The position numbers and the translations under genes are program-made. From Bacteroidia bacterium (GTDB lineage Bacteria > Bacteroidota > Bacteroidia > NS11-12g > UBA9320): DNA of 64,000 nt. Position 1 is the first letter of the stretch; the number at the start of each line of letters is the position of its first letter. This document shows, in pieces, positions 1-64,000 of the stretch. Under the pieces are notes generated by a model, which saw nothing but the letters and a program-made list of their open reading frames with translations, did no database searches and was not told the DNA's origin. The DNA lies in the NCBI GenBank assembly GCA_965216465.1, contig CBDCFW010000001.1:319020-383019 (forward strand), given 5' to 3'.

Positions 1-2640
1 GATTTCACGCTCAATCGAACACTTAGTTGTGTTGGTGATACTTTCGTTGCAATCAACATAACAGATAACAACCCTAGCCTAATTAAATGGGAAGTCGAAC
101 CTGCAGCCAAAGCAACTGTCGACTCTATCAATCCTAACGAGATAAGAATCATACCTAATGACACAGGTTTTATCGACATCAAACTCATCACGGGAAAAAA
201 CAATTATTGCTTCGACACCTTAACAAGAACTATAGAAGTAAGTAACCTTGCTGCTGATTTTTCAATAAGCGATACGAATGTATATTGTGCTCCGAGCACC
301 GTGACATTTACTAACCTTTCACTAAACGCAGATACGCTTCATTGGTTTTTTGGTGATCAGAATCAACTCAAAACCACCAATGACACGTCCGCAACCCATA
401 CATACTCACTTAACAGTGATTCTACAGGTTACGATGTCAGTCTTATTGCCATTAGTTCGTATGGATGCAGAGATACAATTACAAAGAGAGGAGCAGTAAA
501 AGTTAATGGCCCGATTGCAAACTTTGACGTTTCTGCTAAAATTGGTTGCGAGCCCTTTGTTGTTTCATTTACTAACTTGAGTAAGTTTTACGACAGCACA
601 ATTATATTTTATGGTTTCGGTTTTAAACCTGACACCAATGAGTTTAGTACGCATACATACTATAACACATCCGACAAACTGCTTCAAAACTACACTCCAA
701 TACTAACAGTTATAGATTCAACAGGTTGTCGTGCTACCTTTGTTGGACCGACAGTAAAACCCGCAAATGTCCCCGAATCTGCAATTTCTTTAGATCCAGA
801 CACGTCAATATGCCGGGGTGAGTCCATTTTCTGTTCGGACACTGGTCTATACGGTACTACTTGGAAATGGTATGTAGAAAATAATTTGGTCGCAACGAGA
901 AAGAGCGAAAACATTGAATTCAATCAATACGGTAGCAACGAATTAGTGCTCATCTCAGAAAACCAATATGGATGTAAGGACACAACTAAACGTACAATCA
1001 CAGTATTAGAGTCACCAGATTTTGTTTTCGATGCACCCCAATTTTTATGTGCCAATAAACCTCTAAATATTGAGGTCTTGGTTGATACTCCTCCTCACCC
1101 ATTAAACTACATCTGGGATTTTGGAGAGCCGTCGAACCCCGACAACAACCAAACTACAATCGGCAACTCTGCTGTAATTACTTATGCTACAAGCGGTACG
1201 AAACGCATAAAAGCTCAGGCAAGTCTAAGCAACGGCTGCTCCGTACCTGATTCTATAGAAATTGAGATTTTCGACCCTGTAAACATTCCTGTTGTTAAAC
1301 TAGAAATGGTTAGTTTTAACGATCAGAATCAAGTATTTATTCAACACGAAGATGTTGTATTTGATTACCTTAAAAATTTCAATATTCTCAGAGACAATAT
1401 TGCAATTAAGCAACAAGATCTAAATGCCGATCGACGCTTAATCGACTCATTCCCGATAACATCGCAAAAGAGTTGTTACAACATTTCGGTAATTGATCAA
1501 TGCGATAATGAAGGACTATCTGATCGTGACCACTGTCCTGTAATTCTGAACCTAAACAACGGAGGAAGTAAAAATATAGAGCTAAATTGGTCATATTACA
1601 TCGGATGGGATCTAGTTGACAAATACGAAATATACCGTAAGGCTCCAGGTGAGAATTTTATTAAAATTGGTGAAGTGTTAAACACAGCAAGGTCATTTAC
1701 CGATACTTCCTCTCTTTGTAATTTCGAATTCTCGTACAAAATTGCTGCTCTCAAAAGTGGAGAAGATTTAGTTTCTTATAGCAACATTGAAACAACTGTT
1801 CCGTTTTACATCACCAATGACATTCCAAATGAAATTACAGTAGTTTCGGTTAGCAATAATGATATAGAGGTACTATGGACCCCAAGCAGTTTTGCTGGAC
1901 ATGAAAAATACAAGCTTTTCAAGTATGAAAATAGTTTGAATAACCTGGTTGATTCGTTTGAAACAACAAATACGCAATATTTAGACAACAACGTAGATAT
2001 TGATAATAACAACTACTTCTATCGATTACAAGATATTGACCAATGCCAAAATGCTACAGATGCAATTAACTACGGAAATTCTATTTTACTCGTTGCTAAA
2101 ACTGACCAATTCACATCTACTTTAAATTGGAATAAATACGAAGACTGGGTGCCCGCATACACCAACAATATTGTTGAGTACATTGGACCAAATGGCCCAG
2201 AACAACTTACGCAATTAGGTCCTAATCAACTGACCTTCAAAGATCAGGAGATACATGAAGACATCGATGGATATTATACTTATCGTGTTTATGCTTTGAA
2301 CGAAGCCGGTGACAAAAGCTATTCAAATATTGTAAAAACTCAAGGTACATCTGTACACCATATCCCAACGGCATTTAGTCCAAACGCAGATGGCACCAAC
2401 GATGAATTCAAATATTTTACGCTTTTCATCTCCAATGATGTTGATAACAACGATTTTGAAATTAGCATTTATAACAGATGGGGCAGTAAAGTATTTGGAA
2501 GTAATAATGTAACTGAATATTGGGATGGAAACTCAAATGGGAATCCTCAACCTCAAGGCGTATATCTATATCAAATTAAGATAACAGACAATGCAGGTCG
2601 GATATACAATCACAGCGGCTTATTACACCTTCTGCGTTAA
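1..2640 (+). CDS. PKD/Fn3-repeat surface protein with T9SS type B (gliding-motility-associated) C-terminal domain; 5'-truncated by the window edge
   Basis: Frame 1 is open from base 1 (DFTLNRTLSCVGD...). PKD-type motifs (WFFGD, YIWDFGE, GCRDTITK). C-terminal HIPTAFSPNADGTNDEF...IYNRWG...WDG...GVYLY...LHLLR is typical of a type B CTD. Confidence 0.85.
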   Translation, partial: DFTLNRTLSCVGDTFVAINITDNNPSLIKWEVEPAAKATVDSINPNEIRIIPNDTGFIDIKLITGKNNYCFDTLTRTIEVSNLAADFSISDTNVYCAPSTVTFTNLSLNADTLHWFFGDQNQLKTTNDTSATHTYSLNSDSTGYDVSLIAISSYGCRDTITKRGAVKVNGPIANFDVSAKIGCEPFVVSFTNLSKFYDSTIIFYGFGFKPDTNEFSTHTYYNTSDKLLQNYTPILTVIDSTGCRATFVGPTVKPANVPESAISLDPDTSICRGESIFCSDTGLYGTTWKWYVENNLVATRKSENIEFNQYGSNELVLISENQYGCKDTTKRTITVLESPDFVFDAPQFLCANKPLNIEVLVDTPPHPLNYIWDFGEPSNPDNNQTTIGNSAVITYATSGTKRIKAQASLSNGCSVPDSIEIEIFDPVNIPVVKLEMVSFNDQNQVFIQHEDVVFDYLKNFNILRDNIAIKQQDLNADRRLIDSFPITSQKSCYNISVIDQCDNEGLSDRDHCPVILNLNNGGSKNIELNWSYYIGWDLVDKYEIYRKAPGENFIKIGEVLNTARSFTDTSSLCNFEFSYKIAALKSGEDLVSYSNIETTVPFYITNDIPNEITVVSVSNNDIEVLWTPSSFAGHEKYKLFKYENSLNNLVDSFETTNTQYLDNNVDIDNNNYFYRLQDIDQCQNATDAINYGNSILLVAKTDQFTSTLNWNKYEDWVPAYTNNIVEYIGPNGPEQLTQLGPNQLTFKDQEIHEDIDGYYTYRVYALNEAGDKSYSNIVKTQGTSVHHIPTAFSPNADGTNDEFKYFTLFISNDVDNNDFEISIYNRWGSKVFGSNNVTEYWDGNSNGNPQPQGVYLYQIKITDNAGRIYNHSGLLHLLR

Positions 2641-2681
2641 CGTCGAAATCAAATTTTAGTAAGTGCCTAAAATAAGAAGTG

Positions 2682-3224
2682 CTAAACTAGCACCTCCCCT
2701 TTCATCGAATAGTAGCTCAACGAAATGGTATTGAAAGTCTCTGTTTCCTGATTAAAAACATCACACTTTGTAATTGGTTTTTGGTACAAATGAAGGCTCA
2801 TGGCACGTTCCCCTGAAACATTTTCTAAAGTATGGTAGATCTTATTGTCTTCAACAAATGTCGTTTGGTTGATTTCAAGCAGTTCATTCGAGACACGAGT
2901 AAGCTCATTGTTTTTCATCATATATTGCTCTTCCCTAAACTCACCTGAAATAACCTGAACCCAACATTCTTGCTGATCGTGGCTATGTATTTTTGTGATT
3001 TGATCTGGCTCCCAACACAACAGCAATAGTTCAAACTCTTCGTTTTTAGCTATACAATTACGGGTGTAAAATTTAGAGTTCCAATTTATATAAGGATGTA
3101 GCTCCTCAATATCAATCTCTAGGTGATCCAGTTTTTCAATTTGCGAAATGTCTTCACCTTGCTCCAACCTATTTATCAGATCTTTCAGGCTTGTCACTTC
3201 TTGTTTCCCAACGCTTCCTTCCAT
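2682..3224 (-). CDS. cdo: Cysteine dioxygenase (CDO type I, cupin)
   Basis: YTRN (Arg60 equivalent), LLCWEP, IHSH (two Fe-binding His), YHTLEN (third His) and SLHLY (Ser-His-Tyr triad). Confidence 0.9.
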   Translation of the reverse strand: MEGSVGKQEVTSLKDLINRLEQGEDISQIEKLDHLEIDIEELHPYINWNSKFYTRNCIAKNEEFELLLLCWEPDQITKIHSHDQQECWVQVISGEFREEQYMMKNNELTRVSNELLEINQTTFVEDNKIYHTLENVSGERAMSLHLYQKPITKCDVFNQETETFNTISLSYYSMKGEVLV

Positions 3225-3239
3225 AACACTTTATGCTCT

Positions 3240-3247
3240 CAAAGGTA
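3240..3247 (-). promoter_or_regulatory. Bacteroidota -7 promoter element for cdo
   Basis: CAAAGGTA on the + strand = TACCTTTG on the - strand (TAnnTTTG consensus), 15 nt upstream of the ATG. Confidence 0.6.
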
Positions 3248-3307
3248 ACAAACAATATGAATAGTTGTTTATGTCATTAATTATATCAAATTTTGACAGC
3301 TCAATTT

Positions 3308-4651
3308 ATGCAACACGAGTTAAAGTTTTTTGAACAACTTGTTTCAAAACTTCTACAAGAAGAAAAAAAAGAACCGGTGGTAACTCCACTTGATCCCAAA
3401 ACATTAAACCAACAACTAAATCTAGAATTTGAAGACCAGGGCCTAGACCAAAAAGATTGGGAAGATCTCGTTGAATCCGTTGTTCTCAACACTCCTCGTA
3501 CCGCTAGTAGTCTCTTTTTTAATCAATTGTTCGGAGGCCGTCAACCAAAGGCGGTTTTAGGAGACCTGCTCGCTGTGGTTCTTAACAACAGTATGTATAC
3601 CTACAAAGTTGCGGGACCCCAAGTTGGAATTGAAAAAGCAATAATGCATAAAGTTTGTGCTCTAGTTGGCTATCAGCATGGTGATGGCACCATTGCACCT
3701 GGAGGAAGCATGAGCAATCTCATGGCCATGTTAATGGGAAGAGATGCGAAAGACAAAGACATTAGATACAAAGGAGGTAATACCCATATGACCCTGTATA
3801 CTTCTCAAGAATCGCATTATTCAATTCCAAAAAACGCTGCTTTCATGGGTATCGGAACCGAACAAGTACGAAAAGTAAAAACCGACGAATTTGGAAAGAT
3901 GGATGTCAACCATCTTAATGAACTTGTAGAGCAAGATATAGCACAAGGACTTCAACCATTTTTTGTGAATGCTACAGCCGGAACCACTGTTCTTGGGGCC
4001 TTTGATGACATAGATGCCATTTCTGAGGTTTGTAAAAAGCACAACTTGTGGCTTCACGTAGACGGGGCTTATTGTGGGGCTGTAATCTTTAGCAACAAAT
4101 ACAAGCACCTGCTAAATGGAGTTGAAAAAAGCGATTCATTTAGCTTCAACGCACATAAGATGTTAGGGACGCCGTTAACATGCTCAATTGTTGTAACCAA
4201 ACATCGTGAAGCATTGTACGACTCTTTCTCTATGGAAGCAGACTATTTATACCAAACCGACATTGACGATTATAATCTAGGAAAAATCTCTTTGCAATGC
4301 GGACGAAGAAACGATGCCCTTAAACTTTGGACCTTGTGGAAGTCAGTAGGTAATATTGGTCTTGAAGAGATGGTGAATACTCAATTTGAACTTGCTGACA
4401 TCGCTCGAGAATATGTAAGCAATCATCCTGATTACAAACTTTACAGCTACCCAGCCTCTGTTTCAGTATGCTTCAATTACAAAGACATACCTGCAGATGA
4501 CCTTTGCACTAAACTCTACGAAAGTGCCTCAACTTTAGTTGGTTATGGCAAATTTAGAGAAGATGAATTTGTTAGGCTAATAACAATTAATGCCAACAAT
4601 AGCAAAGATCAAATTATCAACTTCTTTAAAGCTTTGGAAGAAGGAGCCTAG
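3308..4651 (+). CDS. Group II PLP-dependent decarboxylase, probable cysteine sulfinic acid/cysteate decarboxylase
   Basis: FFNQLFGG, PGGSMSN, SHYS, ATAGTTVLGAFD, WLHVDGAY, FNAHK (PLP lysine) and QCGRRNDALKLW. CSAD-type F-x19-S-x-Y motif. In-frame ATG at 3308 preferred over TTG 3293. Confidence 0.85.
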   Translation: MQHELKFFEQLVSKLLQEEKKEPVVTPLDPKTLNQQLNLEFEDQGLDQKDWEDLVESVVLNTPRTASSLFFNQLFGGRQPKAVLGDLLAVVLNNSMYTYKVAGPQVGIEKAIMHKVCALVGYQHGDGTIAPGGSMSNLMAMLMGRDAKDKDIRYKGGNTHMTLYTSQESHYSIPKNAAFMGIGTEQVRKVKTDEFGKMDVNHLNELVEQDIAQGLQPFFVNATAGTTVLGAFDDIDAISEVCKKHNLWLHVDGAYCGAVIFSNKYKHLLNGVEKSDSFSFNAHKMLGTPLTCSIVVTKHREALYDSFSMEADYLYQTDIDDYNLGKISLQCGRRNDALKLWTLWKSVGNIGLEEMVNTQFELADIAREYVSNHPDYKLYSYPASVSVCFNYKDIPADDLCTKLYESASTLVGYGKFREDEFVRLITINANNSKDQIINFFKALEEGA

Positions 4652-6093
4652 CCTCTCATAAACTTTACAAGTTTCTCGATTTCATAAGACCAAATCTTAT
4701 CGCTGTCGCTAATGTCAGCTACTGATTTCACCTTTTCAACAAAAGACTCTATAGTTTTAGAAGACTTTAATGGTCTTCTAAACTCTAACGCCTTTGCTCC
4801 GGTTAGTAATTCTATAGCCTGTATGCGTTCAACATTCTCAATAACACGTAAGCATTTAGTAGCGGCGTTTGCCCCCATGCTTACATGATCTTCTTGGCCA
4901 TTGCTACTATCAATGGTATCAATACTGCTTGGTGTACACAATTGCTTATTCTGACTTACAATACTGGCTGCAGTGTATTGAGTTATCATCAATCCACTCT
5001 CTAATCCAGGGTTCCCTGTCAAGAATGGTGGTAGGTTTCTATTTCCTTCAACCAATCGGTATAATCTTCTTTCAGCAATACTTCCTATCTCGGCCATAGC
5101 AATAGCTAAAAAATCTAGATTTAGTGCCAATGGCTGACCGTGAAAGTTTCCTGCACTCAGCACCAAATCTTCATCAGGAAAAACATTTGGATTATCTGTA
5201 ACACTGTTTATTTCCGTTTCGAATACCGCTTTTACTGCTCGATAAACATCTTTACTAGCCCCGTGTACTTGTGGTACACACCTAAAACTGTAAGGGTCTT
5301 GAACATGAACTTTCTCCTGAGTTATTATTTCACTTCCTTCAAGATAATTTAAAATATTCGACGCGGTTTCAAGTTGTCCTTGATGAGGTCTAATGCGGTG
5401 ACTAAATGCTAAAAATGGTTCAATCCTACCGTCATACGCATCAATACACATTGCTGCTAGCTTATCAGCATTTTCAAGAATCTTTTTCGCTCTAAACAAG
5501 CAATGCAATCCATATGCCTGCATAAATTGAGTTCCATTTATTAGTGCTAATCCTTCCTTAGGTCCTAATTTCAAATCACTAGAACTAGGGGCTACCTTGT
5601 CGAGTCCGCTCCAAATTTCACCTTCACCAATTAAGGGCAAACTCAAGTGAGATAAAGGAGCTAAATCTCCACTTGCACCTAAGCTTCCTAGTTGATATAC
5701 AACAGGAATAGTATCGGAATTATAAAACTCAATTAGCTTTTCTACTGTAGCTAGTTGAACACCACTATGTCCGTAACTTAGGCTTTGCGCCTTAAGCAAC
5801 AGCATAATTTTAACTACCTCTTTTGGAACATAATCTCCTGTGCCACAGGCATGTGAGCGTAGCAAGTTAAGCTGAAGATCTGCAAGATTTTCTTTGCTAA
5901 CCTCTTTGTTATAAAGTGACCCAAAACCGGTATTTACGCCATATATTGGAGGCCCCGGTTGTTGTACTTTATTCAGTAAGTAAGTATTACACTTTTCAAT
6001 TTTGTTCTTAGCTTCTTGAGATAAGCTAATTGGCTCGCCGCTTTCAACAATTCGTTGTAAATCTTCTAGGCTATGATGTTCTGCTAATTCCAT
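4648..6093 (-). CDS. hutH: Histidine ammonia-lyase
   Basis: IYGVNTGFG, LLRSHACG, GASGDLAPL (MIO-forming ASG), KEGLALING, VQDPYSFRC, NFHG and NGQEDHVSMG. Confidence 0.95.
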   Translation of the reverse strand: MELAEHHSLEDLQRIVESGEPISLSQEAKNKIEKCNTYLLNKVQQPGPPIYGVNTGFGSLYNKEVSKENLADLQLNLLRSHACGTGDYVPKEVVKIMLLLKAQSLSYGHSGVQLATVEKLIEFYNSDTIPVVYQLGSLGASGDLAPLSHLSLPLIGEGEIWSGLDKVAPSSSDLKLGPKEGLALINGTQFMQAYGLHCLFRAKKILENADKLAAMCIDAYDGRIEPFLAFSHRIRPHQGQLETASNILNYLEGSEIITQEKVHVQDPYSFRCVPQVHGASKDVYRAVKAVFETEINSVTDNPNVFPDEDLVLSAGNFHGQPLALNLDFLAIAMAEIGSIAERRLYRLVEGNRNLPPFLTGNPGLESGLMITQYTAASIVSQNKQLCTPSSIDTIDSSNGQEDHVSMGANAATKCLRVIENVERIQAIELLTGAKALEFRRPLKSSKTIESFVEKVKSVADISDSDKIWSYEIEKLVKFMRG

Positions 6094-6145
6094 CCGCGGC
6101 AAATATCTAAAATAATTAGAGTTTGCTGCACGCGCGTCTTAGATT

Positions 6146-6910
6146 TTAAGAATTTCGGCTCTCTAAGATTAACTTGGTAATAACCTGTTTTGTGTTCTCA
6201 GGAAAATCACCCTGCATCATCCAATCGTAGTAACCCCGATTGGTTTTAAACACATCAACAACCTTTTGGCCTTTGTATTTTCCAAAATTGAAGTAAGCCA
6301 CGTTTCCATCTCCGCGCTTAATTCTTCGAGCAAAATCAAAAAATTCGCTTTCACCGGAAAATGCATGAAGAAAGTCAATATCTCCCTCTATTTCATCGTA
6401 GTGATTTACTTGTGCTTTAATAACTTCCCAAGTCGCAACCGTATCAGCTTTAGCACTATGGGCATCGGTCAATTCTTTGTTGCAGAAGAACTTATAAGCA
6501 GCTGTTAGATTTCTTGGTTCCATTTTATGGAAAATTCTTTGAGCATCAATAAACTTTCTATCCGTGTTAAAATTTACACCTGCTCGATAAAACTCTTCCG
6601 CAAGCATTGGAAAATCAAAGCGATTGCTATTGAATCCTCCAAAATCGCAATTTTGCATAAACCCATTAAGTTCATTTGCCAAATCCGAAAATGTCGGCTT
6701 ATCTGCAACATCCTTATCCCAAATACCATGAATTTGAGATACTTCAGGAGGAATTGGAATTGTTGGATTAACTAGATGATGAAGGTGCTCTTCTTGACCA
6801 TCGGGCTGAATTTTAATGCAATAAAGTTCAACAATTCGATCTGTTGCAATTTGAATTCCCGTAGTCTCAAGATCAAATACTATAAGTGGTTTAGTTAGTT
6901 TGATATTCAC
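6146..6910 (-). CDS. DEDDh 3'-5' exonuclease (DNA polymerase III epsilon-like)
   Basis: VFDLETTG, IHGI, FNSNRFDFPML, AHSAKADT and C-terminal FNFGKYKG. Confidence 0.9.
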   Translation of the reverse strand: MNIKLTKPLIVFDLETTGIQIATDRIVELYCIKIQPDGQEEHLHHLVNPTIPIPPEVSQIHGIWDKDVADKPTFSDLANELNGFMQNCDFGGFNSNRFDFPMLAEEFYRAGVNFNTDRKFIDAQRIFHKMEPRNLTAAYKFFCNKELTDAHSAKADTVATWEVIKAQVNHYDEIEGDIDFLHAFSGESEFFDFARRIKRGDGNVAYFNFGKYKGQKVVDVFKTNRGYYDWMMQGDFPENTKQVITKLILESRNS

Positions 6911-6961
6911 ACAGCGAATGTAGCCAAGTTCAAGTGAACACCCTATATATTCAAGAAATAA

Positions 6962-9388
6962 TTAGCTCTCTAGCATCCTTTTAACCCGATCTGAAATACT
7001 CTCATTGCTTATGCGATCTCTGCTTAAACTGTCAACGAGCAAAGGAAAAGACAGCGGTGAGGGGCGTTTGATATACTTTAGTATAATTTCCTGGCTATCA
7101 ATCCTTTCTAAAGCTTGTCTAATTCTATTTACTTCTAACTGGTAGTACAGCACTTCTTCATTTGCTTGCTGCAAAAGGAGATTATTTGGGTCATATTCAT
7201 TAAAAACTTCAAAGAACAACATTGAATGACTTTGAAGGTGTCGTTCTTTCACCTCTTTATTTGGAAACCCTCTAAAGGTTAAACCTGAAATAGCTGCAAT
7301 CTCTCTAAACTTCTTGCCAGCAAGTGCCGTCATGTTGCTACTGTTTTGAATATCTTGGAGCAGGTTCTTTGAAGTAAACCAATCTTCTTCTAAGGCTTCC
7401 ATCAACGGAATTTCTTGGTCGCTCAGCAACTCAAATCCATAGTCGTTCATACCCAACGACAAACTAATTTTTGTAAGCTTACTAATGCGATAGGCCAACA
7501 GTAGAGCAATTCCTTCATGCACCATTCTTCCTTCAAATGGATAAACATAAACATGGTGGCCCTCGTCATCTTCTAAATACTCAATTAACAGTTCGTTCGA
7601 CCTAGGAACAGCAGATATCGACGATTGCATTTTAACCAAGCCTTGTAATTTTTTTCCTTCGGGATTGAGCGTTTCTGGATTAAGCAGATGATCAAACTCA
7701 AGTCTCAGCATTTCAGCTATTTCGCTGCTCAAGCTCATTCTTCCTCCATTCCAAGATGGGATAACTGCCTTCTTCGAACCTCCTGGTTTAACGTATGCTG
7801 TTAGCCCTTTAACACGAACAAGCTCAAAAACCTGACCAGCGAAGATGAAATGATCTCCGATGTTGAGCCTTGATATAAAGTATTCCTCGATTGTACCCAA
7901 GCTCTTTCCGCGTTCTTTTTTTACGATCATTGCTGTTTCACCAACTATGGTTCCCATCGACAATCGATGACGCATGGCCACCCTCCTATCCACTACCTTA
8001 TATTTTCCCTCAATAAGTTTAACCTTATTGAAATCTTCATAGGCCTGTAGACTTTCTCCTCCTTGGGTGATGAAATGTAACACCCAATTAAAGTCTTCCC
8101 GTGTTATTGAATTATAACAATAAGTTGATTTCACTTCTTTAAAAACTTCCTCAGCATCAAAGCCATCAGAAACTGCCAATGTAACCAGGTATTGTACCAA
8201 TAAATCAAAAGCTCGTACTACAGGTATTCTACTTTCAATATAGCCTTTCTTTATGGATCTTTGAATCGCGGATGATTCAATTATTTCCAAAGAATTGGTA
8301 GGTAAAAAATAGATTTTTGAAGTGGCCGAAGGAGAATGTCCACTTCGACCAGCCCGCTGTAAGAAACGAGCTATGCCTTTAGGTGAACCGATTTGAATTA
8401 CAGCAGATACAGGTCGGAAATCAACACCGAGATCCAGACTGCTGGTGCTTACAACAGCCTTTAATTTCCCCTGGTGCAAAGCATCTTCAACCCAAGCCCG
8501 AACTTCTTTATTCAAACTGCCATGATGAAGTGCGATTAACCCTGCCAATTCGGGAAAAGAATCGAGCAGTTTTTGATACCAAATTTCGGCCTGCGAACGT
8601 GTGTTTGTAAATATTAAGGTAGATGTATTTTGCTCTACAATTGGAAGAACTTTTTTTAGCAATCTCACTCCTAGGTGACCAGCCCAGGGCATCTCCTCTA
8701 TCTTGTTGGGTAACAACGTAGCTATCTTTAGCTTTTTGGTGATTTTAGCCTTAACAATTGCCACCTGATCAACCGGGGTAGACCCCATCAATACTTGCAG
8801 CGCCTCCTCCATATTGCCAATGGTAGCAGATATGCCCCAAATTTTCAAATCGGGTTTAAAACTTTTCAACCTACTCAGAGCCAATTCTACTTGCACTCCT
8901 CGTTTGCTACTTAAAAGCTCATGCCATTCGTCAACTATAACTGCATCTAAATATTTGAAGAAACTTCGGTATCCCTTTCGAGCCAACATCAACATCAAAC
9001 TCTCAGGTGTTGTTACCAAGCAATCAGGACTGTTCTTTAATTGAGCTTGCTTTCGTGATGCAGAAATATCTCCACTCCTTCTTTCAATTTGCCATCCGGT
9101 ATTTAAATCATCTGCCGCTTCTTGAAGAGCATTAGTTATGTCGACCGACAGTGCTCTTAAGGGTGTGATCCATAACACTTTAAGGCCTTTTTTATAGTCG
9201 CCTTTTAATCTATCATTTAGTAAGAAAGGCAGCCCTAAAGCGTAAGTCTTTCCACTGCCTGTCGGAGCATTTAACAAGCCATGTTTGCCATCAAAAAAGT
9301 GACTAAGACATTCTTTCTGAAAATTGAACATTTTCCAGTTCCGGTTTTTAAACCAATCTTGAGCGATTTGTAAGGCTTCTTTTTGCAA
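6962..9388 (-). CDS. Lhr-core (ligase-associated DNA damage response) DEXH-box helicase; start uncertain
   Basis: APTGSGKT, ITPLRAL, VTTPES, VDEWHE, SATIGN, HHGSL, STSSLDLGVDF and QRAGRSGH. TTG 9388 chosen because the longer ORF overlaps the divergent prmA. Confidence 0.9.
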   Translation of the reverse strand: MQKEALQIAQDWFKNRNWKMFNFQKECLSHFFDGKHGLLNAPTGSGKTYALGLPFLLNDRLKGDYKKGLKVLWITPLRALSVDITNALQEAADDLNTGWQIERRSGDISASRKQAQLKNSPDCLVTTPESLMLMLARKGYRSFFKYLDAVIVDEWHELLSSKRGVQVELALSRLKSFKPDLKIWGISATIGNMEEALQVLMGSTPVDQVAIVKAKITKKLKIATLLPNKIEEMPWAGHLGVRLLKKVLPIVEQNTSTLIFTNTRSQAEIWYQKLLDSFPELAGLIALHHGSLNKEVRAWVEDALHQGKLKAVVSTSSLDLGVDFRPVSAVIQIGSPKGIARFLQRAGRSGHSPSATSKIYFLPTNSLEIIESSAIQRSIKKGYIESRIPVVRAFDLLVQYLVTLAVSDGFDAEEVFKEVKSTYCYNSITREDFNWVLHFITQGGESLQAYEDFNKVKLIEGKYKVVDRRVAMRHRLSMGTIVGETAMIVKKERGKSLGTIEEYFISRLNIGDHFIFAGQVFELVRVKGLTAYVKPGGSKKAVIPSWNGGRMSLSSEIAEMLRLEFDHLLNPETLNPEGKKLQGLVKMQSSISAVPRSNELLIEYLEDDEGHHVYVYPFEGRMVHEGIALLLAYRISKLTKISLSLGMNDYGFELLSDQEIPLMEALEEDWFTSKNLLQDIQNSSNMTALAGKKFREIAAISGLTFRGFPNKEVKERHLQSHSMLFFEVFNEYDPNNLLLQQANEEVLYYQLEVNRIRQALERIDSQEIILKYIKRPSPLSFPLLVDSLSRDRISNESISDRVKRMLES

Positions 9389-9451
9389 CGAATTGTTAGC
9401 AAGTTTAGGATTAATACTCTTAATCTCAAAGTAATATTGTAACCTTAATTG

Positions 9452-10267
9452 ATGAATTATACCGCCGTACAAATAGTATGTGAAAGTGATATAGCAGACA
9501 CCATTTCTTTCCTATTGCAAGAAGAGGGATACCTTGGAACTTCATACGAAAAAGGGATGCTCGTAGGTTATATCGAACAAGAAAATTTCGATCGCAAGAC
9601 TATTGACGAACTGCTCCAAAATTTCAATCTAATTCCTGAACGAATTTTTGACCTACCTGAACAAAATTGGAACCAACTGTGGGAAGACAATTTTAAGGAT
9701 TCATGGATAGGTAAAAGTATTCATGTAAGAGCACCATTTCAACCAAAAGTTGAAGTTAAACACGATATAGTTATTAGTCCAAAAATGGCATTTGGTACTG
9801 GCCATCATGAAACAACCAAACTTTCTGCCTTATCTCTCGAGAAACTAAACTGTGAAAATAGCGTAGTACTTGATATGGGCTGCGGAAGCGGAATTTTAGC
9901 CATTTTAGCAGATCAGAAAGAAGCCGAAAAGGTCATTGCAATCGATTATGATATCAATTCTGTGGAGAATGCTCGCGAAAATGTGCAATTAAACGGCTGC
10001 CAAAACGTTGAAGTAATGCAAGGTGATAATATTACATCACTGACCGATAAATTTGACATTATCGTAAGTAACATTGTAAAGAACATTAATTTGAGTTTAT
10101 TGCCCCAGTTTGTTGATAAACTTAAGGCTAGCGGTACCCTTATACTGTGTGGATTCTTAGCTGAAGACCTAAATCAATTGGTTCAAGAAGCTGAGGCACA
10201 CAATTTGAAACTCATAGAACAGAACACAGACAACAACTGGCTTCAAACCCGGTTTGAAAGAAAATAA
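9452..10267 (+). CDS. prmA: 50S ribosomal protein L11 methyltransferase
   Basis: NWNQLWE, ISPKMAFGTGHHETT and VLDMGCGSGILAI. Confidence 0.95.
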   Translation: MNYTAVQIVCESDIADTISFLLQEEGYLGTSYEKGMLVGYIEQENFDRKTIDELLQNFNLIPERIFDLPEQNWNQLWEDNFKDSWIGKSIHVRAPFQPKVEVKHDIVISPKMAFGTGHHETTKLSALSLEKLNCENSVVLDMGCGSGILAILADQKEAEKVIAIDYDINSVENARENVQLNGCQNVEVMQGDNITSLTDKFDIIVSNIVKNINLSLLPQFVDKLKASGTLILCGFLAEDLNQLVQEAEAHNLKLIEQNTDNNWLQTRFERK

Positions 10268-10268
10268 T

Positions 10269-13200
10269 ATGCTACTAAAAAAAGGAATCATCTCTTTACT
10301 CATGGTTATGCTCGCTCTTGCGGTCTATGCACAACCGCGGAGTTTTTCAAAGAAGCCATCGGTATATATTGAAGAGTTTAACAAATATGTAAACTCTGAC
10401 AACACCAAAGAAGGAACTGAAATTGTCGGCTTATTCACTGAAAAATGGAATACAGGACATTTTCCTGAAGATGAGCAACGCGTTATCATAAAGGTATGCA
10501 ATGAAATGTTGATGAACGATTTAGCTATTCCTGATTTTGTGTTGCTTACTGAAACGGTATTGCTCGGCAAAGATTCTGTCGATGTTGAGAAATACGACAA
10601 CTGGATGAAGTCTTTAATTCCTGCGGTTAGAGCTGGTAATAAGACTTTCTTAACCTTGCTAACCGCTTCGAAAAACCTGTTCAAAGACAATGTAATGTAC
10701 TCTTCTCAAACCAAGCAATGGTACAGTTCTAAGAACAATTACATTTTTGATTTTAGCGATAACCGGGTAAAAATATCGTTCAAAGACATTGATTTAATCT
10801 GTCAAGCTCATGTCGACCAAATAGTCATTTACAATACAACGGGGAGCTACTACCTCGATAACGACCTTTGGGAAGGTTCTGAAGGAAGAATAACATGGGA
10901 AAGAGTTGGCTTTGGCAAAGACAACATTTATGCAGACATACAAGGCGATTATAAGCTTCGTTTTGATCGTGCAGAGGTTTCAATAGACACTGTTTTATTT
11001 ACCAATGTCGATTTCTTGAGCAATTCAATTTACGGGTCTCTAAAAGATCGTGCATCGAGTGCCGATAAGATTGGAGAACAACAATTATTGAAATCACAAT
11101 ACCCTCAATTCTCATCTTTTGAGAAACGATTAGAACTGGGCACATATCTCGAAGGACGGGTTAAGTTCAAAGGAGGCTATGCGATGAAAGGTGCTGAAAT
11201 CATTTCTAATGGTACAGCCACTAACCCTTCGATTGTTGAAATTTACTACAAGAAAAAACCTCGAGTTATAGCTAGAAGCCAGCACTTTAGCTTGAAGGAA
11301 AACAAAATTGTATCGCGAGCAGCTGAAGTTACTATTAATACAGATAGTGGTGAAATATTTCACCCAAAGATCAACTTCAACTTGAACCTCGAAAATAAGG
11401 TTCTCTTACTTACTAGAGGAAAAGAAGGTCTTCAGCAAGCACCATTCTTTAACTCTGATCATGAAGTCGAAATCTATGTTGACCAGGTGATTTGGCGATT
11501 AGACCTTCCTAAAATTGAATTTGATATGGTTGGTGAAGACAGTCGAGCAATTGTTGAATCTGCCAATTTTTACAAAGAGGTTCGGTACGAACGAATTCCG
11601 AGGGGGATGCTTAAGTATCACCCGCTATCAAAAATGAGAGACTTTGTGATAACCTATCGCATGCGAGAGTTCACTTTTACAGAGTATGCAAATTGGATGG
11701 GTAGTAAGCAAACCTACCTCAGACCGCAAATTGTAGAACTTGCAGACCTTGGATATATTTTCTTTAATCCAGACACCGACAGCATAAAAGTTAGAAAGAA
11801 ACTAGATCATGCCGTCTTATCGCACATGAAGCTTGTTGATTACGATGTGATTCGATTTTCTTCAGTTATTAGTGCTCGCTCAAATGGCTTTTTAAACTTG
11901 ATCAACAACACCTTTGTTCTTGAGGGAGTTAGAGCATTTAGATTTAGCGATAGTCAAAGTGTTTATGCCTTTCCGCATGAACAAAAGGTAATTCTTAAAA
12001 ATAAACGAAGAATGCAGTTCGGTGGGCAACTCACCGCCGGAAAGTTTGATTTTTATGCCGAACGATTTGATTTCGACTATTACAATTTCGATATCAACTC
12101 AGACCATATTGACTCAATGCGAATCTATGTTGAAGATTTCACCGGTGCGAATCGGTTGGTTGCTGTAAAATCTGTGCTTAGGGATATCAACGGAACTCTT
12201 GAGATCGATAAATCCACGAACAAGTCCGGAATAGAAGATTATCCCGAATACCCCCGATTCACAAGTAGGAAGGGGGCCAAAATTGCATACGATAAAAAGA
12301 GTATTCATAACGGAGCCTACCCCAAAGACAAATTTCATTTTGAAGTAGATCCGTTTGTAATTGATAATCTAGATGATTTTACGCCGAATGATTTGAGCTT
12401 CCCAGGAACTTTTGTGTCTGGAGGTATTATTCCAGAGTTTCGATTTGAAGCTAAAATTATGGATGACTATTCTCTTGGATTTGAAAAAACGAATCCAGTT
12501 GGTGGATATCCAATGTATGGTGGTTTAGGCCATGGTGAAATTGATATTAAGCTAAGCGAAGAAGGGTTTACTGCAAAAGGAGAAATAGAATACCAAGGGG
12601 CTAAAATTAAGTCTGACGATATCTTACTTACCCCAGACAGTACCTTAGCTTCTGCAGAATCGTATATCGTAAACGAAGATGCTCGCTATCCAAATGTTGT
12701 TGCTATGGATGTGCTCACCCGTTGGTTGCCAAACAAAGATTCATTATTTGTGAACACCAATGGCCACACAGCACAAGTTCTTCGTGACAACCAACAATTC
12801 GAAGGAAACTTAATCCAAACAAGCAAGCAAATTGCCGGTAACGGAGTGCTCTCCTGGGATCGAGCAAAACTTACTTCACGAGACATGAAGTACAAACCCA
12901 ACGAGGTTGATGCCAAAGTTTCTCAAATCGAAATAGGTTCGATTGACAACGATAAAATTGCTTTTGCTTCATATAATGTTGATGCCCATGTCGATTTCAA
13001 CACCCGTATTGGTGAGTTTAAAGCAAATGAAAAAGGAAATCTTACAGAATTCCCATTCAATGCGTATGCCAGCTCAATGGACGAATACACCTGGGACATG
13101 GATGCAGAGACGATCGAGCTAAACAAAGGACCGCTATTGGCTAAAGAGAAATCAATCTTTATAAGCAGAAAGCATGAACAACAAGGCCTGCGTTTTCAAA

Positions 13201-14672
13201 GCACCAAAGCCTTATTCGACATGAAAGATGGTGTCATATATGCAGAAGAAGTACCCTATATTGATGTGGCAGATAGCCGAATATTCCCATTCGAAGAAAA
13301 ACTTACCATCTTCGAAGATGCGGATATGAAAAAACTTGAGCAAGCAAAAATGCTAGCTTCACGAGATAATAAGTATCATGAACTTTTCGATGCCGGAATT
13401 AAGATTCATGGCAGATATAAACTGGGTGGTTCAGCAAATTATGAATACAAAGACAAGCATCTTACTGGTCAAATAGTTCATTTCTCTAAAATTCGCGTCA
13501 AAGACCACACCGACTCTACCGTTCAAGCAAATGGCGGTATTGCTGACACTGCAGGATTTACAGTAAGTCCTAAAATTGCCTACAAGGGTGGAATTGAGTT
13601 GCTTAGTACTGATGAGTTTATCAGCTTCAGTGGATATGTGAAGCCGCTTCACTCTTTAGAGCAGTATGCTAGTTCTTGGTTTAGATACAGACAACAGCCT
13701 GACCCAGAAGACGTTATAATACCTGCTTATGAAATTCTGAACGAAGACAGACGAAGAATGTCTGCATCGGTAAGTATTGCTAACGACTCAACGCATATCT
13801 ATCCATCGATGTTTACATTTAAACGGAGCTATGCTGACCTAGAATTAACTTCTGACACAGGTATATTCTATTATGACGAAGACAAACAAACGTTTTTTGT
13901 TGGTGACTCAATGAAACTATTGGGTGGTGCCAGTCGAGGTAGCTACTTGGCTTATAACGACGATTCTAAGCAAGTGTACTCTGAAGGTAAGATTGATTTC
14001 AACCTTGATGTTGATGAGAACTTCAATGGAGTAATGGCAGGAAATCTGGTTAAAGAAGATGAGGACACGACATTTAGTTTAACTGGCATTTTAGCTTTGG
14101 ATGTAAATATCCCAATAGAATGTTATGCTAGAATTATTGAAGTGATTAAAAACAGTGCTGATGGCAATGAGCAAGCTGACAATAATTCTGAGTTCGTTGA
14201 AAAAGCAATGGCCGAATTCTTAGACGACAAAAAGTTGAAGAAAGCCTTAGAATCAACTCCAGCAACAGGACAAATTGATCCTGCAGGCGACTTGAACAAG
14301 CATTTCTTCATGACCCAAGTTGGTATTGAATACATTCCTCGTCTTAAATCATTTGTTGCCTTAGACCCAATTCATTTAGCTACGGTAAATGGTGAACAAA
14401 TCAATAAAGTACTAGAAGCCAAAATTCAAATCACCAAACGGAGAAGCGGAGTAAGGTATACAATGTATATCGAAGCAAGTAACTACGATTGGTTCTATAT
14501 TGACTACTATATGGGTGCTTTAAATGTATTAAGTACTGACAAGGAGTTTAATGACATTTTAAGAGAAAAAGGACCAAAGATGAACAAAGGACGTTTTAGA
14601 ATCCGTATGGCAAGCCCTAGAACGGTTGCAAACTTCTTGGCTAAATTAGAGCCTCCTGAGGATGTAGAATAA
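10269..14672 (+). CDS. Large (~1467 aa) exported hypothetical protein, beta-rich
   Basis: Long uninterrupted ORF. Signal peptide MLLKKGIISLLMVMLALAVYA-Q. No catalytic motif recognised. Confidence 0.85.
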   Translation: MLLKKGIISLLMVMLALAVYAQPRSFSKKPSVYIEEFNKYVNSDNTKEGTEIVGLFTEKWNTGHFPEDEQRVIIKVCNEMLMNDLAIPDFVLLTETVLLGKDSVDVEKYDNWMKSLIPAVRAGNKTFLTLLTASKNLFKDNVMYSSQTKQWYSSKNNYIFDFSDNRVKISFKDIDLICQAHVDQIVIYNTTGSYYLDNDLWEGSEGRITWERVGFGKDNIYADIQGDYKLRFDRAEVSIDTVLFTNVDFLSNSIYGSLKDRASSADKIGEQQLLKSQYPQFSSFEKRLELGTYLEGRVKFKGGYAMKGAEIISNGTATNPSIVEIYYKKKPRVIARSQHFSLKENKIVSRAAEVTINTDSGEIFHPKINFNLNLENKVLLLTRGKEGLQQAPFFNSDHEVEIYVDQVIWRLDLPKIEFDMVGEDSRAIVESANFYKEVRYERIPRGMLKYHPLSKMRDFVITYRMREFTFTEYANWMGSKQTYLRPQIVELADLGYIFFNPDTDSIKVRKKLDHAVLSHMKLVDYDVIRFSSVISARSNGFLNLINNTFVLEGVRAFRFSDSQSVYAFPHEQKVILKNKRRMQFGGQLTAGKFDFYAERFDFDYYNFDINSDHIDSMRIYVEDFTGANRLVAVKSVLRDINGTLEIDKSTNKSGIEDYPEYPRFTSRKGAKIAYDKKSIHNGAYPKDKFHFEVDPFVIDNLDDFTPNDLSFPGTFVSGGIIPEFRFEAKIMDDYSLGFEKTNPVGGYPMYGGLGHGEIDIKLSEEGFTAKGEIEYQGAKIKSDDILLTPDSTLASAESYIVNEDARYPNVVAMDVLTRWLPNKDSLFVNTNGHTAQVLRDNQQFEGNLIQTSKQIAGNGVLSWDRAKLTSRDMKYKPNEVDAKVSQIEIGSIDNDKIAFASYNVDAHVDFNTRIGEFKANEKGNLTEFPFNAYASSMDEYTWDMDAETIELNKGPLLAKEKSIFISRKHEQQGLRFQSTKALFDMKDGVIYAEEVPYIDVADSRIFPFEEKLTIFEDADMKKLEQAKMLASRDNKYHELFDAGIKIHGRYKLGGSANYEYKDKHLTGQIVHFSKIRVKDHTDSTVQANGGIADTAGFTVSPKIAYKGGIELLSTDEFISFSGYVKPLHSLEQYASSWFRYRQQPDPEDVIIPAYEILNEDRRRMSASVSIANDSTHIYPSMFTFKRSYADLELTSDTGIFYYDEDKQTFFVGDSMKLLGGASRGSYLAYNDDSKQVYSEGKIDFNLDVDENFNGVMAGNLVKEDEDTTFSLTGILALDVNIPIECYARIIEVIKNSADGNEQADNNSEFVEKAMAEFLDDKKLKKALESTPATGQIDPAGDLNKHFFMTQVGIEYIPRLKSFVALDPIHLATVNGEQINKVLEAKIQITKRRSGVRYTMYIEASNYDWFYIDYYMGALNVLSTDKEFNDILREKGPKMNKGRFRIRMASPRTVANFLAKLEPPEDVE

Positions 14673-14692
14673 AAGCTTAGATTTGCTTCTAT

Positions 14693-15202
14693 ATGAAGAC
14701 ATCTAAGCTTTATACCGTAGTATTAATCTTATTTTCCATTGCACTTATTCCAAAACGCATTGCAGGCTTTATAGGCATGTCTGTGAGTTATTTAATCTCA
14801 TACTCTGACACTTCAAATGGAGATTACTTCATGCTCTATATCCCAAATTTTATTATTGAGTTAATTGTAGTTATATTGCTGATTGTATATTCAAAAAAGA
14901 TCATTGGTCTACTTGGACTAGGCAATCAAGCTGAAGATGAGGAAATTAACATTGATATGGGAGCTCCAAAATTGATCAAAGTCTTTGTAATCTGTCTAGG
15001 TCTATATATTTCCATTACCTCCTTTGCTAACGCCATCGACAACGGATTAATATACACTGAGAATATGCGGAGCATGATAAAGTACAACGCATTTAAAACT
15101 CCTTATCTCCTAATCAGCGATTTGACTCAAATTGTATTGGGAATAATCCTTGTATACATGTCTAACTTCTTCACTTCAAAGGTTACTCAGGCTGCTAACT
15201 AA
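14693..15202 (+). CDS. Hypothetical inner-membrane protein (about 4 TM)
   Basis: Four hydrophobic segments. TAGATTTG promoter element at 14678-14685. Confidence 0.7.
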   Translation: MKTSKLYTVVLILFSIALIPKRIAGFIGMSVSYLISYSDTSNGDYFMLYIPNFIIELIVVILLIVYSKKIIGLLGLGNQAEDEEINIDMGAPKLIKVFVICLGLYISITSFANAIDNGLIYTENMRSMIKYNAFKTPYLLISDLTQIVLGIILVYMSNFFTSKVTQAAN

Positions 15203-15948
15203 CGCAACTCATACACCAAAGACAACGTAAACCCATAGGTGCGGTATTTGGCCACTTCAGAATTCATAAAAGTGAAGTTGTTTATGATCTGAAAATCAGT
15301 TTCTAGATACGTTTGATTTAGCGGAAAGCGAGATTCATCTTTACCTAATCGAAATGCCATCCCTACCTGCTGAACAAAGTTAGCACTGCTGTAAGAATCT
15401 AAGCCTTCACCATAAAAGTTTTCCGTATCCGACTCAAAATAGCTTGAAGGCCAATGATTCTTTGACATCGACCTATAACCTTCAGCATCGATATCATATG
15501 CTAATAAACCTTCAACTCCGATTCCAAAGTTGTAAAAAAATCTACGTTTTGCAGGAGTAGTAAACCTTGCCATAGCTTTTAACCCCAATAATGAGCTGGT
15601 CATATCAAGATTTGTAGATTGGGTAATGTTGGTATCGTTATCAAATGTATTTGAATAGCTTGAAGCATAAGCATATTCGGTTCCTTGAAGCAGATCTAGG
15701 TCAAAGTACACTGCTTTCGAATTAGCCGGCTTGAACCCAAACTCATAGGCACTAAAAGTTCTATTCAAGCTTCCATAAGTGCCTGAAGAAGCAATATCCG
15801 TCACTTCCTTAAAATTTGAAGAAATTAAATGATCTGGCACTCGTCCTGTACCATTGTAATTAAATCCTAAACCAAAGTGATTAAATTGAGTTTGTGCGAA
15901 TCCTACCATTGAACACAACACAAAAATTGAGCATAATATCTTTTTCAT
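15199..15948 (-). CDS. Hypothetical outer-membrane beta-barrel-like protein
   Basis: Signal peptide, alternating amphipathic strands and a C-terminal YGFTLSLVYEL strand. Confidence 0.65.
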   Translation of the reverse strand: MKKILCSIFVLCSMVGFAQTQFNHFGLGFNYNGTGRVPDHLISSNFKEVTDIASSGTYGSLNRTFSAYEFGFKPANSKAVYFDLDLLQGTEYAYASSYSNTFDNDTNITQSTNLDMTSSLLGLKAMARFTTPAKRRFFYNFGIGVEGLLAYDIDAEGYRSMSKNHWPSSYFESDTENFYGEGLDSYSSANFVQQVGMAFRLGKDESRFPLNQTYLETDFQIINNFTFMNSEVAKYRTYGFTLSLVYELR

Positions 15949-15950
15949 AA

Positions 15951-17360
15951 CTAATTCAAATTCAGCGACTCCCAGTATTTATCAAGCAAATAAACCATAG
16001 CAGCCATACTTGCACCTCCCAATTCCAATTCGCGTTGATTTACATTCTCAAACACATCATCGTCTGAATGATGGTAATCAAAATAACGTTGTGGATCTGG
16101 ATATAGTCCAAGGAGAACGAGATTCTCGTTCACAATATTTTCTTTTCTTTTTAGAGGTCCAATATCAACTCCACCATAGCCTGCTTCAAAGAAGTGAAGT
16201 CCATACGGTTCGAGTAGTTCTCTCCATTGTGCAATGGCCTCAACTTGAGATGGTTTGCCATCGATTGAAAATCCGCGTGGAGTGAATCCACCACGATCGG
16301 TCTCTATTGCTCCGATATGATTTTCACCCTTAGCCTTTGCTTCTGAAGCATAAGTGGTGCCACCAAAATTTCCATTTTCTTCGTTCATGTAAAGCACCAT
16401 GCGAATAGTTCTTTTCGGTTGAATGTTTAACGCTTTGAACAAACGCATCACTTCCATGCATTGCACTACTCCTGCTCCATCATCATGAGCTCCTTCTCCA
16501 ACATCCCAGCTATCCATATGCCCGCCAATCACAATAATTTCATTTGGGAACTCGCTACCCTTTATCTCTCCTATTACATTATATGTTTCGATTTTATCAT
16601 TTGAGTAACAATCAAGATCTATCGTGACAAAATGCTCTTCTGATGTAGCCAGAACTTCATGTAACGAATCTGCATGAGCTGTGCTAATGGCCACTGATGG
16701 AATTTTATTAACTCCATCCTTATAAACCATACTCCCCGTATGCGGGAAATGATCTGTAAGCGTCGTCAATGATCTAACCAAAACACCTACAGCACCTTTT
16801 TCAGCTGCTGCATTTGCTCCCCAATAGCGTTGCGAGGCACAAGCTCCATAAGCTTCGAAAGTATTTATTTTCGATCGGTCAAAAGGCTTATTGTAAAAGA
16901 CTATTGCTCCTTCAAGCACATCTCCTTTGAAACGCTCAAGATCTTCAATTCCGTCTACTTCAACTACCCTTGCTTTTAGAGGTGATTCCGTTCCGATAGA
17001 ACCTCCTAATGCTGATGCTTCCAAAGGCTTTCCATCCAGCAAAACAATTTCCTTTGTACCTCTAATCCATAATGGTGCTTCAATTTGTTGTTTGTAGACT
17101 TGATCTAATCCATACTCAGATACCACTTCAACGGACCAATCGATGGCCTTAGAAGCTCCAGAAGATCCTGTTAACCGATGACCAATCTGCTTACACAGAT
17201 ATTCTAAATTCTCGTAACTCTCTCCATTTAAAAGAGCTTCGTTAAATATTTTCTTGATTTGAATTGAATCTTCTTTGGATGATCCAGGAAGATTAGTGAT
17301 TTGAGCCATGCCTTGCATGAACCAAATGAGCGTTAAGCTAAGACTGAACAGGTACCTCAT
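15951..17360 (-). CDS. M28 family metallopeptidase (carboxypeptidase Q-like, PA domain)
   Basis: IGHRLTGS, GGHMDSWDVGEGAHDDGAG, NEENG and YFDYHHSDDD. Signal peptide from ATG 17360. Confidence 0.9.
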   Translation of the reverse strand: MRYLFSLSLTLIWFMQGMAQITNLPGSSKEDSIQIKKIFNEALLNGESYENLEYLCKQIGHRLTGSSGASKAIDWSVEVVSEYGLDQVYKQQIEAPLWIRGTKEIVLLDGKPLEASALGGSIGTESPLKARVVEVDGIEDLERFKGDVLEGAIVFYNKPFDRSKINTFEAYGACASQRYWGANAAAEKGAVGVLVRSLTTLTDHFPHTGSMVYKDGVNKIPSVAISTAHADSLHEVLATSEEHFVTIDLDCYSNDKIETYNVIGEIKGSEFPNEIIVIGGHMDSWDVGEGAHDDGAGVVQCMEVMRLFKALNIQPKRTIRMVLYMNEENGNFGGTTYASEAKAKGENHIGAIETDRGGFTPRGFSIDGKPSQVEAIAQWRELLEPYGLHFFEAGYGGVDIGPLKRKENIVNENLVLLGLYPDPQRYFDYHHSDDDVFENVNQRELELGGASMAAMVYLLDKYWESLNLN

Positions 17361-17946
17361 ATAAGTCCATCTTTTTAAATCCTTGTGACATGACCACCAA
17401 AGATAACGCAACTAAGATATGACTTACATCAGCAGGTTTAATAAATGACATTGTTTTGAATATTGAGAACACTGCAGCTGAGCCAATTAGAATAAGCAGT
17501 CCCAATATCATTAAGCCATTGGCCGATTTATTTCTACTGTAGTTCAAAACGAAAAGACTCATACTAATAATTGCCATCCCAAAGATGCCATAGAGCATAA
17601 CTGGAGAGAACACATTTTGCATAATTAACCAGCAGAGGAAAATCAATATCAAACCATAGTTGCTTGTATTAACCCACTTTTTCTCCTTGTAATTGAAGTA
17701 GGTAAACGTTCCTGATACAAAAAAGAAGATCGAGAATAGGTTTACAATTCTTGATAAAAACAAGAGGCCTTTTTGGTAGGTCATTGGTAGCGTTTCCAAG
17801 TGCCCAAAAGCAGCAATTAACGACGTTATGCCTGTTAAAAACAAGAAATATAAGAAGCTCTTATTTCTAAGATTTTTACGCATTGACATCCCCAATATCA
17901 TTGCTGTAACAAAAATCAGTGCGTTCGTTGAAAAGCTAAACCACAT
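17338..17946 (-). CDS. Multi-pass membrane protein (DUF6962-like)
   Basis: About 7 hydrophobic helices with membrane-embedded His (AAFGH, DVSH). Overlaps the start of the peptidase gene. Confidence 0.6.
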   Translation of the reverse strand: MWFSFSTNALIFVTAMILGMSMRKNLRNKSFLYFLFLTGITSLIAAFGHLETLPMTYQKGLLFLSRIVNLFSIFFFVSGTFTYFNYKEKKWVNTSNYGLILIFLCWLIMQNVFSPVMLYGIFGMAIISMSLFVLNYSRNKSANGLMILGLLILIGSAAVFSIFKTMSFIKPADVSHILVALSLVVMSQGFKKMDLYEVPVQS

Positions 17947-17991
17947 TTGAAGCTGCGAATTTAAACAATCTCAAGTGTTCAATCTCAATTT

Positions 17992-18426
17992 TTATTGCGG
18001 AGCGAATAATCCGCTCTCATCAACTGCTGCAGGAATGCCGACTGGTCTTTTGGCGTCATAGTCGTAGCAAACAATCGCTGTTCGCACTTCAGCCATCAAT
18101 GCGTTCTTAGTTAAATTCCAAAATTTATAAAAGATATTGAATGACGAATTGCCTGTTTTAACAGCAGCAACAGCAATTTCAACCTTGTCGCCTAAGTGCC
18201 CTTCTCCTTTAAAAACAATTGCTGCATCAGCCTGAATCAGGGAGACCCCACCAAAATTCATTTCATCATACCCAAACGAATGGAAGTACTTCAATCGTGC
18301 AATTTGTGCGTAGGCTAAAAACTGCTGATTAGCTAAATGATTACCATAATTAAGGTCTGTTACCCTAACTTCTAACTCTACCTTAAAATGCCAATCTTGT
18401 GGCATGTCTATCTTCATTCTGGCCAT
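17992..18426 (-). CDS. Hotdog-fold acyl-CoA thioesterase family protein
   Basis: EVRVTDLNYGNHLANQ motif of 4HBT-like thioesterases. Confidence 0.85.
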   Translation of the reverse strand: MARMKIDMPQDWHFKVELEVRVTDLNYGNHLANQQFLAYAQIARLKYFHSFGYDEMNFGGVSLIQADAAIVFKGEGHLGDKVEIAVAAVKTGNSSFNIFYKFWNLTKNALMAEVRTAIVCYDYDAKRPVGIPAAVDESGLFAPQ

Positions 18427-18971
18427 TTTACTCCGTCTTCTGGGTTCTTTCCTTTAAACTCGCTAAAATACTTTTTAAACTCAATTACTGTATCACATAA
18501 ATCTTTTGTAATGGTATAGGGCTCTGCAACAATTATTCTTTTAGTGCTGTAATCAATAGCTACCCGTACCACTGGCACTTCCGCCTGTCTGGCAATGTAG
18601 TAGAAACCTGTCTTCCACTCAGGACTGAAGCTACGCGTACCTTCAGGCGTTATTGTTGTGATAAAAGAATCGTTAGTGTTATATGCCTCCACAATTGAAT
18701 CAACAAAATTGGTGTTCTTGCTTCGCTCAACTGGATATCCTCCGAGCCAGCGAAAAAAGTAACCAAAAGGAAAAACAAAGAGCTCCTTTTTAGCTAAGTA
18801 TTTTGGATTAAAGTTGGGTGTAAATTTTCGAAACAAAACGCCAATCGGGAAATCCCAATTGCTTGTATGCGGGGCAACAACGATGAGGTATTTTTTCAAA
18901 TCCGGAACCTCCCCTTCTACTCTCCAACCTGCGAGCTTAATCAATATGAATTTAGACAGCCAACTAAGCAT
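18414..18971 (-). CDS. 1-acyl-sn-glycerol-3-phosphate acyltransferase family protein
   Basis: APHTSNWDF (HX4D), KKELF, GGYPVER, PEGTRS and WKTGFY. Confidence 0.9.
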   Translation of the reverse strand: MLSWLSKFILIKLAGWRVEGEVPDLKKYLIVVAPHTSNWDFPIGVLFRKFTPNFNPKYLAKKELFVFPFGYFFRWLGGYPVERSKNTNFVDSIVEAYNTNDSFITTITPEGTRSFSPEWKTGFYYIARQAEVPVVRVAIDYSTKRIIVAEPYTITKDLCDTVIEFKKYFSEFKGKNPEDGVKWPE

Positions 18972-19392
18972 CTTGAATATTCATTAACTCTTCAAATTTA
19001 GTTCTGATAGTATCGTCAACCTTTATGGGTCTTCCAGAATCTCGGTCAAGCAAAACAAAAGTCACATCAGCTGTGCTATACAAATTGGAATTCTCCTTGT
19101 CAATAATTCGCTGAGAAATAATCATACTCGCATTACTAAACTTAATGGAGTCGCAAACAACCTCAACTAAATGATCCGGCAAGAGTGGTTTTTTATAGGA
19201 AACATTGATGTTTACCACTACAATCATCAAATTGTGATTTTTAAAGAAGTTTTCATCAACGGCAGGTTGCAAGAAAGCCCATCTACCCTCTTCATAAAAC
19301 TCGAGATAACGGGCGTTATTGACATGGCCATAGGCATCGCAATGAAATCCTCGAACCATCAAATCCATTTTAAACACTTTACAAATGTGCAC
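18964..19392 (-). CDS. Acyl-CoA thioesterase (YbgC/FadM family); start uncertain
   Basis: VRGFHCDAYGHVNNARYLEFYEEGR. Confidence 0.88.
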   Translation of the reverse strand: MHICKVFKMDLMVRGFHCDAYGHVNNARYLEFYEEGRWAFLQPAVDENFFKNHNLMIVVVNINVSYKKPLLPDHLVEVVCDSIKFSNASMIISQRIIDKENSNLYSTADVTFVLLDRDSGRPIKVDDTIRTKFEELMNIQDA

Positions 19393-19449
19393 AATCCTAA
19401 GCTATTCTAAAACAAAAGGTAGGCTATTTCTGTATATTCGTTAGCGTTC

Positions 19450-20343
19450 ATGAAAGTTGTACTCATAGCAGGCGGAAGCGGATTAATTGGCCAAGATTTA
19501 AAGCAACATTTAAAATCTATTGGATTTGAGGTTAGAATTCTGTCTCGTGCTTCAACTCAGCCAGAAAAAGGCATCTACCACTGGAACATTCAAAAACAGT
19601 TTATCGACCCCCTAGCATTAGAAAATTTAGATACAGTAATTAATCTGGCAGGCAGTCGTATCATTGGCAACAGATGGACCAAAAAAAACAAAGCAAGACA
19701 TACGACTTCACGAATAAATAGCACGCGTTTGTTGGTTCAAACCATTAACAAACAAACGCTTCAAATCAACCATTTCATTCAAGCTTCGGCAATGGGATAC
19801 TTTGGCGATTGCGGCGATCAAGTCCTGATAGAAGACAGTCCGCCAGGCCAAGATTTCATGGCCACATTGTGTAGTCAGTGGGAAGCTGAAGCCAAAAACA
19901 TATCAGAAATCAATAAGCTTAGTATTCTAAGAATTGGCTTGTACTTAAGTCCAAATGGCGGAGTTTACACCTTGCTTAAGCGACTGAGTAAATTTTATCT
20001 CGCTACATCCTTTGGCTCTGGAAAACAGTATGTTAACTACACACATCGCGATGAGTTTTGTGGGCTCGTTACAAATATTATCCGCGGAAAGATTTCTTCG
20101 AACACCTACCATGCAGTTGGGCCCAAAGCAATGTCATTAGCTGAACTCACTCGTTCAATTGCTAGAGCAAATAAGCGAACTGTTATTTTCCCGAACATCC
20201 CTGCTTTCTTGCTAAAATTGGTTTTAGGGGAGGCTTCTTCTTCTCTGCTCAACAGCCACAGAATAGAATCGAGCTATTTGAACGAAAAAAACTACCATTT
20301 ATTCAAAACCTTGGATGAGGCCATTCAGGCACTTGAAGCATAA
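19450..20343 (+). CDS. TIGR01777/YfcH-family NAD-dependent epimerase
   Basis: IAGGSGLIG, VINLAG, RWT, SRINST, ASAMGYFG, LCSQWEAEA and GSGKQY. Confidence 0.85.
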   Translation: MKVVLIAGGSGLIGQDLKQHLKSIGFEVRILSRASTQPEKGIYHWNIQKQFIDPLALENLDTVINLAGSRIIGNRWTKKNKARHTTSRINSTRLLVQTINKQTLQINHFIQASAMGYFGDCGDQVLIEDSPPGQDFMATLCSQWEAEAKNISEINKLSILRIGLYLSPNGGVYTLLKRLSKFYLATSFGSGKQYVNYTHRDEFCGLVTNIIRGKISSNTYHAVGPKAMSLAELTRSIARANKRTVIFPNIPAFLLKLVLGEASSSLLNSHRIESSYLNEKNYHLFKTLDEAIQALEA

Positions 20344-20415
20344 GTCGTTTAAAAGTAAATATCGAAACCGACACTTAAAAGTCGGGACATTTGTTTTACT
20401 TTGAGACCCCTTATT

Positions 20416-22635
20416 ATGGCATCTACAACACTTAATCCCAAAGGTAAATTTGGCACAGCACCTGTCTTTTTAACCGCCATATCAACTATTCTTGGTGCTA
20501 TAATGTTCCTTCGTTTTGGTTATTCGGTTGGAAGTGTTGGGGTGTATGGAACTATTGCGATTGTTATACTCGGTCATCTCGTTACGATACCTACCGCAAT
20601 GGCCTTGGCAGAAATTGCAACGAATCAAAAAGTTGAAGGGGGCGGCGAATACTTCATCATTTCACGGTCGTTTGGCTTAACCATTGGAGCAGCAATTGGC
20701 ATCGCTCTTTATTTGTCACAGGCAATTAGCGTCGCATTTTATATCATCGCATTTACCGAAGCCTTTGAGCCTGTAATTCACATCATTCGTGAACAATACG
20801 ATTTCATTATAACCAAACAGGCTATTGGTATAGTTTCAGTACTACTCTTAGCTTGGCTTATGTTAACCAAGGGTGCTAGCAGCGGAATGACCTTGCTCTA
20901 TGTTGTTGTGGGAATTTTAGCCGTATCACTTATCGTATTCTTTGCAGGCTCGACTGAGTACACTGGAGGAGAAACCATAGACTTTTTAGAAAACAAAGAC
21001 TTCTTTTATGTCTTTGCCATAATATTTCCTGCATTTACCGGAATGACCGCAGGTGTAGGACTATCCGGCGACCTCAAAGATCCAAAACGTTCCATTCCGA
21101 TTGGTACACTGGCTGCTACCTTAATTGGAATGGTCATCTATGTTTTCATCGCGTTTAAATTGGGTTACTCAGCTTCTGCCGAAGACTTAATGAATTTAGA
21201 AGACAATCAACTTATAATGGCAGATATTGCTGTTTGGCCAATACTTATACCTATTGGATTAGCAGCTGCAACTATTTCATCAGCTTTAGGAAGCGTAATG
21301 GTTGCACCACGTACACTAAACGCAATATCAATTGATAAGATAATTCCGATACCTCGCTTGAACTACTGGCTATCGCGATTAAAGAAAGAGAATGGAGAAC
21401 CTGTTAATGCTTCGTTAATTACGTGCATCATTGCCTTTTTCTTTGTACTCTTTGGAAACGTTAATGTGGTTGCGGAAATCATTTCGATGTTTTTTATGGT
21501 AACCTATGGTTCGATTTGTACCATTTCGTTATTAGAAAACTTTGCTTCAAATCCTGGTTACCGCCCAGCGTTTAAATCAAGATGGTACATCTCACTTTTA
21601 GGTGCAATTATGTGTGTATGGCTGATGTTTAAAATCAACTCATTTTATGCAGTAATCGCAATTCTAATCATGACATCCATCTACCTGATACTTAATCAGT
21701 ATCATAAAAAAGGAGATATGGCAGCGATATTCAGCGGCGTGATTTTTCAAATTAGTCGTAACCTTCAAGTTTTTCTGCAAAAACGAAAAGGAAATGCAAC
21801 AGATCATTGGCGTCCTTCGGTAGTTGCCATTTCAAAAGATTCGTTCGATCGATTTGCCATATTTGACTTGTTGCGTTGGATATCTCATCGCATTGGATTT
21901 GGGACCTATATTCATCACATCGATGGTTATCTTTCATCGGAAACAATGGCTAAGACCCAAGAAGACTACGATCGCTTGGTCAAAATGACTCAAATATCGG
22001 ATAGCAGTGTTTTTGTCGACACGATGGTAAGTCCCAATTACACAACATCTATTGCTCAAGCTTTACAGCTTCCAGGTATAAGCGGTCAAGCCAACAACAT
22101 GATATTGTTCGAATTCAACAAACATCAACCACAATCTTGTTCCGAAATCGTTCACAATTTAAGTTTAGCCAAGGCCGTAAATTACGACATCTGTTTGCTC
22201 AGCAGCAGCGACAAAGATTTTGGATTCAATGCTGAAATACACTTGTGGATTACTACCAGCGACTATCAAAATGCGAATCTAATGATCTACCTCGCCTATA
22301 TCATTTTAGGCCATCCAGACTGGAATAAAGCAGGTCAGATTAAACTGTTTGCGGTTTATCCTGAGGAAGAAATTGTTACACAACGTGAGAAAATTCAGCA
22401 GATGATCAGTTCCGGTAGACTTCCAATTTCGGCAAATAACATAGAGATCATTCCTAAATCAGAAGGAATCAGTCACAAAGAAGTGATAAACGACAAGTCT
22501 CGAGATGCCGACTTAACAATTGTTGGGTTTAGATATGAATTGGTTAAGCACGAAGGTCCTGATATTTTCATGGGCTACGATAAAGTTGGGAACGTCTTAT
22601 TTGTAAACGCTCAGAAAGAAAAGGAAATCAATTAA
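20416..22635 (+). CDS. APC-superfamily transporter of SLC12 (cation-chloride cotransporter) type
   Basis: [34 protein letters not shown] and [29 protein letters not shown]. Large cytoplasmic C-terminal domain beginning at WRPS. Confidence 0.85.
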
Positions 22636-23357
22636 GACCGAGACCAAGTGTTATACTTTAAAATGCAGTACAGAGCTCTAAACCCGTCCTTCCAGCCAAT
22701 CTTTTTACCTTCTTCATAGGTTCTGCCGTAGTAAGAAATTCCAATTTCATAGAATCGAATACCCGGAATACGCGATGTCTTTGCTGTCACCTCAGGTTCG
22801 AAGCCAAATCGTTTCTCTTTCAGTTTTAAAGATTTAAGATGTTCAGCCCTAAACAACTTGTAACAGGTTTCCATATCAGAAAGATTCAAGTTTGTAAAAG
22901 CATTGCTGATAAGTGTTAAGAACTTATTACCGATGCTGTGCCAGAAAAAGAGAATACGATGTGGCTTCCCTCCCATAAATCGAGAACCATAAACTACATC
23001 GGCATGACCTTCAACTATTGGTTTTAGTAGGTCGTTATACTCGTTAGGATCGTATTCCAAATCGGCATCCTGAATAATGATAAGATCGCCTTTCGCTTCT
23101 TTAATCCCGGTATGCAATGCAGCACCTTTTCCCTGATTTTTTTCATGCTTGTAAAGCGAAATGGGCAGGTCTGGGTTTTCATCTCTGTAAGACTGTAATC
23201 GCTCGTATGAATTATCAGAAGAACAATCATCTACCATTACTAATTCTTTGGTAATTCCTTCAATGAGATTAACCTCCTTAATTTTATTCAAAATGAGATG
23301 GATGGTCTTTTCCTCATTGTATACAGGAATAATGATAGACAGCTTTTTAAATTGCAT
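22632..23357 (-). CDS. GT2 glycosyltransferase (DPM1/ArnC-like)
   Basis: [42 protein letters not shown] and [11 protein letters not shown]. Confidence 0.92.
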
Positions 23358-23398
23358 TGCGGTGCAAATTAAGTTCATTTTCGAATAAATTTGATGCC

Positions 23399-24055
23399 GT
23401 GAAATTGTATCCTACAAAAACTGGCGAAAACACGCTCTACATCCCCGAATTGGATGAAACTTATCACAGTAGAGACGGTGCAATTTCTGAAGCTCTGCAT
23501 GTATTCATTATAGAAGGATTGCAACGCAATTTTCAGCATGGCGAAGTCACAAATATTCTAGAAATCGGATTTGGAACAGGACTAAATGCTCTGGTTACAG
23601 CAATAGAAGCAGAAAAAGAGCAGAAAAAAATTCACTACATCACTCTGGAGCCCTTCCCTATTGACCAAGAATTAATAGCTCAGTTGGATTACGGCAAGTT
23701 CGTTAACAATCAAGAATTGTATGCTAAAATTCATGGTTTACCATGGCAATCTGACTGTACAGTAAGCCCTTACTTCACCCTAAAAAAATTGCAGGACAAG
23801 ATTGAACATGTGGCATTAGCTAGCGATCAATTTCATGTTGTCTTTTTTGACGCATTTGGACCAAAGAAACAAGAAGAATTGTGGGAAGCCAGCGTATTTT
23901 CAAAACTTCACAATCTCATGAAAAAAGATGGAGTTCTGGTAACATATTCAGCTGCAGGCCACCTAAAAAGAAAGCTAAAAGCTCTAAATTTTAAGCTATT
24001 TCATCCTCCAGGAGCAAATGGAAAACGAGAAATGACTGTTGCCATTAAACGTTGA
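23399..24055 (+). CDS. mnmD: tRNA mnm5s2U34 methyltransferase MnmD (stand-alone MnmC N-terminal domain)
   Basis: [40 protein letters not shown] and [12 protein letters not shown] start after TAAATTTG (23386-23393). Confidence 0.88.
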
Positions 24056-24149
24056 CAATCTGTTCATATCTAGGATTTTTCTTGAAAATTTGGTAACTTT
24101 CGGCCTTTGGCACTTTGCCAATTAGACCTAACGACTAACCTTAAAACCT

Positions 24150-27100
24150 ATGGGACACCTACAAAAGGGGCTTTTGAAGTGTTGCTTCAGCTTATTATTT
24201 ACTCTATTTTTCTCATCATCTTATGCTCAACTTTCTGGTAGTTATTTAATTGATCCAGGAGGTTCTGGAGACTTTCTAACTTTTACCGAAGCGGTCGACA
24301 GCCTTAAATCGCAAGGCGTGTCTGCAGCTGTAACTATTGAAGCTAAGGCCGGGACTTACAATGAGCAATTCCGAATTAATGAAATTGCAGGGGCATCCAG
24401 CACTAACACCATCACTTTCGTTTCTGAAACTAGCACAGCATCCGATGTTATCATTTCGTTTGCAACTATTTCATCGAGTAATTATGTGGTTTATTTAGAT
24501 AGTGCAAAGCATGTTCGCTTCGAAGACCTGACCATTACTTCGCTTGGTAGCAGTTATACGACTACTGTGTTAATGGCAAGACAAATCAAGAATATAACAT
24601 TCGACTCGTGTGTTTTTAACGGCAAGGACATAGTCTCGAGCTCCACAAATTATGCAGTTATTCGAGCTGCATCGTTGAGCCAAGATAGTGCATTTCACTT
24701 GCTTAATTCTCAAATTTCAGAAGGATCTTATGGTTTGTTTTACGACGGTAACAGTTCGAACCGAGCAGATTATGTTCAGGTAAGTGGCAACACATTTACC
24801 GGTCAATCTCAAGATGCAGGGTATTTTCAATATATCGATAGCCTAGATATATTAGAAAACCAATTTAGTTTGGCCGCTGGAAGCAAGGCGATTAATGTTG
24901 ATCGATCTACGGCAGTAAACATTACAAAGAACATTATCCAAAATGATAATGGACCATATGGCATTTATCTCACCAGCAACCCGGGAACAGCTTCGAAGCA
25001 TATTAAAATTGTAAATAACAGTATAAGTGTTAACCGAAATTCTACCTGTCACGGTATTTATCTGTACGCAACCGATTATACAGATATCAGTTTCAACAGT
25101 ATTCTAATGGGTACTAGTTCAAATAGTTCATCGAATGCCATATACATTGAGAACTATTGTGAGTACTTAAGCCTGCGAAACAACAACATTTTTGCATCGG
25201 GTTCAGGAAGAGCACTTTTTGTTTACAGTAATTCTCAGGTTTCAACGCTTACTTCTGATTACAACAACTATTTCGCGAGTGGCAGTGTACCCATTTATGT
25301 GAATTTTGGTACATACGCTGGAGCATATCCTGATATTGCTTCTTTCACAGCTGCTACAACTTTAGACAGCAACTCAATTAGCGTAAATCCTTATTTTACT
25401 GCTTTTGGTGACTTACATGCAGCTAATGGATACTTGGATAATGCTGGAATTGCAATCAGTTCAATAACAACTGACATTGATGATGAAGCACGAGCAAATC
25501 CGCCGTGCATCGGATCAGACGAATTTGTTGGACTTGCTTTTACACCTTTAAAGGGAATTTATACTATCGATTCGAACGGAAGTGGCTCACGAAACTTTGA
25601 AAGTTTTACATCTGCTTTAGCCGCACTTGATTCTTTTGGGGTTGACAGTGCCGTTATATTTAATGTTGCTTCTGACACCTTCAACGAAAAGGTTCATATG
25701 AAGGCCATTATAGGGTCATCAGCCGCAAATACCGTAACATTTAGAGCAGCCTCTGGCAATGTTGATGATGTTTTGATTGAAGATTTGGTTTCTTCATCTG
25801 CTAACTACACCTTCTGGATTCAGCATTCGGATCATGTCAGTTTTAGAAACATCACTTTTAAAAAGAACACGGTAACTTATAGCACAGCACTCTTGATTTC
25901 AGGAAATGCATCTCATCTTCAGTTTGATAGTTGCAAGTTTATTGGTTACAATACAACTTCTACAAGTGCTAATTTCTCTACGGTTCGTACTTCTAGTTTA
26001 TCTAATTCAAGCCATTTCACCTTTCAGAATTGTTCATTTATTAACGGAGGAAGAGCCTTAAATCTTGAAGGAGTTAATGGCGGCAAGCTTGACTCTGTAA
26101 CCGTTTTTAACAACTCGTTTACTGATATTGGTTACGCAGGAATGTACCTTAGATATTTAGACGGGGCAGATCTGGATAGCAATGACCATGTAGCAGGCAC
26201 ATGTACTTATGGTATTTACATCGATAACGTAACGGGGTATTTGATAAAGAACAACTCGGTTGAGATCAGCAATGGAGTGCATGGTATTTCTATTAGAAGT
26301 AGCTCTGGATCTGCTTCTGAACACTGCTCCATAATCAACAATAATGTTAGCATTAATAGAAGCAATAATTGTTATGGAATGTATCTTTATAACAGTGACT
26401 ATGTAGACTTTTATTTTAACAGCATCTATTTGGGGGCTTCGACCATTTCTGGGTCAGCTGGTATCTATTTTGACAACTATTGTGAACACTTAATATCAAA
26501 AAACAATTGCATATACAGTGCAGGGTCGGGAAGAGCTATTTACAACTATGGACATAGCACATTCTCAACATTCACCTCGGACCACAACAATTACTATACT
26601 ACTGGCCTTTATGTAATTCGAGTTGATCAAGGAGGTAATTCTGGTTCATATTCTAGCTTGGCTTCATTTATTTCTTCAACGAATAAAGACAGCAATTCGC
26701 TTACAGTAAATCCTTACTACACGGCTTTTGGCGATTTGCATGGTGCCAATCCGTATTTGGATAATGCAGGTACCGCCATTTCAGGCATTTCTACAGATTT
26801 TGAAGGCGATGCTCGTTCAACGCCTCCATGTATCGGAGCCGACGAATTTATTGCCACACCAATTGTTCCAATGAAAGGAACATACACCATTGATTCTGCA
26901 GGATCTGGAGTTCGAAACTTCTTGAGTTTTACCAAAGCGGTGGCAGCTTTAGACACCTTTGGAATTGATAGTGCGGTTGAATTTGTTGTGGCTACAGACA
27001 CCTTCATTGAGAAAGTAAAACTTACTCAAGTGAATGGAACATCAGAACAAAATACCATAACATTCAGGTCTGCCTCTGGAAATGCTGCGGATGTTATGAT

Positions 27101-30100
27101 TGAAGACTTGGTTTCTTCTTCTGCCAACTATACTTTCTGGATTCAAAACGCGGATCATATTGTATTTAAAAACATCACCTTTAAGAAGAATACTGCAACC
27201 TATAGCACAGCACTTTACATTTCCGGAAATGTAAATTATCTGACCTTAGATTCTTGTCAATTTATCGGTCGAACTACCACAAGTTCGAGTGTGAATTTTA
27301 GCGTTCTACGAACTGCAAGCCTTGCAAACAACAACCATTTTACGATCACAAACTGTTCGTTCGAAAATGGTTCTAACGGAATGTACTTGAGCGGTTCAAG
27401 CACAACAAGTAGATTAGACTCTGTTGTCATTGCTAATAACACATTTTCGAGTTTTTATTATACGGGTATGCACATTCGCTATTGTGGTGCCGTTACAGCA
27501 GATAGTAACACGCTATCTACTTCGTCAACTTCTTATGGCATATTCTTTAATAATGTACGTAACTATACCGTAAAGAGAAATACCGTAGTAATTACCAACG
27601 GAGCACATGGCATTAGTCTTCAAAGTAGTTCAGGAACTGGCGGAGAGCGATGTTATGTATTCAACAACTCGGTAAGCGTCAATAGAACAAATACTTGTCA
27701 TGGTTTCTATTTATACAATTCAGATTATATAGACCTGGACTTTAATAGTGTTTATGTCGGCTCTTCAACGAATAGTTCTTCAACAGGATTTTATATGGAT
27801 ATTTATTGTGAATTTAATGAATTGCGAAATAACAATATCTATAACTCATCAGCGGGATTAGCTTACAGAAACTACGGAAATACAACCTTTTCTACTTCAA
27901 ACTCAGATTATAACAACTTCTATACTGCTGGTGCTAACGTTGTTTATATCCAAGCTGGAGGATTTGCTGGATACTATGCTGATTTAGCTACTTATCAAGC
28001 TGCGACTACCCAGGACAGTAACTCAATTCGCGTTATACCATACTATACTTCATTCGGCGACCTCCATGCGAGCAACCCTTATCTTGATAATGCAGGTATA
28101 GCTATTTCAGGAATAACAACAGACTTTGAAGGAGAAGTACGAAGCGACCCTCCTTGTATTGGTGCTGATGAGTATGATGTACCTCCAATTGTTCCAATGA
28201 AAGGAATATATACAATCGACTCAGCCGGTTCTGGTTCGCGTAACTTCTTAAGCTTTACTGAGGCAGTTGCTTCCTTAGATACTTTTGGAATTGACAGCAA
28301 TGTCGTATTTGTTGTAGCTTCAGATACATTTATTGAGAAAGTTAAGTTAACAACTGTAAATGGGGCGTCAGCAGCAAACACCATCACCTTCCGCTCAGCA
28401 AGCGGAAACGCAGATGATGTTCTTGTTGAAGATTTGGTTTCTTCTACCGCAAACTACTCCTTCTGGATTGAACATGCTGATTATATCACGTTCAAAAATA
28501 TATCGTTCAAGAAAGATGTAGCAACCTATAGCACAGCACTTTTACTCTCAGGAAGCGTTACAAACCTCACCTTCGATTCATGTAAGTTTATCGGACGCTC
28601 TACTACCAGCACTAGCAACAATATGGCTGTATTTAGAACATCGAGCATGGCCAATAACAGCAACCTTGTTATCACAAACTGCACATTTGAAAATGGTTCG
28701 AATTCTATGTATTTATTCGGGGCAAGTACTAGTGACAGGATTGATACTGTTAATCTATCAAACAATACATTTCTAAATTTCAGAAATGTAGGAATTTTTA
28801 CTGCGTACATCAAAGACTTTGTAGTTGAATCTAACTCAATTTCTACAACCATCGGAAACTATGCGGTGAGATTGGAAAACATGAATCACTTCATATTCGC
28901 TCAGAACGACATTACCAGCAACTCAATGGATTATGGTTTATTCATAACTTCATGTAACGCTACATCTGGCAATCACAACTTAATTTACAATAACAGCGTT
29001 AGCTTAAATAACTCTACAACATGCCATGGCATGTATATTTACAATTCAGATTATTCTGACTTCTTCTATAACAGCGTTTATATGGGGTCAAGTGCAAATT
29101 CAGCTTCGAATGGACTGTATATTGACATCTATACCGAAAATATTGTATTGAAAAACAACTCCATTTATTGCAATGGACCTTCTCGAGCAATTCGAAATTA
29201 TGGAGGATCGACATTAACAACGCTACATTCTGACTACAACAACTGGTTCACCAACGGATCCGTTTTGATTTATGTGCAAACCGGTGGTAATGCTGCTTCA
29301 TATTCAGATTTGTCAGCATATCAGCTTGCCACAAGTCTTGATTCAAATTCTGTAAGTGTAAACCCCTACTATACAGCTTTTGGAGACTTACATGCGAGCA
29401 ACCCTTACCTCGACAATGCAGGAACAGACATACCTTCAGTAACTTCTGACTTCGATGGAGACGGAAGATCTGACCCACCATGTATTGGGGCAGATGAATT
29501 TGCAGTCCCTCCAATTGTTCCATTATCTGGAGATTACACCATTGACTCAAGCGGTATAGGTGCAACAAACTTTTTAAGCTTTACCGACGCATTTGCAGCC
29601 CTAGACACGTTCGGCATTGATGGAGTTGTGCGCTTCTTAGTTGCTAGCGATACGTTTAACGAACAGCCTGCCCTTAATCGTGTAAATGGCTCATCACCGT
29701 CAAACACCATTACTTTCTTATCTGCAAGCGGCGATAATGATGTTTTAGTAAATACAGATGCGGCAACAAGCTCTAATAATTATACGATGAGCATAACACA
29801 TGCTGATTATATTGCTTTCAAGCACATCAATTTTAAAAACTCTACAAGTGCTAACTACAATACAGTGATGTATTTAGGGGGTACGGTATCCAACTTAATT
29901 ATAGACTCTTGCAACTTTACAGGTAAAAGCACTACATCTACAGGCGATGCGTATAACCTCATTCACGCACAGCTCAACACCGACAGTGTAAATGTCATAC
30001 GCAATTCAAATTTCTACAATGGGTCGCGAGCAATAAGATATTATAGTGCTGGAACTTCAAACCGAGGTCAAAACATCACGTTTCAAAATGACTCTGCATT

Positions 30101-33100
30101 CGATTTTAGCTATACCGGTATTCAAGTATACTACGTGCATAATCTAGATGTTTCAAACTGCTATTTCAGTACATCGGTATCAGGTTCAAGAGGAATAACC
30201 ATCGACCAAGGGGCAAGGTTTACTTTCTCTAAAAACAAAATATGGCTGCAGAATGGCTCACGAGGAATTAAAGTATACTCCAGTGACGGAACGTCATCAG
30301 CAAGAAGTTTAATTGCAAATAACTTCATCTATAGCAATAACACATTTACCTACGGTATAGACAATCAGTATTGTGATTATTTGGATGTATATCACAACAG
30401 TGTTTATCTCGGTGCAAGTACAAATAGTAACTCCATATGCAACTACGTGTACACCGTTAATAATGTGAACAATCACAACAACATTTTTATGAATAGTGGT
30501 ACAGGGCGAGCTCTATATTTGCAAAGTCCGGGTGGAGTAGCTTCAGACTACAATGACCTCTTCACTAATGGAACAAATCTTTGTGCAACAAGCTCAACAA
30601 ACTATACCACCCTCGCTGCGTGGATTACTTTTGGTAAAGATTCAAACTCACTTAACGTTGATCCTAGCTTCGTTTCTACTTCCGACCTTCATGCATCGAC
30701 TACAGACTTATACAACGCTGGTAAGGAATCTGTGCGAACTGTTGTTCCTGACGATATAGACGACGATTTAAGAAGCGTAAACAAACCCTGTTTGGGTGCC
30801 GATGAGTTTACCCCATTTTTTGCTCATGACGTTTCTATTTACAACCTAATAACACCAACTACTGAATGTGGTTTAACTAAAGTTCCTATACGTGTCGAAA
30901 TTAAAAACACTGGAAACTCGTCTGAAGATACCATTCCGTTAGCCTACAGCTTGAACGGAGGCAGCATTGTAATCGACACGATGTTCACTAACATTGGTCC
31001 AAATGCTACCGCAACTTTTGAATTCCCTGACTCAATTGATGTAACAGGGTTAAGCACGTTTGACTTCAAGATTTACACTTCCTTAAGCACAGATGGAAAT
31101 AGTGCAAATGATACCAGCGATGCCACTTATACAAATCATAGTGCTTGGACCCATACGCTAACAAACGATACCTCTATTTGCTACGGAAGCAACATCATTC
31201 TTCAAGCAACAGGTGCGAATTATTTTACTTGGAGCAATGGCCGAACAACGAGCTACAATAGCGTTAATATTTATGGAGATGTCAGCTATTCCGTAATTAT
31301 GGAAAATCTGCTTGGATGCTTGCGATACGACACGGTTAACATTACGGTTAAATCTAAGCCTAGCTTAACCTTTACAGGCGAAACAGGTTTTTCAAATTCA
31401 TTTACAGACCCTGATGTTGCAACCTCGTCTACGCCAATAACATTTAAAGTTAAATACACGCATAGTGAAAATTCTGCTCCATCTTCAGGATACCCATATG
31501 CTCAATTGGATAGAAACAACAACTATGTTTTCAATGACTTTACCGATTTATCTTACGGTACAATAGAAGAAGATGCCGACGATACGGATTATACTGACGG
31601 AAAAATCTACTTGGTAACCACAACCTTGCCAGAATATGACTTTTACCGAACCAGATTCTATGCAGAAAGTGAAAATGGATGTATGAGTGCCTCATCTTAC
31701 CGATCTGAACCACTTATCGACAACGACTTGGTTGATTTGAAGATTTGGGCTAATGACATCTCATTCTCAGATATTAATCCAGACACCAATGAGATTATCT
31801 CTATTTCAGCAACCATACACAACACATCAAATTATGATGCAGAAAGCTTTGATGTACGTATGTATGAAGAGGATACCCTGAGATACACCACCCAAGTAAC
31901 TCGACTTCTTGCCAACACAGATACTACCATTACCTGGTATCATTCATTCCCAATTGATGAGTTCTACCCTATTCGAGTTGTTGTAGACACATTAGATGCA
32001 ATCGAAGAAGATAATGAAGGAAATAATTTTGCAATACGTCCTGTTTTGGTTGGAGATTTTGCTCTATCCGCTTCAATTATCTTTAACGCCAACTTTACAG
32101 ATACTACACCATGTAAAGGAACTTATTTGTCTTACTCTGGAACTGCAAATTACGACAGTGTAGCTAGCTCAGACACGAGGGTACAAGGAGCTACTATTGA
32201 GTTTGAGATTAACGAAACAGGTGCAAAGTATCAAACCTATACGAACTCAAATGGAGAAGCTTCATTAAGTTTCCGAGCGCCAACCGCAACCGGAACTTAT
32301 ACGATTAGTGGTACTATTACAGACTATACGCTTATTTCAACCTTTGAAGATACATTTACAGTTGTCGATTGCTACAACCCTTACGACATCATGGCAACTA
32401 TAGAATTTGACAGTACGGTAGTTGTGCAAGGTGATAGCAGTAATGGTATGGCAACCATTAAAAATATTGGTGATTCAACGGTAAGAGATTTTGCAACAAA
32501 GGCTTTCTCTAACTTCCATGGTCAACTGTTTGATACAACCTTGGCCGAGTTGAAACCAGACTCAAGTATTACTATTCCACTTAAACAGATATTCACAACA
32601 ATAGGAACCTATGCTGCTCAAATACACACGGATTATACGCACAAGTATTCGGAGCGATCGGAAAGCAATAACTACGACGTGCATTATGTTAAAGTGTTGA
32701 ATCCTTTACCCGATATACAACCGGTAATACACCATCGCTACACGAGTAATCTTAACACTCCGTACAATTTGGCGTACACGATTTACAATCACGGTGGGTC
32801 GTCGACAGGTCTGTTTTATGTTAACATATTTGATAGCACAAGCTCTGGAAAAGTACTCTTAACACGTGACACTGTACCTAATTTAGGAAGATGTGCTTCG
32901 AAAGGATATGGTCAGACCTACAGTCTCACCCCTTCGGGATGCCACCGCTTAATCGTTGAAGCAGACACCAATGCTTCAAGCGGAGGAATTGTTGTCGAGT
33001 TTGACGAAACTAACAATGAGGATGATATTACCTTATGTCACGTTGACCCAATCCTAACACCAGATCTGTTTACTGCAAGCGGATATTTGGATGTTCAACC

Positions 33101-36050
33101 TGTAGTTCCTCAAAATGTGGGAGACTCACTTTATTTAAGTGCACGATTTTTTAATTGCGGAAATGATAGCATTGCAACAGGAGACACTATTCGCATTACC
33201 TATGATATCATACTCGATGGATTAGATGATACTACCATTGTAGAAAATTACATGGGAGGATTGTTAGCCGGTGCCGATGAAACTTCACTTGTTTTATATG
33301 AAGTTCCACCACACGGAGACCACTTGTTACGCGTTACGCTTGATGAGCAAGATAGTGTTGCTGAAAGTAATGAGTTTAACAATCAGGCTCAATTCCCGCT
33401 TTGTTGGGATTTTGATATTCGTCATATTCCAAGCAGCGGAACACACTATGTAAATAATGTTGTGACGCTTGGATACTCATACGGAAATGAAGGTCTCTAC
33501 TCTGGCACAAATGTGAAAGTTGACATAACCATTGACGATACGAATGATGTTCGACAGAACATTGGATTCATCTATCCTACTGGAAAACAATACAAAGGCT
33601 ATGGCTCTGCCCCTCGCCCAACAAATACCTTCTCACATATATTCACAACCACGGGCTGGCATAAGATCTTCTTTGAAATTGACGCAGACTCATCTTACAT
33701 TGAATGTGATGAAACAAACAACATTGATTCGATGTGGATCTACATTTCAGAACAAGAAACCGATCTCCGCATATTGTCACATATGATTAATCCAACGGAG
33801 CTGAATCCAGACACCAATGAACTAGTTGACATTTACTTAACATTTGAAAATATTGGTCCTGTAACCAGCGATTCTGTTACGGTGAAATGTACCGTAAATG
33901 ATAGTCTCGTAGGTTCAATAATTAAAGTTCCTGGAATTGAATCTGGAGAAGACACCACAATCTTAGTCGATCAGCAATGGTCAGATTCAATGAACAGCAA
34001 TAGTGTTATTCGAGGCTATCTAGACATTTACGATGAAATAACAGAAACCAACGAGCTGAATAACATTGCATCGCGGGCGATAATTGTAGGGGCTTCGACC
34101 AATTTAAGAATTATTGATGTAGATTACGATCAATCACCTTGTTCGAACATTGAAGAGCTTCGTGATGTTATAGTTACCGTTATCAATGAAGGTGACAATG
34201 CGAACAATGCAGACATAGGAGTTCAATTTGATTTCTATTCCGGATCTTCGAGTATACCTAGCATTAAACCAAATATTGTATTTGCTATAGGTGATACTGT
34301 TGTGTTAACTTATGAAGATATACTTCCGCCGAATTACATAACAGGTACCAGCGATGTTTACACCTACGCATTTATTACCAATGTGGATGTGCCTGAATTC
34401 AACGAGCTCGATAACGATTATATTGACACGTTATGTACCCTTGATCTTGAAATCAATACAGAATTTACTTCACTCGACTGTTATAACGATAATGATGGTT
34501 CGGCCAATGTTGAATTGGTATATTACAAAGAATACGACGGAGATAACTTCATCTATTCTTGGAGAAACATTGATTCTGCTTCTGCAGATGTGATAAACAT
34601 TACCAACAACTTCAGAGATACCGTAAATAACCTATCGGCAGGAACTTATGTTATCACGGCTTATGATGGGTCAGGCAGGGATGTTAGTGATACCTTCACC
34701 ATCACTCAACCTAATGAACTTACTTGGACAAGCATGATAGACACCTCTGATTGTGCTGGTGCAGTATACCTTGATATTTCTGGAGGAATTCCTACAGATA
34801 CTTCGATTGTTGGATTGGATACCACATTTGGATATACTACAGCTTGGACCTGCCAAGATCCTTCTGTGCTAATACCATATCCTACTCAGGAAGATCTAAT
34901 ACAAGTACCTCCTGGGCAATATTATGTTACCATAACAGACGATAACGGTTGCGAAGGAAAAGACACCTTTAATTTAAGTTTAACTGTTGTTGACATTGCT
35001 GACTCAACAGAAATCAGTTCATGTGCTTACAAAGACACCTCTGATTGGACAACCGTTCTAAGAGTAGGGGAAAAACAACGAATTACTGACATCTTCGATG
35101 TACACCCAGATAGCACATCCGCAGGGGTTGATGTTCCAATAAATGATTCTGTTTACTTGGCTAACACCACGTATTATGCAGGAAGAATTTACCATCTGAT
35201 GGAAACCGATACGGTTGGTCGATCAAGCTTTAGTGTACGACTGTACTATACTCAAGGAGAAGTTGATTCTTTAATTGCTAAAAATGATAGTTTAAATAGT
35301 GTTAATGACATCGTAGTTCATCGTTATTTAGGAATTAACACGAACCTTGACATCTCAGATAATAGCACAGACACCTCAAATTGGTTTGAGTATATACCTA
35401 CAGTTGTTATGATTAACGGGAACTACCGTTTTGAAGTAATAACGGAAGACTTTGGAGAATTCTATCTATCTCATCAAACAGACACTCCTCTTAACGATGT
35501 ACCGGTGCCTGTAACCATGCTAAGCTTTGAAGCTTATGCAATTGACAATGATGGATTGTTAATATGGCAAACCGCTTCTGAAATAAACAACAGCCACTTT
35601 GAAGTTCAACGCAGCAAGGATGGCTTGAATTGGACAAAAATTGGTACTGTAGAAGGTAACGGTACAACCAACTCCATAAGCAGCTATAGCTATACTGACG
35701 TAGATGCCAAGTTCTTCTCTAACACTGTGATATACAGGTTAAGGCAAGTTGATTACGATAACCAATTCGCTTATACACAAGAGCGAATTATCGAATTTGG
35801 TGACGAAATTAATATGGTCGTTTATCCTGTTCCTGCACGAAACGAACTTCACCTTAAAGTAACCGAACGTGAACGCATTGAACGAATCGAAGTGTTGGGT
35901 ACTGGAGGCAATTATGTTGAACTTACGCAACCTGTAGCAACAAAAGGAAATGCTACAATAAATGTTGATCACCTGACATCTGGAATGTACTTTGTTAAAG
36001 TGACAACCAGCAAGTCAGTCTATTTAAGAAGATTTACGGTAATCCGTTAA
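24150..36050 (+). CDS. Giant (3966 aa) T9SS type A cargo: five right-handed beta-helix modules, CARDB/Ig domains, SprB-like repeat, CTD
   Basis: Signal peptide. Five ~440-aa repeats ending D.HA...L.NAG...C(I/L)G(A/S)DE. CARDB motifs (E.NE.NN). SprB-like NLSAGTYVIT...ITQP. C-terminal VYPVPA...SGMYFVKV...RRFTVIR. Confidence 0.9.
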   Translation: MGHLQKGLLKCCFSLLFTLFFSSSYAQLSGSYLIDPGGSGDFLTFTEAVDSLKSQGVSAAVTIEAKAGTYNEQFRINEIAGASSTNTITFVSETSTASDVIISFATISSSNYVVYLDSAKHVRFEDLTITSLGSSYTTTVLMARQIKNITFDSCVFNGKDIVSSSTNYAVIRAASLSQDSAFHLLNSQISEGSYGLFYDGNSSNRADYVQVSGNTFTGQSQDAGYFQYIDSLDILENQFSLAAGSKAINVDRSTAVNITKNIIQNDNGPYGIYLTSNPGTASKHIKIVNNSISVNRNSTCHGIYLYATDYTDISFNSILMGTSSNSSSNAIYIENYCEYLSLRNNNIFASGSGRALFVYSNSQVSTLTSDYNNYFASGSVPIYVNFGTYAGAYPDIASFTAATTLDSNSISVNPYFTAFGDLHAANGYLDNAGIAISSITTDIDDEARANPPCIGSDEFVGLAFTPLKGIYTIDSNGSGSRNFESFTSALAALDSFGVDSAVIFNVASDTFNEKVHMKAIIGSSAANTVTFRAASGNVDDVLIEDLVSSSANYTFWIQHSDHVSFRNITFKKNTVTYSTALLISGNASHLQFDSCKFIGYNTTSTSANFSTVRTSSLSNSSHFTFQNCSFINGGRALNLEGVNGGKLDSVTVFNNSFTDIGYAGMYLRYLDGADLDSNDHVAGTCTYGIYIDNVTGYLIKNNSVEISNGVHGISIRSSSGSASEHCSIINNNVSINRSNNCYGMYLYNSDYVDFYFNSIYLGASTISGSAGIYFDNYCEHLISKNNCIYSAGSGRAIYNYGHSTFSTFTSDHNNYYTTGLYVIRVDQGGNSGSYSSLASFISSTNKDSNSLTVNPYYTAFGDLHGANPYLDNAGTAISGISTDFEGDARSTPPCIGADEFIATPIVPMKGTYTIDSAGSGVRNFLSFTKAVAALDTFGIDSAVEFVVATDTFIEKVKLTQVNGTSEQNTITFRSASGNAADVMIEDLVSSSANYTFWIQNADHIVFKNITFKKNTATYSTALYISGNVNYLTLDSCQFIGRTTTSSSVNFSVLRTASLANNNHFTITNCSFENGSNGMYLSGSSTTSRLDSVVIANNTFSSFYYTGMHIRYCGAVTADSNTLSTSSTSYGIFFNNVRNYTVKRNTVVITNGAHGISLQSSSGTGGERCYVFNNSVSVNRTNTCHGFYLYNSDYIDLDFNSVYVGSSTNSSSTGFYMDIYCEFNELRNNNIYNSSAGLAYRNYGNTTFSTSNSDYNNFYTAGANVVYIQAGGFAGYYADLATYQAATTQDSNSIRVIPYYTSFGDLHASNPYLDNAGIAISGITTDFEGEVRSDPPCIGADEYDVPPIVPMKGIYTIDSAGSGSRNFLSFTEAVASLDTFGIDSNVVFVVASDTFIEKVKLTTVNGASAANTITFRSASGNADDVLVEDLVSSTANYSFWIEHADYITFKNISFKKDVATYSTALLLSGSVTNLTFDSCKFIGRSTTSTSNNMAVFRTSSMANNSNLVITNCTFENGSNSMYLFGASTSDRIDTVNLSNNTFLNFRNVGIFTAYIKDFVVESNSISTTIGNYAVRLENMNHFIFAQNDITSNSMDYGLFITSCNATSGNHNLIYNNSVSLNNSTTCHGMYIYNSDYSDFFYNSVYMGSSANSASNGLYIDIYTENIVLKNNSIYCNGPSRAIRNYGGSTLTTLHSDYNNWFTNGSVLIYVQTGGNAASYSDLSAYQLATSLDSNSVSVNPYYTAFGDLHASNPYLDNAGTDIPSVTSDFDGDGRSDPPCIGADEFAVPPIVPLSGDYTIDSSGIGATNFLSFTDAFAALDTFGIDGVVRFLVASDTFNEQPALNRVNGSSPSNTITFLSASGDNDVLVNTDAATSSNNYTMSITHADYIAFKHINFKNSTSANYNTVMYLGGTVSNLIIDSCNFTGKSTTSTGDAYNLIHAQLNTDSVNVIRNSNFYNGSRAIRYYSAGTSNRGQNITFQNDSAFDFSYTGIQVYYVHNLDVSNCYFSTSVSGSRGITIDQGARFTFSKNKIWLQNGSRGIKVYSSDGTSSARSLIANNFIYSNNTFTYGIDNQYCDYLDVYHNSVYLGASTNSNSICNYVYTVNNVNNHNNIFMNSGTGRALYLQSPGGVASDYNDLFTNGTNLCATSSTNYTTLAAWITFGKDSNSLNVDPSFVSTSDLHASTTDLYNAGKESVRTVVPDDIDDDLRSVNKPCLGADEFTPFFAHDVSIYNLITPTTECGLTKVPIRVEIKNTGNSSEDTIPLAYSLNGGSIVIDTMFTNIGPNATATFEFPDSIDVTGLSTFDFKIYTSLSTDGNSANDTSDATYTNHSAWTHTLTNDTSICYGSNIILQATGANYFTWSNGRTTSYNSVNIYGDVSYSVIMENLLGCLRYDTVNITVKSKPSLTFTGETGFSNSFTDPDVATSSTPITFKVKYTHSENSAPSSGYPYAQLDRNNNYVFNDFTDLSYGTIEEDADDTDYTDGKIYLVTTTLPEYDFYRTRFYAESENGCMSASSYRSEPLIDNDLVDLKIWANDISFSDINPDTNEIISISATIHNTSNYDAESFDVRMYEEDTLRYTTQVTRLLANTDTTITWYHSFPIDEFYPIRVVVDTLDAIEEDNEGNNFAIRPVLVGDFALSASIIFNANFTDTTPCKGTYLSYSGTANYDSVASSDTRVQGATIEFEINETGAKYQTYTNSNGEASLSFRAPTATGTYTISGTITDYTLISTFEDTFTVVDCYNPYDIMATIEFDSTVVVQGDSSNGMATIKNIGDSTVRDFATKAFSNFHGQLFDTTLAELKPDSSITIPLKQIFTTIGTYAAQIHTDYTHKYSERSESNNYDVHYVKVLNPLPDIQPVIHHRYTSNLNTPYNLAYTIYNHGGSSTGLFYVNIFDSTSSGKVLLTRDTVPNLGRCASKGYGQTYSLTPSGCHRLIVEADTNASSGGIVVEFDETNNEDDITLCHVDPILTPDLFTASGYLDVQPVVPQNVGDSLYLSARFFNCGNDSIATGDTIRITYDIILDGLDDTTIVENYMGGLLAGADETSLVLYEVPPHGDHLLRVTLDEQDSVAESNEFNNQAQFPLCWDFDIRHIPSSGTHYVNNVVTLGYSYGNEGLYSGTNVKVDITIDDTNDVRQNIGFIYPTGKQYKGYGSAPRPTNTFSHIFTTTGWHKIFFEIDADSSYIECDETNNIDSMWIYISEQETDLRILSHMINPTELNPDTNELVDIYLTFENIGPVTSDSVTVKCTVNDSLVGSIIKVPGIESGEDTTILVDQQWSDSMNSNSVIRGYLDIYDEITETNELNNIASRAIIVGASTNLRIIDVDYDQSPCSNIEELRDVIVTVINEGDNANNADIGVQFDFYSGSSSIPSIKPNIVFAIGDTVVLTYEDILPPNYITGTSDVYTYAFITNVDVPEFNELDNDYIDTLCTLDLEINTEFTSLDCYNDNDGSANVELVYYKEYDGDNFIYSWRNIDSASADVINITNNFRDTVNNLSAGTYVITAYDGSGRDVSDTFTITQPNELTWTSMIDTSDCAGAVYLDISGGIPTDTSIVGLDTTFGYTTAWTCQDPSVLIPYPTQEDLIQVPPGQYYVTITDDNGCEGKDTFNLSLTVVDIADSTEISSCAYKDTSDWTTVLRVGEKQRITDIFDVHPDSTSAGVDVPINDSVYLANTTYYAGRIYHLMETDTVGRSSFSVRLYYTQGEVDSLIAKNDSLNSVNDIVVHRYLGINTNLDISDNSTDTSNWFEYIPTVVMINGNYRFEVITEDFGEFYLSHQTDTPLNDVPVPVTMLSFEAYAIDNDGLLIWQTASEINNSHFEVQRSKDGLNWTKIGTVEGNGTTNSISSYSYTDVDAKFFSNTVIYRLRQVDYDNQFAYTQERIIEFGDEINMVVYPVPARNELHLKVTERERIERIEVLGTGGNYVELTQPVATKGNATINVDHLTSGMYFVKVTTSKSVYLRRFTVIR
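24228..30815 (+). repeat. Five tandem intragenic ~1.3-kb repeats
   Basis: Unit starts near 24228, 25545, 26865, 28190 and 29515 (LSGSYLID / LKGIYTID / MKGTYTID / MKGIYTID / LSGDYTID). Recurring EDLVSS.ANY.FWI and PYYT.FGDLH..NPYLDNAG. Confidence 0.85.
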
Positions 36051-36427
36051 TTCTCCTTAAATCCGTTTTCAATCCAGCATTCTAAGATGGTAATTTCGCC
36101 ATCGGAAAGCTTGTTACCGTTTTTAGGCATGGGCTCTGCCCCTGCCTCATGACGGACAGCTTTCAAGAATCTGTCTTGCTCTGCTACTGTTTTTACTTCT
36201 GAATAACTAGCAAGATAAACATTGCCAGCTCCAGCTCCACCGTGGCAATAGGCGGTAGCACAATTGTTGTCAATCACCGCTTTAACCACTGAGTTGTATG
36301 ATACATCTAAGGTATCACAAACACTTCCAGTTTGGTTATTGTTGTTGTCGCCTGGCGTTGAAGTATCGTCTTTACATGAGAAAAATGCAACGCTTACCGT
36401 GATTAAAAGTATAGTTATGTATTTCAT
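36047..36427 (-). CDS. Lipoprotein with a c-type cytochrome-like domain (CX4CH)
   Basis: Lipobox FFSC, CATAYCH, MPK (candidate axial Met) and L...EI..LECWIENG. Confidence 0.7.
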   Translation of the reverse strand: MKYITILLITVSVAFFSCKDDTSTPGDNNNNQTGSVCDTLDVSYNSVVKAVIDNNCATAYCHGGAGAGNVYLASYSEVKTVAEQDRFLKAVRHEAGAEPMPKNGNKLSDGEITILECWIENGFKEN

Positions 36428-36549
36428 ATTTTTTCTTTTGAGAACCGCTTTCAGAAGATGAATACTATTCTGTAATTCTATCTGTACGATTGTTCTTAAC
36501 GTGGGTAAAAATAACAATTACTCCATTTTTCTATGTATAGATTTGCACC

Positions 36550-37557
36550 GTGCTGATCAAAAAAAGAGATTTATCACTAAAGAATTACAATACATTTGGA
36601 ATTGACGTCAATGCACATACTGTAATTTTTCTTGACAACCTTGAAGACATTGAACGAATAGAAAATTTAGGCTCTTGTTTCTTTTTAGGAGGAGGAAGTA
36701 ACGTGCTTCTCACCAGTGACATTGAAAAAACGGTAGTCATAAACCAGCTGAAAGGCATTAAGGTGATCGAAGAGTCTGATTCTACAATTTCTTTAGAAAT
36801 AGCTTCTGGTGAGAACTGGCATGACTTTGTTCTTTATTGCGTAGATAACAACTATGGAGGGATAGAGAATATGAGTTTAATTCCTGGGTCAGTTGGTGCG
36901 GCACCTATGCAAAATATCGGAGCATATGGCGTCGAAATTAAAGATGTATTGAATTATGTAAAAGCCATCAATCTAGAGACTAAAAACGAAGAGCAATTCT
37001 CCAATGCAGAATGCAAATTTGGATATCGTGAGAGTATCTTCAAAAAGGAAGCTAAGAATAAGTATTTCATCAGCGCTATTGGAATAACCTTAACAAAAAC
37101 CAATCATAAGTTGAACACATCCTATGGTGCAATTTCTGATGTTCTTAATGATAATGGCATAAATCAACCTTCAATTAAAGATATTAGCAATGCTGTGATT
37201 GCGATTCGACAATCAAAATTACCTGATCCGAAAGAGTTAGGTAACTCTGGAAGCTTTTTTAAGAATCCAATAATTTCAAAAAATCATTTTGAACAATTAA
37301 AAATTAAATTCCCAAACATCAAAAGCTACCCGGCTGGAAATGAGCATGTTAAAGTGCCTGCAGGTTGGTTAATTGAAAGCTTAGGCTGGAAAGGCAAAAG
37401 AATTGGAAACACAGGAAGTCACAAAAACCAAGCCCTTGTTTTAGTTAACTACGGAAACGTAAAAGGTGAGGAAGTAAAAGCACTTAGTGAAGACATAAAA
37501 AAGAGTGTTTGGGACACCTACCAAATTCAATTGGAAACGGAAGTAAATATTATCTAG
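36550..37557 (+). CDS. murB: UDP-N-acetylmuramate dehydrogenase
   Basis: YNTFGI, LGGGSNVL, IPGSVGAAPMQNIGAYGVE, FGYRESIFK, GNSGSFFKNP and QALVLVN. Confidence 0.97.
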   Translation: MLIKKRDLSLKNYNTFGIDVNAHTVIFLDNLEDIERIENLGSCFFLGGGSNVLLTSDIEKTVVINQLKGIKVIEESDSTISLEIASGENWHDFVLYCVDNNYGGIENMSLIPGSVGAAPMQNIGAYGVEIKDVLNYVKAINLETKNEEQFSNAECKFGYRESIFKKEAKNKYFISAIGITLTKTNHKLNTSYGAISDVLNDNGINQPSIKDISNAVIAIRQSKLPDPKELGNSGSFFKNPIISKNHFEQLKIKFPNIKSYPAGNEHVKVPAGWLIESLGWKGKRIGNTGSHKNQALVLVNYGNVKGEEVKALSEDIKKSVWDTYQIQLETEVNII

Positions 37558-37639
37558 GTAGAAGATTCTAGATTAACTAAGTTTGTATTCGACAGAATGC
37601 AAAATATCTAAGCATCCTTCTCGTTTACTTACAAGAATC

Positions 37640-38077
37640 ATGAAATTAACAAACACCTTAAAATCTTTTCTTATTATAGCATTTCTTTCATGCTTTTCAA
37701 TTGCAAATGCTCAAACTAGCAATTACGTTGGCTTATGGGAGGGTACATCCCAAGGAGAATTAGGTAAAATCAACATGTCTGAAACGGGTTTCGCTTATTT
37801 CATAATTAAGGGAGATACTTTTGGAGGTGAGTCATTTAATATTGGTGAGGTTAATGCATCTTTGGTCTACGAAATCAATCAAACTACTTCTCCTAACACC
37901 ATTGATTTTATTGTAATCGAAAAGACTACAAAGCAAGAAATCCGAAGGCTCGTAGGAATAATTAAACAAGATGACTTAAATACCATCACGATCAATATTT
38001 CATTCGGACAATCAACTCGTCCTACCGAATTCACAGAAGAAGATTCTATGACTTTGAAAAGGGTTTCTCAGCCCTAG
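37640..38077 (+). CDS. Hypothetical exported protein (lipocalin-like small beta protein)
   Basis: Signal peptide ...SIANA-Q, followed by VGLWEG and PNTIDF. Confidence 0.65.
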   Translation: MKLTNTLKSFLIIAFLSCFSIANAQTSNYVGLWEGTSQGELGKINMSETGFAYFIIKGDTFGGESFNIGEVNASLVYEINQTTSPNTIDFIVIEKTTKQEIRRLVGIIKQDDLNTITINISFGQSTRPTEFTEEDSMTLKRVSQP

Positions 38078-38206
38078 CTCATTTTTAAACAATCTAAATA
38101 TCCTTTTCTATACTATTCTATATTGAAAAGGATACTACAAACCAATATACTGGTCTTATCTTTGAAGTTCAGATATTTACCCTCGATTTCTGAAGATAAT
38201 TACTAT

Positions 38207-38614
38207 ATGAAAAAACTTTTCAAGAGGCTACTATTTAAAAGCCACGAAATTGTTGATTGGAGTTCAATTGACTTAGTCGTGGGCAAAAAAGAAAAGAAAC
38301 TTATTGAAGAATTTGCATCTCAAACTTCAGATGAACGGATGCAAGATATCATGCTTATGGGCGATTCTGGAGACGCTTCTTTTTTTCAAGTTCTTCAGTA
38401 CGCAATATTATATGACAACGATTACAACGTGAAATTTTCCGCATTAAAGCGAATTCATCTCTACAAGGATCATCCAAGCTTACTTCCCATGATGCAAAAG
38501 CTAAGAGATGAAAATAAAGCTCAACAAATGGAACCCTATTATTCTATGGCTTTAAATCGTCTGGGGTTAATTAACATTGATGAGTTTTCACAACGTATTT
38601 CTTCAGAATCATAA
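38207..38614 (+). CDS. Hypothetical helical (HEAT-like) protein
   Basis: In-frame ATG at 38207. Amphipathic helices with D.DYNVKFSALKRI. Confidence 0.6.
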   Translation: MKKLFKRLLFKSHEIVDWSSIDLVVGKKEKKLIEEFASQTSDERMQDIMLMGDSGDASFFQVLQYAILYDNDYNVKFSALKRIHLYKDHPSLLPMMQKLRDENKAQQMEPYYSMALNRLGLINIDEFSQRISSES

Positions 38615-39370
38615 TTGAATTTCGAGCTGGTCGTAAGCTAGGTTCATACCTCGAGGTAACTCGGTTTCAACCTCATCGTGTAAGCCCATTTGGTGGCTGA
38701 TGTGTGTGAAGTACACCTGTTCGACTTCAAGTTCTTGTCCTAAAGCAATCGCTTGATCCAGGGTAAAGTGTGAAATATGATCGGTCTTTCTAAGTGCATT
38801 CAGCACCAGAACTTTACTGCCTTTGATCTTTTCTTTTTCTTCTTCAGGAATATAGTTCGCATCTGTGATGTAAGTGAAGTCTCCAATACGAAATCCTAAG
38901 ACGGGTAACTTGTAGTGCAAAACCTGAATAGGAATAATTTCTACCCCGTTGATCGTAAAAGGATTATTATCAATTATATGGAGGTTAAGATCAGGTACAC
39001 CTGGATACTTATTTTCTTCAAATGCATAATAAAAGTCCCTTTTCAAAACAACTTCAACGAACTTATCTCCATACACATCCATAGCACGCTGCTGAACATA
39101 GTTAAATGCCCTAATATCATCAAAACCTGCCGTGTGGTCTTTATGTCCGTGAGTGAACAATACTGCATCCATCTTACGTGTTTTTGCACGTAACATTTGC
39201 TGACGAAAATCTGGCCCAGTATCGATTACAAGGTTTACTCCACTAACTTCAATTAGAACACTGCTTCTCAGTCTTTTATCTTTGTCATTTGATGATGTGC
39301 AAACCTTACATTGACAAGCAATAATGGGTACGCCTTGAGATGTTCCTGTTCCTAAAAAAGTTACCTTCAC
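38609..39370 (-). CDS. MBL-fold metallo-hydrolase (PhnP family)
   Basis: FLGTGTSQGVP..C.C.VC, RLRSS, IDTGPDFRQQ, THGHKDH, SHF and THISH. Confidence 0.92.
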   Translation of the reverse strand: MKVTFLGTGTSQGVPIIACQCKVCTSSNDKDKRLRSSVLIEVSGVNLVIDTGPDFRQQMLRAKTRKMDAVLFTHGHKDHTAGFDDIRAFNYVQQRAMDVYGDKFVEVVLKRDFYYAFEENKYPGVPDLNLHIIDNNPFTINGVEIIPIQVLHYKLPVLGFRIGDFTYITDANYIPEEEKEKIKGSKVLVLNALRKTDHISHFTLDQAIALGQELEVEQVYFTHISHQMGLHDEVETELPRGMNLAYDQLEIQL

Positions 39371-39386
39371 TGAAACAAAGATAATT

Positions 39387-41303
39387 CTATTGTGCACCGA
39401 AAAAACCTTCGAGTGATTTTTTAAAATCTTGCGTTTGGGGAGCTACTTGATTTTGCATATAAGTGGTTGCCTGTTCAGATAGAAACCATCCTAAAGGAAT
39501 GATTTTTTCATCGCTTCGATCAAGGTTAATAAAGCTTGCTTGATCTCCGTTATAAAGGTTGTTTAGCTTTGTACTGTGCTCATCGTAATAACCACTGTTT
39601 ATCCAAACCTTTGAAAATGTATTTAAAGGACCAATCACTTCATTCATGCCACTCAAGGCTGTACTGTACTCCTCTTTTGTGTTCTTAATGAAAAGTAATT
39701 TAAACTTAACCTTATACCCTTTCTTCTTAGCCAAAGAATGGAGATAATCGTAGAGTTCTAGCATAGCCGTCGCCCCCATATTTTCGACATATCCACCGTC
39801 AACAAGATGCCCCCATTTTTTCCCATTTTTATCGTATACCAATGCTGGCGGTGTAATGAACGGAAAGCGAGAACAAACCGATACCGCAGTACTAATTGGA
39901 ACATCGGTTTGAGTAACATCAAAGAAATCTTCAGAAAGTGCAAAAACTTCTGGATCTGCTTTCACATTCGACAATATTGTTCTAAAACCATTCTCCGCTC
40001 GTGTTGAGTTAAAAAGATAAATACAATCATCATTTTGATACGTTTCAAGGAAGCCTGTTTTCAATATTTCTTTGCCGTAAGGTTCTGTTGCTCGCTCCCA
40101 CGAATACTCCAAGGCCTTTGCACGATCTACTGCATTTACCGGAAAAGGAAGAAACTTTTGGACCAAATCAGGCACAACTAACCAAGACGATACAGGTGAT
40201 AAAAAATCTTGACTTAACACATTGTGCGATGCCATTTTTAACTCCTCTACATCATAATGCTCTAAACCTTTGTAAGTCGCTACTCCTAAGCTCCCACCAG
40301 AAACAGCACTGTATGCATAGGTATGATGTTCAAACCTTGAATCACGCTCTGATAATTCACTAAGTACTTGAGCCAGCCAATATGCTGAGCGTACGCCTCC
40401 ACCTTGTCCGGCAACCATAAACACGGGCACCGAATCTTGGTCTCGATTCAGTCTTTTGTGATACCATTGTTCAAAATGTGCTTCTATGGTAGGTCGCTCA
40501 TCTACTTTATTGTCTAATGTTCTTATTCTGTGATTGTTGTTAAAGAAACTAAACCCTATGACCATAACCACTATAGTAAAAGAAAAAGGAAAATGAAATC
40601 GTTTCTCTGCATAATCGAGCAGTGTTGCTATTACCAGCCACGAACCTAGAGCGAATAGAATGATGGCAGAAGCACCAAGAAAGTTTGGAAATCGCACAGG
40701 AAAGAGAATTACCAGTGTGAATACAACACTCAATACAAAAAATCTAAACCAAATCCATTTCCCTTGCTTAGCCCATATAAACTTGGCAGGATAGGCTTCA
40801 TTTTTGATAGGCACATAGTCTGGTATATTTAACCACTTTATGCTATTTCGACTGAGAAAGAGGACGATTATTTCTTTTCGGAGGTGAAAGAAAACATAGA
40901 GCCATGCTCCCATCGATATACACACATAAATCAACGGGTTTGACCATCCAGTCACGCTAAATAATCCATATGCAAATATGACAATAGGCATTACGCCTAA
41001 TAACCGAGGAATTAAAACTTGAGCCTGTAATCCGTACTTCTTGCTATATTGAACAAAGTTGAAAGATGAAAAGTGAAGTATGACTCTAGAAGACCTCCAA
41101 CTTTGCCAGCTCCACCAAAGTAAAGCTAGAAGTACAAACCAAGTGTGGGATACCACTTGAGAAGTTCCAATAAAACTAAGCGACAACAAGATATCCTTGC
41201 CTTGTTCCATCACCACAAGACCGACCACGCCAATAAGTTGAAATAACAGAATAATCCAACACGACTTAAGAACGATATAGTAATTAAATATGCGTCGCAG
41301 CAT
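39387..41303 (-). CDS. Membrane-anchored patatin-like phospholipase
   Basis: N-terminal multi-TM region, GQGGGVRSA oxyanion loop, SAVSGGSLG nucleophile motif, SRFPFITP and VDGGYVEN. Confidence 0.8.
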   Translation of the reverse strand: MLRRIFNYYIVLKSCWIILLFQLIGVVGLVVMEQGKDILLSLSFIGTSQVVSHTWFVLLALLWWSWQSWRSSRVILHFSSFNFVQYSKKYGLQAQVLIPRLLGVMPIVIFAYGLFSVTGWSNPLIYVCISMGAWLYVFFHLRKEIIVLFLSRNSIKWLNIPDYVPIKNEAYPAKFIWAKQGKWIWFRFFVLSVVFTLVILFPVRFPNFLGASAIILFALGSWLVIATLLDYAEKRFHFPFSFTIVVMVIGFSFFNNNHRIRTLDNKVDERPTIEAHFEQWYHKRLNRDQDSVPVFMVAGQGGGVRSAYWLAQVLSELSERDSRFEHHTYAYSAVSGGSLGVATYKGLEHYDVEELKMASHNVLSQDFLSPVSSWLVVPDLVQKFLPFPVNAVDRAKALEYSWERATEPYGKEILKTGFLETYQNDDCIYLFNSTRAENGFRTILSNVKADPEVFALSEDFFDVTQTDVPISTAVSVCSRFPFITPPALVYDKNGKKWGHLVDGGYVENMGATAMLELYDYLHSLAKKKGYKVKFKLLFIKNTKEEYSTALSGMNEVIGPLNTFSKVWINSGYYDEHSTKLNNLYNGDQASFINLDRSDEKIIPLGWFLSEQATTYMQNQVAPQTQDFKKSLEGFFGAQ

Positions 41304-41411
41304 CTCTCGTAAAGATAACGAATTTTATGCTATCTTCCTTATAGTCAATCAAATAATTACACTAATTTGATTTACCAACGGAATAATTGAAACCGATTAT
41401 TTTTGTATGGT

Positions 41412-41873
41412 ATGAAAAACGGATTACTCACGCTGTTAGCCGTATTGGTTGCTACGGTGTCTCAAGCTCAGAAAGTAAAAATTAAGAAAGGAACTGTTTT
41501 GGTTGACGACGTTGAATATGCACAATGGACCAAAGATGACATAGTTCCTTTAAATAGGAATGTGAAAAACACGAACGGCGATGTTCTTCTAGTTGCTGTA
41601 TTAAAGTCGTATACCGATCCAGCTGAAGTTAGTCAAAGCAATCCCAAAGGAACGGTGAGTTATTATGAAATTACAGAACCCGAATCTGGTGGCGTTTATT
41701 TCGAGTTTCAAGGCTTCCCAAAACAACTTTTCAAATCATTGTATAACGGCAAAGCTATTAATGACGATGGGAGTCTCAACATGCAAAATTTAAAAAAGAT
41801 TGCTACTCGTTATGGTCATGAGTTTTCTCGCAAACGAGGCGAGAGACCCCAAATTATTATCATCAAAGATTAG
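41412..41873 (+). CDS. Hypothetical exported protein
   Basis: Signal peptide MKNGLLTLLAVLVATVSQA-QKVKIKK. Confidence 0.7.
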   Translation: MKNGLLTLLAVLVATVSQAQKVKIKKGTVLVDDVEYAQWTKDDIVPLNRNVKNTNGDVLLVAVLKSYTDPAEVSQSNPKGTVSYYEITEPESGGVYFEFQGFPKQLFKSLYNGKAINDDGSLNMQNLKKIATRYGHEFSRKRGERPQIIIIKD

Positions 41874-42826
41874 TAGAACTTCATCATCTGCTTGGCAAAT
41901 TTGGACTTAAACATATCCATGCCTTTAATCAAGGATGTGTTTAGGAATAAATTAAAACGAGGAAGATCATTTTCGTCGGTTAACGGGTGAGCATATTGCA
42001 ATCCGAAGTACATTTTATTGTACCTAAACCCTACCGATGCTGAAAGATCTTGCACTTCATTCTCCATGGTATAAGCAGCACCAATATTGAATTTTTCTGT
42101 GCTTATATCGAGTCCAGCCTTGGTATAGAAATCGTCTGGAGTATACACCGCTAAAGCAGAAGGAAATAAAGTTATTTTAGGTCCTAGATCTAAGAATCCT
42201 CCTACTACTAAATTTCCAGTAAAAGGAAGATTACGTGCTTCACCTTTAACCAAAGATACATTTTGCTTTATCAGATTTTCGACACTAACTCCCATTATGA
42301 AATCTTTATAGGCCATACTTCCACCAAGCTCGATATTGAAATAATCGAGATTGTCTGCAATATCATCTAGCTTTGGAACTGAACGAACTTCTCCATTAAG
42401 GTCAATAAATTGATAGCCAGCTGTGCTATCAAATCCAGCTTTAATGAAGCTCCTTTGATGCAATTGCAAACTACCACCGTACCTCCATTCAATCTGTTTT
42501 TTATTCTTGTCTAATTTGTCTGCTTTTATGGTTCTTCCGTAGGTTATGTTAAACATATTGTTATCAATATCACCCGTAGTAAGACGTTCAAAACCGATCA
42601 TATAGTTACCCAGTTTAAATGGGATTCTACCCTCTAACATGAGTTGATAATTGCTGTTGGCATCAGCATCGGCAAGAACTTTAATTAGATTTTCCTGAAT
42701 GCCCGCTAGTGAAGGGTTTATCTTACCTGGTTGTCGAATATCCTTCCCACTTCTTAACTCTAAATTTTGAGCTTGAACTATGGTTCCGAGCCCAATCAAT
42801 CCGCAAATCATCAACAGTTTTTTCAT
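41870..42826 (-). CDS. PorP/SprF-like T9SS outer-membrane protein (divergent)
   Basis: Signal peptide. INPSLAG resembles the family's INPA.AG motif. Amphipathic strands GVSVENL, TLFPSAL, NIGAAY and SVGFRY. Confidence 0.6.
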   Translation of the reverse strand: MKKLLMICGLIGLGTIVQAQNLELRSGKDIRQPGKINPSLAGIQENLIKVLADADANSNYQLMLEGRIPFKLGNYMIGFERLTTGDIDNNMFNITYGRTIKADKLDKNKKQIEWRYGGSLQLHQRSFIKAGFDSTAGYQFIDLNGEVRSVPKLDDIADNLDYFNIELGGSMAYKDFIMGVSVENLIKQNVSLVKGEARNLPFTGNLVVGGFLDLGPKITLFPSALAVYTPDDFYTKAGLDISTEKFNIGAAYTMENEVQDLSASVGFRYNKMYFGLQYAHPLTDENDLPRFNLFLNTSLIKGMDMFKSKFAKQMMKFY

Positions 42827-42924
42827 GCCAACAAAAATTCAATAAATATGCCAAAGATTTCTACTGATTTATTATTTGGGGATAAATACAAAATCATTTA
42901 CTGTTTAATTTACCTTTGCACACC

Positions 42925-44334
42925 GTGTTCGAAAAAGAGCTTTCTCATCCTATATTTCAAATTGTTTCAGAAGAATCTTCAAAGCTTGGCTTTCAAAGTT
43001 TCGTGGTCGGCGGTTATGTGCGAGACATCTACCTAGAACGCAATTCAAAGGATGTAGATTTTGTAACAGTAGGCAGTGGAATTCAACTCGCAAGAGCTGT
43101 AGCAAGTCGATTAAACAAGGCCTATTTGAGCGTCTTTAAAAACTTTGGAACAGCCCAAATTAAAACCGATGATTGGGAGTTTGAATTTGTTGGTGCACGA
43201 AAAGAGTCGTACGATCGAAAAAGCAGGAAACCCAAAGTTGAAGATGGAACTTTTCTCGACGATATTAATCGAAGAGACTTCACAATTAATACTTTGGCCA
43301 TAAGCCTAGATCCAGATTCATATGGTGAGCTCGTTGACACATTTGATGGACTGACTGACCTTAAAGAAGGAATAATAAAAACTCCTCTTGACCCGAAAAT
43401 CACATTTAGCGATGACCCATTACGCATGATGCGTGCAATACGATTTGCTACCCAACTCAATTTCAAAATTGAAGAATCGACTTTAGAAGCTTTAAAGTCA
43501 GAAGCTAAGCGTCTATCTATTATTTCGCAAGAGAGGATAACCGATGAGCTTCAAAAAATAATGGCTTGTGATAAGCCAAGTATTGGGTACAAGCTTTTAT
43601 TCAATACCAAGCTGCTGCACGAGTTCTTTCCAGAGCTTGTTGCACTTCAAGGTGTTGAAATAAAAGAAGGAAAAGGTCATAAAGATAATTTTTATCACAC
43701 CTTACAAGTTTTGGATCAGACCTGCGATAAAACGAATGACATCTGGGTGCGGTGGTCTGCTGTTATGCATGACATTGCCAAACCGCCAACAAAGAGATTT
43801 GTTAAAGGAGAAGGTTGGACATTTCATGGTCACGAAGACAAAGGATCTAGAATGGTTCGTCCAATATTCAAACGCCTCAAGCTTCCTCTAGGTGAGCCTA
43901 TGCGAAGGGTTATAAACTTGGTTAAGCTTCACTTACGCCCCATTGCTTTGACTAAGGAAAACATCACAGATTCAGCAATTAGAAGATTAATTTTTGATGC
44001 TGGTGACGACTTAGAAGACCTAATGATTCTTTGCAAGAGCGACATCACAACAAAGAATAAAGAGAAAGAAAAGCGATTTCAGGCCAATTTAATCATGGTA
44101 GAGCAACAGATTGAGCAAGTAGAAGAACGTGATCGAATTCGAAATTGGCAACCAGTTATTGATGGAAACGAAATCATGAAGATATTTAAAATTGGTGCTG
44201 GAAGAGAAATTGGTATTATTAAGAATGCTCTGAAGGATGCAATCCTCGACGGTAAAATTTCTAATAATTACGATGAGGCATATAAATTTGTAATTGAAAA
44301 AGGAAAAACAATAGGTTTGCAAAGCAATGAGTAG
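42925..44334 (+). CDS. cca: CCA-adding tRNA nucleotidyltransferase with HD domain
   Basis: VVGGYVRD, KDVDF, ARKESY, RRDFTINT, DDPLRMMRAIRFA, HDIAKP and FHGHE. GTG 42925 follows TACCTTTG (42911-42918). Confidence 0.9.
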   Translation: MFEKELSHPIFQIVSEESSKLGFQSFVVGGYVRDIYLERNSKDVDFVTVGSGIQLARAVASRLNKAYLSVFKNFGTAQIKTDDWEFEFVGARKESYDRKSRKPKVEDGTFLDDINRRDFTINTLAISLDPDSYGELVDTFDGLTDLKEGIIKTPLDPKITFSDDPLRMMRAIRFATQLNFKIEESTLEALKSEAKRLSIISQERITDELQKIMACDKPSIGYKLLFNTKLLHEFFPELVALQGVEIKEGKGHKDNFYHTLQVLDQTCDKTNDIWVRWSAVMHDIAKPPTKRFVKGEGWTFHGHEDKGSRMVRPIFKRLKLPLGEPMRRVINLVKLHLRPIALTKENITDSAIRRLIFDAGDDLEDLMILCKSDITTKNKEKEKRFQANLIMVEQQIEQVEERDRIRNWQPVIDGNEIMKIFKIGAGREIGIIKNALKDAILDGKISNNYDEAYKFVIEKGKTIGLQSNE

Positions 44335-44938
44335 TTTGGTTTTTAGATTTAAAGTGACTTTTGAAGACGTAGATGATGTAGAGCGTATAATTGATGTAGG
44401 CTCGAAGAACACATTTAGAGATTTTCATGAAGCAATTCAAGATGCTATCAATTTTGATAAGATTAAAACTGCATCTTTTTACAAAACCAATGATAATTGG
44501 AGACCAGGGGAAGAGTTTTGCACTGAGCCAAAGCCAAATGCAAAGGCAGCTGGAGCTTCTGAGCTGGGCAAGTTTATTGATGACCCTCATCAGAAATTTC
44601 TGTACGAGTATGACGCGGACAATGGAAACTGGCACCTCCGAACCGAAGTTATTCGCTTGTTTAAAGCTGAACCAGGAAAGGAGTATCCACATCTCGTAAA
44701 AAGCATTGGAGCAGCACCGAAACAATTTGTAAATCCTAAGGAAATTATCGACGACCCAAGTGCCAAACTATTTAAAGAGGCAGATGAACTCATCGAAGGA
44801 TTAACCGATGAGTTAGATGATGATGAAGACGAGGAAGATGAGGAGGAAGACGAAAAAGAAGACTTTAATCTATTTGGAGATGATATCGATGAATCTGAAA
44901 TAGACGAATCTCAAATTAATGACGGAGCACCCGAATAA
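44327..44938 (+). CDS. pRiA4b ORF3 / IS1096-passenger TnpR-like family protein with acidic tail
   Basis: RIIDV...TFRDFHEAIQDAINFD...ASFY...W...KFLYEYD...W. D/E-rich C-terminus. Confidence 0.75.
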   Translation: MSSLVFRFKVTFEDVDDVERIIDVGSKNTFRDFHEAIQDAINFDKIKTASFYKTNDNWRPGEEFCTEPKPNAKAAGASELGKFIDDPHQKFLYEYDADNGNWHLRTEVIRLFKAEPGKEYPHLVKSIGAAPKQFVNPKEIIDDPSAKLFKEADELIEGLTDELDDDEDEEDEEEDEKEDFNLFGDDIDESEIDESQINDGAPE

Positions 44939-45791
44939 ACTGATTGTTATTGCAGGCCCAACTGCAATAGGAAAAACATCATTTGCTATCGAGGTAGCTC
45001 AACACTTCAACACTGAAATAATTTCATGCGATTCTCGCCAGCTATATAAAGAGCTAGAAATTGGAGTCGCAAGACCCTCTGAACAAGAATTAAATTTGGT
45101 CAAGCATCATTTTATCGCATCGCATTCTATACACAACGACTATAATGCTGGTAAATACGAGATTGAATGTAATGCCTTGCTGCATGAACTCTTCAAAACA
45201 AAGAAAGTCGTAGTTATGACGGGTGGCACAGGCTTATATATTAAGGCTGCTACAGTTGGCTTAGATGCTTTACCAGGCAAGAATGATGAGCTTAGAAAAG
45301 AACTTCAATTTATCTTAGACCAAAAAGGAATCGATGCACTGCAAGAAAAAGCCAAAGAGGCAGGTGTAAAACTTGATAAAACTGAACATCAAAACCCACA
45401 ACGACTAATGCGACAAATTGAGATTGCTTGTGGTGAAGTAAGTCAAAAGCCGGTAATCGATCGTCAGTATTCTACGTCGTATTTTTATCTTGACCGCGAT
45501 CGAGAAGAATTGTATAACAGAATTAATCTTCGTGTTGATCAGATGATTGACGAAGGACTTATTGAAGAGGCTAAAAGCCTACACCAACATACACCACTAA
45601 ATGCTTTGGAAACAGTTGGCTACAAAGAATTATTTGGCCATTTTGAAGGAGAAATTAGTCTTGAAACTGCAATTGAAAAGATTAAAAAAAATTCAAGAAA
45701 TTACGCCAAAAGACAGCTCACATGGTTTAGAAACCAAGGTGATTATCAACGTATTAGTCCCTCGTTAAATGAGGTGTTAGACAGAATTTAA
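44919..45791 (+). CDS. miaA: tRNA dimethylallyltransferase
   Basis: IAGPTAIGKT, ISCDSRQLY, GGTGLYIKA, TVGYKE and RNYAKRQLTWFR. Confidence 0.97.
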   Translation: MTEHPNKLIVIAGPTAIGKTSFAIEVAQHFNTEIISCDSRQLYKELEIGVARPSEQELNLVKHHFIASHSIHNDYNAGKYEIECNALLHELFKTKKVVVMTGGTGLYIKAATVGLDALPGKNDELRKELQFILDQKGIDALQEKAKEAGVKLDKTEHQNPQRLMRQIEIACGEVSQKPVIDRQYSTSYFYLDRDREELYNRINLRVDQMIDEGLIEEAKSLHQHTPLNALETVGYKELFGHFEGEISLETAIEKIKKNSRNYAKRQLTWFRNQGDYQRISPSLNEVLDRI

Positions 45792-46268
45792 TTACTTCAC
45801 TTCAAAGAGCTCAATATCAAAAACGAGCACTTCATTTTTCCCAATTGTACTTCCTGGGGGTGGACTTGATCCATAAGCCAAATGTGAAGGAATTATAAGC
45901 TTTCCACTTCCCCCCTCTTTGAATAAAGGTATGCCTATCTGCCAGCCTCTAATAACATTAGCAAGCGGGAAAGTAATCTTTTCACCTCGGTCGTAGGATG
46001 AATCAAAAATGTCTCCATTCAACTTATATCCAGCGTAGTGCACCGTTACCTCACTATTAATGTCAGGATGAACACCTGTACCCGGAACGCTGATTATATA
46101 ATATAAGCCTTCATCCGTTACCTCTGCCGTAAGGTTGTTGTCTTCAAGATAGTCTTCAATCTGCAATCGATCTTTTTCAACTTGCTCTTTACAACCCGTC
46201 ACAGACATCAACCCGAGACAAATTAACAAGATGAAGCTCTTATTTATTTTATTCAAATTAATCACCAT
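45792..46268 (-). CDS. FKBP-type peptidyl-prolyl isomerase lipoprotein
   Basis: Lipobox VTGC, VHYAG, FDSS, VIRGWQIG, IPSHLAYG and LVFDIEL. Confidence 0.92.
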   Translation of the reverse strand: MVINLNKINKSFILLICLGLMSVTGCKEQVEKDRLQIEDYLEDNNLTAEVTDEGLYYIISVPGTGVHPDINSEVTVHYAGYKLNGDIFDSSYDRGEKITFPLANVIRGWQIGIPLFKEGGSGKLIIPSHLAYGSSPPPGSTIGKNEVLVFDIELFEVK

Positions 46269-47634
46269 ATTTCTCTTCCCATTTCTTTCTTCCAAAGGTA
46301 TGATTCCATCCGAATCTTACAGTTAACGATTTAACATTTCCAGTTGCAGCTCCTATAACATTATCACTCACAACATAAAACTGTTCAGGGCCTAGGTTTA
46401 CGCTAGTTCCCAATCCTAAGTTTGAAAAACTTCCTCTCATGATGGTATAACTAGCACTTAAAGCTAACTTTCTACCAAACTTAGAATTCCAAGATAAGGT
46501 AAACGCTGGATAAAAATCTCTATTGTAAAAGCTCCCGTAAAAAAGAACTCCAACATTGTGTTTTTCTGTGATATTCAAATTACCTCCAAGGTAAAACTCA
46601 CCTAACAAGCCTGTTGTAAACGACTCACTTACTGTATCCAATGCAAATGCGTCCATCAATGAATCGCTTATTTCTTGTAGGCTTGCAGCAATGTCTAAAG
46701 TGTCGTACAGGTAATCATTAATATCAATTCCTTTAAATTCAAAAGTTGCTCCGGGGTCAATCGATTTAGTTACACGCGTATTTTCATTCCATTTTATCTG
46801 CCCGAGGTCTATAATGCTTGCATGTACGGTGATGGCATCAGTCAATTCCATGCTTGCTCCTAAGTCAATTCCCCATCCCTTGTTATCCGCTCCAAACAAG
46901 ACACGTTCTGCAGGTGGAACATTTAGGCTGTCAAGTGGCAAATATGAAGATGCAATATTTAATTGAAGATCTGATTGAAGGTTCCAAGTAAAGTCATCTT
47001 CAGCCGTAGTAAATCTCAAATCATTTTTGGCAGTGTTTATGGAGCTTAGCCCATAAATATACTTCAATCTCCCTCCAACCTTGAGTTTTTGATCCATCAA
47101 ACTACGTTGATATCCAACCGCAAATTCACGGGTATGTAAAACATCAAACCCCCAATCAAATTTGAATTCTCTGCCTAGATTAGGACCACCATTTCCTTCA
47201 AAAATGAAAGACAAAAAGTCTTGCGGAATGACCACTCTGGTTTTAACCTTTTCAGAAATATTAAATGAAACGAAGTTGTCTCCACCAAGTCGGAAACCAA
47301 AGTTGATCCAGTCTTGGTTAAGTCCCATGTTGATGTATGTTTTCTGATCGAAGATGTTAGCAAGACGGGGAATATCTAAAGTGAACGAATCTCCACCCGG
47401 AGACGGCACTAAGGCATTTCCAAACTCTCGTAGTTTCAACCCATTACTTGACAAATTCAAATCAATGGAAGAGATTGCTGGCATACCAAAGTACCACTGG
47501 CAATCTGGATCTAGAGCTGGATTAACTTGAAGACGTTGTGGCAACGGCTTCATGTTATACATTGTTAAGTTATTCTGTGCAAATGAGCTTCCAAATGCAA
47601 TAACTAGGCTTAGAATCAATACAATGCGTTTCAT
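46258..47634 (-). CDS. DUF5723-like outer-membrane beta-barrel protein
   Basis: Signal peptide, LQVNPA, WINFGFR, VGGRLKYIYG, GWGIDLGAS, SIIDLGQIKW, QFYVVSDN and C-terminal RFGWNHTF. Confidence 0.75.
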   Translation of the reverse strand: MKRIVLILSLVIAFGSSFAQNNLTMYNMKPLPQRLQVNPALDPDCQWYFGMPAISSIDLNLSSNGLKLREFGNALVPSPGGDSFTLDIPRLANIFDQKTYINMGLNQDWINFGFRLGGDNFVSFNISEKVKTRVVIPQDFLSFIFEGNGGPNLGREFKFDWGFDVLHTREFAVGYQRSLMDQKLKVGGRLKYIYGLSSINTAKNDLRFTTAEDDFTWNLQSDLQLNIASSYLPLDSLNVPPAERVLFGADNKGWGIDLGASMELTDAITVHASIIDLGQIKWNENTRVTKSIDPGATFEFKGIDINDYLYDTLDIAASLQEISDSLMDAFALDTVSESFTTGLLGEFYLGGNLNITEKHNVGVLFYGSFYNRDFYPAFTLSWNSKFGRKLALSASYTIMRGSFSNLGLGTSVNLGPEQFYVVSDNVIGAATGNVKSLTVRFGWNHTFGRKKWEEKYGD

Positions 47635-47636
47635 AT

Positions 47637-49250
47637 TTATCTGCCCTCCGTTAAGTTTAACTTAGCTTGCATACCCAGTTGCAGCAATATCTCGTACTCT
47701 TTGAAAATCTTGACATCGGGTTGAGACCCAGATACCGTTGTAGTCTGCAGTTCTGCCACCATACGTGTTCGATTTGCCATCCGTAGTTGGTCCATTCGAT
47801 CTGCATCAACCAGCACATCCATTGTTTTTGGATTTACACTAATCACTTTCCCATTACCATCTATATTACCGGACGGTAGAATTAAATCATCATCAACAAA
47901 AAGCGAATCAATAATGGTATTTGAGATGCTATCTTCAAAGTAAATTTGGATTGAAGCATCAATAGGGAATCCATTTTCTGTATGAATTCTAAACAGTACT
48001 TCTTCAATACTTTCGTTGTCTTCAACGTCCATTTCAAAATCTGATTCGCTTTGAATTTTGTATCCATTTGCCGTGCCGTAAAAAGGAAGCACAATTTCAG
48101 CATCCACCTCTATGCGCGAGGTATCAATAAACCAATTTCGAATTGAAGGTCCCGCTGGATTAGTGACGATCATCACATCAAAGTTGTTTGTGTTAGGCTT
48201 GTTGTTCACATAATCAACAATGTTACTATTGTCTTTATCCAATTCAAATGAATCGTGCAACATCATTCCTTTTTGTGCTATATCTGGTGTTGGAATTGGC
48301 AAAGGACTTGGATAACCTGTAAGGCTAACCGTGTTGTTCTCTTTGCTTATTCCATCAAATTGCGTAATTGTTGCGTCTATATCAATACCCATCGAATTAC
48401 CAAAAATCATCTTTACGCTAGGGTCGGCAATTGTAAAATTCCCTGCGTTCTCACCTTCATAAACATTTACCTTAATATCCTCTCCACCGTTAGAGAGGTC
48501 AAGGCTATTAAAAAAACCATGTATTTCTCTGAACTGCTGATTTATGAAATTAAAATCGATATCTATAGTTTCTGTAGGTCCAATTGGATTATTGCCTTGT
48601 TTAGTTAGCGTTATTTCGAATTCTAACTTAAGTTCTGAATGACCTTGTCCTGTTTGAGTGAAATCTACATCATAACCATCTAAACCTATCATTGTTGAAC
48701 CTAATACTGGAGTAGATCCAGCGTAGTTAACTGCAAGACCTTGATTGAAACTTACTCCTTGAATAGCAGCATCTGGAACTTTTATACGAACAAGTACATT
48801 GTGCTGCAAGGTAGAGCTTACATTGAATTGAATATCTCCACCTTTAAACAAGATTCGATCTACCTCATTGCCGCTGTAGTTAAGGCTTATATCTCGGGTA
48901 TAATTTATATTCACCTGACCTGCACTATTAAGCAAGGCCAATTGAGCATTGTTTAAATTTATTACCTCGTTCATCGATTGATCTTCGAGGGGTATTACTT
49001 CTTCAGCACTTTTCGAATAGATTTGATCGGCATAGAATGCGGTAAGACTTCCATCGTCTTCAATGCGAATAAATTTTGCAGATTCAGCTGTGTCTAAAAT
49101 GCGTAGGTGCGAGTACACCAAGGGTATAGCCAACTCTGGGCTCCATGTTACGCTATTGATCTTTCTTGTTTTATCGATTGTATCTGTGACTTCTTTGATA
49201 CATGAAGAAAAAAACACCGCAATGATCAGGGGTATCAATAATCTTTTCAT
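47637..49250 (-). CDS. Hypothetical beta-rich lipoprotein
   Basis: Lipobox FSSC and WSPELAIPLV. Ends 2 nt before the DUF5723-like gene. Confidence 0.75.
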   Translation of the reverse strand: MKRLLIPLIIAVFFSSCIKEVTDTIDKTRKINSVTWSPELAIPLVYSHLRILDTAESAKFIRIEDDGSLTAFYADQIYSKSAEEVIPLEDQSMNEVINLNNAQLALLNSAGQVNINYTRDISLNYSGNEVDRILFKGGDIQFNVSSTLQHNVLVRIKVPDAAIQGVSFNQGLAVNYAGSTPVLGSTMIGLDGYDVDFTQTGQGHSELKLEFEITLTKQGNNPIGPTETIDIDFNFINQQFREIHGFFNSLDLSNGGEDIKVNVYEGENAGNFTIADPSVKMIFGNSMGIDIDATITQFDGISKENNTVSLTGYPSPLPIPTPDIAQKGMMLHDSFELDKDNSNIVDYVNNKPNTNNFDVMIVTNPAGPSIRNWFIDTSRIEVDAEIVLPFYGTANGYKIQSESDFEMDVEDNESIEEVLFRIHTENGFPIDASIQIYFEDSISNTIIDSLFVDDDLILPSGNIDGNGKVISVNPKTMDVLVDADRMDQLRMANRTRMVAELQTTTVSGSQPDVKIFKEYEILLQLGMQAKLNLTEGR

Positions 49251-49269
49251 AAATAGTTACATTTGATTG

Positions 49270-49674
49270 ATGAACAAAGGTACAAGTTATAAGCAAAAGT
49301 TAATCACTTGGATTGGACTGGGTGGACTGATATGTGCACTCTATGTCATTCTCGGTGCTTTTGGAGCACATGGACTAGAATCGAAGCTCGACGCCAAGAA
49401 TATGGAAACTTATCAAACCGCGGTGAGATATATGATCATTCACGGCTTAGGAATGATCGTGATTAATTTAGCTTTCTTTTCGTTACACAAATTTAACAAA
49501 TGGGTGAATTGGCTGATGGTATCGGGATTGCTATTGTTTTCAGGAAGTTTGCTTGTACACGCAACCCGAGAACTTTTAGGATTGAATATTGATGTATTTG
49601 CAATGTTGGCTCCAATAGGTGGCTTATGTTTTGTGTTTTCATGGTTAGTTTTTGTTCGAACGATAACTAAATAA
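49270..49674 (+). CDS. DUF423 (YgdD/TMEM256) membrane protein
   Basis: LGAFGAHGL, TAVRY..IH, LFSGSL and APIGG. Confidence 0.88.
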   Translation: MNKGTSYKQKLITWIGLGGLICALYVILGAFGAHGLESKLDAKNMETYQTAVRYMIIHGLGMIVINLAFFSLHKFNKWVNWLMVSGLLLFSGSLLVHATRELLGLNIDVFAMLAPIGGLCFVFSWLVFVRTITK

Positions 49675-49677
49675 ACA

Positions 49678-50163
49678 ATGAAGCAGATTATTTTAATGAG
49701 GCATGCCAAATCGAGCTGGGACGATTACACTTTATCAGACCGCGAACGTCCCTTAAACAAGAGAGGAAGACGTGATGCTCCTGCAATGGCAGAAATCATT
49801 AAACAAAAAGGGATTGTTCCTTATGAGATTTATTCTTCAGATTCTGAACGAACTAAGGAAACTTCAACACACCTGATTGAAGCTCTTCCAAAAGCACATA
49901 TTACCTATACGCGAGAATTGTATCATGCCTCAGCCCGTAACATATTGAGCTACATTAAAGGGATAAAGTCAAATGCAAGTTGCATTATGATTTTAGCACA
50001 CAATCCTGGCATTACTGAGGCATTTAGATTATTAGGTAATGTAAGTGTAGACAACGTTCCAACTTCTGGAATTGGATGTTTTTCATTCAACTGTAAATCG
50101 TTTCGAGAAATAAATGAATTTGATGGGGACTTAGAGTATTTTGTTTACCCCAAAATGCTCTAG
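49678..50163 (+). CDS. SixA-like histidine phosphatase
   Basis: LMRHAKSSW, DRERPLNKRG, RTKET and AHNPG. Confidence 0.9.
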   Translation: MKQIILMRHAKSSWDDYTLSDRERPLNKRGRRDAPAMAEIIKQKGIVPYEIYSSDSERTKETSTHLIEALPKAHITYTRELYHASARNILSYIKGIKSNASCIMILAHNPGITEAFRLLGNVSVDNVPTSGIGCFSFNCKSFREINEFDGDLEYFVYPKML

Positions 50164-51017
50164 TAAGAATGAATAACGGTTTTTCCGTTGATTGTGATAG
50201 CTACAACATTATCACAAGCTTGATCATCAAAAGGATCAAAATCAACAAACACTTCAGATTCTGTAGATGTAAAATCAGCAAACAACTCTCCTTCAACCAC
50301 ATTTTTGGTACAATTTGAAGTGTAGTTCTTTTTTAATGGTGAAGAAGTGTGAAGCAAGGTGGTGCTTGCTGAACCTGACAACTCAACTTCACCCTCAAAA
50401 CTTAACACATCATTTTGAAGTCCAACTCCGTTGTCGGCTACTGTTTTAATAAATAATTCAGCATCTACTTGATTGTATTCGTTATTGAAGTACGTATCGA
50501 GTGCTTTAGCCATACAGATAACATCTTCTAAATCTCGTTCTAGTTTAATTTCACCTATAAACTCAACCATTTGTTGGCCGTCGCCAGAATAAAAATGAGC
50601 ATTCTCTGGAAAAATGATACTCAACTCTGCACCATCAACCTGATAAGGATTGGACAGCATAAGTTTAATATCTCCCGCACGGTATTTCCCATCTTTACAA
50701 AGAACTCCTTGAGGTGTAGAACCAAGCTCACCAAAATGTAAGATTACTTCCAGACCATCTCCATCAGTAAAAACGGTATCTAAAAATTCAATTTTTACTT
50801 CACTGGTAAGGAATGATTCATCACTAACATTCATCAATTCGTGCGACGTTGCCAAATCTTCAATAATGTCAAAAGTTGAGATGATTTCAGACATAACCAC
50901 CAATGAAGACTCAACGGATTCGTTGTTTTCCGTAATCTCAAACATCGTGCGTTCACCACAACCGGAAAACACGAGCATTAATGCCGCAGCTAATATGAGA
51001 ATTTTTGATTTCACCAA
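50160..51017 (-). CDS. Hypothetical lipoprotein
   Basis: Lipobox FSGC, GVLCKDGKYRAG and DFDP...ACDN..ITING. TACTTTTG on the - strand at 51035-51042. Confidence 0.7.
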   Translation of the reverse strand: MVKSKILILAAALMLVFSGCGERTMFEITENNESVESSLVVMSEIISTFDIIEDLATSHELMNVSDESFLTSEVKIEFLDTVFTDGDGLEVILHFGELGSTPQGVLCKDGKYRAGDIKLMLSNPYQVDGAELSIIFPENAHFYSGDGQQMVEFIGEIKLERDLEDVICMAKALDTYFNNEYNQVDAELFIKTVADNGVGLQNDVLSFEGEVELSGSASTTLLHTSSPLKKNYTSNCTKNVVEGELFADFTSTESEVFVDFDPFDDQACDNVVAITINGKTVIHSY

Positions 51018-51101
51018 AACCTAAAACTAGCTTACAAAAGTAGTGTCTCTTAGTAAGAATTGACTTAGCTTTGAGCAATTTTAAAGCAATAATTACATTT
51101 T

Positions 51102-53567
51102 TTGGACACAGAAGGCTACCGACACACCCTATTTATTGAGGTTTTGCTTCCTTTAAACCTAAAAAACACGTTTACTTATCGTGTTCCTGCCGAACTTAAC
51201 GAAGAGGTTATAGTTGGAAAACGTGTTAGTGTTCCTTTTGGTCGTAAAAAAGTAATGGCTGGTATCATATTTAAGATTACTGAACAACCGCCAGAGGGCT
51301 ATGAAGCACGATACATTTTTGACGTTGTAGATTCTGAGCCTATAATTTCTGAATCACAGCTTGAATTTTGGAAGTGGATTGCTTCATATTACATGTGTTC
51401 TTTGGGTTTGGTATACAATGCGGCCATGCCGGCAGGGTTAAAACTTGAAGGAGAATCGATACTTATTCTCAATCCTGAGTTTGATGAGAGTCAAGCCATT
51501 CTTGATCAAAGTGAGTTTATTATTTTAGAAGCGATTAGAGCTCAACGTGAACTTACCGTTGCTCAAGCTGGCAGCCTATTGAAATCCAATCAAATTCATA
51601 AATATGTACGATCGCTGTACCTTAAGGGGGCTATTTTTATGAAAGAGGATGTTTCGGCAAGCTTTACACCTAAGAAAGTAGCGTTTATCTCAATTCATCC
51701 AGAACTCAGGGAAGATTCAGCACTAAGCGAAGTGTTTAATAAACTTGAGAAGCGTGCACATAAACAAGTTGAAGCATTGATGCACTTCATTAGCAAGTTT
51801 TCGGTTGGCGGAGAGATTGAAAAACTAAAATTGATAAAATCAGGTGCCAATACAAATGCAGTTAAGGCACTGATTACCAAAAATATTCTTGTTTCAGAGT
51901 CGCGTGAAGTCTCTCGACTTAGCTTCAATAATAATGTTAAAGAGGTTGAAGAACTTATGCCTGCACAGCTGGCTGCATACAAACAAATACACGCTGCCTT
52001 TACAGCTAACAAACCTGCTTTACTCCACGGAATCACCAGCAGCGGCAAAACACACATTTACAGCCACTTAATTAAGCAAACACTGGAGCAAGGTGAACAG
52101 GTTCTCTATCTTCTTCCTGAAATAGCACTCACAAGCCAACTCATCGATAGACTAGAAACCTATTTCGGATCACAACTGGTAGTTTCTCATTCTAAGTTTA
52201 GCAAAAATGAACGTGTTGAGGTATACCAAGAAATTAAAAAAGGGAAACCCTTATTGATAGTCGGAACGCGTAGTGCCGTTTTTCTGCCTTTTGTTAAACT
52301 CGGATTAATTGTGGTTGATGAAGAACACGAGAACAGTTTCAAGCAGTATGAACCTGCTCCGCGATTTAATGCTCGAGATACGGCGTTGTACATTTCTGCT
52401 AAGCACAAGTGCAACATTGTTTTAGGAAGTGCAACACCTGCCGTTGAGTCGTTCTACAATTCGCAGCAAGGTAAATACCAGCTCATTTCACTTCAAAAGC
52501 GTTACGATGATGTTAGTTTACCCAACATTACGGTAGTAGATATGCAACAGCAAAAAAAGCAAAAGCGTATCAAAGGCATATTTAGTGACACATTACTTTC
52601 TGCAATAGAAGCTACCAAAAATGCCAAGAAGCAAACCATTCTGTTTCAAAATAAAAAAGGATATGTACCGGTACTAGAATGTAATGTTTGCAGTTGGACT
52701 CCAAAGTGCAAGAATTGCGATATTTCATTAACCTATTACAAGTATCAAAACAATTTAAGGTGTCATTACTGTGGATATACTCAACCGGTAGTTCACCAAT
52801 GTTCTTCGTGTGGCAATAAAGGAATTGAGTTGATCGGATACGGAACAGAAAGAATAGAAGATGAATTAAAACTATATCTTCCAGACCTCAAGATAAAGCG
52901 GCTAGACTACAACACAACTCGCCTAAAGAATGCTCATAAAAAAATTATAACAGCCTTTGGTAATGGAGAAATTGATGTATTGATCGGAACCCAGATGATT
53001 GCAAAAGGGTTAGACTTTGAAAATGTAACGACAGTTGGTGTGCTCAATGCGGATCATCTGCTTAACTTTCCAGACTTTAGAGCAAACGAGCGCACTTACC
53101 AACTTCTTACTCAAGTTGCAGGACGAGCAGGTCGACGTAAAGAGGTAGGAGATGTGTACATACAAACATCTAAACCAAACCACTACATAATTGAGAAAAT
53201 AGTTGAGCATGATTATAATGGGATGTACGAGCTTGATATAGCAGAAAGAGAAAGCTTTGATTATCCTCCGTTTAAAAGATTGGTTAAACTTACCCTTAAG
53301 CACAAAGACCCTTTAGAACTTTATAAAATTGGACAGCATTGCAAGATGCATTTAACCGGTTACTTTGGCCAATCAGTTTTAGGACCAGAAAAACCCTATG
53401 TAAGTAAAATCAGAAACTTGTATATCCTCAATTTCGTTCTAAAAATTGACAATTCAACAGCTCAGATTAAAGAAAAGAAAAAGCTTTTATATCGAGCTAT
53501 TCACGAAATGGAAGCTGACGCCATGTACAAGAACACCCGCATTATTGTTGATGTTGACCCCATGTAG
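51102..53567 (+). CDS. priA: Primosomal protein N' (replication restart helicase)
   Basis: FTYRVP, LHGITSSGKT, LPEIALT, VDEEHE, SATP, four CxxC pairs, GTQMIAKGLDF and QVAGRAGR. Confidence 0.97.
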   Translation: MDTEGYRHTLFIEVLLPLNLKNTFTYRVPAELNEEVIVGKRVSVPFGRKKVMAGIIFKITEQPPEGYEARYIFDVVDSEPIISESQLEFWKWIASYYMCSLGLVYNAAMPAGLKLEGESILILNPEFDESQAILDQSEFIILEAIRAQRELTVAQAGSLLKSNQIHKYVRSLYLKGAIFMKEDVSASFTPKKVAFISIHPELREDSALSEVFNKLEKRAHKQVEALMHFISKFSVGGEIEKLKLIKSGANTNAVKALITKNILVSESREVSRLSFNNNVKEVEELMPAQLAAYKQIHAAFTANKPALLHGITSSGKTHIYSHLIKQTLEQGEQVLYLLPEIALTSQLIDRLETYFGSQLVVSHSKFSKNERVEVYQEIKKGKPLLIVGTRSAVFLPFVKLGLIVVDEEHENSFKQYEPAPRFNARDTALYISAKHKCNIVLGSATPAVESFYNSQQGKYQLISLQKRYDDVSLPNITVVDMQQQKKQKRIKGIFSDTLLSAIEATKNAKKQTILFQNKKGYVPVLECNVCSWTPKCKNCDISLTYYKYQNNLRCHYCGYTQPVVHQCSSCGNKGIELIGYGTERIEDELKLYLPDLKIKRLDYNTTRLKNAHKKIITAFGNGEIDVLIGTQMIAKGLDFENVTTVGVLNADHLLNFPDFRANERTYQLLTQVAGRAGRRKEVGDVYIQTSKPNHYIIEKIVEHDYNGMYELDIAERESFDYPPFKRLVKLTLKHKDPLELYKIGQHCKMHLTGYFGQSVLGPEKPYVSKIRNLYILNFVLKIDNSTAQIKEKKKLLYRAIHEMEADAMYKNTRIIVDVDPM

Positions 53568-53589
53568 TCACTAACTATATCTAAATTTC

Positions 53590-53603
53590 GTAACCTATGT
53601 TAC
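53590..53603. promoter_or_regulatory. Palindromic operator GTAAC-N4-GTTAC upstream of sqr
   Basis: gtaac-ctat-gttac is a perfect dyad with GTA-N8-TAC geometry. Confidence 0.55.
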
Positions 53604-53621
53604 CCTCGACAACAAATCAAC

Positions 53622-53644
53622 TTCTGATGTGATATTCATCAGAA
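53622..53644. promoter_or_regulatory. Inverted repeat TTCTGATG-N7-CATCAGAA upstream of the sqr promoter
   Basis: Perfect 8-bp arms. Lies at the expected -33 region of the TAACTTTG element. Confidence 0.5.
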
Positions 53645-53665
53645 ATTTAAGGCCTGCATTGCCCC

Positions 53666-53673
53666 TAACTTTG
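53666..53673 (+). promoter_or_regulatory. -7 promoter element of the sqr operon
   Basis: TAACTTTG, 43 nt before ATG 53717. Confidence 0.6.
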
Positions 53674-53716
53674 GACTGAAAGTCAGAGAGAATCAAGCTC
53701 TACTTCAACCAAAAAA

Positions 53717-54958
53717 ATGCAAAGAATACTAATATTAGGAGCTGGAACATCAGGTACTATGATGGCCAACCACCTTCGTAAAAGACTTCCTGTAAGCGAT
53801 TGGAATATTACTATAGTTGACAAAGACGAAACGCACTATTATCAACCTGGTTTCTTGTTTGTTCCCTTCGATATTTACAAGCCAAAGCAAACCAAAAAAT
53901 CAATCGATAAATTCATTCCTAAAGGTGTTGACCTTTTAAGATCTAAGATTGACCGAATCGATAAAGACAACAATCAGGTCATTCTTGAAAGTGGAGTGAA
54001 GCTTGGTTATAACATTCTAATTGTAGCAACCGGAACCAATATAGCTCCTGAAGAAATTGAAGGAATGCTTGGCAAAGAATGGCACAAGAGCATTTTCGAT
54101 TTCTACACCTACGACGGTGCAAAGAACTTAAGAAATAAATTGAGAGAATGGCAAGGAGGTAAGTTGGTTGTTCATATAGCTGAAATGCCTATCAAGTGCC
54201 CTGTAGCCCCTCTTGAATTTGCATTCTTGGCTGATTCTTATTTCATCAACAAGGGTATGCGCGATAAGGTTGACATCACATTTGTTACTCCCATGGACGG
54301 TGCATTTACCAAACCTAAAGCAACAGCTGAATTGAATCACCTCCTAGAAGAAAAAGGAATAAAAATCGTTCCTAACTTCAATATTGAACGTGTCGATTCT
54401 GAGAACAATAAGATTATAGACTATGCCGAAACCGAAGTAGAATACGATTTGCTCGTTACCGTTCCGACAAACATGGGTGATGAGATGATAGAACGTAGCG
54501 GAATGGGTGATGATTTGAACTTCGTTCCAACCAATAAAGCTACGCTTCAAACTAAGATAAAAGACAACATTTTCGCAATAGGTGATGCAACGAATATTCC
54601 AGCATCTAAAGCAGGGTCTGTTGCCCACTTTGAAGCAGAAATACTTACCGAAAATATTCTTCGGTATATCAATAACGAGCCGTTAAAAGAAGAATTTGAT
54701 GGTCATGCAAACTGCTTTGTTGAAACAGGACATGGCAAAGCATTGCTAATTGACTTTAACTATACACACGAGCCTGTAACAGGAACTTTTCCGCTACCCG
54801 GAGTGGGACCATTAAGCTTGCTTAAAGAAACGCACATGAACCACTTAGGTAAGTTAGCCTTTAGATGGGTTTATTGGAACATGCTCATCCAAGGAAAACA
54901 CATTCCATTTGTTTCAGCAACAATGAGTACAGCAGGAAAAGATCTAGAACCAGGATAA
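53717..54958 (+). CDS. sqr: Sulfide:quinone oxidoreductase (type III-like)
   Basis: ILGAGTSG FAD motif, HYYQPG, IKCPVAPLE (first Cys), IGDAT...KAGSVAH and GHANCFVE (second Cys). Confidence 0.8.
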   Translation: MQRILILGAGTSGTMMANHLRKRLPVSDWNITIVDKDETHYYQPGFLFVPFDIYKPKQTKKSIDKFIPKGVDLLRSKIDRIDKDNNQVILESGVKLGYNILIVATGTNIAPEEIEGMLGKEWHKSIFDFYTYDGAKNLRNKLREWQGGKLVVHIAEMPIKCPVAPLEFAFLADSYFINKGMRDKVDITFVTPMDGAFTKPKATAELNHLLEEKGIKIVPNFNIERVDSENNKIIDYAETEVEYDLLVTVPTNMGDEMIERSGMGDDLNFVPTNKATLQTKIKDNIFAIGDATNIPASKAGSVAHFEAEILTENILRYINNEPLKEEFDGHANCFVETGHGKALLIDFNYTHEPVTGTFPLPGVGPLSLLKETHMNHLGKLAFRWVYWNMLIQGKHIPFVSATMSTAGKDLEPG

Positions 54959-54986
54959 AATTATAAAAACTTAAAAACCCAATATC

Positions 54987-55298
54987 ATGACAGAAAGAAC
55001 ATACGCCGGACAAACACTTAAGACCAGTGAACAAGGCTACCTCGAAAATTTAAACGATTGGAACAAGGAAATTGGACTTGAAATTGCCAACGAAGAAAAT
55101 GTACAAATGACTGACGAACACTGGAAAGTGGTTGACTACATTCAAGATCAGTACAAACAAGAAATACCACTTACGATTCGTAAGGTTGGTAAAAGCGGAA
55201 TTGTAAGCATCAAAGAATTTTATCAGCTGTTTCCAGATGGACCGTTGAAAAAGGCAAGTAGAATATCTGGTATTCCTAAACCTGCTAGTTGTATTTAA
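54987..55298 (+). CDS. tusE: TusE/DsrC-family sulfur carrier (single C-terminal Cys, TusE-type)
   Basis: GYL.N..DW, MTDEHWKVV, YQLFPDGP and ISGIPKPASCI. Confidence 0.88.
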   Translation: MTERTYAGQTLKTSEQGYLENLNDWNKEIGLEIANEENVQMTDEHWKVVDYIQDQYKQEIPLTIRKVGKSGIVSIKEFYQLFPDGPLKKASRISGIPKPASCI

Positions 55299-55350
55299 AC
55301 TTGACCTAACGCCTAATAACCCCTTTGTTAAATCATAAAAATCAGAAATC

Positions 55351-55830
55351 ATGGAAGAATCAAAAAAAATAAAAAAGATGATGTTAATCATCTCTAAGGC
55401 TACCTTAGAAAACGTATACGCTGGATTTATCTTAGCCAATGGTGCAAGAATGGAAGGAATTGAGTCTGAAATATTCTTCACCTTCTTTGGGCTCGAGGCC
55501 ATTCAAAAGAAAAAATTAAATGATTTGCACGTGGCTACTGTAGGTAATCCTGCAATGCACATCCCTACTATGATAGGTGGCTTACCAGGTATGGAGGCTG
55601 TTGCAACCAAGATGATGAAATCTAAAATGGAACAACTTGACATCCCTCCTGTAGACGAATTCCTTGAAATACTAACTGCCTCAGGATCTAAACTTTGGGC
55701 ATGTAAGCTTGCCATGGAAATGTTTAATCTTACAGAAGAAGACTTAATCGACGATGTTGATGGTGTTCTAACTGTTGGCGACTTCTACGAAAGAGCAGAA
55801 GGCGAAAGAACTCACATGGTCTTTATATAA
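55351..55830 (+). CDS. DsrE2/DsrE-DsrF-DrsH-like sulfurtransferase
   Basis: FILANGA, IFFTFFGL and KLWACKLAMEMF (conserved Cys). Confidence 0.85.
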   Translation: MEESKKIKKMMLIISKATLENVYAGFILANGARMEGIESEIFFTFFGLEAIQKKKLNDLHVATVGNPAMHIPTMIGGLPGMEAVATKMMKSKMEQLDIPPVDEFLEILTASGSKLWACKLAMEMFNLTEEDLIDDVDGVLTVGDFYERAEGERTHMVFI

Positions 55831-55842
55831 ATCCTAAATTTT

Positions 55843-55882
55843 ACCAATGCCGTGCAACAATTGTGGCACGGTATTGGTTTAA
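55843..55882 (+). terminator. Stem-loop after the sulfur operon (probable terminator)
   Basis: accaatgccgtgc...gcacggtattggt forms a 13-bp stem with one G-U pair, followed by only a short T-tract. Confidence 0.5.
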
Positions 55883-55892
55883 TTTGTACCAA

Positions 55893-56291
55893 ATGAGAAA
55901 CTTACTTACAATCTTTGTGCTAATTCTCAGCACATCTGTTTTTGCTCAAAAGGCACAAGTTACATTCGAAAAGAAAGGCCAAGTCTTTAAAGGTTTAAAC
56001 GAAGGTGAAACACTTTCGTTTTCATATGTTTTTACCAATACAGGAAGCGTAGATTTTCAAATTGAAGGTGTTCATCCTACTTGTGGCTGCACAGTTGCCG
56101 ACTGGCCAAAAGAAGCCATAAAACCGGGTCAAACTGATTCAATCAAAGTTACTTTTAATACAGAAGGAAGACCAGGCTACAATGCCAAAGGAGTTAATAT
56201 TCACAGCAATGCTGGTGAAATTAATTTGGTTTTTGAGGCCTATGTTACCTCTAAAGATGGCCGAAAGCCAGATGAAGAATCCTCCTATTAA
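55893..56291 (+). CDS. DUF1573 domain-containing exported protein
   Basis: Signal peptide, FTNTG, PTCGCTV, IKPG and VTFNTEGRPG. Confidence 0.88.
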   Translation: MRNLLTIFVLILSTSVFAQKAQVTFEKKGQVFKGLNEGETLSFSYVFTNTGSVDFQIEGVHPTCGCTVADWPKEAIKPGQTDSIKVTFNTEGRPGYNAKGVNIHSNAGEINLVFEAYVTSKDGRKPDEESSY

Positions 56292-56294
56292 TTA

Positions 56295-57176
56295 TTATCT
56301 ATTGACTACAATAGGGTACTTGGTAGTTTGATAGTGGTTTTCCACCTCTAAATGGTAAAACCCATTTTTTAACATCCTAACATCCAATAGATTGGTGTAT
56401 TCACTGGTCATTTCAGCTACTCCTAAAGTATTGTAAAGTGTCAATCGATCGACACTTTCCGACAAGCGAATTATATCACTAACCGGATTAGGACCAACAA
56501 TCAAACTAGGAGCATCTATACATTCTGCGGCAAAAACATCAGAATAGCTAAATTTTCCATCGTAATCGATTTGTTTTATTCTGTATAGTGTTCTTTGCGA
56601 TTCTGGCACGAGGTCTAAATTGTACCGTGTTACCACATTTGAATTTCCCATACCTCCTACCCAAGCAACAGTTACCCATTCGTCGCTTAGCAACTTTTGA
56701 ACTTCAAAGCCTGAATTATTGATTTCGCTGGCTGTAGACCATTGTATTTGATGAGAGGAGCAATTGTAACCCGCAGAAAGCCAAGTGACAGGAACGGCAC
56801 TAACACCCGAGTCTCCCGCACAACTCGATCCTCCACAAATACTATTTGTATGTCCAGACCAGTCTAAGAACAACGGAGAAGCACAGTTAGGACGCGTGAA
56901 CGGACCGTAAGACACCGTTGTTGGAGTCGTTGTAGTAGCTTGACAATTGGTCATCACCATCGTATCTGTACCACAGTAAATTGTAATTTGAACACTTTTA
57001 CTTCCCCCCGAAGTTGTAGACAAATGAGCAGTAAAGCTGTAGTCGGAAGTACCATTGCCGTTATCGACAATGCCAAAGACCAAACTATCAACTAAGCCAC
57101 AGTTTTGAGCATACGTGTTCTCGTAGCCACATAGCAGAAACACTACTGCTACTAGCAATTTAGAATACCTCATCAT
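56295..57176 (-). CDS. Small T9SS type A cargo protein
   Basis: Signal peptide, Cys-rich N-terminal domain, PVTW...WSTASEINNSGFEVQ...YRIKQIDYDG and CTD (PNPVSD...GFYHL). Confidence 0.8.
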   Translation of the reverse strand: MMRYSKLLVAVVFLLCGYENTYAQNCGLVDSLVFGIVDNGNGTSDYSFTAHLSTTSGGSKSVQITIYCGTDTMVMTNCQATTTTPTTVSYGPFTRPNCASPLFLDWSGHTNSICGGSSCAGDSGVSAVPVTWLSAGYNCSSHQIQWSTASEINNSGFEVQKLLSDEWVTVAWVGGMGNSNVVTRYNLDLVPESQRTLYRIKQIDYDGKFSYSDVFAAECIDAPSLIVGPNPVSDIIRLSESVDRLTLYNTLGVAEMTSEYTNLLDVRMLKNGFYHLEVENHYQTTKYPIVVNR

Positions 57177-57331
57177 ATTCTTGCAAATATCAGCTCAGAA
57201 AAACACGATAACAACCTTAAATTAACATTTGACAAATTTCTGTACAGTCAAGTATTTCCAACAAACTAAAAATAGTGCATAACCTCGGGATTAATTTTCC
57301 GTTTTTTCATGCACACTTCTCTTCAAAATGA

Positions 57332-57339
57332 TACTTTTG
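57332..57339 (+). promoter_or_regulatory. -7 promoter element of sucC
   Basis: TACTTTTG, 17 nt before the ATG. Confidence 0.6.
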
Positions 57340-57356
57340 CAGCCTAAATTTCAAAC

Positions 57357-58547
57357 ATGAATATTCACGAATATCAAGCAAAAGGAATTCTTAAATCTTT
57401 TGGTGTAGCTATACAAGAAGGTGTAGTGATAGACAAAAAAGAAGATGCTTTATCTGCCGTTAAAAACCTTAGAGAAGAAACAGGTACCGACTGGGTAGTC
57501 GTTAAGGCTCAAATTCACGCTGGTGGTAGAGGTAAAGGAGGCGGTGTTAAGCTAGCCAAAAATGACGAAGAATTGGTTCAAGTTGTTGATGATATTCTTG
57601 GCATGCAGCTTATTACTCCACAAACTTCTAAAGAAGGTAAGAAGGTTAATAAAGTACTTATTGCACAAGATGTTTACTACCCAGGCGAGAATGAGCCTCA
57701 AGAATATTACATGAGTGTTCTTTTAGATAGAGCATTAGGCCAAAATGTAATTATTTACACCACAGAAGGTGGGATGGATATTGAAGAGGTAGCTCACAAC
57801 ACTCCAGAGTTAATTCACAAAGAATGGGTTGATCCTGCAATTGGTCTTCAACCTTTCCAAGCACGTAAAATTGCCTTTAACCTAGGTCTTTCAGGAGATG
57901 CATTTAAAGGTATGGTGAAGTTTGTAAATGCTCTTTACAAAGCATATACTTCTATCGATGCTTCATTATTTGAAATTAATCCAGTATTAAAAACTTCTGA
58001 CGATAAAATTATAGCTGTTGACAGTAAGGTAACGCTTGACGACAACGCACTATACAGACACAAAGACTACGCTGCACTTCGCGACGAGACCGAAGAAGAC
58101 CCAACTGAAGTAGAGGCAAAAAAGCACCACCTAAACTTTATTAAGCTTGATGGTAATGTAGGATGTATGGTAAATGGTGCCGGACTTGCTATGGCCACTA
58201 TGGACATCATTAAACTTAGTGGTGGTGAACCTGCAAACTTTCTTGATGTTGGAGGAGGTGCGAATGCAGAAACTGTAGAAGCTGGTTTCCGTATTATCCT
58301 AAAAGATCCTAACGTTAAAGCTATCCTGATTAATATTTTTGGAGGAATTGTTCGTTGCGATAGAGTAGCAAACGGTGTTGTTGAAGCCTATAAATCAATT
58401 GGAGAAATTGATGTACCAATTATTGTTAGACTTCAAGGAACGAACGCTGAAGAAGCGAAGAAAATAATTGACGAAAGCGGACTTAAAGTGGTTTCTGCAA
58501 TTGTATTGCAAGAAGCTGCAGATAAGGTGCGTGAAGTTTTAGCATAA
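57357..58547 (+). CDS. sucC: Succinyl-CoA synthetase beta subunit (ADP-forming)
   Basis: MNIHEYQAK, KAQIHAGGRGKGGGVK, GCMVNGAGLAMATMD, NFLDVGGGA, NIFGGIVRCD and VRLQGTN. Confidence 0.98.
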   Translation: MNIHEYQAKGILKSFGVAIQEGVVIDKKEDALSAVKNLREETGTDWVVVKAQIHAGGRGKGGGVKLAKNDEELVQVVDDILGMQLITPQTSKEGKKVNKVLIAQDVYYPGENEPQEYYMSVLLDRALGQNVIIYTTEGGMDIEEVAHNTPELIHKEWVDPAIGLQPFQARKIAFNLGLSGDAFKGMVKFVNALYKAYTSIDASLFEINPVLKTSDDKIIAVDSKVTLDDNALYRHKDYAALRDETEEDPTEVEAKKHHLNFIKLDGNVGCMVNGAGLAMATMDIIKLSGGEPANFLDVGGGANAETVEAGFRIILKDPNVKAILINIFGGIVRCDRVANGVVEAYKSIGEIDVPIIVRLQGTNAEEAKKIIDESGLKVVSAIVLQEAADKVREVLA

Positions 58548-58555
58548 AAATTATC

Positions 58556-58598
58556 AAAACAGGCTAGCACGGGAGAAAACCGGCTGGCCTGTTTTTTT
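58556..58598 (+). terminator. Intrinsic terminator after sucC
   Basis: aaaacaggctagc...gctggcctgtttt stem running into a T7 tract. Confidence 0.7.
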
Positions 58599-58600
58599 AT

Positions 58601-59221
58601 ATGGCAGAATTCATTGAGATAAATCCAAACAATATTGATCAACGAAAAATTGATCAGATTGTAGGCGAGTTGAAAGTGGGAAATTTAGTAATTATCCCAA
58701 CTGACTCGATTTATGCCATTGTTGGAGATCTTTATCATAAAGATGTATTGAATTCAATTTGTAAACTCATCGACAAAAAGCCTAACAAGGTGAATCTTTC
58801 AATTCTGTGTAATGGATTGAGTAATTTATCAGAGTTTACAGCACAAATAGGTAATTCTACGTATAAATTGATGAAGCGTCTTTTACCAGGACCTTATACG
58901 TTTATTCTTCGCGCTAGCCACAGCGTTCCAAAAATCTTTAGGCAAAATAAAAAGACGATTGGTATTCGTGTTCCTGATAATTCAATAGCTCAAGCGATAA
59001 TCTCCTCCCTAGGTCATCCTGTAGTTTCAACTTCCATTCATGCCGAAGATGAAATTCAAGAATACTTGACAGAGCCAGAAGAAATTTATGAAGTTTGGAT
59101 GAATAAAGTTGCGGCTATTGTAGACGGAGGAGCCGGACATAACGTTGGAACCACTATATTTGACGCAACGCAAAATGAAGTCGAACTGGTTCGTGAAGGG
59201 CTTGGAGCAGACAGAGTTTAA
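58601..59221 (+). CDS. Sua5/YciO/YrdC-family protein (L-threonylcarbamoyladenylate synthase-like)
   Basis: IIPTDSIYA, LPGPYTFIL, TIGIRVPD, STS and VDGG...TTIFD. YciO-like. Confidence 0.9.
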   Translation: MAEFIEINPNNIDQRKIDQIVGELKVGNLVIIPTDSIYAIVGDLYHKDVLNSICKLIDKKPNKVNLSILCNGLSNLSEFTAQIGNSTYKLMKRLLPGPYTFILRASHSVPKIFRQNKKTIGIRVPDNSIAQAIISSLGHPVVSTSIHAEDEIQEYLTEPEEIYEVWMNKVAAIVDGGAGHNVGTTIFDATQNEVELVREGLGADRV

Positions 59222-59258
59222 AAACAAATGAAAACCTTAATGTTAAATAAGAGCTAGA

Positions 59259-59552
59259 ATGAAGTTGACCATAAAACTTATTACGCTTTTTTTGATTACC
59301 CTAATTGGCTTTAATTCAGTTGGCGAGTTGATTAGTGTCAATGATCAAGCGGTTCTCATTGAAAACATTGACTTTGAAGAACCTGACAAGACAGAGAAAG
59401 AAGATAAATCTGAAGAAGACAAAGAAATAAACAGCCACGATGGTTTTGACTCAGAAAAAATTAAACCTGCTGGCTATAATTTACACTTTAATCATTACAC
59501 CGGCTCTGTTTTTGCTGGCATATATACTCCCCCTCCGGAGATTAACTCTTGA
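59259..59552 (+). CDS. Small protein with signal-like N-terminus and C-terminal TPPPE motif; candidate leader peptide of sulP
   Basis: Hydrophobic N-terminus, E/K-rich linker, His-containing segment and C-terminal IYTPPPEINS. Confidence 0.7.
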   Translation: MKLTIKLITLFLITLIGFNSVGELISVNDQAVLIENIDFEEPDKTEKEDKSEEDKEINSHDGFDSEKIKPAGYNLHFNHYTGSVFAGIYTPPPEINS

Positions 59553-59613
59553 TTCAATAGGCTTTCCGACTTCGGTCAAACATTAAAAATTTTTAAAAGA
59601 GTTAATATAATTT

Positions 59614-61236
59614 ATGCAAAAATATTTTTCGACCTTAAAGTCTGACATTCCAGCAGGCTTGGTAGTTTTTTTAGTTGCGATACCACTATGTTTAGGTATT
59701 GCTGCTGTAAGTGGTGTTCCAGCATTTTCAGGATTAATTGCTGGACTTGTAGGAGGTATCATTGTCGCTTTAATTAGTGGATCTCAAGTAGGTGTTAGTG
59801 GACCAGCCGCAGGATTAGCGGTAATTGTTTATGATGCCATGCAAAGTTTTAAAGAGGAGACTACGGCCACTGACGAGATGCTCATCAGCCTTGAAGCACT
59901 GCAAATGTTTCTACTTGCTGTAGTAATTGCCGGAGTTATTCAGTTAATACTAGGTTTTCTGAAAGGCGGTATAATCGGCTACTACTTCCCCTCTTCTGTA
60001 ATTAAAGGAATGTTGGCAGGTATCGGCTTAACCATCTTCCTTAAAGAAGTACCTCATGCTCTTGGTTATGATAAAGACATGGAAGGTGATTTTAGTTTCT
60101 GGCAGATGGATGGTGAAAACACTTTCACTGAGCTACTCAATGCCTTTGGTAACCCAGACCTAGGTGCAGTATTGATCTCTGTGGTCGGTTTGCTAATTAT
60201 GGTTTTATGGCAAACGAAAGCATTCCAAAAGATTAAGGCATTCCAAATTATCCAAGGTCCCTTAGTGGCCATATTAGTTGGAGTGACATTTGTGATGTTG
60301 TTCGCCGGAACTTCATTTGAAATGATTCAAGAACATTTGGTTAAGGTTCCTGTAGCTAGCTCTACTAGCGAATTTATCAGCTTCTTTACAACACCAAACT
60401 TTGGTGCTATAGGTAATCCTTTGGTTTGGAAAACAGCTGTTGTAATTGCTATAGTTGCGAGTTTAGAGACACTTCTTTGTGTTGAGGCAACAGATAAACT
60501 GGATCCTCAAAAACGAGTTACTCCTACCAACCTTGAACTTAAAGCTCAAGGTGTTGGAAACATCGTTAGTGGTTTGATTGGAGGACTTCCAATCACCCAG
60601 GTAATTGTTCGTAGTTCTGCAAATATTCAAAGTGGCGGAAAAACAAAGATGGCTGCATTTTATCACGGTATTTTCATTCTCGTGTTCGTGGCTTTCCTTC
60701 CCCATCTGTTGAACCAAATTCCACGTGCAAGTTTGGCGGCTATTTTAATTATAGTTGGATATAAACTAGCAAAACCTGAGCTGTTCAAGCAAATGTGGAA
60801 AGCAGGTAAAAATCAATTCGTTCCTTTTGTTGTAACGATTCTTGTTATCGTATTTAAAGATCTACTTTGGGGTGTGAGCATTGGATTAGTGATTGCAGTA
60901 TTTGAAATCTTGTATTTGAACTACCGCAAACCGTTCCTAGTTGATCTTGACTCAGACGAGAAGAAGTTTGTATTCAAACTGTCTAGAGACGTTACATTCA
61001 TACACAAGGCAAGTATTCTTGGAACATTGAAAAACATCCCAAATGATACTAAGGTTGTAATAGATGCATCACGATCGGTTCACATACATCCTGACATTCT
61101 TGAAATCATTGATAACTTCAAGACCCACGCCGAGTACGCGAACATAGAAGTTGATGTAATTTTCAACAAAGACCTTAATCAATCAAATTCAAAAGAAGAA
61201 TTTGAAGAATTGCTGAGGACGTACCGTAAAAAATAA
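59614..61236 (+). CDS. SulP/SLC26 family inorganic anion (probably bicarbonate) transporter
   Basis: DIPAGLVVFLVAIPLCLGIA, VSGPAAGL, IVASLETLLC, LPITQVIVRSSANI and a STAS-like C-terminus. Confidence 0.93.
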   Translation: MQKYFSTLKSDIPAGLVVFLVAIPLCLGIAAVSGVPAFSGLIAGLVGGIIVALISGSQVGVSGPAAGLAVIVYDAMQSFKEETTATDEMLISLEALQMFLLAVVIAGVIQLILGFLKGGIIGYYFPSSVIKGMLAGIGLTIFLKEVPHALGYDKDMEGDFSFWQMDGENTFTELLNAFGNPDLGAVLISVVGLLIMVLWQTKAFQKIKAFQIIQGPLVAILVGVTFVMLFAGTSFEMIQEHLVKVPVASSTSEFISFFTTPNFGAIGNPLVWKTAVVIAIVASLETLLCVEATDKLDPQKRVTPTNLELKAQGVGNIVSGLIGGLPITQVIVRSSANIQSGGKTKMAAFYHGIFILVFVAFLPHLLNQIPRASLAAILIIVGYKLAKPELFKQMWKAGKNQFVPFVVTILVIVFKDLLWGVSIGLVIAVFEILYLNYRKPFLVDLDSDEKKFVFKLSRDVTFIHKASILGTLKNIPNDTKVVIDASRSVHIHPDILEIIDNFKTHAEYANIEVDVIFNKDLNQSNSKEEFEELLRTYRKK

Positions 61237-61239
61237 CTC

Positions 61240-61274
61240 AAAAGAAAGGCCTTAATTAAGGCCTTTCTTTTTTT
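61240..61274 (+). terminator. Intrinsic terminator after sulP
   Basis: Perfect palindrome aaaagaaaggccttaattaaggcctttctttt followed by a T-tract. Confidence 0.85.
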
Positions 61275-61297
61275 AAAATAATGTGTAGTTTTGGGCT

Positions 61298-61996
61298 ATG
61301 ACAACAACAAACTTTGATGCACTCTTAGAAGCTCATGAAGACCTAAGCAACTTTATAAACAAAAAAGAACTTTATTACTCTTCAAACTTTAATGACTTTC
61401 AAATACCAAATGATGAATTTCTTGAATGGGTGAGTCCAAAGTTTTATGAAAGTTTTGTGATTTCTATAGATGAGGGAGCTAAAACAGATCTGACTTGGAA
61501 GTTGACTCGATTAATGAAAACCAAAATGATTTGTAATGATGAATACCGTGCTAAATGTGAAGCTAAGATCACAGAGGTTTTTACCGGTGTTGTTGAATAC
61601 ATCAGAAACATAAAAGACGGTGTTGACAGTGGAAATATGTCTTCAGTTAACGACTCATTTCGATTTTACAAAAAAGCTTGGATTGAAGCTTTTAATCTTT
61701 TGAAGGGAGAGGATGCTGTACTACGTGAAGAATTTGCTCAACTATCATACGATATGGCGATTCCTTTCAAGAACGACAGCTTAAAAGAAAACAAAGCTTC
61801 CAACGTTGAGATATTTGATGCCGTATTTTTAGATCTGCCTTCAATCAATTGTTCTCCAGAGCTAAAGGCTAAGATTCAGTCTGCTTCTAAAGAGTTCATT
61901 TCAAAAGTGAAGAAGGAGGTAAATAAAGGAACTATTATTACTGTAGTAGTTGTAATTTTAATCATCCTCAAGTGGATTATTAGAGCAGCACGATAA
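61298..61996 (+). CDS. Hypothetical helical protein with C-terminal membrane anchor
   Basis: TAGTTTTG (61286-61293) upstream. C-terminal TIITVVVVILIILKWII. Confidence 0.7.
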   Translation: MTTTNFDALLEAHEDLSNFINKKELYYSSNFNDFQIPNDEFLEWVSPKFYESFVISIDEGAKTDLTWKLTRLMKTKMICNDEYRAKCEAKITEVFTGVVEYIRNIKDGVDSGNMSSVNDSFRFYKKAWIEAFNLLKGEDAVLREEFAQLSYDMAIPFKNDSLKENKASNVEIFDAVFLDLPSINCSPELKAKIQSASKEFISKVKKEVNKGTIITVVVVILIILKWIIRAAR

Positions 61997-62023
61997 AAAG
62001 AGGAACTATTAAATAGCTCCTCT
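61995..62023 (-). terminator. Intrinsic terminator of the M13 peptidase gene
   Basis: On the - strand: agaggagctat-tta-atagttcctct followed by tttt. Confidence 0.6.
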
Positions 62024-62046
62024 CATCTAGGATCTTTATTTATCCT

Positions 62047-63999
62047 CTACCAAATTTTTATTTTAGCTGAATCGGGTTTGTACATGGCTTTATTCGGACA
62101 AACTCCAAAAGCCTCCTCATAAGGCTTAAAATTAACCAAAGGCCCAATTACTCGATACTCAGCTGGAGAGTGAGGATCTGATTTGAGGCGATTAACCAAT
62201 TCTTCTTCTTTAATACTTCCTTTCCAGACATTAGCCCACGCCAAAAAGAATCGCTGTTCCCAGGTAAAGCCTTCTATATCTTCTGGTTCGTTCTCCCCTA
62301 TTGCTTTTTGCAAAGCAGAATAAGCTAAGGTAACACCACCAAGATCAGCAATATTTTCACCCATGGTAAGCTCACCATTTACATTCATTCCCTCTATTGG
62401 AGAGTAACCATTGTACTGCTCACCTAATCGGGCAGCAAGAGCCTCAAACTTTTCACGATCTTCGGCAGTCCACCAGTCATTTAAGTTTCCATCCCAATCA
62501 AATTTGCTTCCTTTATCATCAAAACCATGTGAAAATTCATGTCCGATCACAGCTCCTATCCCACCATAATTAACAGCATGATCAAAATCTTTAGAGAAAA
62601 ATGGTGGTTGCAGAATTCCTGCCGGAAAAACGATTTCATTGTTGCTTGAACTGTAGTACGCATTTACCATCTGAGGAGTCATATGCCATTCTGTTTTGTC
62701 TACAGGCTGACCTTGTTTCTCTAACATCTTGTTATAACCAAATGCACGTACATTTTGAATATTTTGAACATAACTCCCTTCAACGATTTCAAGTTCTGAA
62801 TAATCTTCCCATTCATCTGGATAACCCACTTTGTAAGTAAATGCCTCTAACTTCTTAAGTGCCTTACTCTTTGTTTCATCACTCATCCATGTCAGATTAA
62901 GAATACTTTCTTTATAAGCGCTTCGCAGGTTTTCAATCATTTCTTTCATGTACTCCTTGCTCTCTTCAGAGAAATATTCTTTAACGAACAACTTACCTAA
63001 TGGCTCACCAAGGTTTCCGTTAATTACACTAAACACCCTTTCGTCTAGTGGCTTCATCTCAGATTTTCCGCTTAATACTTTTCCTCTAAAATTAAACTTC
63101 TCAGCTTCCAATTCTGGAGTTAAGAATGAAGCATACGAAGAAATGGTATTCCATGTTAGGTAGCTTTTCCAAACTTCTACATCTGATGCCTCGAACATTG
63201 CATCTAGCTTTGTAAAGAATGACGGTTGACCAACGATCAAGGTATCGATAGTTTTAAATCCTCGAGTACCCGCAATTTGTTCAAAATCAAGATTTGGTAA
63301 CGAAGCGTCCCAGGATTCCATATCCAGCACATTATTTGTAAGGTCTGGGTCTCGGTTAGCTTCTCTCGTCCAGCTTATGTCAGCTATTTGCGTTTCTAGT
63401 TCCAATATATCTTGGCCATTGTGGGGTAAACCACTAAGATCCATCATGGTGTTGATGTGCTCAACGTATTGAGCTCTGATGGTCACAAAACGTTTATCCT
63501 CAGACAGATAATAATCTCTATCAGGTAAGTTTAATCCAGCTTGCCCCGCATAAACAATATTTTCTTTACTGTTATTCTTGTTAGTACCTACGCCTAGTCC
63601 GATAGGAGTTTTAATACCCATAGGTGCTAATTCACCAAATAGGTGAATAATATCTTCCTTACGCTCTGCAGCAGCAATCTCATTTAGAATGGCTTCAATT
63701 CCCGCCAGACCAGCAACTGTTCGTGTTGCAGTATCCAATCCAGAATTAAAGAAATCGCGGATCATTTGTTCTTCTGATCCTTTTTCTGCTGACTTATTCT
63801 TTGCCACTTCAGATACAATAGCCAACAAACGCTGTTTGTTCTCCTCATTTAAGATGTTCATAGCATACCATCGGCTTTCCGTTTCTGGTATATCATTTTC
63901 TTTAATCCAGCCACCAACAGCATAGTGATAGAAATTATCACAAGGGTCAACGCTGTGATCCATGTCATGAGCTGAGAGTGAATTAGTGGTTTGCTTTTC
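62047..63999 (-). CDS. M13 (neprilysin/PepO-like) metalloendopeptidase; 5'-truncated by the window edge
   Basis: VDPCDNFY, VNAYY, FPAGILQPPFF, NYGGIGAVIGHEFSHGFD (HExxH), GENIAD and DPHSP. Frame stays open to the window end. Confidence 0.95.
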   Translation of the reverse strand, partial: EKQTTNSLSAHDMDHSVDPCDNFYHYAVGGWIKENDIPETESRWYAMNILNEENKQRLLAIVSEVAKNKSAEKGSEEQMIRDFFNSGLDTATRTVAGLAGIEAILNEIAAAERKEDIIHLFGELAPMGIKTPIGLGVGTNKNNSKENIVYAGQAGLNLPDRDYYLSEDKRFVTIRAQYVEHINTMMDLSGLPHNGQDILELETQIADISWTREANRDPDLTNNVLDMESWDASLPNLDFEQIAGTRGFKTIDTLIVGQPSFFTKLDAMFEASDVEVWKSYLTWNTISSYASFLTPELEAEKFNFRGKVLSGKSEMKPLDERVFSVINGNLGEPLGKLFVKEYFSEESKEYMKEMIENLRSAYKESILNLTWMSDETKSKALKKLEAFTYKVGYPDEWEDYSELEIVEGSYVQNIQNVRAFGYNKMLEKQGQPVDKTEWHMTPQMVNAYYSSSNNEIVFPAGILQPPFFSKDFDHAVNYGGIGAVIGHEFSHGFDDKGSKFDWDGNLNDWWTAEDREKFEALAARLGEQYNGYSPIEGMNVNGELTMGENIADLGGVTLAYSALQKAIGENEPEDIEGFTWEQRFFLAWANVWKGSIKEEELVNRLKSDPHSPAEYRVIGPLVNFKPYEEAFGVCPNKAMYKPDSAKIKIW

Positions 64000-64000
64000 T

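Follow-up and report, generated by a model that had tools for sequence, protein, structure and literature searches.

A candidate exported proline-arrest leader upstream of a SulP anion transporter gene in Bacteroidota

Introduction

How might synthesis of a membrane anion transporter be controlled when its gene follows a short reading frame that ends in prolines and whose last codons can pair with the transporter's own start region? The question is raised by a sulP gene in the 64,000-nucleotide stretch of a Bacteroidia genome analysed here (the window), where an original prediction held that the preceding frame encodes a ribosome-arrest leader peptide, with a pause at its prolines freeing the sulP initiation region. 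The regulation of inorganic-carbon and pH homeostasis in heterotrophs is poorly known and, to our knowledge, exported proline-stall leaders have been characterised for protein-export and copper genes only.

Here, we describe the leader, the stem that it forms with the sulP start and its recurrence at related loci. The comparative evidence, drawn from sequences, partly supports the original prediction, and the leader is probably a cis-acting, co-translationally exported arrest peptide of the CutF/SecM kind that controls sulP translation. This kind of device is known, what is new being its target, the lack of a metal site, a masked site that is not a Shine-Dalgarno sequence and a possible voltage or pH input; a literature search, in which subscription journals were sparsely covered, returned no paper in which SulP or carbonic anhydrase (CA) has an arrest leader. 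A version free of metal sites before SulP or CA would extend such leaders to inorganic-carbon and pH homeostasis in heterotrophs and would show stall-and-melt switching in Bacteroidota, a phylum in which ribosomes disregard Shine-Dalgarno sequences. It also allows the potential-driven pull on acidic nascent segments, so far a matter of engineered constructs, to be tested as a natural sensor.

The candidate leader and its probable transcription unit

The reading frame, its IYTPPPEINS end and the PPP codons lie exactly where they had been placed (Table 1), the prolines being residues 91-93 of 97, with 61 nt between the leader stop and the sulP ATG at 59614. The leader start has A-3, A-12 and A-13. 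The signal-like character claimed for the N-terminus is in keeping with a hydrophobic core (2.7) and, in the AF2 model, with a helix over residues 2-26 that is the sole ordered part (pLDDT 86/78) of a prediction of low confidence overall (pLDDT 55.6, and below 50 for residues 28-70); core and helix are compatible with a signal or an anchor. The net charge of the peptide is -8 over the stretch 38-64 residues ahead of the prolines versus -2 over the stretch 8-37 residues ahead of them.

Table 1. Positions of the leader, the predicted stem, the transporter gene and associated elements (window coordinates unless a locus is named)
Feature	Position	Strand	Evidence or remark
Candidate Bacteroidota -7 promoter box TATATTTG	59155..59162	+	within yciO/tsaC 3' end
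Leader ORF, 97 aa	59259..59552	+	no Pfam family at E 0.1
Signal-like N-terminus, residues 1-22 (Lys n-region, hydrophobic core)	59259..59324	+	Kyte-Doolittle 11-mer 2.7
Acidic spacer block, residues 35-56, predicted disordered	59361..59426	+	37-58 residues before last Pro
IYTPPPE C-terminal motif, candidate pause site	59520..59540	+	PPP codons 59529-59537; PP invariant in 14/14 aligned leaders
Masking stem 5' arm, leader's last codons	59541..59550	+	fold, pair probabilities
GAC-UUCG-GUC hairpin in stem loop, marginal	59568..59577	+	pair probability 0.36
Masking stem 3' arm, -17 to -8 of sulP start	59597..59606	+	fold, pair probabilities
SulP/SLC26 anion transporter, 540 aa	59614..61236	+	PF00916 E 7e-63
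Intrinsic terminator-like hairpin and U-run, end of leader-sulP unit	61240..61274	+	fold
Palindrome copies at leaderless loci	L005:2347-2381, L006:5931-5943, L007:2245-2279, L008:2423-2457, L009:4883-4895		

The short gap, the terminator-like hairpin behind sulP and the lack of any TAnnTTTG box between leader and sulP in the window together point to one mRNA for both genes. A weak candidate for its promoter is the box at 59155, which is the sole TAnnTTTG from 58335 to 61285 and is without the canonical -33 spacing; such boxes also stand before sucC and after the sulP terminator, and these boxes and the best relatives of the SulP both indicate a Bacteroidota host. We rejected a sigma-70-like match, TTAAAA-17-TATAAT at 59583-59611 (4 such matches versus 3.4 expected), which is of the wrong promoter type and which would start transcription at or beyond the sulP ATG.

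Further upstream, a strong terminator-like hairpin follows sucC (58556-58603), its U-run stopping two bases before the yciO/tsaC ATG (58601), and the yciO/tsaC start is the most closed of 39 ORF starts in the window (27.4 kcal/mol). Expression of yciO would be weak, by read-through of this hairpin.

A predicted stem over the sulP start

The 10-nt complementarity claimed between the leader's last codons and -17 to -8 of the sulP ATG is exact, 59541-59550 being the reverse complement of 59597-59606, and folding of the region places all 10 pairs in the minimum free energy structure with pair probabilities of 0.79-0.93. The folding energy of the whole region is ordinary (-15.2 kcal/mol, z -1.13, with 30 of 200 shuffles equally good). 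Pairing between the arms, observed at 10.1 expected pairs, is matched in 7 of 400 versions of the intergenic region shuffled by dinucleotide, and 9 or more expected pairs are reached at two of 26 control gene junctions, one of them the terminator behind sulP; these controls came from the window and from 12 of 21 loci, four near-duplicate and five GC-rich plasmid loci having been excluded. The cUUCGg hairpin described between the arms is at its exact position but marginal: it competes with an alternative pairing (0.5), it is missing from the folds of two related loci (L010 and L015, below), and a conserved hairpin was rejected.

In the window, the cost of opening -20 to +10 falls from 7.1 to 4.1 kcal/mol once a ribosome footprint blocks the 5' arm, a modest gain of 3 kcal/mol. 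A weaker alternative fold keeps part of the start paired after occlusion, the unpaired fraction at -15 to -6 being just 0.20 to 0.38, and a modelled terminating ribosome opens the stem about as well as one stalled at the prolines. Since the sulP start is not unusually closed, ranking as the 13th most open of the 39 ORF starts in the window (a noisy control in which first ATGs were used), repression would be modest.

In Flavobacterium/Bacteroidota, structure at -20 to +20 reduces initiation, and the adenines found to be positive are A-3, A-6, A-12 and A-13 (Baez et al.; PMC6847099). The sulP start carries T-3, T-6, T-12 and G-13. The idea that the stem hides an A-rich upstream region is therefore not upheld, none of the four adenines being present, and the stem would act as general structure rather than by adenine masking.

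Recurrence at related loci

We compared the window with 25 other sulP/carbonic-anhydrase loci, 15 from one genome scan and 10 from plasmid records. A rule that takes frames of 60-170 aa whose N-terminus is hydrophobic and whose last 15 residues include PP selects four of the 561 short ORFs that the window and these loci contain. Each of the four immediately precedes sulP or CA-sulP; centring the loci on sulP makes such matches likelier, but each locus also has several other genes, on both strands. The recurrence anticipated by the original prediction is thus found in part: a leader with the same plan (hydrophobic N-terminus, acidic spacer and PP 2-4 residues before the stop) and divergent sequence stands in 3 of the 25 loci, and the arm after the prolines pairs in two of the three, but 22 loci have no leader, including 9 of 11 from Bacteroidota. 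It is absent from all nine non-Bacteroidota plasmid loci, and a single Bacteroidota locus was among the matches listed when plasmids and phages were searched with SulP, SulP-CA and CA.

In Crocinitomicaceae (L010), the leader heads sulP and has the tail YLSTPYSPPDVTV. Here, as in the window, the stem arm begins 4 nt after the last Pro codon; its bases differ from the window's, and its partner is -24 to -9 of sulP, a pairing of 10.3 expected pairs that 11 of 400 shuffles reach. With the arm blocked, -20 to +10 opens at a cost of 2.1 rather than 6.4 kcal/mol. This locus has a TAnnTTTG box just before the leader and none between leader and sulP. In Halobacteriovorax (L015; tail YLSIEPPPIKA), the leader stands before CA (PF00484) and then sulP, and its final Pro codons, together with the bases that follow, pair with -17 to -6 of the CA gene, the Shine-Dalgarno sequence GGAG included (16.9 expected pairs, 0 of 400 shuffles); the corresponding opening cost falls from 17.1 to 6.2 kcal/mol. 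The gaps between leader and next gene in the window, L010 and L015 are 41-61 nt long and filled by the start-masking stem.

The third leader, in Fulvitalea (L016; tail DISTPPPEC), also heads sulP, across a gap of 301 nt (2682-2982) in which no pairing with the start region was found (0.0 pairs) and whose first 60 nt have C mildly over G (13 vs 9). Output here may be of a different kind, Rho polarity for example. Accordingly, a stem that masks the initiation region and is close enough to the stall site for a paused ribosome to reach is predicted for the window, L010 and L015, and not for L016. The four leader-bearing SulPs are scattered over a 23-protein tree (four changes), so the leader loci are not near-copies, and the tree support is compatible with a single origin too.

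Five of the leaderless loci (L005-L009) instead have an adjacent TetR-like gene and, upstream of sulP-CA, one or two copies of the palindrome ATAGYAWTRCTAT, which is likely to be an operator for transcriptional control there. The palindrome is not in the window, and L016, which has both a TetR gene and a leader, holds no exact copy. At two further loci (L012:625-690 and L013:5930-5994), the SulP gene closely follows the end of an ORF that looks transposase-like by eye, and 32-33 nt separate the SulP ATG from the stop of a short frame with the end YHSSP* or YHSPP*. These ends may be leader remnants after insertion; as no masking stem is formed, they were left out of the leader count.

A family conserved at its two ends

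Searched as a single sequence, the leader retrieved no homologue besides itself, and Pfam, NCBIfam and Rfam yielded no real match. Profile searches added relatives P0005-P0018; a library-wide profile search from seven leaders found five proteins, one of them new, and is too diffuse to give a family size. Fourteen aligned leaders have 17-29% identity to the window's, a weak similarity that, with the yield of just five proteins, makes common ancestry no more than possible. All share PP, and nearly all a Tyr ahead of it; a Glu in the spacer is also conserved, and the tails, such as YTPPP, YSPPD, IEPPP and STPPP, are summarised by the pattern (I/V)Y-x(0-4)-PP(P)-(E/D). Conservation is restricted to the N- and C-terminal ends, the middle being acidic and disordered.

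The geometry of these peptides is more regular than their sequence. In 13 of 13 leaders, 81-94 residues separate the hydrophobic core from the last Pro, and the net charge at 40-44 residues before this Pro is negative, with the 35 residues closest to the prolines about neutral on average. In five lineage representatives this charge contrast beats shuffles jointly (0 of 20000), with charge intervals chosen after seeing the data; singly it is non-significant for the window leader (p 0.07) and for P0003 of Fulvitalea (p 0.44). The three histidines reported for the window leader are present (H60, H76 and H79) but not conserved, and the aligned leaders share no Cys or His position, the relatives having 0-3 Cys and 0-4 His.

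In the ESM Atlas, all 30 leader matches are unnamed clusters, the top three from Bacteroidota (0.93). The nearest named feature neighbours are CzcI/DUF2946, DUF6660 and DUF6769 clusters (0.86-0.88), which are leads only, and twelve relatives gave no match to any of these families at E 1. A tblastn search of plasmids with relative P0013 gave nothing at E 10.

The transporter and its likely substrate

The window SulP scores under the BicA, DauA and sulP NCBIfam cut-offs. Of 24 related sulP loci, 17 have a beta-CA that adjoins SulP or is fused to it, and CA-linked SulPs have been argued to carry bicarbonate (PMC6458275); the window itself has no beta-carbonic anhydrase gene. The protein thus belongs to a group usually linked to beta-carbonic anhydrase and its substrate is probably bicarbonate, as judged from CA linkage in related loci for a SulP that lies below the named cut-offs. 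Elsewhere in the window (53717-55830), genes for a sulfide:quinone-reductase-like flavoprotein, a DsrC/TusE-like protein and a DsrE2-like protein stand in a row, a sulfur-detoxification or sulfur-relay cluster.

A proposed switch and its input

In the mechanism that we propose, leader and sulP would share a single mRNA on which, when it is free, the leader's last codons are predicted by folding to pair with -17 to -8 of sulP and to dampen initiation. The signal sequence would thread the nascent chain into the Sec translocon, and the ribosome would slow at the (I/V)Y-x(0-4)-PP(P)-(E/D) tail, where its footprint would hold the 5' arm and free the sulP start; occlusion by the footprint is computed, whereas the pause is one that we infer. 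The length of the pause would be set by the pulling force on the exported part, a weak pull giving a longer pause and more SulP, together with more CA where the two are linked. As TPPP stalls ribosomes of E. coli the least, or nearly the least, of the XPPP motifs (PMC4176338), a useful pause would need the upstream tail or a particular condition.

The original prediction had read the histidines as a ligand site. H76 and H79 are 14-17 residues before the last Pro, so they would be inside the ribosome tunnel during a stall, and as no His position is conserved either, a His metal or ligand site was rejected. Engineered Asp5 segments experience a potential-dependent pull about 50 residues from the arrest site (bioRxiv 310698). 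With the histidines failing and the acidic block matching this pull position, the input that we favour by analogy, possible but doubtful even if the switch is real, would be the membrane potential or the pH of the periplasm, either acting through the acidic block that lies 38-64 residues ahead of the prolines. A wider and rather unlikely version would make the metal-free leader a gauge of membrane voltage or periplasmic pH: the potential would draw the acidic segment through Sec and end the proline pause, and a lower pull would prolong the pause and raise synthesis of the bicarbonate transporter and CA. Leaders of this sort would then be found ahead of SulP in several phyla, those of Bacteroidota and Bdellovibrionota ending in PP tails and others in RAPP tails.

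Simpler readings have to be weighed against an arrest peptide. Because the terminating and Pro-stalled footprints open the stem alike, TPPP stalls weakly and no ligand residues are conserved, the locus could be a case of plain translational coupling, in which any ribosome that finishes the leader melts the stem, the prolines are a constant slowdown and nothing is sensed. We hold this to be distinctly unlikely; it leaves unexplained why an export signal, a constant distance from signal to PP and an acidic block should stand before SulP across lineages. A metal sensor of the CutF/CruR type, in which the exported part binds a metal such as Zn, the cofactor of CA, through His, Cys or carboxylates and alters the stall, would accord with the named feature neighbours, leads though they are, with the three histidines and with acidic residues that could bind cations. 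It becomes very improbable in view of a window leader that has no Cys at all, relatives without a conserved Cys or His position, the placing of H76 and H79 in the tunnel and the lack of a Pfam match to DUF2946/CzcI, DUF6660 or DUF6769.

Two other accounts concern the stem itself. Were the output a transcriptional polarity of the CruR type, the stalled ribosome would block intergenic Rho termination rather than expose a start; this suits L016 best, with its long gap, no stem to the start and 13 C against 9 G, but the short gaps of the window, L010 and L015 are occupied by the start-masking stem, and the chance that polarity is the explanation is slim. The same slight probability attaches to coincidence, that is, an unrelated small secreted protein followed by an AU-rich random match. 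A fold z-score of just -1.13, the two control junctions that pair equally well and the many sulP loci without a leader would all be expected from it; that four of four rule matches are directly upstream of sulP or CA-sulP, and that the pairing recurs in two independent loci, would not.

Comparison with known arrest leaders

SecM, MifM and CruR were the analogues first named for the leader; the closest characterised system is CutF of Rhodobacter capsulatus, a PPP- and EF-P-dependent switch (bioRxiv 2025.02.05.636593) that combines a signal and PPP with a stem over the ribosome-binding site (PMC9973294; bioRxiv 2025.02.05.636593). CutF-like proteins are defined by size, signal and C-terminal PP, and 40% are from Bacteroidota after normalising (PMC9973294). 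The leader resembles them in its 97 aa (<150 aa), its PPP near the C-terminus (PP within 15 residues of the end) and a same-strand gene 61 nt downstream (<1000 nt), the short gap containing a predicted stem that covers the initiation region of that gene; its hydrophobic N-terminus could be the Sec-type signal that they carry, or an anchor. It differs in having no CXXXC, His-rich motif or DUF2946 match: zero Pfam families are found at E 0.1, PF11162 and CzcI included, and the region about 45 aa before the prolines holds no CXXC/CXXXC or His-rich motif. What it would control is an inner-membrane anion transporter, alone or together with carbonic anhydrase, and not a metal gene, and the site masked in Bacteroidota is not a Shine-Dalgarno. 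The leader would thus work like CutF without being a member of CutF/CruR (DUF2946). The text of the CutF-like survey names no SulP or CA neighbour (PMC9973294), though its Fig. 6B and File S1 may list some, and none is named in the available portions of PMC8456105 and bioRxiv 2022.11.11.516240.

CruR, a DUF2946 protein of Bordetella pertussis, is also a uORF with a C-terminal di-proline and with an export signal, as is probable for the leader (PMC9426467). Its sensor part is about 45 residues before the motif, where CruR has CXXC and the leader has the acidic block; both the CXXC and the RAPP of CruR are absent from the leader, and CruR acts through Rho termination across a 162-nt gap, its own signal not being needed (PMC9426467). 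The monitors of Sec and YidC, which include Bacteroidota Pro-stop types, have a localisation signal, a spacer of more than 30 aa, a conserved proline-containing C-terminus and a stem masking the next gene (PMC10987492), features that the leader shares, with its signal putative and its stem predicted. Unlike them, the leader precedes SulP (PF00916) or CA (PF00484) rather than secA, secDF or yidC, and its motif is (I/V)Y-x-PP(P)-(E/D) rather than RAPP/RAGP or Pro-stop. DUF6660 and DUF6769, small secreted proteins of Bacteroidota, are similar in language-model features (0.86-0.87), size and phylum, but no Pfam match to them was obtained at E 0.1 for the window leader or at E 1 for 12 relatives.

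The R-A/G-P-P motif of RAPP-type arrest peptides (ApdA/ApdP/RQH, CruR) is absent from the leader family, and for want of a RAPP motif the window leader falls outside the RAPP/RGPP uORF screen of PMC12992588. The source table of that study (Figure 4/4B RAPP list) nevertheless holds at least 15 SulP-upstream ORFs among the 8,420 RAPP rows examined, a raw count. They form a cross-phylum parallel to the window leader that goes undiscussed in the study, the available main text of which contains no mention of SulP. In 13 of the 15, the motif is within 8 residues of the C-terminus; most have a hydrophobic N-terminus and several, by eye, have acidic runs.
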